A stretch of DNA of 64,000 bases. It comes from Macrostomum lignano. Taxonomy: Eukaryota. The DNA is taken from the NCBI GenBank assembly GCA_002269645.1, contig NIVC01000525.1, forward strand, positions 310,001 through 374,000. The letters run 5' to 3'. A program made the translations under genes and the position numbers. Positions 1-64,000 of this stretch are shown piece by piece. A model generated the notes under the pieces. That model saw only the letters and a list, made by a program, of their open reading frames with translations. It made no database searches and was not told where the DNA came from. Position 1 is the stretch's first letter. Every line of letters starts with the position of its first letter.

Positions 1-87
1 GGCGGTCAGGAGGGAATCTCATGCTGGGTGTCAAGATTGAGGTGAAGCGTCCTACTGAATGAGTCAATATGGGAATCAGCGAGCTAG

Positions 88-3000
88 CAGACTGACTTCC
101 CAAGCAACCAAATCTCACCCCCCCAAGCAGCTCGCCGTCAGCAGCAGCAGGGCGCCGAACCCGTCTCGGTGCTGCGCGGGCCCCGCAAGCCGGGCGTCGG
201 GCGCCGCGACGGCCCAATCAGCCACATCCTGGAGGACCTTGTGCACTTTAATAACAACCTGACACCGACTGCCAAGGACCCGGCTCTCTGGTGGTGCCGC
301 CCGCCGCCGCCGCCGGCTCCTGCGTCACCTTCGGTGAGCTCAGCCAGCGGGCCAACTTTTTGGCGCGCTGCCTGTTGCGCACCCTGCGCTCGCACGGCAT
401 CGACGTTTGCGGCGGCGGCGGCGGCGGCGGCGCGGCCCTCTGCGTCGTCATGCCATGCGGGCCGGACCGCCTGGCGCTGGAGCTGGCGGCGCTGAAGCTT
501 GGCCTGCCGCTACTGGGCCTGGAGCAGCCGGAGGACGGCGACTTTGCCCGAATGCTGGTCGGCCTGCAGGCAGCGTTGAAGGTGGCGAAGCCGGTGGCCC
601 TGGTGGCAGCGGCCGGTGCAGCGGCTCGCCTGCCCGAGCTTCGCAGCCTGGCGCCCGCGCTGGCCCTGGCGCTCCAGTTCGAGGATCTGGCCGAGGCCGG
701 CGAAGCTCTGGGCCTGTCCGACCGCGACCTGCAGGACGAGGAGCGGCCGGTGGTGGTGGCCGACGCGGACTCGGCCTGCTGCGCGGTGGCCATTGTGGTT
801 GAATCCATGGGCGGCCGGTTGGTCAGCCTGACCCAGGGCCAGCTGCTGGCTGCGGCCAACTGGCTGCGGGACACCCTGCCCTGGCAGTGCCACGAGGTGC
901 TGTGGATTGGCGACTCCTGCGACAGCGCCTACTGGCGGGTGCACGCACTCAGCGCCCTGCTGAACGGCATCCCGCTGCTGATGTGCCCAGGCTGCGGCCG
1001 CTGGGACGCCTGGCTGAAACTGGTCAGGGCTCAGTGAGTCTTTGGCAAGGCCTGCGGGCTGGTGTGGTTGACTGTTGATGGAGAATTACAGTTAGCTAAT
1101 GGGGGAATTACAGTTGGCTAATGTGGAATTATAAAAGCCCATGAGAAACTACAGATAGTTTAAAACAATATTTTACAGTTATTGAATGACAGTTGATGGG
1201 AATGAATGAAAGTTGATGGGGAATGAATGACAGTTGATGGGGAATAAATGACAGTTGATGGGGAATTAATGACAGTTGATGGGGAATTAATTAAAGTTGA
1301 TGGGGAATTAATGACAGTTGATGGGGAATTAATTAAAGTTGATGGGGAATGAATGACAGTTGATGGGGAATGAATGACAGTTGATGGGGAATGAATGACA
1401 GTTGATGGGGAATGAATGAAAGTTGATGGGGAATGAATGACAGTTGATGGGGAATAAATGACAGTTGATGGGGAATTAATGACAGTTGATGGGGAATTAA
1501 TTAAAGTTGATGGGGAATTAATGACAGTTAATGGGGAATGAATGACAGTTGATGGGGAACGTCAGACCATTGACGTCATTGACTGTTACCTAAGAGTGAC
1601 ATCGCCGTTCATTCTGCCATCATCTGTTTGCCCGCCATCGAAATGCAGCTACGCCACCAGGCTGGTGGCCAGCCCCAGCTTCCTGACGGATCTGCTCAGC
1701 CACACGGCCAACCGGCCGGCTGCCCGCGCCCAGCTGGCCTCGCTAGAGACCGTCCTGGTCATCGGCGAGCCGCTGTCGCCGCGCACGGCAGATGAATTCT
1801 ACAGGCAGCTGGGCGCCGGCCGCACCCTCGGCTGCCTGTACGCCAGCGTGGAGGCCTGCGGAGCCGCCGCCTACGGCATCTACCGCTGCCCGGCCGACGT
1901 GGCCGAGGTCCGACAGCTGTCCGACAGTCTGCTGGCTCTGTCCGAGGCCGCTCCAAATGTCCGGCTGGCCGTCACCGACCAGCGCGGCAGGCCGCTGCCG
2001 GCCGGGCAGCTCGGCGAGATCCGCCTGCTGCTGCTCAACGACGTCGACTCCGACGACGGCAGGGACATCGGGTCGGAGGCCGCTTGGGCGTCGGCGCTGC
2101 GGACTGGCGATCTCGGACAGGTGCGCGGGTGCCACCGGCCACCTGCTTTGCTACGGCCGGTCCGACCCGGCCGCTCTGGCCGCCGTTGAAGCCGCCGCCG
2201 GCATCGGCTGGCAACTGCTGGCGGCGCCGGGTAGCGCCGGGCGCCTATTGGCGAAGGCACCAGCGCCGGAGTGTCGGCGCTTCTCTACGGCGCCGCTGAT
2301 GCGTGAAATTTCTATGAAATTTGAGATTAAAGGTTTGGGAGAATTTTTGTAGTCTTTTTGTGACCCCGTGACCTCCTCATTTTATCGCCTGACCTCTCCA
2401 ATTTGGCGCCCTGTGACCTCAGTTTGGCGTCCTATGACCTCAGTTTGGCGTCCTATGACCTCAGTTTGGCGTCCTATGACCTCAGTTTGACCCCTGTGAC
2501 CTCATTTTGGCGCTCTGTGACCTCAGTTTGGCACCTGTGACCTCAGTTTGGCACTCTGTGACCTCAGTTTGGCGACCCTGTGACCTCAGTTTGGCTTCTT
2601 ATGACCTCAGTTTGGCACCCTGTGACCCCAGTTTGGCGCTCTGTGACCTCAGTTTGGCGCTCTGTGACCTCAGTTTGGCTCCTTGAGACATTCCTAATTT
2701 GGCGTCTCGTGACCTTTATGTGTGCTTCCTATACGTAGACTTCCAATATTACGTCATTTTTGCAACCTTCACTTGTCCAACCCACCTGCCCAGTCGGTGT
2801 CCTCGCCGACTGCTCCGCGGTGCCCCGACGCCGTCTGTGGGAGCTGCCGGATCTGCGGGCCGTGCGCCAGCCCGCCTTCGCCGATGACGACCTGGGCGGC
2901 GGCGGCAGTGACGGCGGCAAAGGCGGCAAAGAAGCTGAGGACAGCGGTGGCAGCGACGCCTGGACGGCGGCGGCTCGGCAGCTGGTGGAGGCGGCAGCGA

Positions 3001-4514
3001 CGCCCGCTGGCGGGAAGCGGCCAGCCGGAGGCGGCGGTCTCGGCCGGCTGCTGAGCTGCCCGGAGCCGCCGCCGCAGGCTGACAGTCGCTGGCCGGCCTG
3101 GGAGAGCCACCTGCTGCACACGGAGGCCACCTACCGGATGGAGGGCCCGGACTTCGCCGGCAGCGTCGGCAGCTTTCGCCTGCTGGACGTCGGCGGCTCC
3201 GGCCGGGTGGCCGCCCTGGTGGAATTCCGCGTCATCGAGACCGGCATCGCCGGAGCCGCCGCCGACGCTGGCGAGGCCGGCTTCGACTCCGCCGCCTGCG
3301 CTGCTGCCGCGAAGGCTGAGCAGCAGCAGCAGCTTTCGCCGGCCTCGGAGGAGCTCGGCTCCGTCTGCCGGGTTCTTCGAGTTCGATTTCCGAGCTTCGC
3401 TGGCGGCGGCGGCAGCGGCGGCGGCAGCGGCGGCGTCAGGGCGCTTCGCTTCCTGCGGCTGGCCGACCTGGCGGAGCACCTGCTGCTGCACTGCGCCCAG
3501 CTGCTTGGCTGCGGCCTGGCGATCCGCGTGGCGGACGATTTGGTTACTCAGGTTGGGCAGAAACTGGGACTGGGAATTCTCTCGATTGCCTGCCTATCCG
3601 CTCACGGCGTGCTTGGGGATGTGCTTGTCAGTCTCCGGGGAGCTGTCTCAAAATTCGACATTTAGATGGAATTTCCTCACCCAAAATGCCCCAACCCGAA
3701 ATTCCCCCAACCCGAAATCTCCCCAACCCGAAATCCCCCTAACTCAAAATTCCATCCAACCCGAAATTCCCCCAACCCGAAACTCCCCCAACCCGAAACT
3801 TCCCCTAACTCAAAATTCCATCCAACCCGAAACTCCCCCAACCCGAAATCCCCCTAACTCAAAATTCCATCCAACCCGAAATTCTCCCAACCCGAAACCC
3901 CCCAACCGGAAACCCCGAACCCGAAATCCCTCTAACTCAAAATTCCATCCAACCCGAAATCCCCCAACCCGAAACTCCCCCAACCTGAAACTCCCCCAAC
4001 CCGAAACTCCCCCAACCCGAAATCCCCCTAACTTAAAATTCCACCCAACCCGAAACTCCCCCAACCCGAAACTCCCCCAACCCGAAACTCCCCCAACCCG
4101 AAACTCCCCCAACCCGAAACTCCCCCAACCCGAAACTCCCCCAACCCAAAATCTCCCCAACCCGAAATTCCTCTCCCACTCAACCCGCAGACCCTGTGCC
4201 AGGAACTCGGCTACAGGGTGGCCTCAACCCGCCAGCCGGTCTCCATGGGGCCGAATTTCGACGCCGTCTCCAACGGCTGTTTCAGCAGGGCGGCCGGCAT
4301 TGGCGGCAGCCGCAGCAGCGCCAGCAGTCGCAGTAGCAGCGTTAGCAGCAGTGGCGGCGGCGGCGGCGGAGGCGGCGGCGGCGGCCGAGGACGCGGTCAG
4401 GCCTGGGAGGCGGCCACCGTGTCGGAGCTGCACGCCCAGTGCCGAAGCTCCGCCGCGGTGCTGCTAGTTCGGTCGGTGCCCCGGCTGACGTCCGAGGAGG
4501 CCTCCAGCCAGTGA
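88..4514 (+). CDS. Ebony-like NRPS-type protein (degenerate adenylation domain plus aaNAT-like amine-selecting C-terminal domain); 4 exons, 2 frameshifts (pseudogene or assembly indels)
   Basis: Exons about 88-1033, 1649-2302, 2794-3551 and 4191-4514; all three GT..AG junctions join in phase. Motifs: VTFGELSQRANFLA (A1), LAALKLG (A2), WLRDTLPW, RLVASPSFL, VLVIGEPL, LYASVE (A5), LPAGQLGEI (A6), RTGDLG (A7), GHLLCYGRSD (A8). C-terminal VTQTLCQELGYRV resembles Ebony LTQQL..V.GY. Frameshifts near 288 and 2128. The 5' end is uncertain. Confidence 0.75.
1190..1560. repeat. Intronic minisatellite, about 21-bp unit (gacagttgatggggaatgaat)
   Basis: Tandem copies visible inside intron 1 of the ebony-like gene. 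Confidence 0.95.
2360..2690. repeat. Intronic minisatellite, about 20-bp unit (tgtgacctcagtttggcgctc)
   Basis: Tandem copies inside intron 2 of the ebony-like gene. Confidence 0.95.
3665..4185. repeat. Intronic C-rich minisatellite (aacccgaaactccccc-like units)
   Basis: Tandem copies fill intron 3 up to the acceptor caacccgcag at 4190. Confidence 0.95.
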
Positions 4515-5259
4515 CTCAACGGCATCTCAGTTAATTTTTATTTATTTTATATATTTCGCTTATATTCTAGAGTTCAACAAGTTCAACTAAATGACAACTT
4601 AATAACTGAGTTATCAAGTTGTCCTTGGCTTGATGTCCTTGCTGTCTGCACACTGCTTTTTTAGAATGGAATCCATTAAAACTTCGGTTTTGCCATAGAC
4701 TATTTTCGGTCAAAGAATGTAGAGCCTAAAAAATTCTAATTTTTTAAAGCGAAGTTAAACCTTCAACTAAAAGTTTGAAGGTGTCGTCTTTCTACCATCA
4801 GCCTGTTGTTCCTGAATGCAATGCTATCAGGTTTTGAGACGCTAAAAACACCAGGTGTCATCTCGGAGTCGCCCGTTTCGATTTTATAATTAAACTATTT
4901 TAAACAGCTACGAGTAGAAAATTATGGCTATTTCGATGCTTTCATATTTCGTCTATGGCGAAAAGCTTATTTAAGCGATAATTGCTGCAACTGGTCTATC
5001 TGGTGTTTTTTAGAATGCCCAAGTGCAAGTTTTTCCCCTCTTGTTTTATTTTTTGTGGTCGCGAACGGCTGAGGACTCGTTTATGGGGTCGGAGTGTGGC
5101 CGAAACCGCTCGAGGCCATATAGACAAGTGAAATAAACGGGAATAATTTATTTATTACCCACTTGGAGCCTGGCCATGGACTACAGAAACAAACGTATTT
5201 ATTTGCAGCTTTTATTGCGCCAGGCAAAAAATGCGTTTCTATAGTCTATGGCCAGCCCC

Positions 5260-6030
5260 CAAGTGGGTAATAAGTACGTTTCTGTAGTCTATGGCCAGCC
5301 CCCAAGTAGGGTAATAAATACGTTCTGTAGTCTATAGCCGGGCCCCAAGTGGGTAATAAATACGTTCTGTAGTCTATGGCCAGCCCCCAAGTAGGGTAAT
5401 AAATACGTTCTGTAGTCTATAGCCGGGCCCCAAGTGGGTAATAAGTACGTTTCTGTAGTCTATGGCCGGGCCCCAAGTGGGTAATAATTACGTTTCTGTA
5501 GTCTATGGCCGGGCCCCAAGTGGGTAATAATTACGTTTCTGTAGTCTATGGCCGGGCCCCAAGTGGGTAATAAGTACGTTTCTGTAGTCTATGGCCGGGC
5601 CCCAAGTGGGTAATAATTACGTTTCTGTAGTCTATGGCCGGGCCCCAAGTGGGTAATAAGTACGTTTTTGTAGTCTATGGCCGGGCCCCAAGTGGGTAAT
5701 AAGTACGTTTCTGTAGTCTATGGCCGGGCCCCAAGTGGGTAATAAGTACGTTTTTGTAGTCTATGGCCGGGCCCCAAGTGGGTAATAAGTACGTTTTTGT
5801 AGTCTATGGCCAGGCCCCAAGTAGGTAATAAATACGTTTCTGTAGTCTATGGCCGGGCCCCAAGTGGGTAATAAGTACGTTTCTGTAGTCTATGGTCGGG
5901 CCCCAAGTGGGTAATAAGTACGTTTTTGTAGTCTATGGCCAGGCCCCAAGTAGGTAATAAATACGTTTCTGTAGTCTGTGGCCGGGCCCCAAGTAGGTAA
6001 TAAGTACGTTTTTGTAGTCTATGGCCGGAC
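5260..6030. repeat. 43-bp minisatellite (ctatggccgggccccaagtgggtaataagtacgtttctgtagt)
   Basis: Near-identical tandem units read directly from the sequence. Confidence 0.95.
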
Positions 6031-6395
6031 TCCAAGCCGGGAAAAATCATTTATATGCTCCTGTGTGTTTCGACTTTTTATTTTTTCATTAATTTTGTTG
6101 CTCGATAAATATCTATTCAATCAGAACGAACACGCAGGCACTGTGTTTCCCTTTCTGTTAATTTTTGTTTTTAAACTTTCGTGTTCGTTTCGCTTTTCTA
6201 TGCTGCAAATTTGAGCCATTTTTTTTACTTGAAAACTATTTGCAAACCAATTCCTATTTCCAAGTGTAGTGCCGCTGCCTCTGCCTGTCTGTTTAATAAA
6301 TTCTGCGTTCCAGAATGGTTGTTTATCTGTAAGGAAATTCCGAACTGCTTTAAAAGAAGCCAGGTTAACTTTGATGATGCAATTGAGAAATCCGT

Positions 6396-7015
6396 TGACT
6401 GACTGACTGACTGACTGACTGACTGACTGACTGACTGACTGACTGACTGACTGACTGACTGACTGACTGACTGACTGACTGACTGACTGACTGACTGACT
6501 GACTGACTGACTGACTGACTGACTGACTGACTGACTGACTGACTGACTGACTGACTGACTGACTGACTGACTGACTGACTGACTGACTGACTGACTGACT
6601 GACTGACTGACTGACTGACTGACTGACTGACTGACTGACTGACTGACTGACTGACTGACTGACTGACTGACTGACTGACTGACTGACTGACTGACTGACT
6701 GACTGACTGACTGACTGACTGACTGACTGACTGACTGACTGACTGACTGACTGACTGACTGACTGACTGACTGACTGACTGACTGACTGACTGACTGACT
6801 GACTGACTGACTGACTGACTGACTGACTGACTGACTGACTGACTGACTGACTGACTGACTGACTGACTGACTGACTGACTGACTGACTGACTGACTGACT
6901 GACTGACTGACTGACTGACTGACTGACTGACTGACTGACTGACTGACTGACTGACTGACTGACTGACTGACTGACTGACTGACTGACTGACTGACTGACT
7001 GACTGACTGACTGAC
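6396..7015. repeat. (GACT)n microsatellite, about 620 bp
   Basis: Pure tetranucleotide run. Confidence 0.99.
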
Positions 7016-7899
7016 ATTTAACGTCAAAAGTTAGAAGAATGTAAATCTTTCAAATTGAACACCTCCCGTACAATTCAAGTAATTTCATATTCCATAGATT
7101 TGCACGGACTGTTACAATGCAAGCAAGGCACATGTAGATTCAACACAGATCCTTGTCAACATAAGTGGGACATTCAACTGTGCAGATAAGCATTAAACAG
7201 AAGAAACGTGAAGCAAAATATAAATCATTGTAGATGAGTGACCGTCAGCTTGTCAGCTGCCAAAAACAGCAATTTTGTCCATACCTTACTACTGTAGTAG
7301 TAGTCAGAAGACTGCCTTCATAGAAAATTTTACTGACCTACTGATTTTGCAAATTTAGTACATTTAGACTAGCCAGTTTGTGCCCCTTTTGGGGAAGACA
7401 CAGGATATCCCTTCTGTGAAATTTAAATCCCCTTTCTGCCATGTTCGCTCCCAATACCATTTTAAAATAGCAGTAAATTGACCAATTTCTACACAATCTG
7501 AGCTATCCAGTTCAAAAATACTTTTTATGACCAAATTTGAAGCGCGACTTGAGTCCTCTCAACTACTGCAATTAGCGGTCCTGGCTACTAATTGCACAAC
7601 AGACAGACAGCTTGGGCAAAGACCGTAGAAGTAGACAGCGAGCTGTAAATCATAAGAAAATTAAAAATTAATTAATTAAAATGTCTGCGTGGGCAAGCAG
7701 CCGGCCTTTCTGTGCGCCCCTCGTTCTGTTGAAGAGTTTTGTCGATCACCGCCTCGGAAAGGTCGACCAGAATTCTGCAGTGTTGAAGATGGAAAATGTT
7801 GCTGCAACTCTTTTTAGGACAATAGACAGCCACTTTCATGGTTGGGATCATTTTTCATAGATGGGATCTTCACTAGTAGTAGTTGATAGCATCTGACTA

Positions 7900-8480
7900 G
7901 AGATAGGATCTGGAATTGGAGGATGGGATCTGGAATTTGAGGATGGGATGATGGGATTGGATAATGGGATCTGAGATTTGAGGATGGGATCTGGGATCTG
8001 GGATTGCAGGACGGAATCTGAGATTGCAGGATGGAATCTGAGATTGGAGGATGGGATCTGGGATTGCAGGATGGGATCTGAGATTGGAGGATGGGATCTG
8101 GGATTGCAGGATGGGATCTGAGATTGGAGGATGGGATCTGGGATTGCAGGATGGGATCTGAGATTGGAGGATGGGATCTGGGATTGCAGGATGGGATCTG
8201 AGATTGGAGGATGGGATATTGGATTGAAGGATGAGATCTGGGATTGGAGGATGGGATATTGGATTGAAGGATGAGATCTGGGATTGGAGGATGGGATATT
8301 GGATTAGATAATGGGATCTGAAATTGCAGGATGGGATCTGGGATTGGAGAATGAGATGTGGGATTGCGGGATGGGATTTGAGATTAGAGAATGGGATCTG
8401 GGATTGAAGGATGATATCTGGGATTGGAGGATGGGATATGGAATTGGATAATGGGATCTGAAATTGCAGGATGGGATCTG
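7900..8480. repeat. About 20-bp minisatellite (gggatctgggattgcaggat)
   Basis: Tandem copies with variants. Confidence 0.95.
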
Positions 8481-8940
8481 GAATCTAAAATAAATTTAAT
8501 ATCACTTGATGAAATCTTTACATAACAACATTTTAAAAGTCGATGTTGTCTGCAACTGCTTGTGCTATAGTCCTATAAAAATATAGGGATATTTGGTGCA
8601 AGTTAGAAATCAAAAGTGCATTGCTTTCGGCTAGCAGCAGCCTAGACTAGGGGCGTTCGTAAATGCAAAAGAGATTAGGAGAGTGGCACAGCCACTGCGA
8701 ACCCATTAGTATTGAACTAAACAAGGTTAATTGCCTGTCTGCCAGCCACACTCACAAGCAGCTCATTGTGTTGTGTGGCAGCCTTCGAGCCTTCAACGGG
8801 TTGTAGAAGAACCGAAAGCTCCTGCACCGCGACTGGTTAGTCAGCTATGATTGCTGTTGTTTTTAGAAGAAAACAAACAAAAATGCTTGATTAGGATAAA
8901 TTAGAGGGTTAGAGGTCCAGTTGTGCCAGCGGACTCAATG

Positions 8941-17135
<8,195 letters not shown>

Positions 17136-17273
17136 CTATGGGATCAAAGCTGCAAAGCAATCAATAATATTTCAATTTTTCGAATTTAGATCACTCTTGG
17201 AGCACTGAGATTCTGTCCGTTTTACGTGTGATTAATTTTGCTTCATCATCCAACCGCTGGTTCTACCCGGCTG

Positions 17274-17287
17274 GTTGTCATGGTTAC
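17274..17287. promoter_or_regulatory. X-box (RFX)-like palindrome upstream of CDKL
   Basis: GTTGTCATGGTTAC about 180 bp upstream of the CDKL ATG; a second imperfect site GTTGCTATGGGATC at 17132-17145. Confidence 0.55.
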
Positions 17288-18059
17288 CAAAATCCGCGAA
17301 ACCGATAGGAGCTCAGGGGGGGAAGAGAGGAGGGAGTGAGGGGGGATGGAGAGGAGAGCAACCTGGCTGAGCTCAAACCCAGCCTCCCCAAATCCCCCTA
17401 GCTGGCTAGGGGGATGCTGGAATTTCAGCTCAAAGATAATTTTTTCCAGATTGAAAGTTCACCGTCTTGCATTGTTAACACGGGGCTGGGGCTATTGAGA
17501 AAATCTCAGTCTATTTACGGTTGAACCGCCTGCCTTTAATTATGCATCTAATAGAGAGCCTGCAGGGACCATCTGGAGGCTTCAGCATTCTCGCGGGTCG
17601 GTGGTCTGCCGTGCCATTGTTGTTGAATGGGCCTTTTACGGAGCTGCCATACATATGCCAGCTATGGACCATAAAAACTTAATATAATGCAGACTGTAAG
17701 GATGCCGGGATTGAATAGAGTATGCATGCAGACACCTTCCGTTGTGTCATTAATCCTTTAGCGTAAGGGGAGAAAAGTAGATCGGTTTTAAAATGACAAA
17801 GGATTGGCTCAAAGCACTTGAGGGAATCTGAAGGGTGTTGACCAATGCAGGAAAATGGCTGGAGTCTCGTGTCTCGTGTTCTCACTCTGAAGATGGAGGT
17901 GTCAACTCTGTACCCTGGCAGCAGTGTAGTGAGTTGCAGTATTATACGAGGGTATAGTTGCATTTTTGAGTCGGAGCGGCTTGTGACAAAGGAGGCACCC
18001 TGGTGAGCTTTTAATGCGATTTTAGCGTATACCCTGACATCTGATGCCTAGGATTTAGA

Positions 18060-18440
18060 ATGCCCTGACACCTGAGTTGGCACCCCTGACACCTGAGTTG
18101 GCACCCCTGACACCTGAGTTGGCACCCCTGACACCTGAGTTGGCACCCCTGACACCTGAGTTGGCACCCCTGACACCTGAGTTGGCACCCCTGACACCTG
18201 AGTTGGCACCCCTGACACCTGAGTTGGCACCCCTGACACCTGAGTTGGCACCCCTGACACCTGAGTTGGCACCCCTGACACATGAGTTGGCACCCCTGAC
18301 ACCTGAGTTGGTGTGTCCTGACACCTGAGTTGGTGTGTCCTGACACCTGAGTTTGGTGTGTCCTGACACCTGAGTTTGGTGTGTCCTGACACCTGAGTTT
18401 GGTGTGTCCTGACACCTGAGTTTGGTGTGTCCTGACACCC
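18060..18440. repeat. 21-bp minisatellite (cctgacacctgagttggcacc)
   Basis: Tandem array visible. Confidence 0.96.
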
Positions 18441-20844
18441 AAATAAGTAGACACTTAAGTCCTGCATTGGATAGAGAACCCCAAGCTCCCCAAAGTTAAA
18501 AAAAATGATAACAGCAAGCCATAGCTATTGAGGTTCGTAGAGTAATAGTTTTGAGTACTCACTTCTAAACTGGACGTCTTGTCCGGCAATTTGGTCTCGT
18601 CCAACAACTTTCTTCGATTAGAAATAGAAATTTGCTTTTCAAGCGACAATAAGGTAATATTGAGTCAAAGAAGCAGTTTTATGGCGGCAGCTTGTGGCAT
18701 AAGCTCCACCTGTCCAAACCATTCAAGCCCTGGCTCACCCTAGGCAACAGGCCGGGCTTGAATTTGCAGTGTGCAAACTGAGCTGTAGAGAACTGTGCAG
18801 ATGCTGCTGTACACTGAACCATCAAAGTGAGTGCCAAGCCCCACAGCGGCTGCTCCTTCTGCTGTTGGAGAGAAATCTAACTAACTAGATGGTGAGAAAG
18901 GAAGAGACTCCTCCTAAGCCCGGTCATTTCATCAGTTCCATTGTTCGCAATGTTTGCTAGAAAATTTTAGCTTGCATGACCAGCTTTTATACATCTGAGC
19001 TACTTGTACAGCACTCGAAGCAGCTCATGCTTCAGCGCAGTTTTAATTTCTATTAGACTTCAAATCTAACAAAGCGCTGCGCAAGTTCTTCCCCAGCATG
19101 GCCCATTCGGATATTTCGATGCGGTGTGACACTTTAGCAATGCGTGCGGCAGTTTTTTATTGCTACTGCCGTAGTCTTGCTAATATAAGCCGCGGTTACA
19201 GGTAGAATGCATGCAATACAGAAGGTCCATTCATTTTATCAAGTAATTAATTCAAAACATTTGCAAAGCGGCACCCACCCCCGTTGCTGCTGCTACGATA
19301 TTTATCGAACCTTAATTATAGCTCTACGGTAATCGCTAATTACAGTAGTCAAAATTGATAATCGTTTATTCTACCAAGTGATCATCAATTAGCTATACTC
19401 TGCTACCTTTCATTTTTAACTTTTTACAAGCTAACAAAGCATAGAATGCTTTTAACGCTTGTTCAACTATTTAATTTTCAATACTAGTGCCGCTGGGATG
19501 TGTTGATTCGGGATCATGTACCAGTATCATAAACCAGGATCATGTGTCGGGATCATGTACTAGGAATATGCATGTACCAGTTTACAGTATGTGTCATAAA
19601 TCTGTTGTTTAAAGCGACAAAAATTATATGTATAGTACAGGTGTAATTATGCAGTGTAATCGGCAGATTAAATTAAAGAGGAGACAGTAATCATCTTTAC
19701 ATGAGAACTTAATTGTGTAAGTACTATTACTTTACATGCAGCAATAAAACATGTACATGTAGTGTTAGGTACTGAAAGTCGTCCTTCGTGGTACATGTAC
19801 ATGTAAATATAATCTACATGTACGGTCATATGTACTTGCGAAGTAAAATACGCTACATCGCATGTAACTTCGCATTTGTCCTTTTGATTTCGAGCTTCTG
19901 GGCTTACAAAAAGATTGAATTTCTCGTTTCCACTAACATACATGCTAAACGAGATTGTTGATGAATGCAAACAAAGCCACGCAACGGTTAAAAGGGATTA
20001 AGCAAAGGACCATGCTTTTTACAGTCACGAATGTATAATCATAGGTGTACAATACATAAATGAAATTTTTGTCTAAGAATCAAAAAAATTAAAATTTACT
20101 AATTAACCTAAGTAATTTTTAAAATATTTAGTTTTAATCGGTTAGTTATTTTATCGTGAGTTGAGGCACTAATTTAATACGTCACTTTTCATCATATTAA
20201 TGGATCATGCAGCAGGGCAGGATTGAATCGAATAGCCTTAGTTAAGTGTTAATGCAAATTTAGCTCTAAAGGAGTAAATTTTTTTATAAAGTCCTTAAGA
20301 AAGCAATATTCTGAAATAAAGTAATAGTATCACAGAACCAATATCCTTTTTTGACGAAGTATTGAGAAAATTATGCTCGACATTATATGTGTCTTGGTTT
20401 AGACTAGTGAAGGTCTTAATTGTAACTAATATATCAAATGGGCTAATTTAAGGCAAGTGTTGAATGAATTAGTCTAAAATTGTCATTCTGCCACTTTTAA
20501 AGTGACTGTGCCACAAATAAGTGTTGCGTGTTGGGTGAAAAATAATATTAGCAGAGTTCTGCTATTTTTGTAGGTATTTTTAGTTTTTAATACTATTTTT
20601 ATAACAACTCTCGAAACAAAATAATGCTCTATCTTGTTTAGAAAATAAATACTTGCTTCTTAAAAGTGAAAACACCCATGAATTATATTTCCTAAATTAA
20701 TCCAAGGACAAATTGAATATTATTATTAAAAACAACAAAAATCACATTGTGATTTGGAGGGGCTATTATTTTTTTATTAGAGGCAGGGGGGTTGTGTGCA
20801 CCCTGGCGCAATTTAAGCGACATTGTCACACAACCGGCGAGAGG

Positions 20845-21118
20845 CATTACTGCCCATTCCGCCGACTCCCCTGAGCAGGCATACAAGCGCGCGGATACGT
20901 TACGCAGGCACACACTCACACAGGAGTGTACAGCGGCCCTAACTTTATCAATTGTTAGGCATGTACACTTCACTGCGCCTTGGGGGGGTTGGCTCTCAAG
21001 GCCGTTAAGCGAACCAAGCCAAGATTCCAATCCAGCCCCAAATTAATGTGGCTGCACTTGGAATCGAGCCTGGGTTGCGGCACACCAGAGCAGCTGCGCT
21101 ACCGCTGGGCTACGGCCC
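20845..21118 (-). mobile_element. tRNA-derived SINE (second family)
   Basis: The reverse-complement head gtagcccagcggtagcgc...ggctcgattcc carries A/B-box-like motifs; the body matches the fragment at 12648-12745. Confidence 0.6.
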
Positions 21119-21148
21119 CCGGAGGGGCTAACAAAGATTTAATCAATT

Positions 21149-24100
21149 ATGGGAGCTCAGATTAAAAAAGATGATAAAGCAAGCATGATCGATAAAGTAT
21201 TTGAACTCAGAGGAAAAGCAACTATTTTTCTATGTGGAGGTAAGTTTTATTATAAATTGTACATGATAAATCTAGTCTTAAAATATATAAGTTTAATGAA
21301 GGCTTAAAGTTTATAATTTATATGAAAATCCAAAAAATTGGGCCATTCCTTTTTTCCTACAAATTTGCCAGGTCCATTTTCTAATATTAGATTATATAGT
21401 GCTTGGTATAGCTTGCCTTTGCCCTAAAAAAATTCAAGATCTGTGCTTGATTTTTGCACCAGCTGGGCCTACTTGTTATTTTGGAGATGGTTGCTATTCA
21501 AGGACTTGCCATTTAGGCATGTTTGCTATTGGAGGATGTTTGCTATCTATGGGAGGGGGTATTTGCTATCTAGAGAATGCTTGCTATTGGGAGGGGAAAG
21601 GGTTTTGCTATCTAAGGGAGGGGGTTCTTGCTATCTGTTGCTATCTAGGGGATGTTTGCTATGTGGGGATGCTTGCTGTCTAGAAGATGCTTTCTATTTA
21701 GGGGGATGCTATCTTTGAGAGATGCTATCTTTGCAAAGGTTTTATTTTGTTGTGTCCTTTTATTACTCTAGAAAAAAAGAGATTTATAGCTAGCATAAGA
21801 CTGCTAAAATATACTTTGAACTACTTAGGTATGGCTGGCTGCCTAGCCAAGACAACAGTTGCACCACTGGACCGAGTCAAAATCCTTCTCCAGACGCACA
21901 ATCATGCTCACGAATCTCATGGTAAGACCTGTCTTTGAAAATGTTTTATTGACTAAAGATTAATACTGTATAGAGAAATCAAAGTTTGCTTTGGTAGCAA
22001 ACTTAATTGGCAATGACCTGCTCTCATAGTGCATTTGTATTCTCACTATTCTCAGGCATTTTCGGCACTCTTCGCCACATCTGGTCAGTTGAGGGCATCG
22101 CTGGTTTCTATCGAAGCAATGGAGCTCAAATGATACGTATATTCCCCTACTCGGCTATACAATTTCTATCATTCGATGTGTACAATAATGTAAGCTTCTG
22201 GGGGACTGCTTGTGTTTCTTAGATTCATCTTCAGGCCTTGACGCTCTACTGTTGACCAATTTCAGAGTTTGTCAGCCTCGCTAGGCGAAGGCAATCTGAC
22301 GCGACTGATAAGCGGGTCAATGGCTGGTGAGCGTTTAAGAAATCAACTTCAAACTGTTTGTGTGCATAGATGGGTTAATACAGGTAGTTGAATGATTGCG
22401 ACAGAGCAGGTACAGACTGAAAATTCACGGGCACTAAAGTACGTCGCACTTAGCCAGACAGTAAGACGGTGAGATAATGGATAAGACACTGCGAGAGACA
22501 AATAACGTAAAGACACTCTGTCACTGAAGACACTCTGTCACTGAAGACACTCTGTCACTGAAGACACTCTGTCACTGAAGACACTCTGTCACTGAAGACA
22601 CTCTGTCACTGAAGACACTCTGTCACTGAAGACACTCTGTCACTGAAGACACTCTGTCACTGAAGACACTCTGTCACTGAAGACACTCTGTCACTGAAGA
22701 CACTCTGTCACTAAAGACACTTCAGACACTAAAGATAATTCAGACACTAAAGACACTCACAAACTAAAGATAAAGACAATAAAGACAGTCAGTCACCAAA
22801 AATACTCAGTCACTAATGACACCCAGGACACTAAGACATGCAGACAGACACCCAGGACACTAAGACATGCAGACAGACACCCAGGACACTAAGACATGCA
22901 GACAGACACCAAGGGCACTAAGACATGCAGACAGACACCAAGGGCACTAAGACATGCAGACAGACACCCAGGACACTAAGGCATGCAGACAGACACCAGG
23001 GCACTAAGACATGCAGACAGACACCAAGGGCACTAAGACATGCAGACAGACACCAAGGGCACTAAGACATGAAGACAGACACCAAGGGCACTAAGACATG
23101 CAGACAGACACCCAGGACACTAAGACATGCAGACAGACACCAAGGGCACTAAGACATGCAGACAGGCACCAATGACACTAAGACACACAGACAGACACCA
23201 AGGGCACTAAGACATGCAGACAGGCACCAAGGACACTAAGACACACAGACAGACACCAAGGGCACTAAGACATGCAGACAGACACCAAGGACACTAAGAC
23301 ATGCAGACAGACACCCAGGACACTAAGACACACAGACAGACACCAAGGGCACTAAGACATGCAGACAGACACCAAGGACACTAAGACATGCAGACAGACA
23401 CCAAGGACACTAAGACACACAGACAGACACCAAGGGCACTAAGACATGCAGACAGACACCCAGGACACTAAGACACACAGACAGACACCCAGGACACTAA
23501 GACACACAGACAGACACCCAGGACACTAAGACATGCAGACAGACACCCAGGACACTAAGACACACAGACAGACACCCAGGACACTAAGACATGCAGACAG
23601 ACACCCAGGACACTAAGACATGCAGACAGACACCCAGGACACTAAGACATGCAGACAGACACCCAGGACACTAAGACATGCAGACAGACGCCCAGGACAC
23701 TAAGACATGCAGACAGACACCAAGACCCACAGCTCCTAATACACCGCAGGCATGACGGCAGTGTCGCTCACTTATCCACTGGACGTTGTTCGAACTCGAC
23801 TGGCTTATCAGTCGGCCGGCTGCGCCGAGCATCCGCATAGCAACTATTCGGGCATCGCCGACTGTCTGCGCCACCTGCGCACCCAGCGCGCCCTGTTCGC
23901 CGGCCTGGCGCCCAGTCTGCTTGGCATGGCGCCTTACGCCGGCGTGAGCTTCTGCGCCTTCCACTGGCTTCAGAGGCAGGCCGTGGAGCGCTGGCCGGGT
24001 CTGTTCGCCGTGAGGGACGACGACGAGTCGCCTGCTCGACTGTGCACCTGGGCTCGACCCCTGATTGGTGGCCTGGCCGGAGCTGCCGCCCAGACAGTCA

Positions 24101-24645
24101 GCTACCCACTGGACTGCGCCCGGCGATACATGCAGGTCTGGCACTGACTGTGTGTGCGCGGGCACTTGCACTGTGTGTGCGCGGGCACTCGCACTGACTG
24201 TGTGTGCGCGGGCACTGGCACTGACTTTGTGTGCGCGGGCACTGGCACTGACTGTGTGTGTGCGGGCACTGGCACTGACTGGTGTGTGTGTGTGCGGGCA
24301 CTGGCACTGACTGCGTGTGTGCGGGCACTGGCACTGACTGTGTGTGCGCGGGCACTGGCACTGACTGTGTGTGTGCTGTCACTGTCACTCCATAACAAGG
24401 GCACTGTCACTCCATAACAAGGACACTGTCACTCTCAATTGCAGGTGGCGGGCGCTCCTGGCCGTTTCAGCTTGGCTGAAGTCCCGGCAGCGGGAGCCGC
24501 GGCCACGCTGTCGCAGCTGTACAGCCGCTACGGTGTGGCAGCCGGGCTGTACCGCGGCCTGTCGCTGAACTACGTGAGGGTGGTGCCGACCGCTGGCGTG
24601 TCATTTGCAGCCTACGAGACTTTGCGACAGGCGTTCGGGGTCTGA
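21149..24645 (+). CDS. SLC25A16: Mitochondrial carrier, Graves disease carrier protein / CoA transporter-like, about 321 aa, 6 exons
   Basis: Exons 21149-21239, 21829-21921, 22056-22189, 22266-22326, 23750-24135 and 24445-24645; in phase, 966 nt. Three Px(D/E)xx(K/R) signatures (APLDRVK, YPLDVVR, YPLDCAR). AKTTVAPLDRVKILLQ.HN, NGAQMIRIFPY and LGMAPYAGVSF match SLC25A16. The start could instead be the ATG at 21185. Confidence 0.88.
22510..22715. repeat. 17-bp intronic minisatellite (aagacactctgtcactg)
   Basis: Tandem array in SLC25A16 intron 4. Confidence 0.96.
22820..23725. repeat. 29-bp intronic minisatellite (cacccaggacactaagacatgcagacaga)
   Basis: Tandem array in SLC25A16 intron 4. Confidence 0.96.
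24140..24430. repeat. Intronic minisatellite (ggcactgactgtgtgtgcgcg)
   Basis: Begins immediately after the donor of intron 5. Confidence 0.93.
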
Positions 24646-24694
24646 GCTGGACTGGGAAACTCGTAGCATGGAGATGCCCTGTGCCCGCTGCCCT

Positions 24695-25560
24695 GGCCTT
24701 CAACCCTATGGGCCTCCCTTCGACCCTATCGGACTCCCTTCAATCCTATGGGCCTCCCTTCACCCTTCAACCTTTTCGCCCTCCCTTCAATCCTATGGGC
24801 CTCCCTTCAACCCTATGGGCCTCCCTTCAACCCTATGGGCCTACCTTTAACCCTTTCGGCCTCCCTTCAACCCTATCTGACTCCCTTCAACCCTATGGGC
24901 CTCCCTTCAACCCTATCGGCCTCCCTTAAACCCTATCGGCCTCCCTTCAACCCTATCGGCCTCCCTTCAACCCTTTGGGCCTCCCTTCAACCCTTTCGGC
25001 CTCCCTTCAACCCTAGACTCCCTTCAACCCTATCGGCCTCCCTTAAACCCTAGACTCCCTTCAACCCTATCGGCCTCCCTTAAACCCTATCGGACTCCCT
25101 TCAACCCTATGGGCCTCCCTTCAACCCTATGGGCCTCCCTTCAACCCTTTGGGCCTCCCTTCAACCCTTTCGGCCTCCCTTCAACCCTTTCGGCCTCCCT
25201 TCAACCCTATCGGTCTCCCTTAAACCCTATCGGACTCCCTTCAACCCTATCGGCCTCCCTTCAACCCTATCGGACTCCCTTAAACCCTATCGGCCTCCCT
25301 TCAACCCTATCGGACTCCCTTAAACCCTATCGGCCTCCCTTCAACCCTATCGGACTCCCTTAAACCCTATCGGCCTCCCTTCAACCCTATCGGCCCACCT
25401 TCTACGCTATCTGACTCCCTTCAACCCTATGGGCCTCCCTTAAACCCTATGGGCCTACCTTTAACCCTTTCGGCCTCCCTTCAACCCTATCTGACTCCCT
25501 TCAACCCTTTGGGCCTCCCTTAAACCCTATCAACCTCTCTTCAACCCTACCGGACTCCCT
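24695..25560. repeat. 21-bp minisatellite (ccttcaaccctatgggcctcc)
   Basis: Tandem array just 3' of the SLC25A16 stop codon. Confidence 0.96.
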
Positions 25561-26656
25561 TCTTGTATTTTTTGTAGGAAATAGGCCTCAAAAAATGCAA
25601 GATCTTTGAGTTTTTATTTATGTTATACTACAGTGGTCCTTGTCTTCATATCGGCCTCTAGATTGATATGCTTAACACTGGCTACTGTGAGTAGAGTTGC
25701 AAATTTCAGGAAAATTGTTTCCGCTAGCAAGTAATTCAGCTTTGCTGTGCTCCGAGTCTGAAAAAGAATTTTATATTCAATATTGGCACGCTCTCAGTTC
25801 TCGGGGTTAATCTGCACAAAAGTTTGACCCATTCATTGGACAAACTGTGTTTGTGTTGTTGCTTTCCGAAAGATTATTGTTTTTAACTGTTCGATTTCTG
25901 CTTTCAATTGTTGCTAAGAGCAATGGTGACTTTTTTATTTTCTCTTTAATTTTTCGATTTCGAAGGAATGTTTCTCTGGCCTGTAGAGGTAAGAGTTGAG
26001 CAAAGTATTTTTTGTTGTGCTTTTTAGTATTGATATTATTTTGCAGATTAGTTGCAATACAAATTTAGATGTTGTAAAATATCGAACTAATTTTTACCTA
26101 CACGAAGAAAAATGTCTGCTAGATGAGCATTGGTAGCCACACTGCTTTTGCCATGCCAAGTTAGAGAAGCGGACCTTCAAATCTGCAAGCCTGCAAATCA
26201 GAGACAGGTTGGGCCAGAGACAACACGCTACGACTTCTGTAGCTGATTGGAAGGCTCTCTTGAATTATGCTGGCTCTCTGTCTCCGACAAAACTCTGAGG
26301 CCATAAGTATAAGATAATTTGCCGAGGCCTAGAAGCGCAGTCCTCAGCCGTCCCTAGGCCAACGAAACGAAATCAAGTGGGGATTAAAATATTTAACTGC
26401 CGCAGCCAGCGGGAGGAAATGAGACTAAGCCTCGGCCATAGACTATTGGCTGTGTAAGATATTCTGTGTCATAGAATATAGAAGGCTCAGATAGAAGGCC
26501 ATAGAAGGCCATACAATATTCTGTGTAAGATCAGAAAGCTTCAGTTGTGTGTAGCTTGGTACCGAATATGGGTGACATCTCTGCTGCTGTCGTTGTTGTT
26601 GTTGTTGTTGTTGTTGCTACTCACGCTACCAACGGTGAGGGCTGCTCTAGTGGTAG

Positions 26657-26926
26657 ATGACTGTCGTTGTTGAAGCCCCAGATATGGAGATTTCGCCGGA
26701 CCTACTGGATTTCATCCTGAAGCCCGGGGATAACGCTGGACCTATTGAAGCCGCTCTCACTGGCCGGTTCGAGCAACTTTCGGAGAATGAAATTGCCAGA
26801 CACATTGAAGAGACCGTGCCGAAGACCACCAAGAAAAAGGCGCAGTGGGCCTTTTCCGTCTTCCGCGAGTGGCATAACGAGAAGAAGCGAACAAAGATGG
26901 TGAGCGCTACTCTGCGTCGACGCTGA
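26657..26926 (+). mobile_element. N-terminal fragment of a Crypton/DUF3504-type (KCTD1/ZMYM/QRICH1-related) tyrosine-recombinase-like ORF
   Basis: GRFEQLSENEIARHIEETVPKTTKKKAQWAFSVFREW matches the RF..l.e.ei......vp.nT.k.t.Wa...f.eW pattern that precedes DUF3504. No recombinase core is seen. Flanked by inverted GGCCATAGAC (26434) and GTCTATGGCC (27228). Confidence 0.6.
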
Positions 26927-27939
26927 AGGATCTGTATTCAATGCTACAGGATCACTGGCAAAACACGTTCAAGAAAAATTGGAGCTTCTGACTTGTTGTG
27001 AAACCGGTCTTGTTTCAAAAGTATAACAGCATCTGTGTTTCTACCATAGACAATTATTTCTTGGCCTCCAAGAAACGCCTGATGGAAGTCTCAACTCATT
27101 TGAAAGAATGTTTTTTAGCCATAGACAATTATTTCTTGGAGTCCAAGAAATGAAAATACGAGCGTACACAGAGGAGATAGGCAGCTGGCCGGGCCAAAGC
27201 GGGGATTAAATTGCAAGTTTGCGTGTTGTCTATGGCCCAAACCTGTCTTTGCTCAGCAGGCTCTCAGTTTTGAATGACGACAAAAGCCATACTAATTTTA
27301 ACAAATACTCCACGAGGAGCTTGTCTTTGTAGCAAGTCAAATCAAATCAATTTTATATCTTGATAGATTTTTTACTAGCTAGTGTGTTTCCGTTGCTACC
27401 TGCCTGTATATTAATATTAAACTGTTTTTAACCGTTCAAATTGTGTAATAGATAATATATTAATATCCCGCGCGTAATACAGCTCGTACTACTGACATAA
27501 GTAGACAGATTCTAGATTTTCATGCCCCAAAAAGAATAGCGGCAGTCAATATTCATAGAGAATATGACTTGTTGCTGGTTAACTGTACTTTTATAAGATA
27601 CTTTCTAACTTATTTTCGTTATTTTTGTACATTATCTACCTGCTAGCGCTGTAAGTTAAGCAAAGTTGGCCGCGGTTAGTACGTAAACGTGGCTTTTAAT
27701 AGGCTTGAGAAGCTGAGATGCTTCCCATATTCACCCCGCTGAGCTTCTGAGCTGCCGCAGAAGCACGGAGGCAGGGTGGGAGTTGACACCCTTAAAGAAT
27801 TCATGATAGTCTTGACCAGGATTTTGCGGGCATAAAAATGAGAGCAAAATTATACACTGTTTGATTAAGCTGACTCATTTCATTGATTCTGTCAATCGAG
27901 TGCCATTGATAATTGTCCCTTAGTAATTGAAAATTACCC

Positions 27940-28470
27940 CCCAATCATTGAGAATCGCCCCTTAGTCATTGAGAATCGCCCCTTAGTCATTGAGAATCGC
28001 CCCTTAGTCATTGAGAATCGCCCCTTAATCATTGAGAATCGCCCCTTAATCATTGAGAATCGCCCCTTAGTCATTGAGAATTGCCCCTTAATCATTGAGA
28101 ATTGCCCCTTAATCATTGAGAATCGCCCCTTAGTCATTGAGAATCGCCCCTTAATCATTGATAATCACCCCTTAGTCATTGAGAATTGCCCCTTAGTCAA
28201 GCATTGAGAATCGTCCCTTAGTCATTGAGAATCGTCCCTTAGTCATTGAGAATCGTCCCTTAGTCATTGAGAATCGTCCCTTAGTCATTGAAAATTGCCC
28301 CTTAGTTATTAAGAATCGCCTCTTAGTCATTCAGAATCGCCCCTCAATCATTGAGAATCGCCCCTTAGTCATTGAGAATCGCCCCTCAATCATTGAGAAT
28401 CGCCCCTCAATCATTGAGAATCGCCCCTTAGTCATTGAGAATCGCCCCTTAATCATTGAGAATCGCCCTG
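27940..28470. repeat. 21-bp minisatellite (ttagtcattgagaatcgcccc)
   Basis: Tandem array visible. Confidence 0.96.
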
Positions 28471-29029
28471 AATGCTCGCTGATGATGAGAGCAGCCGGTA
28501 GCTGCTGATATTCGAGTAAGTAAGAAGCGAAAACGATGCTCTAAACTCGAACCAGGCGCTGGTTATAATTACAGGTGTAATTTCCGGTTTAAACGCACCG
28601 CCTTTAGGCCTGCATTTGCGTCACTTGTGTGTTTGGCCTCTGCTGCTTGCAGGTTTCAAAAGTACAATCGAATTTTAGTCCTTACTTACAGGCAGGCGTC
28701 GCACTGCACTGCAGAATCGCGAAGCTGCTGCACTCAACCAACTCTCAAGTGTCCAAAGAAAAAAACTATTTCTCTAAGAAGCCCTTACAGCTGTCCCCAT
28801 GCAACCTGGCAGTATAAGGTATTTGAGATGGAAAATGAAATTATCGATTTGCGTGCAAGAGTGGATTGAGTCAGGGACCCCAGGAAATTGCTCCGGACTG
28901 GTAGCCGAACCGGGAAAATGGACCACAAAAGTAGAAGCAGAGGGACGCTACAGCAACTAAGAAATACGCGTAGCTTGATAAACTTGAGTGCGACTTGGAT
29001 AAAGCATTTCGAATTCATAAGTCCATTTA

Positions 29030-29330
29030 ATAATAATAATAATTGATTAAACCGGCCCCAATTGGGCCAGATGTGCAACCGACAGCTCAGCTGCAGCTAT
29101 TGCGCAGCGCATCAGAAGGGTGCGTACGGCTGTTCAGTCCAAGGACTGGGGGGGGGTTGCCACACACACCCTCAATTACCCCAGCTAATGCTGGCACCCA
29201 TTTTACAGCTGGGTGAACTGCAGCAATGCAGTTTTAAGTGTCTTGCTCAAGGACACAAATTATTCCAGTGGTATCGGGAATCGAACCCCTGACCATTGAG
29301 TCCGAGTCCGACGCTCTAAACTCTCGGCTA
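29030..29330 (-). mobile_element. tRNA-derived CORE-type SINE, copy 2
   Basis: Highly similar to 9243-9525; (taa)n tail at about 29030-29042. Confidence 0.8.
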
Positions 29331-30259
29331 AAGCCCCCTATCACATAAGTCTAAAAGATGTGATATTGCTAAAAAACAAAAATAGCTGCGATAACCGGCT
29401 TCCAGCCAAATTCACACGATTTTCAAGATGCTTTCCTTTATTTCAGTTGTCTATGGGACTTATTTAAAGCTGAATAAGCTGTTAATTTTTTGTAACTACA
29501 TTATAAAAAGTGGTCTCCAGTCCAGTCCAAGTATAGCCTTAGGCGTCCTTGGCATATGTAAATAAAAGTCGGCATCAAGCCAGCCTCAGCCTTGCTGTTT
29601 CCCTGCCGAGTAGTGTGCCGGATTCAATTTCCGGTAGAGAATCTGCAGGAGCCTCCCCGCAGCTGTTCAAATCTTCATATTTCACATTTATAAGAATCTG
29701 GATGACCAACTTAAATACACGTCAGAGGGCCGACAGAAGGAACCTGCAGAAAGACAAATGCGCTTGAATACGAACAGGATCTGGCGTAGCTGGATGTACG
29801 TCTGTAGATGGAACCGAACTTACAACCTTAGTTTTATATTAAGAATCCAGACTATGTCTATGGCTAGAACCCTCTAGGTCATCACAGACCTCATAGCCTT
29901 CTACGATTTCCATAGAGTTAGCACTCCAGATTCTTAGTTCATGGTCTCCTTGGCAACTAAATTATAAGCAGCAGATTCGATTCGTTACGCGCTGCGAGAT
30001 TTCAAAGAAAAAGGATTTCCTAGAAATGCAAGCCTTCTCACATTTCCTCAATCCTCCTCGCAGATTCTCTGAAAAAATAGCAAAATTTAATTACATTAGC
30101 AGCTGAAGATTTGCCTTATTTACTCAACTTTGTTTATGAAGTCGGTCGGCAGAAAATCCTTAATCTCAATTTCTGAAGAAGGGAAAGTCTAAAGAAAACC
30201 GTTACACAGATCTCAACAACTTTACAAGCCGGAAAATTTCATAGCGCCAAAATACGCTC

Positions 30260-30440
30260 GTAGCGGTTAGGTTCCAGGGTAGCTACAGAATGGGGTTCCA
30301 GGGTAGCTACAGAATGGGGTTCCAGGGTAGCTATAGAATGGGGTTCCAGGGTAGCTACAGAATGGGGTTCCAGGGTAGCTACAGAATGGGGTTCCAGGGT
30401 AGCTATAGAATGGGGTTCCAGGGTAGCTATAGAATGGGGA
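30260..30440. repeat. 24-bp minisatellite (gttccagggtagctacagaatggg)
   Basis: Tandem array visible. Confidence 0.93.
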
Positions 30441-30959
30441 TCCAGAGTAGACAGATTAGCTATCAAGTGCACACAATGTACTACTTCAATACATGGTTAT
30501 TTTCGCAGTCGCGCAAGAAAAAGCTCTTTCTCCTTTAACTGAGACTAATCTGTTAATTAGTGTAATTAGTTTTCCAGAGACACAAATTGCGGCAGTTGAC
30601 TCGAACTGCGCACTGGACAGAGTTGAGTAAATGGCGCAGTGTGTATTTCAATCCGTGGCGCACAAAACTGTTTAGCCGGAGCCGTTGGGAGGATTATAGT
30701 AGAGAATTAAATGTAGGTTGCCGAAAGGCTGTCAGCCAGGCAGAGGTATTAGTAATACTACTACTATTATCTATTAATTAGTATTATATGCATGCAGATT
30801 TTTCTGGCCAGTTGGGACGTGCGTGATTAGTGAATATTATATGCAATCATCTTATACGGATTCGAATTCACGCCAGTCTGGTATTTCACAAATTTTGCAT
30901 TTGTTAAAATCCAATCGGGATCACGTGGTCACTGACTTCTAAGAAAACGAACTCGAAGC

Positions 30960-32849
30960 TCAGATCAGCGTCTCGCGCGCGATCGGCGACTGCGAACTGT
31001 CGCCATAGTAACGGCGCACAATGCGCGGCGGCCGGTAGGCGCCAAAATCGGCAACGCCGGCGTCACCGCTGCCGGTGGTGGCGCCGTCGTTGAAATCGTC
31101 GCCGCAGAAGCTGCTCTCGGCGTAGCGCGGGCCCAGCCGCCTGGCCCGTCGGCCGGAGTTCGAGCATCTCTCGCAGCCGTTGCAGCCGACCACCAGCCGC
31201 GCCGGCCCAGTGCTGTAGGGCGGGGGCGGCTGCCGCTGATCGGCGAGCAGATGAGGTCGGGGAGGCTGCCGAGCCAGCAGTGGCTCCTGCAGGCACAGCG
31301 GCGGCGGCGGCGGCGGATACGGCAGCGCCTTGGAGGCGACGCCAGCGGCGGCGAACTGCGGAAGCAGCGGCGATGGCGGAGTTCGCGACCTCTCCGGCTG
31401 CTGCTGCTGCTGCCATTGCCGGAGCACCGGCGAGCTGCCTTGGTTCAACTGACGGTGGCGTTGGCATCGCTGACGATGTCGACGCCTCCTCTGCTCCCGG
31501 TGGCACCGTCGGCGGCTGGCGCTGCGCGCCTCCTCCCCGGCGCTCTCCTCGTCGACATCCTCGCTGGACCGGCCCGACTGGTACTCCATCTCCAGCTCCT
31601 CCGGCGCTGCCTCGTCGTCCTCCTCGAACTCATCTTGGTCTTCTTCTTTCGACTCGTTCCCGTCTCTCTCGTCTTCCTTCTTAGTGCCGCCGGCGCTCCG
31701 TCGACGCCGACGCCCGACGTCGCAATAGTCGACGCGCGCCCGCTGCAGGCTGGCCCGCTGCTTCTGGCTGGCGATGCGCAGCAGGATGACGTCGCACAGC
31801 ATGGAGGACAGGCCGAACAGGGCCAGGCCGCTGCCCAGGTTCATCGACAGTCTGTAGAAATCGAACCGGCCGCCCTCGCCGCTGACCGTGACGAAGATCT
31901 TGATGCCGTAGGCGTGCACCAGCATCCGACGGTCCTGGCCCTCGCTCCTGTAGTTGTAGGCGTACTGCACGGAGAAGCCCTCAATGTCCGTGCCTTTGCC
32001 GATGTCCAGCTCGCGGAAGTGGTACTTGGGCAGGCAGTGCTCCTCCGGCAGGTCGAAGTTGCACTGCCAGGAAATGTCGATGCCGAACGCGCCGCCGATT
32101 TTGTAGACCTCCTCGCTGGTGGTGCCAGAATAGGCGAGGATGTCGCCGAGGCGGAACACTGGGCAGTAGGTGAGGTTTGGGTGCGCCTTGTCGTACAGGC
32201 AGGTGTTCAGGTACTCGCTGGTCATCCAGTCCAGGATGTTGCGCCGTTTCTTATCGAATGCTCGAAAATCGACGCTGTTTTTTAGCTGGACGGTGAAGTT
32301 CCTGGCACGGGTGAGCACCGAGCCGACTGGCAGGTTGAAGGCGTCCTGACTGGGCGCCGGGCACCAGCCGTAGCTGATGCAGGTTCTCGTGTCCGGGCTG
32401 CACCGGCCCGTGCGCCGGCCCTGACTGCTGATGCTGCCGGCCAGACAATCGCCGTCCTGATGGCAGTGTCCGACCGACTCCGGACACTCGCTCATGGCCT
32501 GCTTGTCGGTCACCCGAGCATTTGTTGTAATGAAAATGGCGCCATTCATGATCGGTGGTATGATGTAATCGGCCGAGTCCCACACTCTGGCGCCGTAGTC
32601 CGGATCTCCCGACCTGTTCACAAAGTCCAGGCCCTTCACTTTGAACACCACGCCGCCCTCCGGCGTCTCTATAACCTGGTAGCCTTTCTTGTGCCAGATA
32701 ATGTAGAACAGGAAGTAGACAATGACAGACAGCTGCACGCTGCGGTAGAACAGGCCGAACTTGACGCTGCGAATCACCACCACTTTCTGCAGGCGGTACT
32801 CGAAGAACCCAGCCAGCATGCGGCTGAAGAACGATCTCAGGGAGCACAT
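30960..32849 (-). CDS. P2RX: P2X purinoceptor-family ion channel, intronless, 629 aa, with a non-canonical ATP site
   Basis: FFEY N-terminus, TM1 (LFYRSVQLSVIVYFLFYIIWHKKGYQ), FKVKG, WDSADY, GWCP, NFTV, YCPVFRLGDI, GGAFGIDISWQCNFD, all 10 extracellular Cys, and TM2 (MNLGSGLALFG...LCD). ATG at 32849. Confidence 0.95.
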   Translation of the reverse strand: MCSLRSFFSRMLAGFFEYRLQKVVVIRSVKFGLFYRSVQLSVIVYFLFYIIWHKKGYQVIETPEGGVVFKVKGLDFVNRSGDPDYGARVWDSADYIIPPIMNGAIFITTNARVTDKQAMSECPESVGHCHQDGDCLAGSISSQGRRTGRCSPDTRTCISYGWCPAPSQDAFNLPVGSVLTRARNFTVQLKNSVDFRAFDKKRRNILDWMTSEYLNTCLYDKAHPNLTYCPVFRLGDILAYSGTTSEEVYKIGGAFGIDISWQCNFDLPEEHCLPKYHFRELDIGKGTDIEGFSVQYAYNYRSEGQDRRMLVHAYGIKIFVTVSGEGGRFDFYRLSMNLGSGLALFGLSSMLCDVILLRIASQKQRASLQRARVDYCDVGRRRRRSAGGTKKEDERDGNESKEEDQDEFEEDDEAAPEELEMEYQSGRSSEDVDEESAGEEARSASRRRCHREQRRRRHRQRCQRHRQLNQGSSPVLRQWQQQQQPERSRTPPSPLLPQFAAAGVASKALPYPPPPPPLCLQEPLLARQPPRPHLLADQRQPPPPYSTGPARLVVGCNGCERCSNSGRRARRLGPRYAESSFCGDDFNDGATTGSGDAGVADFGAYRPPRIVRRYYGDSSQSPIARETLI

Positions 32850-34689
32850 CCTGGCCGGACTCTGGGAACCTGCCAACCGACTCTAGGAAAACCGGCCTTC
32901 CCTCCCGAGTAGAGCGTCTACCTTAAAGCGTCTACTGTCGCGTGGACGCGGAGGGAAGCTGCATGGAACTCGCGGATAGTGATTGGACAAGCAGCGCTGG
33001 CAACCCCCCTTCAAGCCCGTCCCCCCGGTCTCCTCCCTTCCATTCTCTCCAGAACCTTTTTCTCCAACTAGCGGCAGCTTCTCCCCATTGCCAATAAAAT
33101 TCAACACACTGGCTGCATGAGGCCCGATGGTGACAGGGACAGCAGAGGAGAGCGATATTGCCTGAGCAGGGAGGGAGGGGAGGAACGGGCGAGGGGCGCT
33201 CGACTACAGAGAAGAAGCATGAAGGCCTCGGAGACAAGGGTAAAGGCGTTTGGCAGAGGCTAAAAGGGGAAGAAAGGGCCTTTCGGGCTTGCGGCGCCAG
33301 CCCGCGGGGCAAGGGCGCTGGAGATTAAAAAAATGACGGAAAAGGAAAGAAGGGAGCAGAGAGAGCTGGGCGGAGAGATTGGAGATCTGAAAGACGAGTA
33401 TGGGAGGAACCGGCTAGAGGAAGAGAAAGTTCAGCCGATTTCGACCCGATATTTCCCCCTGTCTAATAAAGCTAGGGATGCCCCATCGAATCGCGGGCAA
33501 ATCCCAGTCCGCCTGATCCCGACTCACAGGCTCACTCTGTTTCTGCTCCGCCGATCATCTTGGCTAGAGCCCGCGCCTCTGGGGAGCGCGCTCAACCCCC
33601 TGGCAGGCGATATAGGCTTCATCATCCATCCCGCTGATCAGCCTCCCCCTCCTCTGATCCCTGCCAGTATCTCTTCTACAGGGAGACTTATACTGAGGAG
33701 CTGATCCCATGCGAAGGGGAGAAGACAGGCAGACCGACGGCTAGATGACGAGAACCCCTGCCCCGCGGCCTGAGACAATACACGCACATAGACGGCAAGT
33801 TTACGAATGCGGCTACCATAGGACAGCTTCCAGATCGAATTAAACAAAAGCTCGATAGAGAAAGAGAGAAAGAATGGTTTAATAAAACCATGGGCTGCGT
33901 AGGCGGAGGCAAGGCGAAAGAAGTGTGGGAGTGAGGCATAGGCCAGCTAAAATCGACTGCTGCACGGCAATAACACGAACTATAAGCCCTGGAAACTCAG
34001 AACTTGGAGCAAAGTGGGCAAGCACTCCAAGGACAGGCAGATCTGAGCAGGGGGGGGGGGGGGTTCAGCAGGAAAGAGGCGGAGAAAGAGGAAGTATACT
34101 TGGCAGCAACGTGCAACCTGCATCTGTGTGTTGGGGTTGCTGATCGATGAATAGGCTGCGTTCCCCATTTTTCCTCAAAAAAGGAGGGCCTGAGGGAGAC
34201 ACTGGCTGCTGCTCCCCCAGTTTCCACCCAACCACTCCCCCGCTCCATCCCCTAGGGTTGGGTGGTGTATGATGCGAGAAAGAAAACTGGGGATTTTTCG
34301 CCCCCAATTCCCCTTTCCGATCCTGTTTCGTCAAGCCCAGCTGGCTGCATAGCGAGGCCGAGAATGCAGCGCGTGAGCAATGGGCTTGGCAGCTCAATAG
34401 ACAAAAACATAATCGGGAGAGACAAGTCTATCGTCAGGTGCAGACTCAGAGACAGAGGCAGCTCGCTCTAATGCACTGAAATGTTTGCATATATAACATT
34501 AATAGATGTTTGGATTCTATCGTAGAATCTCAATTCAAATTTCGGCAGGTACATTTTCCCCGGAGTACTGCTCCCAGCTGAAAATAATTCCCGCGCAGGC
34601 GAATCGATATCGCGCGACTAAATTCGCTAATTTCATTTCTTAGAAGTGTGCAGCACCAATTAGATAGCTGCCTATCAGACTGCCTAATC

Positions 34690-35860
34690 TGCCTGTCTCA
34701 GCAGTTGCCCAGACTCTTAATCTCCTACCTGTCTCATTAGTACCCAGTCTCGCTAATCTATCTGCCTCATCAGTGCCCAGTCTCATCGATGTACTTGCCT
34801 CATCAGTGCCCAGTCTCCTCGATGTACCCGCCTCATCAGTGCCCAGTCTCCTCGATGTACTTGCCTCATCAGTAACCAGTCTTGCTAATCTACCTGCCTC
34901 ACCAGTGCCCAGTCTCCTCAATGTACCTGCCTCATCAGTGCCCAGTCTCATCGATGTACTTGCCTCATCAGTGCCCAGTCTCCTCGATGTACTTGCCTCA
35001 TCAGTAACCAGTCTTGCTAATCTACCTGCCTCACCAGTGCCCAGTCTCCTCAATGTACCTGCCTCATCAGTGCCCAGTCTCCTCGATGTACTTGCCTCAT
35101 CAGTACCCAGTCTTGCTAATCTACCTGCCTCACCAGTGCCCAGTCTCCTCAATGTACCTGCCTCATCAGTGCCCAGTCTCCTCAATGTACCTGCCTCACC
35201 AGTGCCCAGTCTCCTCAATGTACCTGCCTCATCAGTGCCCAGTCTCCTCGATGTACTTGCCTCATCAGTAACCAGTCTTGCTAATCTACCTGCCTCACCA
35301 GTGCCCAGTCTCCTCAATGTACCTGCCTCATCAGTGCCCAGTCTCCTCGATGTACTTGCCTCATCAGTACCCAGTCTTGCTAATCTACCTGCCTCACCAG
35401 TGCCCAGTCTCCTCAATGTACCTGCCTCATCAGTGCCCAGTCTCCTCAATGTACCTGCCTCATCAGTGCCCAGTCTCCTCAATGCACCTGCCTCATCAGT
35501 GCCCAGTCTGCTCGATGTACGCGTACTTGCCTCATCAGTGTCCAGTCTCCTCGATGTACCTGCCTCATCAGTGCCCAGTCTCCTCAATGTACCTGCCTCA
35601 TCAGTGCCCAGTCTCCTCAATGCACCTGCCTCATCAGTGCCCAGTCTGCTCGATGTACGCGTACTTGCCTCATCAGTGTCCAGTCTCCTCGATGTACCTG
35701 CCTCATCAGTGCCCAGTCTCCTCAATGTACCTGCCTCATCAGTGCCCAGTCTCCTCAATGTACCTGCCTCATCAGTGCCCAGTCTCCTCGATGTACCTGG
35801 CTCATCAGTGCCCAGTCTCCTCGATGGACTTGCCTCATCAGTGCCCAGTCCCGCTAATCC
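34690..35860. repeat. 33-bp minisatellite (gtacctgcctcatcagtgcccagtctcctcaat)
   Basis: Tandem array with variant units; open reading frames on both strands. Confidence 0.95.
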
Positions 35861-36103
35861 CTCGCAAATCTTTCAGACAAATTTGAATTACACTAGAGTT
35901 ACAAGTCAAAAATGAAGACCTCTCTTGTTAAATTTTGTTTCCACTTCTCAAGCAACAATAAACAAACGATCAGACCAACTCATACAGTTTATTTCAGCTT
36001 CTGTCTCCATCTGATTTAACGCATTACCGAACTCATCCGTACACTCGACTAAACAAAACTGTCAATCAAGCTAACAGACACAACGGCACAGTTAGGCTAG
36101 CTT

Positions 36104-38029
36104 TTAAGCCTCCATCGCGTTGGCATCGGCCTCGGAGTACTTGCCCTTCTCGGCGCCTCGGGCCCTGCCGGCGGCTTTGCGGTCCAACAGGCCGCGCCTG
36201 TCCCGGTCCAGCTTGAGCTTCGTGATCACCACCTGAGGCGGAATTCATAGGTGAGGGTCTTTGAAGTGAAGACTGCGGCTCTTGAAAGTTTGGTTATGGC
36301 GATTCTTAATGGGGCTGGGGGCGATTCCTAATGGGGTCGGGGCGATTCTTAATGGGGTTGGGGCGATTCTTAATGGGGTTGGGGCGATTCCTAATGGGGT
36401 TGGGGCGATTCTTAATGGGGTTGGGGCGATTCCTAATGGGGTTGGGGCAATTCCTAATGGGGTTGAGGGCGATTATTAATGGGGTTGGGGGCGATTCCTA
36501 ATGGGGTTGAGGGCGACTCATAATGGGGTTGGGGGCGATTCCTAATGGGGCTGGGCGATTCCTAATGAGGGTTTGGGGGCGATTTTTAATAGGTATTTTG
36601 CAATGGGGTTCTTAAAATGTTTTTGAGCAGCATGTAAAAGTCAAAAATTGAAAGTCAATAGTTCAAGTCTATTAGTGGGAGAGAAAAACCAGCAGTCGAG
36701 TCGAGAACACGCTAACCATACTAAATAGCAGGAAGCTTAGTCTGCCTGATGAGTAAAATAGTACTCAAATGTCTGGCCTTACAAATTATCAAAAGACTGG
36801 TTTCCAATCATTTTTGCTTCGCATGAGAGCAAGAGACGAAAAAAAGTTGCTTTTATATTAAAGAATTTCAGACGATGCAGTCAGGACAGGTGCATGCGTG
36901 TGTAGAAGCTAATATGGCAAAGGTGTGCGTTTCTAGATCCGAAAACAGCGTCATTGGAGGGGTGTTCTTCAAGCCGAAGGGAGCCGAGCCTAAGATGGGT
37001 GTCTGTGGAGCCTAAGATGGGTGTCTGTGGAGCCTAATATGGGTGTCTGTGGAGCCTAAGATGGGTGTCTGTGGAGCCTAAGATGGGTGTCTGTGGAGCC
37101 TAAGATGGGTGTCTGTGGAGCCTAAGATGGGTGTCTGTGGAGCCTAAGATGGGTGTCTGTGGAACCTAAGATGGGTGTCTGTGGAGCCTAAGATGGGTAT
37201 CTGTGGAGCCTAAGATGGGTGTCTGTGGAGCCTAAGATGGGTGTCTGTGGAGCCTAAGATGGGTGTCTGTGGAGCCTAAGATGGGTGTCTGTGGAGCCTA
37301 AGATGGGTATCTGTGGAGCCTTAGATGGGTGTCTGTGGAGCCTAAGATGGGTGTCTGTGGAGCCTAAGATGGGTGTCTGTGGAGCCTAAGATGGGTGTCT
37401 GTGGAGCCTAAGATGGGTGTCCGGGAAGCCTAAGATGGGTGTTTGTGAAGGCTAAGTTGGGTGTCTGTAAAGGCTAAGATGGGTGTTTGTGGAGCCTAAG
37501 ATGGGTGTCTGTGGAGCCTAAGATAGGTGTCCGGGAAGCCTAAGATGTGTTAGTGGAGCCTAAGATGGGTGTCCAGGCTAAGATGGTTGTCTGTAAAGGC
37601 TAAGATGGGTGTCCGGGAAGCCTAAATGCCTTACATCTTTTTTCGGTGAACTTGAAGCGAAATGGTGAACAGTAATAGAGGGGTCACGTCTAAAAAAGCA
37701 GAACTTCCGTCCATTATTACCTTGCTAGGATGCAGGTTAACATAGACGGTAGCACCGTTAGCCTTCTCCCTTTGAATCCGTTCCACGTGGATGACATACT
37801 TGGAACGATAGACTGCCACCACTTTGCCAGTCTGGGTGCCCTTGTGGTGACCCCGGACAAGTTGCACCTCGTCGTCTTTGCGGATGGGCATAGAGCGGAC
37901 ATTGTACTTGGTGCGCAGCTCCTTGGACAGCGGAGCCGACATCAGCTTGCGTCGAATGTGCGACGGCGCATTGAAATAGCGCTGGCGATTCTTCCGCTTG
38001 GAGCTGGTGACGCTCTTGTTGAACTTCAT
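36104..38029 (-). CDS. RPL26: 60S ribosomal protein L26 (uL24), 145 aa, 2 coding exons
   Basis: Exons 38029-37721 ([39 protein letters not shown]...HPSK) and 36232-36104 ([13 protein letters not shown]...MEA*), joined in phase 0. Confidence 0.98.
36295..36590. repeat. 21-bp intronic minisatellite (gggcgattcctaatggggttg)
   Basis: In the RPL26 intron. Confidence 0.93.
36988..37625. repeat. 22-bp intronic minisatellite (cctaagatgggtgtctgtggag)
   Basis: In the RPL26 intron. Confidence 0.96.
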
Positions 38030-38389
38030 CTCTGCTGCTGCAATAGTTAACAATTGCGATTTGATTATTGTTGAATCCGTTAACTCACATCAGTTCGCGA
38101 TCTCCACGCAGCAGACAATACAACGATTTTCCCCCTCAAACTCAAAAGTGAATCAGTTCCCACTGTTAATAATTACGCAACTGATACTGCCATTTGACTG
38201 CCGGGTAGTGTTGTTTGGTGGTATAAGGAATATGATTTCATCCTTTGACTTTGGACCTGTGATTCTAAAATATAATCGAGGTTTTTGTATACTACAAGTA
38301 CATACTTTACGAGTATAAAAGATGCATAGCCATGAATTTTTATTAGGGATGGGGGCGTCATGGGGTAGGGGTGCCACCTCGGAGGCGTC

Positions 38390-38880
38390 AAGTTAGGGAC
38401 GCTATCGTGGGGGCGCCATTTCGAGTACACAATCGTTAGGGACGCTATCGTGGGGGCGCCATTTCGAGTACACAATCGTTAGGGACGCTATCGTGGGGGC
38501 GCCATTTCGAGTACACAATCGTTAGGGACGCTATCGTGGGGGCGCCATTTTAAGTACACAATCGTTAGGGACGCTATCATGGGGGCGCCATTTTAAGTAC
38601 ACAATCGTTAGGGACGCTAACGTGGGGGCGCCATTTTAAGTACACAATCGTTAGGGACGCTATCGTGGGGCGCCATTTTAAGTACACAATCGTTAGGGAC
38701 GCTATCATGGGGGCGCCATCTTGAGTACACAATCGTTAGGGACGCTATCATGGGGGCGCCATCTTGAGTACACAATCGTTAGGGACGCTATCATGGGGGC
38801 GCCATCTTGAGTACACAATCGTTAGAGACGCTATCATGGGGGCGCCATCTTGAGTACACAATCGTTAGGGACGCTATTGT
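38390..38880. repeat. About 43-bp minisatellite (gttagggacgctatcgtgggggcgccatttcgagtacacaatc)
   Basis: Tandem array upstream of RPL26. Confidence 0.95.
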
Positions 38881-41308
38881 GGTGGTGCAATATGCTCATT
38901 CGAATCCTCAGCTACCAAGCCCCTACAAGTAATATCTCGCTATCGACACATCCCTAATAACAGATTTCTGATGATGTGAAGCGATGAAAGCTGTGTAAAA
39001 ATAAGTAAAAACCGCGGTCCGCTGGATCACGCAGAAATTAGTCTCTGAACACAATGGCGATGTGAAAGAGCCTTAAGCCGTTAAAGTAATTGATTGAGGC
39101 GGCAAATGCCGAAATCTATTTTAAAAAGTTCTACTTTTAGCTGCTTTTTGAACTTTTCAGAAGTTCAGCACGCGGGAAAAAATTCTCGAAATTAATTGAA
39201 TTAATTAACAACTCGCGGAATTTTCACATTTTTCACATTTTACTTCAACTTCAATCGCATATAATACAACTTTCTTGCCCGCAATTTTACAGATTTAAGT
39301 CTTCGAAAATAGCAGAAAATTTGTGAAAATTTAAATCAAATTCAAATAATTATCTAAAAGATAATTCAAATATATAAAAGAAACAAGTCAAAATTGATAT
39401 GCAGACTATTTTCTTCGCGAATTCACTGTACTTAGTGCTGAATAGGATATAAAAGTTGCAATACATCCTACTCGCTTCTGTTTATACCGTCTAGTCTCTA
39501 AATAAGGAGGCTTCATTATCAGCCAGAGCTTTATTCCCCAATGCAATCAAAAAGGACGAATCAAAAACCGAGAACAGAGCATCAAGTACTGATTGATTTT
39601 CTGACTTAAGAAGTTTGTTATAGATTAGATTAACAAACAACTATAATTCAGCACTATAAGCCAGAGCACGCCCCTTTTAACATAGTTACTCAAGCACCGA
39701 TGCTTATAACTAATTAAATTTGCCGGCGGTTTATAAACTAACCGGCATAGCTAGAGCCAAGTCTACTTGATAGCTACTAGGCCTTAAAACCTTGATGTCA
39801 AGATTTCATCACCGCAGGCGATATATTTTAGGGTACATGACAGCCCATTTTCACTAGGAAGAGGGAGCAGCTAACGAGGGGAGGCATCTTGGCATCGCGG
39901 ATATAAAAAACGCAGGTAAATAATGCAAAAATTTAATTTTCCCAGAATCAGACGCAAAGCAGGGCCTAAGAAGCTTTTGCGGTGGAAAATTGGCAAACAG
40001 GTCTCCCAGGGGGAAGGGAAGCTACCAACCGAATTGGTTATTAAGCTACCAACTAGCAAGAGCAGCCACTCAGGCCCCCGCTTTTTGAGCAATAAATCCC
40101 AAAGCTATATGGGAATATGGGAGCAGTCGGAGCAATCGGCCGGGATACAGGACCAACTGCGCAAAAATAGGGGAAGCCAAGAGCGGCAAATCGGGCATGG
40201 AGTTTGGGATTGGCAGAGGGGAGGGGGAAATTAGAGCGAGGCCAAACCTTCTTGACTTACGCCCGCCAGATTATCAATAGGAGGAAAAATGAAGCTCGGG
40301 AGAGATGAAATTTGGCGTCGGACGGTTGCCAAGTTGAAATATAAGGATAGATTGGGCAAGTACGAATAATAAATTGGCAATGAACTGAGCATGTCTGCCC
40401 CGGCGAGTGTGGGGAAACTTGATTTGCATAGAAGTACAGAAAGCGGGGAAGGGAGACAGGGGAGGACGCGGCCAAGCAGAATTGGGGTGGGATGGGAGGC
40501 AAGTTTTAAGAAGACCGAGACAGACAAGTCACGGATGGTGGAGTCCAATTTCGAGGCGCAGGAGGCAACCGCTGCACTGCGGACAGGGCTGCGCTGTACT
40601 TTCTGTTCAGTGAAAATGAGAACGGTGTGAAAGTACCCTTGTACTATGCTCATCTGAATTGTTAACGCAGAACAATCTAGTGAACAAAGAATCCTAGTTT
40701 TATTTATCTCTTCTAAATTGGCGGTTTTATTGGTGACTAAAAATTAGAGAAATTGCCTCAAACTGCTTTTAATTGGATAGCCATCGTTTAGAGGTAAACT
40801 CTTGATAAAAATTATCACCAAGGAAGCTGATGGCCAAGCCTGCATCTGCTTTTGTACTGATTTTGGAATTTGAATCCTTATAAAAAACACGGCTAAGTGA
40901 GTTCAAACTTTGAGCTGTGCAGCGAAGGCAAAGTTAAAATCGAATCGATGGCCTTTATAAACATTGGCATGGTTAATCAATCGCTAGTTATAATTTGAGC
41001 AAACAGAGGTCGCCAATCAGAAAAAAATCAATTCGCCGAGGAACATGAAAAGCGGGACAAACTAATTCAAAGGACGGCAGGCAGGCGATTGTTGCCCCTT
41101 GCACCAAGTAGCAGAAGTTCAATAAGCATTTGAGCACGAAGGAAAATAGGGAAAAATGAACGATGACCACCCACCCTGACCCCGACTGGCTAAAGAGCAC
41201 GCACGTAGCTTGATCATGGTCGCAGGCCCGAAAACTTATATTTGTCATAAAGTCTCAAATTAAAATTCATATCGAAGGTTTTGAAGGTCTATAATTCTAA
41301 CGGTGAAC

Positions 41309-41756
41309 CACAGATACTAGAATAACTAGATGGGCCACTCAGCACATCTGCGTGTAAGCTACTTTCAGTTCAGTAGTATAGGTTAAACAAAAGCATTTTA
41401 ATGTATTTTAATTTAAAGCGAAGGCTCATTGACTTTTACCCACCAGCCTCAGCCCTGCAACCGCGCCTTTCCACACAACCCCCCGCCCCGTCCCAATTTT
41501 TATTGCCTTTCTCGGAACCCCAGCCTAAAGCTGCCATGTACATTTCAGTAGACTGGCTAATGTACATTATCGCTAAACCAATTAGCAAGTTGTTTACGCC
41601 TTAAAGCTTGGGCTTCTAAACTTATCAGTCATTTCAGCTGCCTTACTTTCTTTAAAATAGCTTATGTATTCTTCTTTGCTACTGAACTGAAAGTAGAAAG
41701 CTGTTTTACTACGCATATATGCCTGAGTGGCCCATCTAGTTATTTTAGTATCTGTG
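41309..41756. mobile_element. MITE with long TIRs, copy 2 (inverted relative to 14657-15092)
   Basis: Same TIRs and interior; flanks cggtgaac / cggtgaaa. Confidence 0.85.
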
Positions 41757-41954
41757 CGGTGAAAAAGAAGCTCATCCAAGTCGCTCAAAAGCTCAACTCA
41801 AAGAAATTAAAAGTTTTGTCAGTGCTTTACGAAAAAAAGCAGATCTTAACTAAGGAATTAGCTAATCAAGTTGGACAGTGGAAAGTCGACAAGAAACAAG
41901 CGAATGCCATTTTAGCTACCTCTGAGTATGAGCACACATGGTCAAGGACAAGTT

Positions 41955-42160
41955 TACAGTGGCCCTGACTGACTTGTGCATCGTCAGGCATAAAGCCCGA
42001 TACCTTACCAAGGTTGGCCTACCGGCACGCGAGTTGTACGACACGGTCTCTAGATTTAGTTCCGTGCACGAAGTCTTAACACCAAATTAATGCAGTCACG
42101 CCAGGGATCGAACTCAGGTACGTTATTGCGACAGTCCAACGCGTTACCACTCATCGCCTA
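41955..42160 (-). mobile_element. tRNA-derived SINE-like element (third family)
   Basis: The reverse-complement head taggcgatgagtggtaacgcg...gagttcgatccc has A/B-box-like motifs. Confidence 0.5.
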
Positions 42161-45100
42161 CCCTTACCGAACGTGTAAAATTAAGTTCAAGAAAACTGAA
42201 AAACCCTAATTTTAAATGCTCAAGACGGATACACAGGGGCCAGTTGAGGTTAACACATCGTTAGCTTTGCACATAAATCAGAGATCTACCCTGCCTTATA
42301 TTGCTCAGGGAGCAGGCAGTCGGCCACCCACACAAGCACATTTTGCTGCTGCTCTAATAAATTATTAACAACTGCCTGTTCCCAAGAGAAAGTAAAAAAA
42401 CGGAAGTAGAGCAGATGGAAGAATGCGCGTGAAACCGGGACTAAGATAGGCTAAGATTGATTGAGATTTGGTTGAGGAAGCTTTGCACCTCTGGCGAACG
42501 GTAGGGAGCCAACCCCAAGCTGCCAATTAGTAACTAAGCTATAAACCGCGGCAAGCTCGCACATTAAACTCAATATACTGTAAACTAAAACTTCCCTTAT
42601 AAATGAGGGGAAGGCATCAATCAACTCTGCAGAGCTCACAGACTTGATTGATTTTAAATCAAACTTTTAATCAGTCAACTTCCAATTCATGTTTCTTTTA
42701 TTTAAGGTCCTTTTCTAATACCCAAGTAACTGTGAAGCGTTAATATTAGAAATACGTAATAACATTGGAAAAACAGTTCCTATAAGCAAAAGGGCCACTT
42801 CAAAGAATATTTCTATAGGTGGCTGCTAAATTCCTAAGTACACCCTTTGAAGTTGAATTATTCGAATAGTTGACTGTCCCAAGTATTTAAAATTAACACA
42901 ATTATTGCTACTTTCAGTAGTAAGTAAGACAAATAAAAGAGAATATAATCTGCAAATCTTCAATATATAGACCTAATATTTTTTTCTTGAATTAAGAAAT
43001 GCATTAAAGGAAAAAACCTTTGCATGCCTAGAGGCAAAAGACAGCCCAATTTAATACGCTAAGAATACATGGCTTGTTGATAATACTCTGTGTGGGAAAG
43101 GGATGCAGGTCCAATGTTGATAGTGATAGATAACAACAAAAATTATAGTGAAAAGGAGCTGATGGACGAAGTTGAAAAGTTTCTAAAGATGGTAGTTGAA
43201 AGAATCATTGGCCCTGTTTAGAGCTAGAGAGGCTATTGCAAGAAGAAGACTGATGAATAGTTCATAAGTGTTCTGCTATAGCCATAGATCCTACAGCAAA
43301 TATGGTAAAATAGGTGCCTACAGTAGCTATGGATATGCCTACGGTAGCTAGCTGCTCTTATGGCTAAAACTATGGAAATATAGTAGTTGCTGTCATATTC
43401 TGTAGATTCCCGTAGCCATAGTTATTAATTTAAAAAATTGAAAAAATATTAGAAACAGGTAGAATAAAACAAAGATACTTTAGTAAATTGTATTATCAAC
43501 TTAAAAACTTATTAAATATACACAATAAATTACAATAAAACACTAGCAAACTCTAATTTTTATTATTATGAAAAAGTTCAGCATAAGTACAGTAATTATT
43601 ACGTATTATTGCTCTGTAAAAAGACAAAATATAATCTTACAAAGGCAATTGAGTGTTTCTTTTATTTTCTAGCTTAATTTGCAATTGTTTAAGCACCAAG
43701 TTATCTTCTTGTTTCAAAATATTTTGTTTTCTAGACTTTTTGTTAAAACTACAGCTACAGCTATAGGAACTATGGGAATATGATAACATTGGGGTCCCTA
43801 TGGCTATGGAATATGGATAATTAGAATATGCCATAGTTTTACTTACAGCTATGGCTACAGTACATAGACCCTCATTACAGCAGAACACTAGTTAATAAGT
43901 CAGGAAGCTGGCCTTGGTCAGGCTATTAGAGAAGGCCTAGGCATTAGTCCAATGTCTTTCAAAAGGGCTTTAGGATAGGGCTTACCTAATTTGTACCTAC
44001 TTTGTTATCTAATTAGTGTAATAGGAGTAAGGATTAAATTAAAAGCAAATATTAACTGCTTTAAATATAGCCTAACAAAGTAGCTTTGGTCAAAATAATG
44101 TTTTACCTAAATTTTCTAGCAGTTCAATGTTCTAATTTGGTACAAAATTTATGCCATTATGCTTTGGGTTAAAATGCCTTAAATAATGACAATCAAACAG
44201 TATTAATAAACATTAAACACACTTTTAATTTTTGCTATATATATTTGAAAATATTTTGTACAACAGATAATTTGAAATCCAAAGTGTATTCTTTTAAAAC
44301 CTAATCATGTACCTTTAACAATTCTTAAATTCTGTCTTAATCTTAACACTGTGTTCCTACTTTTGCTTAGGAGTTTAATCTTTTAATAGCTATTCAAGGG
44401 CATAGCTACCATGTTTATATAGTGGTCTAAAATACTAGGGACATGGTAGCTATACATACAAACCTACTATAAATAAGGACAAGAAACTAAATTTCTTGAA
44501 AATTTTAGGCAGGTTTTTTTATCAAAAAATACACTATGAAGATAGTAGTTTTCATTTTTTTAGCAAAAAATGGTATTGCTTTTGCTTCTGATAGGCAGTG
44601 CTATGATTAGCAAAGGGCCATTTTTTTCATGCCTCAAAAAATTTTCATTAATATTTACTAGTTTAAATAACATGCTAACTACATATATATACATGTAGAA
44701 AACCTATATTTTTATGTTTTTTTGATACTTTTTCTAGCTCTAAGGTTCAATCCATGCTATAGCAATACTCTACTACTCATAAAAGTTTGGCTTGCACAAC
44801 TAAAAAAACTGAAAAGAAAGAAAAAAACCATCAACCATCAAGATTTTTTATCTAGAAGAGAACTATCAATCAATTAAGCTTGCAAAATAATCAATTGCAA
44901 CCTTGTAAATACTTTTAGTCAGATTGATATATTTAGCTACTTGAAAAATATTGGGCTCATAACTACTACCCTAGACAATGCCAAAAAGCAGCTAAGGTAT
45001 TGGTACATAAGTTTTTCAACCTCAGTGTGACTGGCAGAGTTGAAGCAGTCCAATTTTTGGCTTGTAGGCAAGATTGTGTCACAAAAAGTGCTTTGACAAT

Positions 45101-45734
45101 GTGCAAAGCAAGGTTAGTATGCTTTTTTATCTATATAATCTATGTAAAATATAATCTATAGAAAATACTACATTGATGTATATAAGTCCCACATTTGAGT
45201 TGGTAGCCATCTAGGAGAAAAGTTAGATAGGCCCTATCAATGGTGTAGCCAAGAATTTCAATTGGGAGGGGGGCCAGGTTGGCCTGGCTAGTCATGCCTT
45301 TTGCCATTAAATGCCATTGCCACTTTTGGTGCCACAAGTGCTCATTTTAATGCCACAGGCATTCATTTTGATGCCGCAAGCATTCATTTTGGTGTCACAG
45401 GCACTCAATTGCCTCCTGGTTTTGGTATCCACCATGCCCAACCCTACCCTCTAGGCGATTAGGGGGAGAAGGAAAGGGGTAGCCCCCTTGGTTATGCCAC
45501 TAGGCCCTATATAAATTATACCAACATTTGCCTAGCTGGCTTGCTTAGCTTACTATTAATACCTATAAAAAGGCACTTGCCACTTGAAACTTTCTATTGA
45601 CCATTGATAGATAATTTGATTTTTACTAGCAAAAAAATTGCACTAGGCCTAGCCTAGTTGGCCATTGGCCCTAATAAGGGCTTAGTATTAGTACTAGCAC
45701 TCATTATTTATATGGTACCATGTAAATAATACTG

Positions 45735-46417
45735 TTTTTATTCATTTGTAGATATAGAAAATTTTGAATGGGAGAGGCACAAACTACTAAGGTACATATT
45801 AGTGATGGATTTGACAGTGGCAGCACAGGGGGGCAAGGGAGGCAGCTGCCCCTGGGTGACCACCTTACTATCCCCACAGCCTTGAAAAAGACCCTAGGAA
45901 AGGAGGGCAAATGGTCACCCCTGCCTTGCAACTTGTATCAATGATTAATAATACATTTTTATAAGAATTTTTAAGTTGTGCATTTGTTTTATAAGAAGTA
46001 TAACATAAATTGTTTATAATTTTTTATTTTCTTAGAAAATAATCTGGTTTGTTCGAATTCAAATGTTTTTTTTGTTTAATTACAATTGGTAGGGGAAAGG
46101 GGATGACCACCTAATTACTGCACCCCCATCCTAACCAAAGATACTGCGCCGCCATTGGGATTCAAATATTTAGATTTGGAATCTAAATCCAAAAAATGTC
46201 TTACTTTTTTTAGAAATATGAAGGTTTTTGATTTGGATTTTTTGTACATTTAAATTCTGTTTTAAAAACTTGCAAAAATTCACATTCAGTCTATATCATG
46301 TATCATATAATGTACAAATATTATATAGGCCTAATGATATATTTTTGTCTACATAAAAATTATAAATCTAATTTCATAGGGCCTGCGCCCTATGTGCCCT
46401 CTCTAAATCTACCACTA
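45735..46417. mobile_element. Decayed hAT-like MITE (same family as 59179-59891) with a nested MITE at 45815-46157
   Basis: gaaaattttgaatgggagaggcacaaactactaaggtacat and ctctaaatctaccact match the ends of the 59-kb element. The nested cagtggc...gccattg is flanked by ggatttga / ggattcaa. Confidence 0.6.
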
Positions 46418-49092
46418 TGGTTATTTACATTGTAATTAAAATATAGGATACAGTTGAAATTGTCATCTTTTTAAATTGTTATATGAATATGATGATAACA
46501 ACTTGGCCAATCTATAATACTTTACCATTTAATTTGAATATGACCAATTTATCAAATTTCTTGGAATTGAAACCAAATCAAACAAAGTAACATAGGACCC
46601 TAGAATAAATTAAAGCTAAGGAATAATATCTTGAATAAAGTTTAAAAATAGACCCTACATATGCTTTTAATTATAGAGTTACCAAATCATTATAACACTA
46701 TTTTATATCATTCATTCCTAGTTAAACCTTGAATATTTAGCTCATTTAGGCCTATTAACTTTAATATAGAAATTAGGCCAAGGCTTTGCATCTTTTAAGT
46801 GGATGCTAGGCCTAGGCCTATGAATGTAATTTAAAGTTGAAAATCTTTTGTTGGCAAACAAGAATATATTGCCACTATGAGCCAAGATCCTTGCATAGCC
46901 AATGAAACATCTAGGACTATTTAACTAACATATCTAACTAAAAAAATTCAAGTTTTCTTTGTAAAACATAATATGATGATTTAGTGAATTCAACATTGTC
47001 TAAATGCAAAGACAATGACAATTTAGTTGTTTTTTTTGTAATCTACATATGATGGCTTCCAAACAGTCTGGTGACAAGACAATCTGGCAATAAACGATAC
47101 AGCAACAGTCAATCTAGTGATAGACAATCTAGCAACAGATATTAAATCAATATATATTCAGCATATATAGGCCCCCTAACAATTTTTGGTTCTTTGACTT
47201 TCGAATATTGTTGCAAATACAATATATACAATAATATTGATCATAGTCATACAAACTTGCTTTCCAAATAGATTAAATTGATTGTGCTTTGAAAATAACA
47301 TTTAAAAAATCAACAGCTAATGTCAGCTATATATAGCTGTGAAAATATAATTGCAACAATTATAGTTTATATAGGCCTAATTGTTTTTTAATTAATTCAA
47401 TCAAAATAATCAAATTAATAAGTAATAATAAAGAGCTAAAAATAATAGCTCAACTAATCTATATATATGCTGATATATGTTGACTTAATATCTAACACAG
47501 GATTGTTTGTTGCTGGATTGACTGTTGCCAGATTGTCTGTTGCCAGATTGTCTTGTTGCCAGAACCAGATTGACTAGATACCCATATGAGGATCTTGAAA
47601 ATGATGACTTTGGTTGGAGCCAAAAATATATATACTATATATTTATAGGCCCTATCAATAACTTTAGGTGTTAGACCTAACTGTATTAGATTTTTGAACT
47701 TTTTATATAGAACTACAAAAAATTAGTATTTTTGTTCAATTACGTTAAAATGAATCTGTTTAAAAACCATCTTTGTTTTCACTGTTTTACAAATCTTCCA
47801 AATAAACTACATGTATTGAATACTGAATAGTATCGAGTACTTTGTTAAAACTTTTTGTCATTAAAAGGGTTAATTTTAAATATTTGCTATGCTTAGCTGC
47901 CAGCTTTACTTAGAACAACCAAACAACCCAAAGTTCGAGGCGAATGAGACTTGCAAGATTCAACTTTCAATATATAATAATAATGATAACATTACTAATA
48001 ATAATGACAATATTGATTTAATGTCAGTACACAAAATTAAATACAAACAACTGCACAATTCTAGCCATGGGGATAAGCTGAAAATTATTGACACGGATCC
48101 ATGTGGATAAAATTGTAATTATTGACACGGCCTATATAGACTTGAATGGTGGCAGCTATTTCCATAACTTGAATAAGCTGCTGTGGGGACAAGCTAGAAA
48201 TTATTGACACGGATCAGTGTGGATAAAATTGGAATTATCGGCACGGGACCGTGGGGATAAGCACTTCCTTTTTATAATCTTTAGGCCTAATAATAACATA
48301 AAATAATCTAAATAACGCCTTTTAATATAGCCATAGACTCATTAGCAACAGAAAAATTCCTAGGCTAGGGCGCTTCTGACGGATGTCGGATGACCATCGA
48401 ACTAGCTAGCCAGCCTAGCCTGCCGTTGCGAAACAATTAATACTGAATAGGAAATCGCCTCGGCGCAGCTCGGCTTGAGCGGCTCCGTACAGCCCTCCAT
48501 CTATTATCAACATTGTTAATTGTTAGCTGTTAGATTTGGCGCTTGCGAAAAGCGAAGCATATAAACTAAAACAAACAGCATTTTACAATTAATAGTAAGA
48601 GTAAGAGAATTTGGCTCAGGCAATTAGCCTGTTTGGCCAATATATTATAGAGCTATGTATTTGGAATTTTCGAATATAGAAGTTTATAAAGACGATTTGA
48701 CGACGATTTGCTAAGTTATTGTAAAAGATAAAGTATTTGAAAGCGCGCCAGAATTTTTACGGTATTTTTAGACGAAAAGTGACGACTAACAACTAACAAC
48801 GAGTATAAATATTAATACAAAAATGAGTACAAATTACGAGGTATAGCTTTAATTGCGAGATTACTTTGGTAAGCGAGTTTGTAAAAAAAAAAAAAGACTT
48901 TTAGTATTTTTGAAAGCGCGTGATATTTCAAAGCGTGAAAAACGAACATAAACAATACTTCGAAAGAATTTTACTTTTAACGAATAACGACGATTTAAAT
49001 ATAGGAAATTAAAAAAGACAGTAAATGAATAAACAACTGAAAAGCGGATTTGTTACACTGCTGATGTATCTGATTCAGTTTGTTTAACTGTT

Positions 49093-50110
49093 TTAGCTAT
49101 TCATGACTTCATATATTTTAGCTACACCAGTGAGCTCTTTTCTGACTCTTTTTTCATTAGTAGCATATCCTATCTTGTGTATTTGATTGCTATTTAAGAG
49201 GTATTGACAGAAGTATTTTTTCCTGATCTCTTCAGTTTGTGGACATTCGGTCAAGTAGTGTAGAATGTCAGAACCATTTCGCGCTCCACACATTTTACAT
49301 GGTTCTTGAGAAAAAAAGTTGGGTGTAATCTCGCATTTCAGTTTTAGGAGGGTTGTTAAGAATTTTTTGTTTCTAAATGTACATGGAAAGAAATCTGAAA
49401 GGTCGGGCCTGCAGATTTTTTTGTAGAGATAGGCGTTTTTGTAGAGTTTAATATGTTGCTGATTCTCTAGCTTTTGGCTAAGTTCTCTTTCTCTGTGTAT
49501 CTTGAGGTGCTTTTTCACTAGGTATTTCTCGTTATTAAAGCTTTGGGAAAGTTTATCTTCAGTTAGTGCTTTTAGGTCTATACTTTCTAGTTTCTTTAGT
49601 ACATTCATTTTCCATGGATTTTTTTGGCCGGTGTTTGAGTAGAAAATTTCTAGAGTCGTTTGGCAGAGTTTTTTGTGTCTAATCTTCAGCCAGTAGATGA
49701 GGTAGGTTTTAGCGATTCGTTGAGAGATTGGAGTAAGCTCAAGTTCTGATGATACCACACTGTTGCTAGCAAATTTTGGTAGATTGAGGAGATATTTGTA
49801 GAATTTCAGCTGAATATTATCAATAGCTTTTGTATCAGACATGGTAGCCAGAGGGCCCCAGAGCTCACAACCGTAAGTGATAACGGGGGTAACAAGCGCG
49901 TCAAATAGTCTGCGAATGAGTGTGATGTCTAGGGACGTATTCTTTACCCTATGGAGTAGGGAAAACATGGCTGTATATCCCTGCTTAGTTTGGTGTTCAA
50001 TACATTTTTTAAAGCTGTTTTTTGGTTCAAAAATAATTCCCAGGTATTTAAATTCATTTACTTCCTCTATTTCTTGGTTGTCGTAGTATATTTTTGTAGC
50101 AATGCTTTCT
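49093..50110 (-). mobile_element. 5'-truncated non-LTR retrotransposon: C-terminal RT/thumb and CCHC region (CR1/L2-group-like)
   Basis: In-frame EIEEVNEFKYLG, LFDALVTPVITYGCELWG, IQLKFYKYLLNL, ELELTP and CKMC...HYLTEC. No YADD motif upstream. Confidence 0.85.
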
Positions 50111-50998
50111 GTGTCGTTTTTTTGTCTGGTATTGCCCGCAATACCAGACAGCAGTCAGTCTGCGGACCAAATTCAAAAGTTGTGTTTATTATACGAGTAA
50201 AGCAAATTAAATATCTGATTGAATATCATCATTTGATCATTGTCTACTATAATAAAACAATAGAAGGGTTTTTTGCTAAAAATGTTTTATCAACTGACAA
50301 ATAATTTTTATATCTCCATTACTTTAAAACTCAGCTTCCGAGTTTTTTACTATAATAGCCTTATGCAATCGCTTTAAGGTTGTATGAAGGGCTCCCTGTA
50401 ATCTAGAATCAGAAAAATCGTAGAATAGAATCAATGTTAGCTAGTAGGTCTACTAAAGCACGAATATTTTTATTTTGTGAGGAACTCAGGTTTTCAATGG
50501 CAATAACAATTAGTAAATTAGAATTGCTTTTTCTGATAAAAAGTAGAACCGTGGCTTTATGTTTTCGATCTTTACTTACATACAGTTTTACACGTAGCCA
50601 CAGGAATTTTTTCACGCATTTTTTAAAAACTCTTCCAATTTCCATCCTCGACTTCTTCTATTCAAAGAATGGTTTCGCGTGTTGTACAGATTGTGTAGCT
50701 ATACATTTAGGTAAAAAAATATAGAAAATCTATTTCGTTTTGTAGTCATTAAATTATTCCAAGTGCTATTTAAAATTTCTGCAATATCTTTCGCAATAGC
50801 TAGGTGAAAGCCACTAAGCAGTGAGTGGCGTTTATAGCAGTTTAAAGAGGTGGGGCTACAACCCACTTGGGTCAATTTGGCTCATTGTCATTACTTGTTC
50901 CCGTCTCATCGATAGCTAGAGATTTGAGGGCGGGCTAAACCGTAAAGGCAAAATAACTGAAGGGCGAGACTGCGAGAGCAAATGGCGAAGCGTCATTC

Positions 50999-51032
50999 CA
51001 GGGACTACTCAAACATGTTTGAGTAGTCCCTG
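50999..51032. mobile_element. 34-bp TIR-only hAT-like micro-element
   Basis: Perfect palindrome cagggactactcaaaca|tgtttgagtagtccctg with an exact 8-bp direct repeat cgtcattc on both sides. Confidence 0.75.
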
Positions 51033-52049
51033 CGTCATTCTTGATTGAATTGTACATGTACAAGGTTTTTATTGGAATTTATATTACATGTTCGTGCAGT
51101 TACTACAGTAGCTACACATGGAAGTTTATCTAGTTACATAGAAAAAATTTACTACATTAAAGGCCTTGTTGTACTGTTAACTATTACATGTACATTTATG
51201 TATGTACTCTAAAACGAGTAAATCAAGGTGATAAGAACACAATTTAAAAACGATCAACTTGTGTGTAGTACATGTAATATTATTGCTTCAGTATATTTTA
51301 TTATTACGATTGCTACAACGCAATTAAGCGATTAAATGTTTGCAAAACAATTAGAAATATTCAAATATAACATAAAACAAAGGACTTCGATGGTCCCACG
51401 ATAAAACTTCTTTTTTTATCTACTTTAACTTTTCTTTCAAAGCGATCGAGACATATTGGGAGAATTGTACAGTAATAAAAGTGCAGCTTTAATTTGATGT
51501 TTAAAAAAATTAATTTTTATATTACAGAAATAATTAATCAAATTAAAACACTGTCAAAAAGTACGAACAAAAGTCTAAGAAGACTAATTATAGTAGCTAA
51601 AACATAACAGTATATAATTGCAACACGGCTTGAACAGGTAAACAAATAGGTCAAATGAATTAGGCAATCGCTTAACACAATAAAAAGTAACAAAATAAAT
51701 TTAATGCTTAGTATTTCTGTAATCTTTTGAGAATTTTTCAAAACGCACATGTAAGACTGAACCACATCGAAAAAAATTAAAAATAAAAAAACCGCTCGCA
51801 TACTCAAAATGCAGCACTTTTTGCTGAGACGATATCGACTGCCCACTCTTCCAATGCATACCAATAAACCATAAATTCAGTTAACCAACTTTTATCAAAA
51901 AATCAATCCAAGGGTATACAAAAGCATCAACGAGGGGTTAAAATCAATAAAATTCGCTTCCTAAACTGATTTGTTAACAGGGGATATTTGATGGATTCAA
52001 GATCGAAAATAGAATATGCAAATGGAAATATCGGTAAAAATTATACTGC

Positions 52050-52605
52050 TCAACTGCGGTCTATCCTACCCGTTCTATCCCTGCTCATTAGTTTTCACAA
52101 CTGCGGTCTATCCTACCCGTTCTATCCCTGTTCATTAGTATTCACAACTGCGGTCTATCCTACCCGTTCTATCCCTGTTCATTAGTATTCACAACTGCGG
52201 TCTATCCTACCCGTTCTATCCCTGTTCATTACTATTCACAACTGCAGTCTATCCTACCCGTTCTATCCCTGTTCATTAGTATTCACAACTGCGGTCTATC
52301 CTACCCGTTCTATCCCTGTTCATTAGTTTTCACAACTGCGGTCTATCCTACCCGTTCTATCCCTGTTCATTAGTTTTCACAACTGCGGTCTATCCTACCC
52401 GTTCTATCCCTGTTCATTAGTATTCACAACTGCGGTCTATCCTACCCGTTCTATCCCTGTTCATTAGTTTTCACAACTGCGGTCTATCCTACCCGTTCTA
52501 TCCCTGTTCATTAGTATTCGCAACTGCGGTCTATCCTACCCGTTCTATCCCTGTTCATTAGTATTCACAACTGCGGTCCATCCTACCCGTTTTATCCCAG
52601 CTCAC
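52050..52605. repeat. About 42-bp minisatellite (cacaactgcggtctatcctacccgttctatccctgttcattagtatt-like)
   Basis: Tandem array just 3' of the nanos stop codon. Confidence 0.95.
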
Positions 52606-52692
52606 TATTCTTCACTCTGATAAACAAAAAACGCACTTAACAAAGTTCTGATAAGCCAGTTTGCAGACCAATGAATGAATCGATCAAATCAG

Positions 52693-55600
52693 TCAGAATC
52701 CGGACACGGACTGCAGACGATGGCGCTGCTGCTGATTGGTGCCGTTGCCAAGCGGGCAGTACTTGATGGTGTGCGCCTTGCTGCCCGAGACGCCACAAAT
52801 TGGGCACACGTACCTGGATTTTTTCAGGCAGGGACAAAATAGTAAAGATTATATTATTCTGAATAAATTTGTGCTCTTGTCACTAAAAAGTCGGTCATAT
52901 TTTATCTTCTCTACTGTTAGTAGCTTAAATGAAGTGATTATATACCGGTATATCTAGAGGCTGGTGCAGGATTTTTTTAGGCTAGGTCAGCGGTTTTACA
53001 GGGGTCCTGACTTGTGTATAAATTTTTAATCACAGCAGGCAGACCGAGCTCACCTGAACAGCACTGGGCAGGTAACATTGCCGTTGATGTCGGCCAGTCG
53101 GTGGCTGGTGTACACGTGGAACGGTTCCTGATTCTGTCGGCAGAATGCGCACAATTCGATGCCAATTTCGCGTTTCTTCTGATGATGCATCTTCAGCTTG
53201 GCCAGGAAGCTGAGCAGGGTAGCTTTGTCAACTAGGATCCGGTTCGGGCCAAGCTGATTCGGCCTGGTTTTCATGTTGCTAGGCAACGAGGCGCAACAGC
53301 TGACCGAGGCGATCCACTTGTCAATCTCGTGGCCGATGCTCAGTTTAGGCTGCTGATGCTGATGATGCACAGCTGGTTGAGCTGCAGGCGTGCCGATTGG
53401 CATTGGCAGGTGCTGCTGCTGGTTGCCACGCTGTCTCAGACTCAGCGATGCAGCTGCAGGGCGATTCTGATGACGAAGAATGCCAACGGATTCGTCGGTT
53501 GTGCGAGACTCGTCCGTCAGTGTTGAGCACAGCAGATGTTGACGGTGCACCTCAGCCTCTCCTGTGTTTTGTATTTTGAGATGAAATAGTTTTTTACGAG
53601 TATTGCGTTTTGTTGCAACTACATGTAGCAGCTCCCTGGGATTCCTCAGTGGGTCAATATAGCTCTCCCTGGGATTCCTCAGTGGGTCAATATAGCTCCC
53701 TGGGATTCCTCAGTGGGTCAATATAGCTCCCTGGGATTCCTCAGTGGGTCAATATAGCTCTCCCTGGGATTCCTCAGTGGGTCAATATAGCTCCCTGGGA
53801 TTCCTCAGTGGGTCAATATAGCTCCCTGGGATTCCTCAGTGGGTCAATATAGCTCCCTGGGATTCCTCAGTGGGTCAATATAGCTCCCTGGGATTCCTCA
53901 GTGGGTCAATATAGCTCCCTGGGATTCCTCAGTGGGTCAATATAGCTCTCCCTGGGATTCCTCAGTGGGTCAATATAGCTCCCTGGGATTCCTCAGTGGG
54001 TCAATATAGCTCCCTGGGATTCCTCAGTGGGTCAATATAGCTCCCTGGGATTCCTCAGTGGGTCAATATAGCTCCCTGGGATTCCTCAGTGGGTCAATAT
54101 AGCTCCCTGGGATTCCTCAGTGGGTCAATATAGCTCCCTGGGATTCCTCAGTGGGTCAATATAGCTCCCTGGGATTCCTCAGTGGGTCAATATAGCTCCC
54201 TGGATATGGGATTCCTCAGTGGGTCAATATAGCTCCCTGGGATTCCTCAGTGGGTCAATAGCTCCCTGGGATTCCTCAGTGGGTCAATATAGCTCCCTGG
54301 GATTCCTCAGTGGGTCAATAGCTCCCTGGGATTCATCAGTGGGTCAATATAGCTCTCCCTGGGATTCCTCAGTGGGTCAATAGCTCCCTGGGATTCATCA
54401 GTGGGTCAATATAGCTCCCTGGGATTCCTCAGTGGGTCAATATAGCTCCCTGGGATTCCTCAGTGGGTCAATATAGCTCCCTGGGATTCCTCAGTGGGTC
54501 AATATAGCTCTCCCTGGGATTCCTCAGTGGGTCAATATAGCTCCCTGGGATTCCTCAGTGGGTCAATATAGCTCCCTGGGATTCCTCAGTGGGTCAATAT
54601 AGCTCCCTGGGATTCCTCAGTGGGTCAATATAGCTCCCTGGATATGGGATTCCTCAGTGGGTCAATATAGCTCCCTGGGATTCCTCAGTGGGTCAATAGC
54701 TCCCTGGGATTCCTCAGTGGGTCAATATAGCTCCCTGGGATTCCTCAGTGGGTCAATAGCTCCCTGGGATTCCTCAGTGGGTCAATATAGCTCTCCCTGG
54801 GATTCCTCAGTGGGTCAATAGCTCCCTGGGATTCATCAGTGGGTCAATATAGCTCCCTGGGATTCCTCAGTGGGTCAATATAGCTCCCTGGGATTCCTCA
54901 GTGGGTCAATATAGCTCCCTGGGATTCCTCAGTGGGTCAATATAGCTCCCTGGGATTCCTCAGTGGGTCAATATAGCTCCCTGGGATTCCTCAGTGGGTC
55001 AATATAGCTCCCTGGATATGGGATTCCTCAGTGGGTCAATATAGCTCCCTGGGATTCCTCAGTGGGTCAATAGCTCCCTGGGATTCCTCAGTGGGTCAAT
55101 ATAGCTCCCTGGGATTCCTCAGTGGGTCAATAGCTCCCTGGGATTCATCAGTGGGTCAATATAGCTCTCCCTGGGATTCCTCAGTGGGTCAATAGCTCCC
55201 TGGGATTCATCAGTGGGTCAATATAGCTCCCTGGGATTCCTCAGTGGGTCAATATTGTTCCCTGGGATTCCTCAGTGGGTCAATATAGCTCCCTGGAATT
55301 CCTCAGTGGGTCAATATAGCTCCCTGGGATTCCTCAGTGGGTCAATGCATGTATAGCTCCCTGGGAGGCTGGGCTCGAGACTTTGGGAGAATTAGTAACC
55401 GTGTAGAAACGAGACATCTAGATTCAGAATCAAAGAAATCGCCTTAAACAGAATAAATAGCTACAGAGTGTAAGCTGTGACTGTGACCCTCTGATCCTGG
55501 TAACAGCCGCGGACTGAGAAATAAATCCTCAATAGGAGCGAATACAGAGATTGAAATAGGGGGGAAATACATGAAATAGGATAGGATAGGTGCCATAAGA

Positions 55601-56275
55601 CCGCTCAGACCAATAATACATGATACGCAACAGAGTAATACATAATACGATATTAGAACTAGAAGTACATCAAGTGCTACTCAGATCTGTCACAACTTTG
55701 GTGGCAGCAAGTGGAATATTTTAAGAGACAGAGAAAGACCCTAATTACAAAAAACTTTGTGGCCACCTAGTAGCGGGATAGCAACAGACCCACTGCGCCA
55801 ACTCGACCTCGTCAACTTTTGGTGACAACGGCGGGATAATAAAAGATTAAAATATCACAAACAGAGAAAGAGCCCTATATCATAGATGCATGCACGCACT
55901 CGTGCACTCACCAAAAGCGTCGTAAGAAAAGAGTTTTTGCTGATGTTCAGGAATGCCACTAGCGCCGCCTCCGCCGTCGCAGACTCCATTCCAGCCTTCG
56001 GCAGCGGGCGACACCGGAGCCCGATGGTTTTGCTCAGCAGAGTCGCTCATGCAGCCCGAGTCAAAGTCAATCAGAGGCTTCACTGTGCTCCAGCTCCAGC
56101 CTAGCTGGCCCGAGCTGCCAAATGCCTCGCTTTTGTGTCCGGCCTTATCTGGAGACGAGTTCGACGAGATTGATAACGAGGACAACAATGGCTCAGCAGA
56201 CAGCTGGGCTGGTTTCAACAGCTTCCAGCTGCTGTGATCAGTAAGCCAGGTGCTGCTTTCAAGAAGGTGTTGCAT
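52693..56275 (-). CDS. nanos: Nanos (two CCHC zinc fingers), about 330 aa, 3 exons
   Basis: Exons 56275-55912, 53561-53054 and 52813-52693; in phase, 993 nt. Spliced CAFC-x12-H-x10-C-x7-CPIC-x7-HTIKYC has exact Nanos spacing. Confidence 0.95.
53631..55365. repeat. 29-bp intronic minisatellite (gctccctgggattcctcagtgggtcaatata), about 1.7 kb
   Basis: Fills most of nanos intron 1. Confidence 0.98.
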
Positions 56276-56360
56276 TGTGGCTTCTTGATTCAAGATTGTG
56301 TATTATGAATATGAAGTAACTTAGTTGACTTTCTAGCTTCTTTCCTAGACTCTGGGCTCG

Positions 56361-56478
56361 TATTTATACTGGCGTCGGTTCCCTGGCCTAAAAGGGGGCT
56401 ATTAAAATTGTCTCAGCCAATTAAATTCAGTCTAAGGATTGGTGGGGTGGTGCAATTGAAAAATTGGGCTCAGCCAAT
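56361..56478 (-). promoter_or_regulatory. TATA box plus CCAAT boxes upstream of nanos
   Basis: TATAAATA on the minus strand at 56361-56368, about 90 bp above the ATG; CCAAT/ATTGG at 56417, 56438 and 56474. Confidence 0.6.
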
Positions 56479-57534
56479 CAGAACCGGTGTAGAGAAACGG
56501 GGTGCTGTCTAGCTAGCAATTTGAGGTGGTTGTCGCCGGGCTTGCTTCGGCGGTTCCCTCTCCGCGGGGGTTCGTCTGGGCGTCGGGTGTTAGTTTGTAG
56601 CGCAGGAAACAAGCTTTAGATAGATAACCATTAATTTGTATTAAAATCGTAAAACGAGAGCCAGTGCCTATCAGTTATGTTATCTCTAAACGAATAAGTT
56701 ACTCGTATTGCAATTCAATAAGTAAGGGAGCTTTGGGGATGGCAGCAAGCAACCAATGTTGGCATAGTAATTGCGTCTGTCTGATAATAAACTACGACCG
56801 TAATCGCGTTGCCAGCAGCAGCACCGAGTGAAGCAATAAAACTTATTTGAATCATTAGATACAAGCTTATTTAACTATTTTATGTAAAACTTTTTTTAAA
56901 CTCACAAAGTTTGTAAGGTATGAGAAAATGATAATTGATAATATGCGGTACCTTTTTTAAAGCTTTTTTTAGAATGAAGCGGATTTGGGAAAGAAAAGTG
57001 ACGTGATTAGAAGGGGAGAGTGAAAGTGGAGTTGAGAGAGAAACAAGAGAATTTCGGGTATGAGATGAGAGTAAAAGAGAAGGGCGAAGAAGTTAATACA
57101 CAAGCCAAAATAATCGATCTTATCACCATTATTTCTAAACCTCTGCTAATTGCATTCCTTCCTGCCGGCAAAGAGCCCGAGGGTAGCTTAATTTAGCAAT
57201 TCTACACTGCTGATATTTGATTTATGGCTAAATAAGGGGAGCACGAAAATTTCCCGCAGGAATTTTTCCCGCCGAGCTATCCCCGCACGAGATTCTCCCG
57301 CAGCGAGTTTTTATCACAGCGAGAGTTTCCCGCAGGAAATTTTCCCGTCGAGATTTTCCTGCCGAGATTTTACCACCGAGATTTTCCCACACGAATTTTC
57401 CCCGCACAGACTTTTTCCAGCAGAAAGATTTTCCCGCAAGAAATTTCTCTTGATTGCCTGTTTACCTTAAGAAAGAACTTATAAAAAGGAAAGCTATTAG
57501 CAGAGACGCGATTTTCTTTGATAAATTCGACACA

Positions 57535-58397
<863 letters not shown>

Positions 58398-59178
58398 ACA
58401 GAAGAGGTGCCATCATGGCAATCAAAAGGCAAAAATAACTAAGCCATGCACCGCAAGAAATGCATGGATCATTTCAGTCGGAAATATCCAGACAAAGTAC
58501 TTTACTTTTCAACAAAGTAAATTTAGCTGCATTTCTTGGGTGTATAATTAAGAGAAATTCAGTCCAAATGGCTGTTTATTTTAGTGGAGTTTCAGGTTTC
58601 GCTATTAAAAGTACCATTTATTGGCGAAACCACCATAGAGATGTTAATAATGAATGTTTAAATAGGTATCTTTTTGACACAATACACGCTTGGAAAAGAT
58701 TCGTACACGTGTTTCTAGTTAATCAGATAGAAAAGAACTGTCGGGCTCAAGTAAGATTACTTCCGCCGTTTCTTTGACTTCGAAGCAGCCTCATCATCCC
58801 AATTGGTGTTCTCCAACGTTCTCCGGATCCGGCAGGTCGTTGATCCCGTCAGCCTCCGACTCGGTCAGGTAGTTGTCGGACTCGTCGTCATCCATCATCT
58901 CGGAGGCTGAGATTTGAACCGCAGCAAAGCAGGAAGGTCAGGAAGAACTGTCACTTCATGTTTTTGGCTGTCCTCTCGTTAACTCGTGAGACGTGTCTGT
59001 CTATACAGCTGAGGCTATACAGTGAGGCTCCTGAGGCTGCACAGCTTTATATACACTTTTTCATTCGCAGTCTGAAAACGTGCCGTGAGCAATATAGAAG
59101 TCTTGTTTTGCCACGAGAATCACGAACACGTGAGCCTGGGGCACTGGAGAGGTCACGTTTTTCAGCTGGCCCGAGTCC

Positions 59179-59891
59179 CAGTAGCGGATCCAGAAAATTT
59201 TGAACGGGGGGGGCGCAGATAGGGATTGCAAAATGAGCAATCATCATTTGTGATTGGCCCGGAATTTGGCCAATCCCGGGATCAGAATAATACAGATTTT
59301 TATGCTTCTAGGTTGAAATTTTAAGGCAAAATATGCGCTAAACGCTTTTTTGCTTACTTTTTTGATTGTTATAGAGATAATGATCTATTTGTAGATGATA
59401 AACAGCATTATCTTGTGACCTATTGAAGTAAGTAGTATAAATGTACTAATTAGTAGTAAAGAAGCAAATCATATCAAAATTTAAATTGGAATTAATTTCA
59501 CATTTAAATCTGTGACGCGGGGTTTAAAAAGGAGCAACACGACGTGAGGCAATAACGGAAATTAGCGCAGTATAATAAACTAGTTGTGGGCCTAATTATG
59601 TTTATATTACAGCACTTTTTGTAAAAATATTAACAAACATTAGTCCCGGGATTTGGGGTCCCGAATCCCGGGACTGGAAATCCCGGGATTTAGGCCCAAT
59701 CCCGGGATTTCGGGATCCCGGGATCCCGGGATTGCAATCCCTAGGCGCAGACTACTAAGGTACATGTATATTCATATCATGTACAAGTATATGTACATGG
59801 TAATGTGTATTTTCCATATAAAAAATACAAAAAATAAAACTCAACGGGGGGGGCGCGCGCCCTGTGCGCCCCCCCTCTAAATCCGCGACTG
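59179..59891. mobile_element. hAT-like MITE (cagtagcggat...atccgcgactg) hosting a nested element
   Basis: Imperfect TIRs; no clean TSD; paralog at 45735-46417. Confidence 0.6.
59220..59743. mobile_element. hAT MITE with TAGGGATTGCA TIRs and an 8-bp TSD (ggcgcaga)
   Basis: Exact 11-bp TIRs, exact 8-bp TSD at 59212-59219 and 59744-59751, and atcccggg subterminal repeats. Confidence 0.9.
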
Positions 59892-61164
59892 GGCCCGACT
59901 GGCACACAGATACAAAAGAAACAATTAATTTGCTATTAAAGGTGTGTCTCCATCTCCAACTTGGTTGATTAAGTGCATTCCCGCAACAACAGTGTCATTT
60001 GTTTTTGCAGTTGAAGCCTCTAAAAAGCCCAACCACATGCAGCAGCCAGCAAGTAAGAGACTTAGACTCAAGCTGCTGGAACTTAACTAAGCATACACAC
60101 TGTGCACTGCAGAAACCGAGAGCCAAGCAGGCAGAATGCAGACATCAGGATCTGCATTTGCATTGAATCAGTGCTGGTCGGGGTCCCAAATCCCGTAGAT
60201 TCCTCAATCAGCGGGATCCCAGACCGAACGAGTCCCAAGATTGCATGGGATAACAAAAAGACGCAAAAATACAAGCAGTCAAGCTGTAAAAGTACGCATC
60301 GGCCTAATTGATTTTCTTCTGACGAGCAATTCAAAGAACTTCCTCTATATCACTGTCTTGGACCGATAAACAGAACAATGGGAATAGGAACTATACGCTC
60401 GAAGAGTGTAGAAAAATGCCTGTAACACTGCACATGCTGTGCAAAAGCGAATCATGCTATCACATAAAGAGCACGTGAGGCATTCAAAACATGCTGGAAG
60501 CCTGAAACCTATGCAGAGAGAGGTTACCGCATGTACTGTGTACGGGGATGATGGTAGAATTCAAAATTCATACCATAAAGAGTATAACAAACGCTTTGCA
60601 TCTAAATTTTATTCAGCATCATTTCAGTTAGTGCTACCATCTACCATTCAGTCCTTGGTAGATGCACTTTGTCAGAATACGTTAAAGATGTACGCTTGAT
60701 TTTTAATTAGGAATTGATTTGAAAGGATTGCAAAACTTTTGAATTCAAGCAAGTCTCTCCTGCTTCCGCAAGAGTCGTCCTATCCTTTTCTTTGTAGTAC
60801 ATGCGATCGAAGTGAATACAGTTAATTTTGCTAAACCACTAAATTTTCCAACATGGAAGATATACAATGCTAGTTCAATTGAATTTTTGGCAGGTTTTTT
60901 TTCGCCAAGCAGCCCTAAAATAGGGAATACAGAATCCTGAGTTTTGCCAATCCCGGGATTCTCGGGATCGGGTTATCCCGGACTTTGCTAATCCCGCGGG
61001 ATCCCGACGAATTGGGCCGGCATCCCGGGATTGATAAGGTTTCTATTTTTTGTTGGTGCAATTTGGTTTACGAAGCCATCTAATATGATTTTAAAGGGCT
61101 TTCAATGATAAAAGAACAACAGAATAAAAGATTTTGCAAGCAAGAAACAGACAGTGAGCTCTGA

Positions 61165-61695
61165 TCATCTAGAAGCACCCCAGATCATCTAGTGCCATCC
61201 CAGATCATCTAGTGCCACCCCAGATCATCTAGTGCCACCCCAGATCATCTAGTGTCACCCCAGATCATCTAGTGTCACCCCAGATCATCTAGTGCCACCC
61301 CAGATCATCTAGTGTCACCCCAGATCATCTAGTGTCACCCCAGATCATCTAGTGCCATCCCAGATCATCTAGTGTCACCCCAGATCATCTAGTGCCATCC
61401 CAGATCATCTAGTAGCACCCCAGATCATCTAGTAGCACCCCAGATCATCTAGTGCCACCCCAGATCATCTAGTGCCACCCCATATCATCTAGTGCCACCC
61501 CATATCATCTAGTGCCACCCCATATCATCTAGTGCCACCCCATATCATCTAGTGCCTCCCCAGATCATCTAGTGCCACCCCAGATCATCTAGTGCCACCC
61601 CAGATCATCTAGTGCCACCCCAGATCATCTAGTGCCACCCCAAATCATCTAGTGCCACCCCAAATCATCTAGTGTCACCTCGGATCATCTAGTGC
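61165..61695. repeat. 20-bp minisatellite (cccagatcatctagtgccac)
   Basis: Tandem array visible. Confidence 0.97.
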
Positions 61696-62349
61696 TTTCT
61701 TACCGAAGCAAGTTCGCAATTCATACTCATCTAGCCATCTAATATCTTATCATAGCCTTTATTTTGCACCATGCGGGACACAAGGCCTCATCAAGCTAAA
61801 CTCAGATACGAGTAAGGACAGGTTTGCTTGAGTGATGCAGGCACTGCAGTGGCCCTGCTGTGAAGTGCGCACACTCAGACAGGCACTGAGACACTGAGAA
61901 TGCCCCCACGGTGAACTGCACAATCTGCCCAAAGTGGCTATAGTATGGCTGCCTATTTTACAATCTCTTATCATCCATCAATTTCAGCAATAAAATATAG
62001 CCTATTTACGCATACCTGTACAGAGCGCTGAGAGCGTGACCCAGTAGGGTCATAAAAAATAAATTCTGGCTAGAGTTTGTGGTATATAGGTTAGTAAAGC
62101 TCAGGGAGTCCATATATTTGTGGATTTCCAATAATACTTAGGAATTTCAATCTTGTTTTCTATTCATTATCACAGCCCTAATTTGCCAACCTATAAAACT
62201 TTAAAAACATTGCGTTCTCTGAAAGAATTACCAACGGAAAGCTAAATCTGACGATTTTCACACACGACTGCTTCATCACACAATTGAAGCTAAGGTGAGA
62301 TTGTATTCAGTTCAATAGGATCGTTTGCTTATTACAATTACCGGCTTTA

Positions 62350-63375
62350 TACCCGCTCCTGATCATTCAGTGGGGCTCTGATACCCGCTCCAGATCATTC
62401 AGTGGGTCTCTGATACCCGCTCCAGATCATTCAGTGGGGCTCTGCTACCCACTCCAGATCATTCAGTGAGGCTCTGCTACCCGCTCCAGGTCATTCAGTG
62501 CATGGGACTCTGCTCAAGGACCCCTGTATATAACTATATACTAGCAATATACAGTGGTCCTTGGCTCTGCTACCCCTTCCTGATCATTCAGTGGGGGTCT
62601 GCTACCCGCTCCAGATCATTCAGTGGGGCTCTGCTACCCGCTCCAGATCATTCAGTGGGGCTCTGCTACCCGCTCCAGATCATTCAGTGAGGCTCTGCTA
62701 CCCGCTCCAGATCATTCAGTGAGGCTCTGCTACCCACTCCAAATCATTCAGTGGGGCTCTGCTACCCACTCCAAATCATTCAGTGAGGCTCTGCTACCCA
62801 CTCCAAATCATTCAGTGGGGCTCTGCTACCCACTCCAGATCATTCAGTGAGGCTCTGCTACCCGCTCCAGATCATTCAGTGGGGCTCTGCTACCCGCTCC
62901 AGATCATTCAGTGGGGCTCTGCTACCCGCTCCAGATCATTCAGTGGGGCTCTGCTACCCGCTCCAGATCATTCAGTGGGGCTCTGCTACCCGCTCCAGAT
63001 CATTCAGTGCATGGGACTCTGCTCAAGGACTCCTGTATATAACTATATACTAGCAATATACAGTGGTCCTTGGCTCTGCTACCCCTTCCTGATCATTCAG
63101 TGGGGCTCTGCTACCCGCTCCAGATCATTCAGTGGGGCTCTGCTACCCACTCCAGATCATTCAGTGGGGCTCTGCTACCCACTCCAAATCATTCAGTGGG
63201 GCTCTGCTACCCACTCCAAATCATTCAGTGGGGCTCTGCTACCCACTCCAAATCATTCAGTGGGGCTCTGCTACCCACTCCAGATCATTCAGTGGGGCTC
63301 TGCTACCCGCTCCAGATCATTCAGTGGGGCTCTGCTACCCGCTCCAGATCATTCAGTGGGGTTCTGCTACCCCTC
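62350..63375. repeat. About 31-bp minisatellite (gctctgctacccgctccagatcattcagtggg) with a duplicated internal spacer
   Basis: Tandem array; a unique spacer of about 70 bp (gcatgggactctgctcaaggac...cagtggtcctt) occurs twice, at about 62500 and 63010. Confidence 0.95.
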
Positions 63376-64000
63376 TCTTATCTCAAACTCAAATGAAATG
63401 AAAAGGAAAATCTCATAGATTTTTTGGGATATCCAAATTTCCAAGAGGTTGAATAGCTGAATTTAATGGATTTAATGGCTAATATGATTAGCGAACAGAT
63501 GCTAATGGATTTCATGCACTAAACTTAATCTTGTGATATTTCGAATTGTGTACGAGTTTAATTTAGCTCAAAGTCCTTAGTTTCCAGATGAATACATATA
63601 CTTACTTTACTCTGTTCTGTTCCATAGTAGAGTTTCTAAAATTCTTTCAAGCTGCTTTATAATCGATTGGATAGAGGCGCGAACCTATAGGGCGTCAGCG
63701 AGGCGTAAAAATTGCCTATACTGTCGCGGCTGATAGAGGCAGACAATTTCACGCCAGGGAACAAACATCGATATTGACATTCACATGTAACCCTAAGAAA
63801 GCAGAAAACGCGAAAAGTTTCGAATTTAAAGAATCCACTTGAATATTTCTTCTTTCTTAGCTTGGCTTGACTTGATAAATCATTTTGGTCCACTACTATA
63901 CTCTCCTACTATATGTAAGCATGCTAATCCTTAATCCACTCAGGATGGAAGCCGAATTCTCGGGCCTCATCTTTGTGCCTGTCTAGGCGAATTAGTTTGC

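Follow-up and report, generated by a model that had tools for sequence, protein, structure and literature searches.

Ebony-type nonribosomal peptide synthetases (NRPSs) produce beta-alanyl-amines. In ANL enzymes, adenylation requires the A10 lysine and the P-loop, and the serine of the carrier domain bears the pantetheine arm. Pseudoenzymes are catalytically dead homologs of enzymes that are kept by selection, such as the pseudokinases, and degenerate adenylation (A) domains occur inside large NRPSs. A description of a stand-alone dead Ebony-type animal protein was not found in the literature searched. Macrostomum lignano is an early-branching flatworm without vitellaria and is the main transgenic flatworm model. 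Beta-alanyl-tryptamine, an Ebony-type NRPS product, controls female reproductive development in schistosomes and planarians (PMC10723454).

The closest described systems are Ebony, Sm-NRPS, and Smed-NRPS, which combine an A domain, a carrier domain, and an AANAT-like C-terminal domain (CTD). The best non-self matches of the M. lignano protein analyzed here are of this type, and it resembles them in length (909 amino acids versus 750 to 950), in segment order, in its A1, RTGD, and GRSD motifs, and in a C-terminal alpha/beta unit that is collinear and weakly similar. Unlike these enzymes, it has lost the P-loop, the A4 Asp, the A5 Thr, the A8 hairpin, the A10 Lys, and the carrier Ser; its carrier domain is truncated, and its CTD is unrecognizable by profile or structure prediction. 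Bacterial KTSxxFVDS-type A domains share its fold (Txo1, FscH, and McyG; Foldseek E values of 1e-23 to 1e-21) and give a high HMM score, whereas the M. lignano gene bears introns, encodes no condensation or thioesterase domain, and has eroded catalytic motifs. AASDH/ACSF4-U26, the other animal NRPS-like beta-alanine-activating protein, likewise has an NRPS-type A domain, but the M. lignano protein differs from it in being without a carrier domain. The AASDH-type architecture with PQQ repeats was absent among 65 matches and from the M. lignano protein itself. With pseudoenzymes, the protein shares homology to an enzyme, replaced catalytic residues, an open frame, and purifying selection, and it is presumably inactive.

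Gene structure at the window locus

The window is a 64,000-nucleotide stretch of M. lignano contig NIVC01000525.1, in which exons 2 to 5 of a five-exon gene occupy positions 131 to 4514 of the plus strand. Exon 1 (27 codons, including the ATG) lies at -2675 to -2594 relative to the window, i.e., 2.6 kb upstream of it. An earlier note on this sequence had recognized an adenylation gene with GT-AG introns here, and a match to Pfam PF00501 (71 bits; E value, 9e-20) bears this out. Its feature start, position 88, proved to be intronic; exon 2 begins at 131, after the acceptor cag/CT.

All features lie on the plus strand. Exon 2 (131 to 1033), which carries the N-terminal half of the adenylation core, is interrupted at 296 by a 1-nt deletion; its boundaries are those of an intact duplicate (L001 6961-7864; acceptor cag/CT, donor CA/GTGAGT). 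The following intron (1034 to 1648, GTGAGT...CAG) consists mainly of a 21-mer array of 18 copies (1183 to 1559). Exon 3 (1649 to 2332) encodes the A5 to A9 equivalents; a 1-nt insertion at 2125 disrupts it. It is followed by an intron (2333 to 2793, GTTTGG...CAG) with a 21-mer array of 13 copies (2402 to 2679). Exon 4 (2794 to 3551) spans the A10 equivalent, low-complexity sequence at the place of the carrier domain, and the start of a possible CTD remnant. The last intron (3552 to 4190, GTTGGG...CAG), with a 16-mer array of 30 copies (3689 to 4171), is 432 nt shorter in the window copy than in the duplicate. Exon 5 (4191 to 4514) completes the possible CTD remnant, then encodes a Ser/Gly run and the C-terminal strand AAVLLVRSV, and ends with the stop codon TGA (4512 to 4514).

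The end of exon 3 had been placed at 2302/GT. Both deposited gene models instead place it at 2332/GT, giving PLMREISMKFEIK/VGVLAD, and both (P0001 and P0002) have PLMREISMKFEIKVGVLAD at the exon end. The last 30 nt of the exon (2303 to 2332) have a GC content of 26%, and 2302/GT is a possible alternative in-frame donor.

The window copy is frameshifted relative to an intact duplicate

The duplicate lies on contig NIVC01000441.1. It is syntenic and 97% identical and encodes an intact 909-amino-acid protein, BOX15_Mlig000265g3 (P0001); the window locus is annotated as BOX15_Mlig024094g1. The window is collinear with NIVC01000441.1 at 96%, and an upstream nuclear-receptor gene is common to both. 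In the M. lignano assembly, duplicated blocks with at least 95% identity amount to 180 Mb (PMC5730564).

Compared with the intact duplicate, the window copy has single-base indels that switch the frame of the Ebony-like reading near 296 and again near 2125. At the first site (295 to 297), one C is missing in the window (TGCC-GCCC versus TGCCCGCCC in the duplicate), shifting frame 1 to frame 3; the intact translation there is ALWWCPPAAAAGSC. At the second site (2124 to 2126), the window carries one additional G (GTGCGCGGG versus GTGCCGGG in the duplicate), shifting frame 3 to frame 1, where the duplicate reads GQVPGATGH. The exons described earlier as "long open" are therefore not open in this copy, and the spliced product proposed for them silently crossed both frame switches. 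The claim of intact splice sites held, as those of all introns are kept in both copies.

These frameshifts reflect either a recent disabling of one duplicate or errors in the PacBio-based assembly. A young pseudogene in the window, with real frameshifts and the other locus alone functional, has in our estimate slightly less than an even chance. The 2.65 kb of exon sequence contains two single-base indels, which points this way, as does the depositors' pipeline, which called at this locus only a 540-amino-acid open reading frame (ORF) with a start in the wrong frame (P0002). One duplicate is usually lost after duplication, and the DV1 line of M. lignano carries extra large chromosomes (PMC5730564). 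If the frameshifts are real, the window copy would have been disabled recently, after a DV1-line chromosome or genome duplication. However, this is a Canu assembly of PacBio reads, both indels lie in its GC-rich runs, and the short reads used for polishing multi-map between the 97%-identical copies (PMC5730564). The remaining exon indels are multiples of three, and the exon 1 ATG, the stop codon, and the splice sites are intact in the window copy, which also argues against decay.

The adenylation domain keeps its fold and has lost catalytic motifs

An ANL-fold adenylation domain is present. The PF00501 match of 71 bits lies above the cut-off of 29.9 bits and covers profile positions 180 to 372 only; Ebony-type relatives score 155 to 247 bits. 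The best NCBIfam match was an NRPS adenylation domain model. AlphaFold2 (AF2) predicted residues ~40 to 500 with pLDDT values of 70 to 90 and residues 501 to 909 with values of <50, and Foldseek with the predicted core retrieved NRPS A domains at an E value of 1e-23.

The erosion described in the earlier note is real and goes far beyond that of Ebony-type relatives. Among 71 columns invariant in 11 such relatives, the M. lignano protein keeps 24, while each relative keeps 88 to 100%. Motif losses were called from two alignments, and the motif readings quoted for the A3 and A5 equivalents, RTGD, and GRSD are present in the sequence. Of the scaffold motifs thought to be retained, A1 (324 to 356, VTFGELSQRAN), RTGD, and GRSD stand, whereas A2 and A6 are remnants and the A8 hairpin is deleted. 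In A2 (492 to 524), LKLG is kept, AYVPLD has become LPLLGLE, and six residues are inserted; in A6 (2004 to 2042), GQLGEI is kept and SGxNV is lost. A7 (2097 to 2123) reads LRTGDLGQV, including the invariant G482 and D483. In A8 (2149 to 2175), GRSD is followed by a deletion of the 18-residue hairpin QVKIRGxRVNLxEIE (alignment columns 530 to 552).

The equivalent of the ATP-binding P-loop, A3 (780 to 830, CAVAIVVESMGGRLVSL), is eroded and reads AIVVESMGGRL in place of YTSGSTGxPKG, changing eight columns that are invariant in the relatives (T to I, S to V, G to V, T to S, G to M, P to G, K to R, and G to L). This site lies before the start of the Pfam match, and residues 250 to 255 have AF2 pLDDT values of <50. 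In the A4 equivalent (912 to 935), LLFVDS is replaced by CDSAYW, and the Asp that contacts the substrate amine is Tyr295; two independent alignments gave an identical register (FVDS versus SAYW). The A5 equivalent (1827 to 1865, LGCLYASVEACGA) is partly eroded, NYYGSTE having become CLYASVE, with Tyr and Glu kept and N, G, and T changed to C, A, and V. A full adenylation C-terminal subdomain was not detected, as there was no PF13193 match and pLDDT fell below 50 from residue 501. The A10 equivalent had been read as PLMLGVLAD, but the alignment places it in the next exon (2811 to 2837), where TGKIDR is replaced by SAVPRR (2814 to 2831; K to A565 and D to P567). The A10 Lys is absent at this spacing in both splice variants (2302/GT and 2332/GT).

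The carrier domain is lost and the C-terminal domain is at most a remnant

The earlier report of no carrier GGxS motif was correct. All relatives have a PF00550 match and the M. lignano protein has none; at the place of the carrier (PCP) domain there is a low-complexity segment rich in Gly, Asp, and Ala (2874 to 3059), in which FFxIGGNS is replaced by PA...GGGG. The pantetheine-bearing Ser is Gly638, and about 40 residues are missing (alignment columns 690 to 760). The protein as a whole is rich in Ala, Leu, Gly, and Arg, with long low-complexity runs.

Retention of the Ebony C-terminal amine-selecting domain, which had also been claimed, is not demonstrable. A possible remnant starts in exon 4 (3435 to 3551, VRALRFLRLADLAEHLLLHCAQLLGCGLAIRVADDLVTQ) and ends in exon 5 (4191 to 4226, TLCQELGYRVAS). 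The CTD profile gave a weak match at the collinear site by hmmsearch (E value, 0.14; Z=1) and by hhalign (score, 20.2; P = 0.035), the latter higher than all 30 shuffles. The first part of the possible remnant is the sole C-terminal stretch with a pLDDT of 63 to 71. For the C-terminal region, the mean AF2 pLDDT was 45, and neither a PDB sequence search nor Foldseek returned a match.

The gene most likely descends from an Ebony-type NRPS

No close homologs outside M. lignano turned up in an exhaustive HMMER search. Its best non-self relatives come from annelids and nemerteans and are A-T-CTD proteins of the Ebony type, consistent with the Ebony-like affinity proposed earlier; the best distant matches are A-T-CTD proteins of 750 to 880 amino acids, two of which carry the RefSeq name ebony-like, and examples include Tubulanus "ebony-like," Owenia, and Darwinula. 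A best match to a non-Ebony family had been named as a refutation; the best phmmer matches were of the Ebony type, and 8 of the best 12 carry an Ebony-type CTD. From sequence comparison, the gene appears to descend from an NRPS-type adenylation enzyme, most likely of the Ebony type.

An origin from a different NRPS-type adenylation gene, such as one whose bacterial-type A domain was acquired or inherited separately, with a coincidental Ebony-like domain order, is improbable. In favor of such an origin, the A region scored 138 bits with an HMM of the non-Ebony NRPS match set versus 99 bits with the Ebony-type HMM, although the non-Ebony set was preselected for query similarity, is larger, and includes many bacterial KTSxxFVDS-type domains. 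Bootstrap neighbor joining grouped the protein with Ebony-type sequences in only 3%, and the Ebony-CTD profile match was not significant. Against these results stand the CTD content of the best phmmer matches, the exact collinearity of the weak CTD match, four spliceosomal introns in a flatworm genome, and the grouping of flatworm Sm-NRPS-like sequences with Ebony (PMC10531068).

The description of the gene as a paralog of an active Ebony was not upheld. A canonical Ebony-type gene of M. lignano was looked for and not found, and a survey of Sm-NRPS-like sequences with matches in other flatworm genomes lists none for Macrostomum (PMC10531068 Table S5).

The gene family is under purifying selection

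The earlier note had named a dN/dS near 1 as a refutation; the value between the two copies was 0.15, computed from 17 substitutions (12 synonymous and 5 nonsynonymous) between two very recent copies only. The test gave a P value of 2e-4, which ranged from 3e-4 to 8e-3 under several mutation models and stayed at <0.01 with a kappa of 8 and a 10-fold CpG rate. In the annotated frame, 12 of the 17 substitutions are synonymous, versus 2 of 17 in the other forward frames, and in the C-terminal exons the share is 6 of 7. The intact frame has no stops in 909 codons, where 16 are expected from composition (P ~1e-7), and the five remaining frames of the intact copy have 9 to 20. The low dN/dS and the absence of stops indicate that the gene family is constrained and is not an ordinary pseudogene. 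For the family, none of the refuting outcomes named in the earlier note was seen.

The opposite view, that the family as a whole is undergoing ordinary pseudogene decay and that its ORF and apparent constraint are by-products of a GC content of 71%, is already disfavored and highly improbable. Long ORFs do occur in all frames of GC-rich DNA, and both the biased composition and the 400 C-terminal residues without a detectable fold would fit decay, but the stop counts, the dN/dS, the synonymous changes in the C-terminal exons, and the conserved splice sites argue against it. The gene models are presumably transcribed, judging only by the annotation method, since M. lignano models were built from RNA-seq assemblies (PMC5730564). 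Neither gene ID was found in an expression table in the supplements searched.

A candidate pseudoenzyme of the Ebony/Sm-NRPS type

A still-active adenylate-forming enzyme with noncanonical residues is very unlikely: the A7 ribose-binding Asp, the A8 Arg and Asp, and the A5 Tyr and Glu are kept and AF2 predicts the core fold with good confidence, but the elements listed above as lost, from the P-loop to the carrier Ser, are all missing together.

We favor, as the probable explanation, a descendant of an Ebony/Sm-NRPS-type enzyme that has lost catalysis and is kept by selection in the duplicate, likely in a noncatalytic role. Its ancestor would have been a single-module NRPS, most likely with the adenylation, carrier, and amine-selecting C-terminal domains of the Ebony/Sm-NRPS type. 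The residues for adenylation and thioester carriage would then have been lost while a foldable N-terminal adenylation-core scaffold of ~450 residues was kept; after this scaffold come a C-terminal subdomain that is shortened, low-complexity sequence at the former carrier domain, and at most a CTD remnant. Because those residues are lost, the protein would presumably not make beta-alanyl-amines by the NRPS route. Purifying selection appears to maintain the family in the intact 909-codon duplicate on NIVC01000441.1; a noncatalytic role is therefore most likely, and the retained core may serve in binding or scaffolding. A candidate pseudoenzyme, i.e., an enzyme homolog with replaced catalytic residues and, in the duplicate, an intact frame under selection, is thus a plausible description. 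The earlier idea of a dead enzyme kept by selection would apply to the family, with its low dN/dS and intact duplicate, but not to the twice-frameshifted window copy.

A broader proposal, that M. lignano has no working Ebony/Sm-NRPS and that its sole ortholog turned noncatalytic and was kept by selection, is tentative and on balance rather unlikely. If it is true, the beta-alanyl-tryptamine signal would be absent in the Macrostomum lineage or made otherwise, and the protein would be the first stand-alone pseudoenzyme of the NRPS type to be described from an animal. If the sole relative is dead yet conserved, it becomes testable whether Macrostomum uses this signal at all and what an adenylation scaffold does without adenylating. 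For annotation, the window locus is called as a truncated 540-amino-acid protein, and the full 909-amino-acid product comes from the duplicate.

Gene structure and syntenic duplicate of the Ebony-like gene

A protein search with the window's conceptual product identified P0001 (BOX15_Mlig000265g3), a 909-aa protein that is 97% identical over 98% of the product and that was located on contig NIVC01000441.1 (stretch L001). Contig NIVC01000525.1 of assembly GCA_002269645.1 (Mlig_3_7), which carries P0002 (BOX15_Mlig024094g1), the deposited model of the window locus, matches the window at full identity. A nuclear-receptor gene lies upstream at both loci within a collinear alignment (96%, at least 9 kb). 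The window locus and the NIVC01000441.1 locus are syntenic duplicates. Such duplication is expected in the DV1 line, the assembly of which holds 180 Mb of duplicated blocks with identity of ≥95% (PMC5730564).

The exon bounds of P0001 were solved exactly on L001 (6001-6082, 6961-7864, 8481-9163, 9605-10350, and 11422-11736, all GT-AG), and the boundary sequences were then located in the window. The same boundary sequences delimit window exons at 131-1033, 1649-2332, 2794-3551, and 4191-4514 on the plus strand, and exon 1 (27 codons, ATG and GT donor intact) is found on the same contig at window positions -2675 to -2594. Since the first exon inside the window is 131-1033, position 88, where an earlier note had started the gene, falls within intron 1. 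That note had also placed an exon junction at a GT donor after 2302, while both deposited models use the donor after 2332 (PLMREISMKFEIK before the junction, VGVLAD after it). Both donors are in frame. The 30 nt between them (2303-2332, the end of annotated exon 3, encoding REISMKFEIK) are merely 26% GC compared with 71% GC for the gene's exons, and the donor after 2302 is therefore possible as an alternative; the in-frame GT at 2303 may reflect either an alternatively used 5' splice site or a decision made in annotation.

The introns are packed with tandem repeats, each being dominated by its own array: a roughly 35-mer in intron 1 (L005 5616-8340), followed by window 1183-1559 (21-mer, 18 copies), 2402-2679 (21-mer, 13 copies), and 3689-4171 (16-mer, 30 copies). 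Array copy numbers differ between the duplicates, intron 4 measuring 639 nt in the window and 1,071 nt in the duplicate and intron 1 about 2.7 kb and 878 nt, respectively. Simple and tandem repeats make up 15% of the M. lignano genome (PMC5730564).

Reading frame of the window copy

Three-frame translation revealed that the Ebony-like reading changes frame along the gene, from frame 1 (to about 295) to frame 3 (297-1033 and 1649-2124), back to frame 1 (2126-2332), and again to frame 3 (2794-3551 and 4191-4514). The open spliced product of the earlier note was not recovered, as uncorrected splicing of its exons yields many stops. Over the 2.65 kb of exon compared, the copies differ by 17 substitutions, an in-frame 12-nt and an in-frame 9-nt indel (both in GGC repeats), and two 1-base indels, the window being without a C at 296 and having an extra G at 2125. 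The single-base indels at 296 and 2125 are the frameshifts of the window copy. These may be assembly errors, the assembly having been produced from PacBio reads with Canu and then polished with short reads, which multi-map where copies are nearly identical (PMC5730564). Alternatively, the frameshifts may be real, which would make the window copy a young disabled duplicate.

The deposited P0002 (540 aa) opens out of frame, with MNSTG at window 1792, and enters the correct frame only downstream of 2125. Owing to the indel at this position, its first 110 residues are a wrong-frame translation of the adenylation exon, and the database entry (window 1792-4514) misrepresents the gene.

Loss of catalytic motifs

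P0001 was aligned with 11 Ebony-type relatives, and its register was the same in a further alignment that included 55 A domains. The A1 (TFGEL) and A7 (RTGD) motifs are kept. A2 is partly kept, with LKLG present and LPLLGLE at the AYVPLD of the relatives, as is A6, where GEI is present without SGxNV. A5 (NYYGSTE in the relatives, CLYASVE in P0001) is partly lost, and so is A8 (GRxD and QVKIRGxRVNLxEIE), where GRSD is followed by a deletion of 18 residues. Four motifs are lost: the A3 P-loop (YTSGSTGxPKG reads AIVVESMGGRL), A4 (FVDS reads SAYW, with AYW aligned to VDS and Asp changed to Tyr), A10 (TGKIDR reads SAVPRR, Lys to Ala), and the carrier motif (FFxIGGNS reads GGGG, Ser to Gly), which has about 40 residues missing and lies in low-complexity surroundings. 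The alignment with the 11 relatives confirms how the earlier note had read A3, A5, and the carrier; the A10 Lys is lost as it had said, at a location other than the one it gave. P0001 keeps 24 (34%) of the 71 columns invariant across the 11 relatives, while the figure for each relative, scored on columns invariant in the rest, is 88 to 100%. At the sequence level, these data show that an M. lignano NRPS-type adenylation gene with Ebony-type best relatives has lost the P-loop, substrate Asp, catalytic Lys, and carrier Ser and that one genomic copy retains a long open frame.

Relatives and ancestry

The Pfam AMP-binding match (68 to 71 bits) is limited to profile positions 180-372 of 384; no PP-binding or AMP-binding_C match was found in the protein, and its last 360 residues are without any Pfam match. 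Among NCBIfam models, NRPS amino-acid adenylation ranks first (43.6 bits versus 19 for the next). No close homolog beyond the two M. lignano entries emerged from an exhaustive HMMER search of 1.84 billion representatives, in which the next-best match had an E value of 3e-17 and 26% identity; a word-indexed search with the full conceptual protein returned these two entries only. The top distant matches, which include proteins of Owenia fusiformis, Darwinula stevensoni, and Tubulanus polymorphus, are 750 to 880 aa long and combine AMP-binding (155 to 247 bits), PP-binding, and a tail of about 200 residues; the T. polymorphus protein is named [quoted passage not shown] in RefSeq. An HMM of the Ebony-type tail detected it in 18 of 63 matches and in 8 of the best 12.

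Descent from an Ebony-type enzyme is the preferred interpretation but is not proven. The A region scored 138 bits with an HMM of the other matches and 99 bits with an Ebony-type HMM, a comparison in which the choice of sets introduces bias, the first set being mostly bacterial, with many of the KTSxxFVDS type, and pre-selected for similarity to the query. Bootstrapped neighbor joining leaves the gene's long branch without placement. In word-indexed searches, the profile built from nine Ebony-type proteins returned an overwhelming number of bacterial NRPSs and missed its own members, and a profile restricted to the C-terminal domain matched one unnamed fragment. An AASDH origin was rejected, since no AASDH-type protein or architecture was present among the matches.

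Predicted structure and the C-terminal region

AlphaFold2, run with a shallow alignment, modeled residues 40 to 500 (approximately) at pLDDT 70 to 90, with lower values at the former P-loop, and placed all residues after 501 below 50. By Foldseek, the predicted core matches the NRPS A domains of Txo1, FscH, and McyG (E value of about 1e-23). For the C-terminal part, an Ebony-tail profile gave an E value of 0.14 in a one-sequence search, and hhalign with the Ebony tail gave a score of 20.2 (P = 0.035), above 30 of 30 shuffles. Both weak matches fall at the collinear site LADLAEHLLLHCAQLLGCGLAIRVADDLVTQTLCQELGY, the only stretch to reach a pLDDT above 60 in a C-terminal-only model. This 269-residue model has a mean pLDDT of 45 and gave no meaningful fold match, and searching PDB sequences for the C-terminal part returned only low-complexity matches. 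Because the profile, model, and PDB evidence is weak, the retained amine-selecting domain proposed in the earlier note is not established.

Selection on the gene family

Of the 17 substitutions between the window copy and P0001, 12 are synonymous and 5 are not (dS = 0.017, dN = 0.0026, dN/dS = 0.15; binomial P = 2e-4), and the synonymous excess holds when the mutation model is given a kappa as high as 8 and CpG sites a 10-fold rate (P = 0.008). Read in the other forward frames, 2 of 17 are synonymous, compared with 12 in the annotated frame. Synonymous changes account for six of the seven in the C-terminal exons, and exon 1 contributes one further synonymous and one further nonsynonymous change. 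The P0001 frame has no stop in 909 codons, against 16 predicted from composition and 9 to 20 in the other five frames; under this composition model, the chance of such a stop-free frame is about 1e-7. Given the low dN/dS, the frame-specific synonymous excess, and the stop-free P0001, the gene family is under constraint and not drifting, and the pair shows purifying selection.

Possible function

From ANL and NRPS enzymology, a protein with such losses is inferred to be unable to adenylate or carry beta-alanine. If the product is functional, this established enzymology would imply a noncatalytic role, and binding or scaffolding via the retained core is favored. The earlier note had proposed a dead paralog that regulates an active Ebony. 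The erosion that it described is upheld; overall, its observation is confirmed in part and its interpretation partly supported. The second half of the proposal, an active Ebony, has no support: no canonical Ebony-type gene was found in the window by tblastn or among the matches. A second Ebony-like gene in the window was rejected, as tblastn matches this locus only. Literature searches on the gene IDs, on Macrostomum NRPSs or ebony, and on adenylation-domain pseudoenzymes turned up nothing specific. Table S5 of a survey of animal NRPSs reports Sm-NRPS-like matches for the other flatworm genomes and none for Macrostomum; both M. lignano assemblies are in its genome list, and the Macrostomum result is an absence from the table, not a test (PMC10531068). 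The gene may be the lineage's only, degenerate, Ebony ortholog. If so, it would bear on whether early-branching Macrostomum possesses the beta-alanyl-tryptamine signal known from planarians and schistosomes (PMC10723454).

Other loci in the window

A single-exon P2X ATP-gated channel ORF (30960-32876, minus strand; 638 aa) contains the full Pfam domain (331 bits) and has a long C-terminal tail of low complexity. At 83%, its GC3 resembles that of the Ebony-like gene. The minus strand also carries a ribosomal protein L26 ORF (37631-38053; 101 bits), CDKL-like protein kinase exons with Pkinase matches (15100-17100), and an ORF ending in a Nanos-type zinc finger (53050-53550; Pfam zf-nanos, 41 bits), a candidate germline gene. 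The kinase intron is one long tandem array, and read-through of it fakes ORFs of 500 to 600 aa in three frames. A mitochondrial carrier protein exon lies on the plus strand (23752-24147; 70 bits). An AT-rich ORF of 291 aa (49093-49968, minus strand), in a stretch of 28 to 36% GC and with no Pfam match, is possibly part of a mobile element. Large simple arrays occupy 5234-6036 (43-mer, 18.7 copies), 6396-7015 (TGAC, 155 copies, perfectly uniform), and 57370-58432 (long CTGT/CCTG-type), the last type yielding fake ORFs on both strands.

What the first reader, a model, noticed from the sequence alone, without database searches (positions are those of the whole stretch)
31780..32849. P2X channel that has lost three core ATP-binding residues
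Seen: the fold is intact (10 Cys, both TMs, TM2 Asp, KVK and NFT retained). However, the invariant GYNFRFA reads GFSVQYA and RTLIKAYG reads RMLVHAYG, so the equivalents of human P2X4 N293, R295 and K313 are S, Q and H. The N-terminal PKC site YxTxK reads YRLQK, and the C-terminal YxxxK is absent. Known: these residues contact ATP phosphates, and mutating them strongly reduces ATP potency. Inference: an ATP-insensitive P2X-family channel gated by another ligand or protons (His at the Lys position), or a modulatory subunit of heterotrimers. This would be a non-purinergic branch of the family.
Basis: partly seen in the sequence, partly recalled or inferred. Interest (0 to 1): 0.8.

Follow-up and report, generated by a model that had tools for sequence, protein, structure and literature searches.

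The report
Flatworm P2X subunit with half-dismantled ATP site
This is a real, apparently transcribed (inferred from a transcript-based annotation), selectively maintained ion-channel gene of the flatworm Macrostomum lignano. It belongs to the ATP-gated P2X family but has lost every ATP-phosphate contact on one of the two faces that build the ATP pocket, so it probably works only alongside normal P2X subunits or responds to ATP very weakly.

Summary
Window 30960-32849 (minus strand) is one uninterrupted 629-codon ORF, gene Mlig019017 of Macrostomum lignano. Residues 16-364 are a clear P2X domain (Pfam 331 bits; Foldseek E 1e-35 to human P2X4). It keeps 10 ectodomain Cys, both TM helices, the TM2 Asp, KVKG and NFT.

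Lost residues:
- N293S, F294V, R295Q and K313H (own H312).
- The acidic partners of that Arg and Lys (WCPxExD reads WCPAPSQ).
- The Thr of YxTxK and the Tyr and Lys of YxxxK.

Of 85 highly conserved P2X columns only 10 differ, and they include all four upper-body ATP columns (p about 1e-4). The lower-body half of the pocket (K70, K72, T186, K190) is intact.

Evidence that the gene is maintained:
- Three 99%-identical genomic copies differ by 10 synonymous and 5 nonsynonymous changes (dN/dS about 0.16).
- A 62%-identical paralog (A0A1I8ISC6) also lacks N, R and K but carries different replacements, while TM1 and TM2 are 89% conserved between the two.
- Trematodes have an analogous divergent clade.

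Best reading (0.4): a pore-forming subunit that cannot form a full ATP site on its own and acts in heterotrimers with canonical P2X. Nothing supports a new ligand. I rate it a new variant of a known kind, of moderate interest.

The parts
30960..32849 (-). Complete intronless CDS of Mlig019017 (629 codons plus stop): P2X domain followed by a 253-residue low-complexity cytoplasmic tail
   Evidence: ORF list. Identical to cluster P0001, whose other members are PAA61171.1 (P0022, Mlig019017g1) and PAA82904.1 (P0023, Mlig019017g2) of M. lignano. GC3 is 0.85 in the domain and 0.81 in the tail.
31758..32804 (-). P2X receptor domain (residues 16-364)
   Evidence: Pfam PF00864 E=1.2e-98. phmmer to human P2X4 9bqh E=3.7e-74. 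AlphaFold2 pLDDT 76.8. Foldseek to P2X4, P2X1 and P2X2 with E down to 1e-35 and TM-scores normalised to target length of 0.72-0.81.
32881..32891 (-). Pyrimidine tract plus AG (TTTTCCTAGAG) just upstream of where the annotated partial CDS begins (32879); possible trans-splice acceptor or transcript 5' end
   Evidence: Sequence. P0001 starts RLAGSQ, 10 codons upstream of the ATG. An in-frame TAG lies at 32883-32885. The M. lignano annotation cuts transcripts at trans-splice sites (PMC5730564). This is an inference, not shown.
32784..32798 (-). YRLQK in place of the conserved N-terminal YxTxK/R motif (Thr replaced by L20)
   Evidence: The Thr is present in 91% of canonical and outgroup sequences. 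It is Leu in the paralog and Met in all 9 trematode divergent sequences.
32688..32765 (-). TM1 (residues 29-54)
   Evidence: Helix 29-54 in the model. 89% identical to paralog P0024 but only 30-37% identical to canonical M. lignano P2X.
32631..32645 (-). FKVKG: K70 and K72 (hP2X4 K67, K69), lower-body phosphate contacts, retained
32343..32381 (-). CISYGWCPAPSQD: the family's C-E-I...WCPxExD has lost three acidic residues (I158, P166, Q168)
   Evidence: E at the P166 column occurs in 36 of 36 canonical and other sequences, and D at the Q168 column in 28 of 36. In hP2X3 these residues (E156, D158) salt-bridge to the NFR Arg (R281) and to K299 and hold Mg-ATP (PMC6590987).
32277..32300 (-). NFTVQLKN: T186 and K190 retained; adenine-contact L188 replaced by Gln
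   Evidence: Q188 is shared with paralog P0024 and appears only once among the other 163 sequences.
31959..31979 (-). GFSVQYA: NFR motif lost (S293, V294, Q295)
   Evidence: Identical in all three genomic copies.
31905..31928 (-). RMLVHAYG: H312 in place of hP2X4 K313; R308 retained
31773..31859 (-). TM2 (residues 331-359) with NLGSGLALFGLSSMLCD, including the conserved Asp D353 (31791-31793)
   Evidence: Helix 331-359. N337, G339, S340 and L344 are invariant. D353 lies in the near-universal Asp column (hP2X4 D354). 89% identical to P0024.
31725..31751 (-). SLQRARVDY: position of the C-terminal YxxxK trafficking motif (Y to L368, K to R372)
   Evidence: Role of the motif from PMC3360091.
30963..31721 (-). 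Cytoplasmic tail (residues 377-629), rich in R, P, E and S, with a poly-Arg run, an acidic cluster and a PPPPY (PPxY-type) motif at 31215-31229
   Evidence: The frame stays open in the window and in L001. Differences among the copies in the tail are 6 synonymous and 2 nonsynonymous (p=0.004). Copy L002 has a 1-nt deletion in a G run at codon 387 (near 31689), giving the 467-aa model P0023.

Best explanation
The gene encodes a functional pore-forming P2X-family subunit. Its upper-body half of the intersubunit ATP pocket has been dismantled: N293, F294, R295 and K313, plus their acidic partners at the hP2X3 E156/D158 positions. Its lower-body half (K70, K72, T186, K190) and its pore are intact.

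A homotrimer would have three defective ATP sites. In a heterotrimer with canonical M. lignano P2X subunits (Mlig014818, A0A1I8JAE7), this subunit could still lend its intact lower-body face to a neighbour's intact upper-body face. A 2:1 canonical:divergent trimer would then keep two working ATP sites, which is enough to open P2X channels.

The subunit would therefore act as an accessory or modulatory (possibly dominant-negative) partner. It would change the number of ATP sites, gating and desensitisation (lost N-terminal Thr), and surface stability and trafficking (lost YxxxK; long tail with a PPxY motif).

Shown: family membership, fold, which residues are lost and kept, purifying selection, and the existence of canonical paralogs. 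Inferred: transcription (from the transcript-based annotation method). Inferred: heteromeric assembly and all functional consequences.
For: - Family and fold are clear.
- The loss is targeted. Only 10 of 85 highly conserved columns differ, and they include all 4 upper-body ATP columns (p=1e-4), the E of WCPxE, the Thr of YxTxK and the Lys of YxxxK.
- The ATP phosphates are held by K70 and K72 of one subunit and by N296, R298 and K316 of the neighbouring subunit (PMC3866589). All lost contacts are therefore on one face, and all four lower-body contacts are kept.
- Two occupied sites suffice for opening, and subunits with dead sites are rescued in heteromers (PMC3866589).
- YxxxK mutants traffic poorly as homomers and are rescued by heteromerisation (PMC3360091).
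- The replacements are not conserved in the 62% paralog (S/V, Q/E, H/R), as expected for an unused face. TM1 and TM2 are 89% identical between the two paralogs. This compares with 48% and 71% in a canonical M. lignano pair of equal ectodomain divergence (Fisher p=8e-4).
- Purifying selection: 10 synonymous and 5 nonsynonymous changes among three copies, dN/dS 0.16, p=5e-4.
- Canonical paralogs exist in the same species.
- The annotation is transcript-based.
- Across 11 divergent flatworm sequences, lower-body contacts are retained in 26 of 42 cells and upper-body contacts in 5 of 33.
Against: - There is no direct evidence of co-assembly or co-expression with canonical subunits.
- TM1 differs strongly from canonical M. 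lignano TM1 (30-37% identity), and the TM regions matter for P2X assembly (PMC3866589).
- Keeping 4 of 4 lower-body residues is not in itself significant, because the protein keeps 88% of all conserved columns.
- The paralog P0024 model lacks the KVKG strand altogether. If that is real, the 'intact lower face' is not a clade-wide feature.
- L188Q alters an adenine contact on the retained face.
- The retention counts across flatworm sequences are not phylogenetically independent.
- Dictyostelium P2XA works as an ATP-gated homomer without NFR.
Confidence: 0.4

Rival explanations
1. A homomeric (or divergent-clade-only) channel that is still gated by ATP or another nucleotide, but with very low potency or altered requirements. 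It might sit in an intracellular or acidic compartment where H312 is protonated and luminal ATP is high. This would resemble Dictyostelium P2X receptors and lysosomal P2X4.
For: - Dictyostelium P2XA lacks NFR and one Lys yet is ATP-gated with an EC50 near 100 uM, and it is intracellular.
- The lower-body contacts and the pore are intact.
- Loss of YxxxK predicts poor retention at the surface and routing to lysosomes.
- K to H recurs at this position in schistosomatid divergent P2X.
- TM1 and TM2 are very strongly conserved within the clade.
Against: - In metazoan P2X1-4, single substitutions at each of the three positions raise the EC50 above 3 mM or abolish function. Here three are combined with loss of both acidic partners.
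- The paralog has Glu at the Arg position, a charge reversal.
- The replacement residues are not conserved between the paralogs.
Confidence: 0.25
2. A P2X-fold channel re-tuned to a non-nucleotide stimulus such as protons, metal ions or another small ligand.
For: - The canonical phosphate-binding network is removed while fold and pore are preserved under selection.
- His replaces the Lys, and there is an HCH motif in the head domain.
- Authors raised the possibility of non-nucleotide ligands for the silent Dictyostelium P2XC and P2XD.
Against: - No new residues are conserved in the pocket. S/Q/H in this gene correspond to V/E/R in the paralog and to highly variable residues in the trematode clade. 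That pattern looks like relaxation, not re-specification.
- No P2X member gated by a non-nucleotide came up in the papers read here.
Confidence: 0.1
3. A functionally decaying or purely dominant-negative duplicate: a transcribed relic that no longer contributes a regulated conductance.
For: - It lost several motifs important for function (ATP contacts, YxTxK, YxxxK).
- One genomic copy carries a frameshift in the tail.
- The paralog model is even more degenerate (16 of 85 conserved columns changed, KVKG strand missing).
- Dictyostelium P2XC and P2XD suppress P2XB currents.
Against: - The ORF is intact in all three copies across the P2X domain.
- dN/dS is 0.16 (p=5e-4), and selection also acts on the tail.
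- 75 of 85 conserved columns are retained, including all 10 Cys.
- TM1 and TM2 are 89% conserved between paralogs that are only 56% identical in the ectodomain.
- The frameshift lies in a G homopolymer of a PacBio assembly and may be an error.
Confidence: 0.15

Closest known systems
Canonical flatworm P2X receptors (Schistosoma mansoni SchP2X; M. lignano Mlig014818 and A0A1I8JAE7)
   Same: Same family and fold at 42-46% identity. It shares the ten Cys, both TMs, the TM2 Asp, KVKG and NFT. SchP2X is an ATP-gated cation channel with EC50 22 uM (PMC3853471).
   Different: - Canonical members keep N293, F294, R295, K313, the WCPxExD acids, YxTxK and YxxxK. This gene lacks all of these.
- TM1 is only 30-37% identical.
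- Canonical flatworm members have a 5-residue longer loop before C157.
- Mlig014818 has at least 6 exons over 12.8 kb, whereas this gene is intronless.
M. lignano paralog A0A1I8ISC6 (P0024)
   Same: It is the closest relative, at 62% identity. They group with 100% bootstrap support. Shared features: YxLQK, Q188, V294, WCPxP, loss of N, R and K, and nearly identical TM1 and TM2.
   Different: - Different replacements (V293, E295, R312).
- The KVKG strand is missing from the model.
- NFT reads QFT.
- The model comes from an older assembly with a spurious 255-residue N-terminal extension. Its DNA could not be retrieved.
Trematode divergent 'P2X purinoceptor 4' clade (Trichobilharzia, Schistosoma margrebowiei, Opisthorchis/Clonorchis, Fasciola, Fasciolopsis, Echinostoma)
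   Same: It shows the same pattern of losses: the Thr of YxTxK, NFR, K313, the E of WCPxE and the Lys of YxxxK. K67, T186 and K190 are mostly kept. Individual states are shared (S293, Q295, H at K313).
   Different: - These proteins carry large insertions in the head domain, after WCP and in the left flipper, which are absent here.
- Identity is only 33-38%.
- Common ancestry is unresolved. NJ support for the joint clade is 47%, and there are 3 shared-derived residues against 5 shared with canonical members.
- No paper found in the library searches here describes or characterises this clade.
Mammalian P2X6 (heteromer-dependent subunit)
   Same: It is a P2X subunit that does not form functional homotrimers and works in P2X2/6 and P2X4/6 heteromers with 2:1 stoichiometry (PMC3866589). 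This is the proposed mode of action here.
   Different: P2X6 is listed among the mammalian subunits that share the conserved ATP-site motifs. Its defect is in assembly and ER exit, not in the ATP pocket. Similarity to this gene is functional analogy only.
Dictyostelium P2XA-E
   Same: These are natural P2X members that lack the NFR motif. P2XC is silent, and P2XC and P2XD are dominant-negative on P2XB. They are intracellular and have low ATP potency.
   Different: They are very distant (about 16% identity to metazoan P2X) and lack the ten-Cys pattern. They keep the K313-equivalent Lys (K289), which this gene has lost.

Membership tests
P2X receptor family (PF00864) | Significant match to the family profile over the full domain | tested here: met
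   331 bits against a cut-off of 27, profile positions 1-352 of 361.
P2X receptor family (PF00864) | Topology: two TM helices flanking a large ectodomain, with a P2X fold | tested here: met
   AlphaFold2 helices 29-54 and 331-359. Foldseek top hits are all P2X, E down to 1.2e-35, TM-scores normalised to target length 0.72-0.81.
P2X receptor family (PF00864) | Ten conserved ectodomain cysteines | tested here: met
   C122, 129, 135, 150, 157, 163, 217, 229, 263 and 272 all fall in the conserved Cys columns (nine invariant, C263 in at least 90% of sequences).
P2X receptor family (PF00864) | TM2 signature (N-x-G-S-G ... conserved Asp) | tested here: met
   NLGSGLALFGLSSMLCD with D353.
ATP-gated (canonical) P2X receptor | Lower-body ATP contacts (hP2X4 K67, K69, T186, K190) | tested here: met
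   K70, K72, T186 and K190 are present. The adenine contact L188 is Gln.
ATP-gated (canonical) P2X receptor | Upper-body ATP contacts (hP2X4 N293, R295, K313, with F294) | tested here: not met
   S293, V294, Q295 and H312. Canonical state frequencies in 36 other sequences: N 32, F 33, R 34, K 35.
ATP-gated (canonical) P2X receptor | Acidic pair of WCPxExD that pairs with the Arg and Lys and handles Mg-ATP | tested here: not met
   P166 and Q168. Role of the residues from PMC6590987.
ATP-gated (canonical) P2X receptor | ATP-evoked cation current | not testable with these tools
   Requires electrophysiology.
ATP-gated (canonical) P2X receptor | Cytoplasmic motifs YxTxK/R (N-terminus) and YxxxK (C-terminus) | tested here: not met
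   YRLQK and LQRAR.
Heteromer-dependent accessory subunit (P2X6-like role) | Canonical partner subunits encoded in the same genome | tested here: met
   M. lignano P0006, P0026, P0066 and P0010 are canonical.
Heteromer-dependent accessory subunit (P2X6-like role) | Physical co-assembly and co-expression with partners; no functional homomer | not testable with these tools
   No expression atlas or biochemistry is available here. No paper mentions the gene.
Processed retrogene | Intronless copy of an intron-containing parent, with retroposition hallmarks | tested here: inconclusive
   The gene is intronless, while Mlig014818 has at least 6 exons. However, both the canonical and the divergent P2X genes of Trichobilharzia szidati are also intronless, so the state may be ancestral. 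No poly(A) remnant is visible downstream.

The most novel reading that the evidence does not exclude
This gene and the trematode divergent clade may represent an old flatworm lineage, or repeated convergent origins, of P2X subunits specialised as one-faced subunits. Such subunits would contribute only the lower-body half of an ATP site and never the upper-body half. This is analogous to the non-agonist-binding structural subunits of Cys-loop receptors. It would make obligate heteromeric P2X receptors with fewer than three ATP sites a normal part of flatworm purinergic signalling. Alternatively, the clade is a P2X-fold channel no longer gated by nucleotides.
Probability: 0.2. Interest if true: 0.8.

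Novelty: new variant of a known kind. Interest (0 to 1): 0.55.

Why it matters
All functionally characterised metazoan P2X receptors that I know of, or met in the papers read here, keep the Lys / NFR / Lys ATP-contact set. The field's model of ATP recognition rests on those residues.

This gene is a naturally occurring, selectively maintained metazoan subunit. It has removed exactly one face of the intersubunit pocket, together with that face's salt-bridge partners, while conserving the pore. That makes it a natural experiment on three questions:
- How many ATP sites does a P2X trimer need?
- Are there dedicated accessory P2X subunits?
- How do the cytoplasmic YxTxK and YxxxK motifs co-evolve with ligand binding?

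M. lignano has transgenesis (PMC5730564) and published gene-knockdown studies, so the question can be tested. Proteins with the same pattern of losses exist in Schistosoma, Fasciola, Opisthorchis and Clonorchis, where they are annotated simply as 'P2X purinoceptor 4'. The result therefore also bears on ion-channel annotation and pharmacology in parasitic flatworms.

Tried and rejected
- Orthologs outside M. lignano. The word-indexed search, the exhaustive HMMER search of 1.84 billion representatives and a metagenome scan found nothing closer than 46% identity apart from the M. lignano paralog. Conservation of S/Q/H in true orthologs could therefore not be tested.
- DNA of paralog A0A1I8ISC6. 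It is known only from UniRef/MetaClust and is not present in the window or the fetched loci. No dN/dS between the paralogs was possible, and the missing KVKG strand could not be verified.
- Retrogene origin. This looked attractive because Mlig014818 has introns. It was weakened when both T. szidati P2X genes proved to be intronless.
- Common ancestry with the trematode divergent clade. The NJ tree places them together with only 47% bootstrap, and the signature-residue count is 3 against 5. The loop indel before C157 is homoplastic across the family. The question is left unresolved, and long-branch attraction cannot be excluded.
- Expression data. The gene id appears in no paper of the library and in no held supplement of the M. 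lignano neoblast/germline paper.
- Source organism of P0013, which shows the opposite half-site pattern. Only an SRA run number was obtained.
- Pseudogene reading. Rejected on the intact ORF, the dN/dS value and the TM conservation.
Full report
**What is there.** Window 30960-32849 on the minus strand is one uninterrupted reading frame of 629 codons starting at an ATG. An in-frame TAG lies at 32883-32885, upstream of the start. The finding's coordinates (31780-32849) cover only Met1 to the end of the second transmembrane helix. The frame continues for another 253 codons of low-complexity tail. The protein is identical to a database cluster whose other members are PAA61171.1 (Mlig019017g1) and PAA82904.1 (Mlig019017g2) of the free-living flatworm Macrostomum lignano.

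**Family and fold.** Residues 16-364 match Pfam PF00864 (P2X receptor) at 331 bits, E=1.2e-98. The best solved relatives are human P2X4, P2X1 and P2X2, with E down to 3.7e-74. An AlphaFold2 model (mean pLDDT 76.8) has helices at 29-54 and 331-359 flanking a beta-rich ectodomain. By Foldseek it matches only P2X structures, with E down to 1.2e-35 and target-normalised TM-scores of 0.72-0.81.

I checked it in the HMMER alignment to human P2X4, a 20-sequence alignment and a 165-sequence alignment.
- GFSVQYA replaces GYNFRFA, and RMLVHAYG replaces RTLIKAYG.
- hP2X4 N293, R295 and K313 are therefore S293, Q295 and H312 here.
- YRLQK replaces YxTxK. The YxxxK position reads LQRAR.
- Retained: ten ectodomain Cys (122, 129, 135, 150, 157, 163, 217, 229, 263, 272), FKVKG (K70, K72), NFT (T186), K190, and D353 in TM2.

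- F294V.
- L188Q, which is an adenine contact (zebrafish L191).
- Loss of the acidic pair of WCPxExD, which reads WCPAPSQ (P166, Q168).

In human P2X3 those two acids (E156, D158) form salt bridges with the NFR arginine (R281) and with K299, the equivalent of K313. They also hold the Mg2+ of Mg-ATP (PMC6590987). Both basic residues and both of their acidic partners are therefore gone together.

**The loss is targeted, not general decay.** I took 85 alignment columns that are at least 85% conserved in canonical flatworm and outgroup P2X. This protein deviates at only 10 of them:
- L20, the Thr of YxTxK
- G65
- I158
- P166
- R196
- S293, V294 and Q295
- H312
- R372, the Lys of YxxxK

All four upper-body ATP columns are among the ten, which has a hypergeometric probability of 1e-4. 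Canonical flatworm P2X deviate at 0-6 of the 85 columns.

According to the zebrafish P2X4-ATP structure as summarised in PMC3866589, the phosphates are held by K70 and K72 in the lower body of one subunit. N296, R298 and K316 in the upper body of the neighbouring subunit hold them from the other side. The adenine and ribose contacts (T189, L191, I232, L217) belong to the lower-body subunit. This gene has therefore lost every upper-body contact and kept every lower-body contact except L188.

Mutagenesis shows that single substitutions at N293, R295 or K313 equivalents raise the ATP EC50 above 3 mM or abolish function in P2X1-4 (PMC2459275, PMC3874471). A homotrimer should not bind ATP in the canonical way.

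**Is it a live gene?** The M. lignano assembly holds three copies: the window, L001 on NIVC01002064.1 and L002 on NIVC01000441.1. They are about 99% identical, flanks included, as expected from the duplicated karyotype of the sequenced line.
- Among the copies the CDS carries 10 synonymous and 5 nonsynonymous differences.
- dS is 0.022 and dN is 0.0035, giving a ratio of 0.16.
- The binomial p against neutrality is 5e-4.
- The tail alone shows 6 synonymous and 2 nonsynonymous changes (p=0.004), so its frame is real.
- GC3 is 0.85 in the domain and 0.81 in the tail.
- The S, Q and H codons are identical in all copies.
- L002 has a 1-nt deletion in a G run at codon 387, which explains the 467-aa model P0023. 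In a PacBio assembly this may be an error.

The GenBank annotation of this genome is derived from a genome-guided transcriptome cut at trans-splice and poly(A) sites (PMC5730564). A gene model therefore implies RNA support. The annotated partial CDS starts at 32879, right after a TTTTCCTAGAG tract that looks like a splice acceptor. This last point is an inference.

**Relatives.** The exhaustive HMMER search found 1463 P2X proteins. The closest, at 62% identity, is another M. lignano protein, A0A1I8ISC6 (P0024). All others are at most 46% identical.

P0024 shares several features with this gene:
- YxLQK
- Q188
- V294
- WCPxP
- loss of N, R and K, although it carries V293, E295 and R312 instead

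Its model also lacks the KVKG strand. It comes from an older assembly with a spurious N-terminal extension, and its DNA could not be retrieved.

Between the two paralogs TM1 and TM2 are each 89% identical, while the ectodomain is 56% identical. The canonical M. lignano pair Mlig014818 and A0A1I8JAE7 has the same ectodomain identity (55%) but only 48% (TM1) and 71% (TM2) (Fisher p=8e-4). The transmembrane part of this clade is therefore under unusually strong constraint, whereas the upper-body pocket residues drift. That is what one expects if the pore is used and that face of the pocket is not.

**A parallel in parasites.** Trematodes carry a well-supported divergent P2X clade (99.5% bootstrap). 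It includes Trichobilharzia, Schistosoma margrebowiei, Opisthorchis/Clonorchis, Fasciola, Fasciolopsis and Echinostoma, and its members are annotated as 'P2X purinoceptor 4'.
- It shows the same pattern of losses: Thr of YxTxK replaced by Met, NFR lost, K313 replaced by H, Q, T or N in most members, the E of WCPxE lost, and the Lys of YxxxK lost.
- K67, T186 and K190 are mostly kept.
- Across the 11 divergent sequences, lower-body contacts are canonical in 26 of 42 cells and upper-body contacts in 5 of 33. These counts are not phylogenetically independent.

Whether the Macrostomum pair shares an origin with this clade is unresolved. The joint node has 47% NJ bootstrap support. Three residues are shared-derived with the divergent clade, against five shared with canonical flatworm P2X. 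The trematode proteins also carry large insertions that are absent here.

The same one-sided loss also appears in a hagfish P2X3-like protein (KKTK / SKQ) and in a bryozoan protein. The opposite pattern, with the lower half lost and NRK kept, appears in several other sequences.

**Gene structure.** The gene is intronless, whereas canonical Mlig014818 has at least six exons over 12.8 kb. Both the canonical and the divergent P2X genes of T. szidati are also intronless. Intron absence therefore does not prove retroposition.

**Mechanism.** I favour (0.4) a pore-forming accessory subunit that works in heterotrimers with canonical P2X.
- It can lend its intact lower-body face to a neighbour's intact upper-body face.
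- A 2:1 trimer would keep two working sites, and two occupied sites suffice to open P2X channels. Subunits with dead sites are rescued in heteromers (PMC3866589).
- YxxxK mutants are unstable at the surface as homomers and are rescued by heteromerisation (PMC3360091).

Caveats:
- There is no evidence of co-assembly or co-expression.
- TM1 is very unlike canonical TM1.
- Keeping four of four lower-body residues is not significant on its own.
- The paralog may lack that face altogether.

Rival explanations:
- A low-potency or intracellular ATP-gated homomer, as in Dictyostelium, where NFR is absent yet ATP gates the channel (0.25).
- A channel re-tuned to a non-nucleotide stimulus (0.1). This is disfavoured because no new pocket residues are conserved.
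- A decaying or purely dominant-negative relic (0.15). This is disfavoured by the selection data.

**Comparison and novelty.** The gene is a member of the P2X family by profile, fold, cysteines and pore. It fails the defining ATP-contact test on one face, so it should not be filed as a canonical ATP-gated receptor. No paper in the library mentions the gene. Flatworm channel surveys only count P2X genes (PMC4794918), and only the canonical SchP2X has been characterised. I rate it a new variant of a known kind, with interest 0.55. The one-sided dismantling and its recurrence in parasitic flatworms are nevertheless worth an experiment.

Noticed in passing
window 27904-28468, 30270-30450, 34726-35850, 36298-36584, 36986-37625: The gene is flanked by long minisatellite arrays: 21 bp x27, 24 bp x7.5, 33 bp x34, 21 bp x13 and 22 bp x29. 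They create long spurious ORFs on both strands, for example 34640-35758 and 34773-35915. This is in line with the 15% of the genome reported as simple and tandem repeats.
   Followed up: partly
window about 36104-36232 (-); L001 5411-7319; L002 4721-7143: The upstream neighbour is a ribosomal protein L26 gene. Its C-terminal exon is visible as ...[19 protein letters not shown].... In copy L001 a mitochondrial-carrier gene lies about 9 kb downstream of the P2X gene. Synteny is conserved in the genomic copies.
   Followed up: partly
window 15273-17093 (-): A long ORF begins with the N-lobe of a protein kinase domain (Pfam PF00069, residues 4-57, E=1.8e-8). It is probably one exon of a kinase gene.
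   Followed up: no
L002 about 11160 (equivalent to window about 31689): One of the three genomic copies has a 1-nt deletion in a G homopolymer at codon 387. It shifts the tail into another frame and yields the 467-aa model PAA82904.1. This could be a real lesion or a PacBio homopolymer error.
   Followed up: partly
P0068/P0167 (hagfish Eptatretus burgeri, Myxine glutinosa); P0090 (bryozoan Watersipora subatra): Other animals also have P2X paralogs with an intact lower-body half (KKTK) and a degenerate upper-body half. The hagfish P2X3-like protein reads GYSFKYG / RNLFQLHS (S, K, Q), and the bryozoan reads K, H, K.
   Followed up: partly
P0013 (Logan SRR33002330, L004), P0032, P0115, P0127 (tardigrade Paramacrobiotus metropolitanus): The opposite pattern also exists: P2X proteins that keep N, R and K but have lost lower-body contacts (KSTS, KFSS, QNSR, NAVK). 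If such a subunit co-occurred with an upper-half-dead one in the same species, they could form complementary obligate heteromers.
   Followed up: partly
L005 1001-2971 and L006 1001-2929 (Trichobilharzia szidati OX235272.1): The divergent and the canonical T. szidati P2X genes are both single-exon. They lie on the same chromosome, about 35 Mb apart.
   Followed up: no
window 1-64000: Base composition is strongly heterogeneous, from 28% to 63% GC in 2-kb windows. There is an AT-rich block at about 42-52 kb.
   Followed up: no
window 31215-31229 and 31581-31646 (-): The cytoplasmic tail carries a PPPPY (PPxY-type) motif, which could bind WW domains of the Nedd4 type, and a 22-residue acidic cluster. 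These are potential trafficking or ubiquitination signals. They were identified from the sequence only.
   Followed up: no
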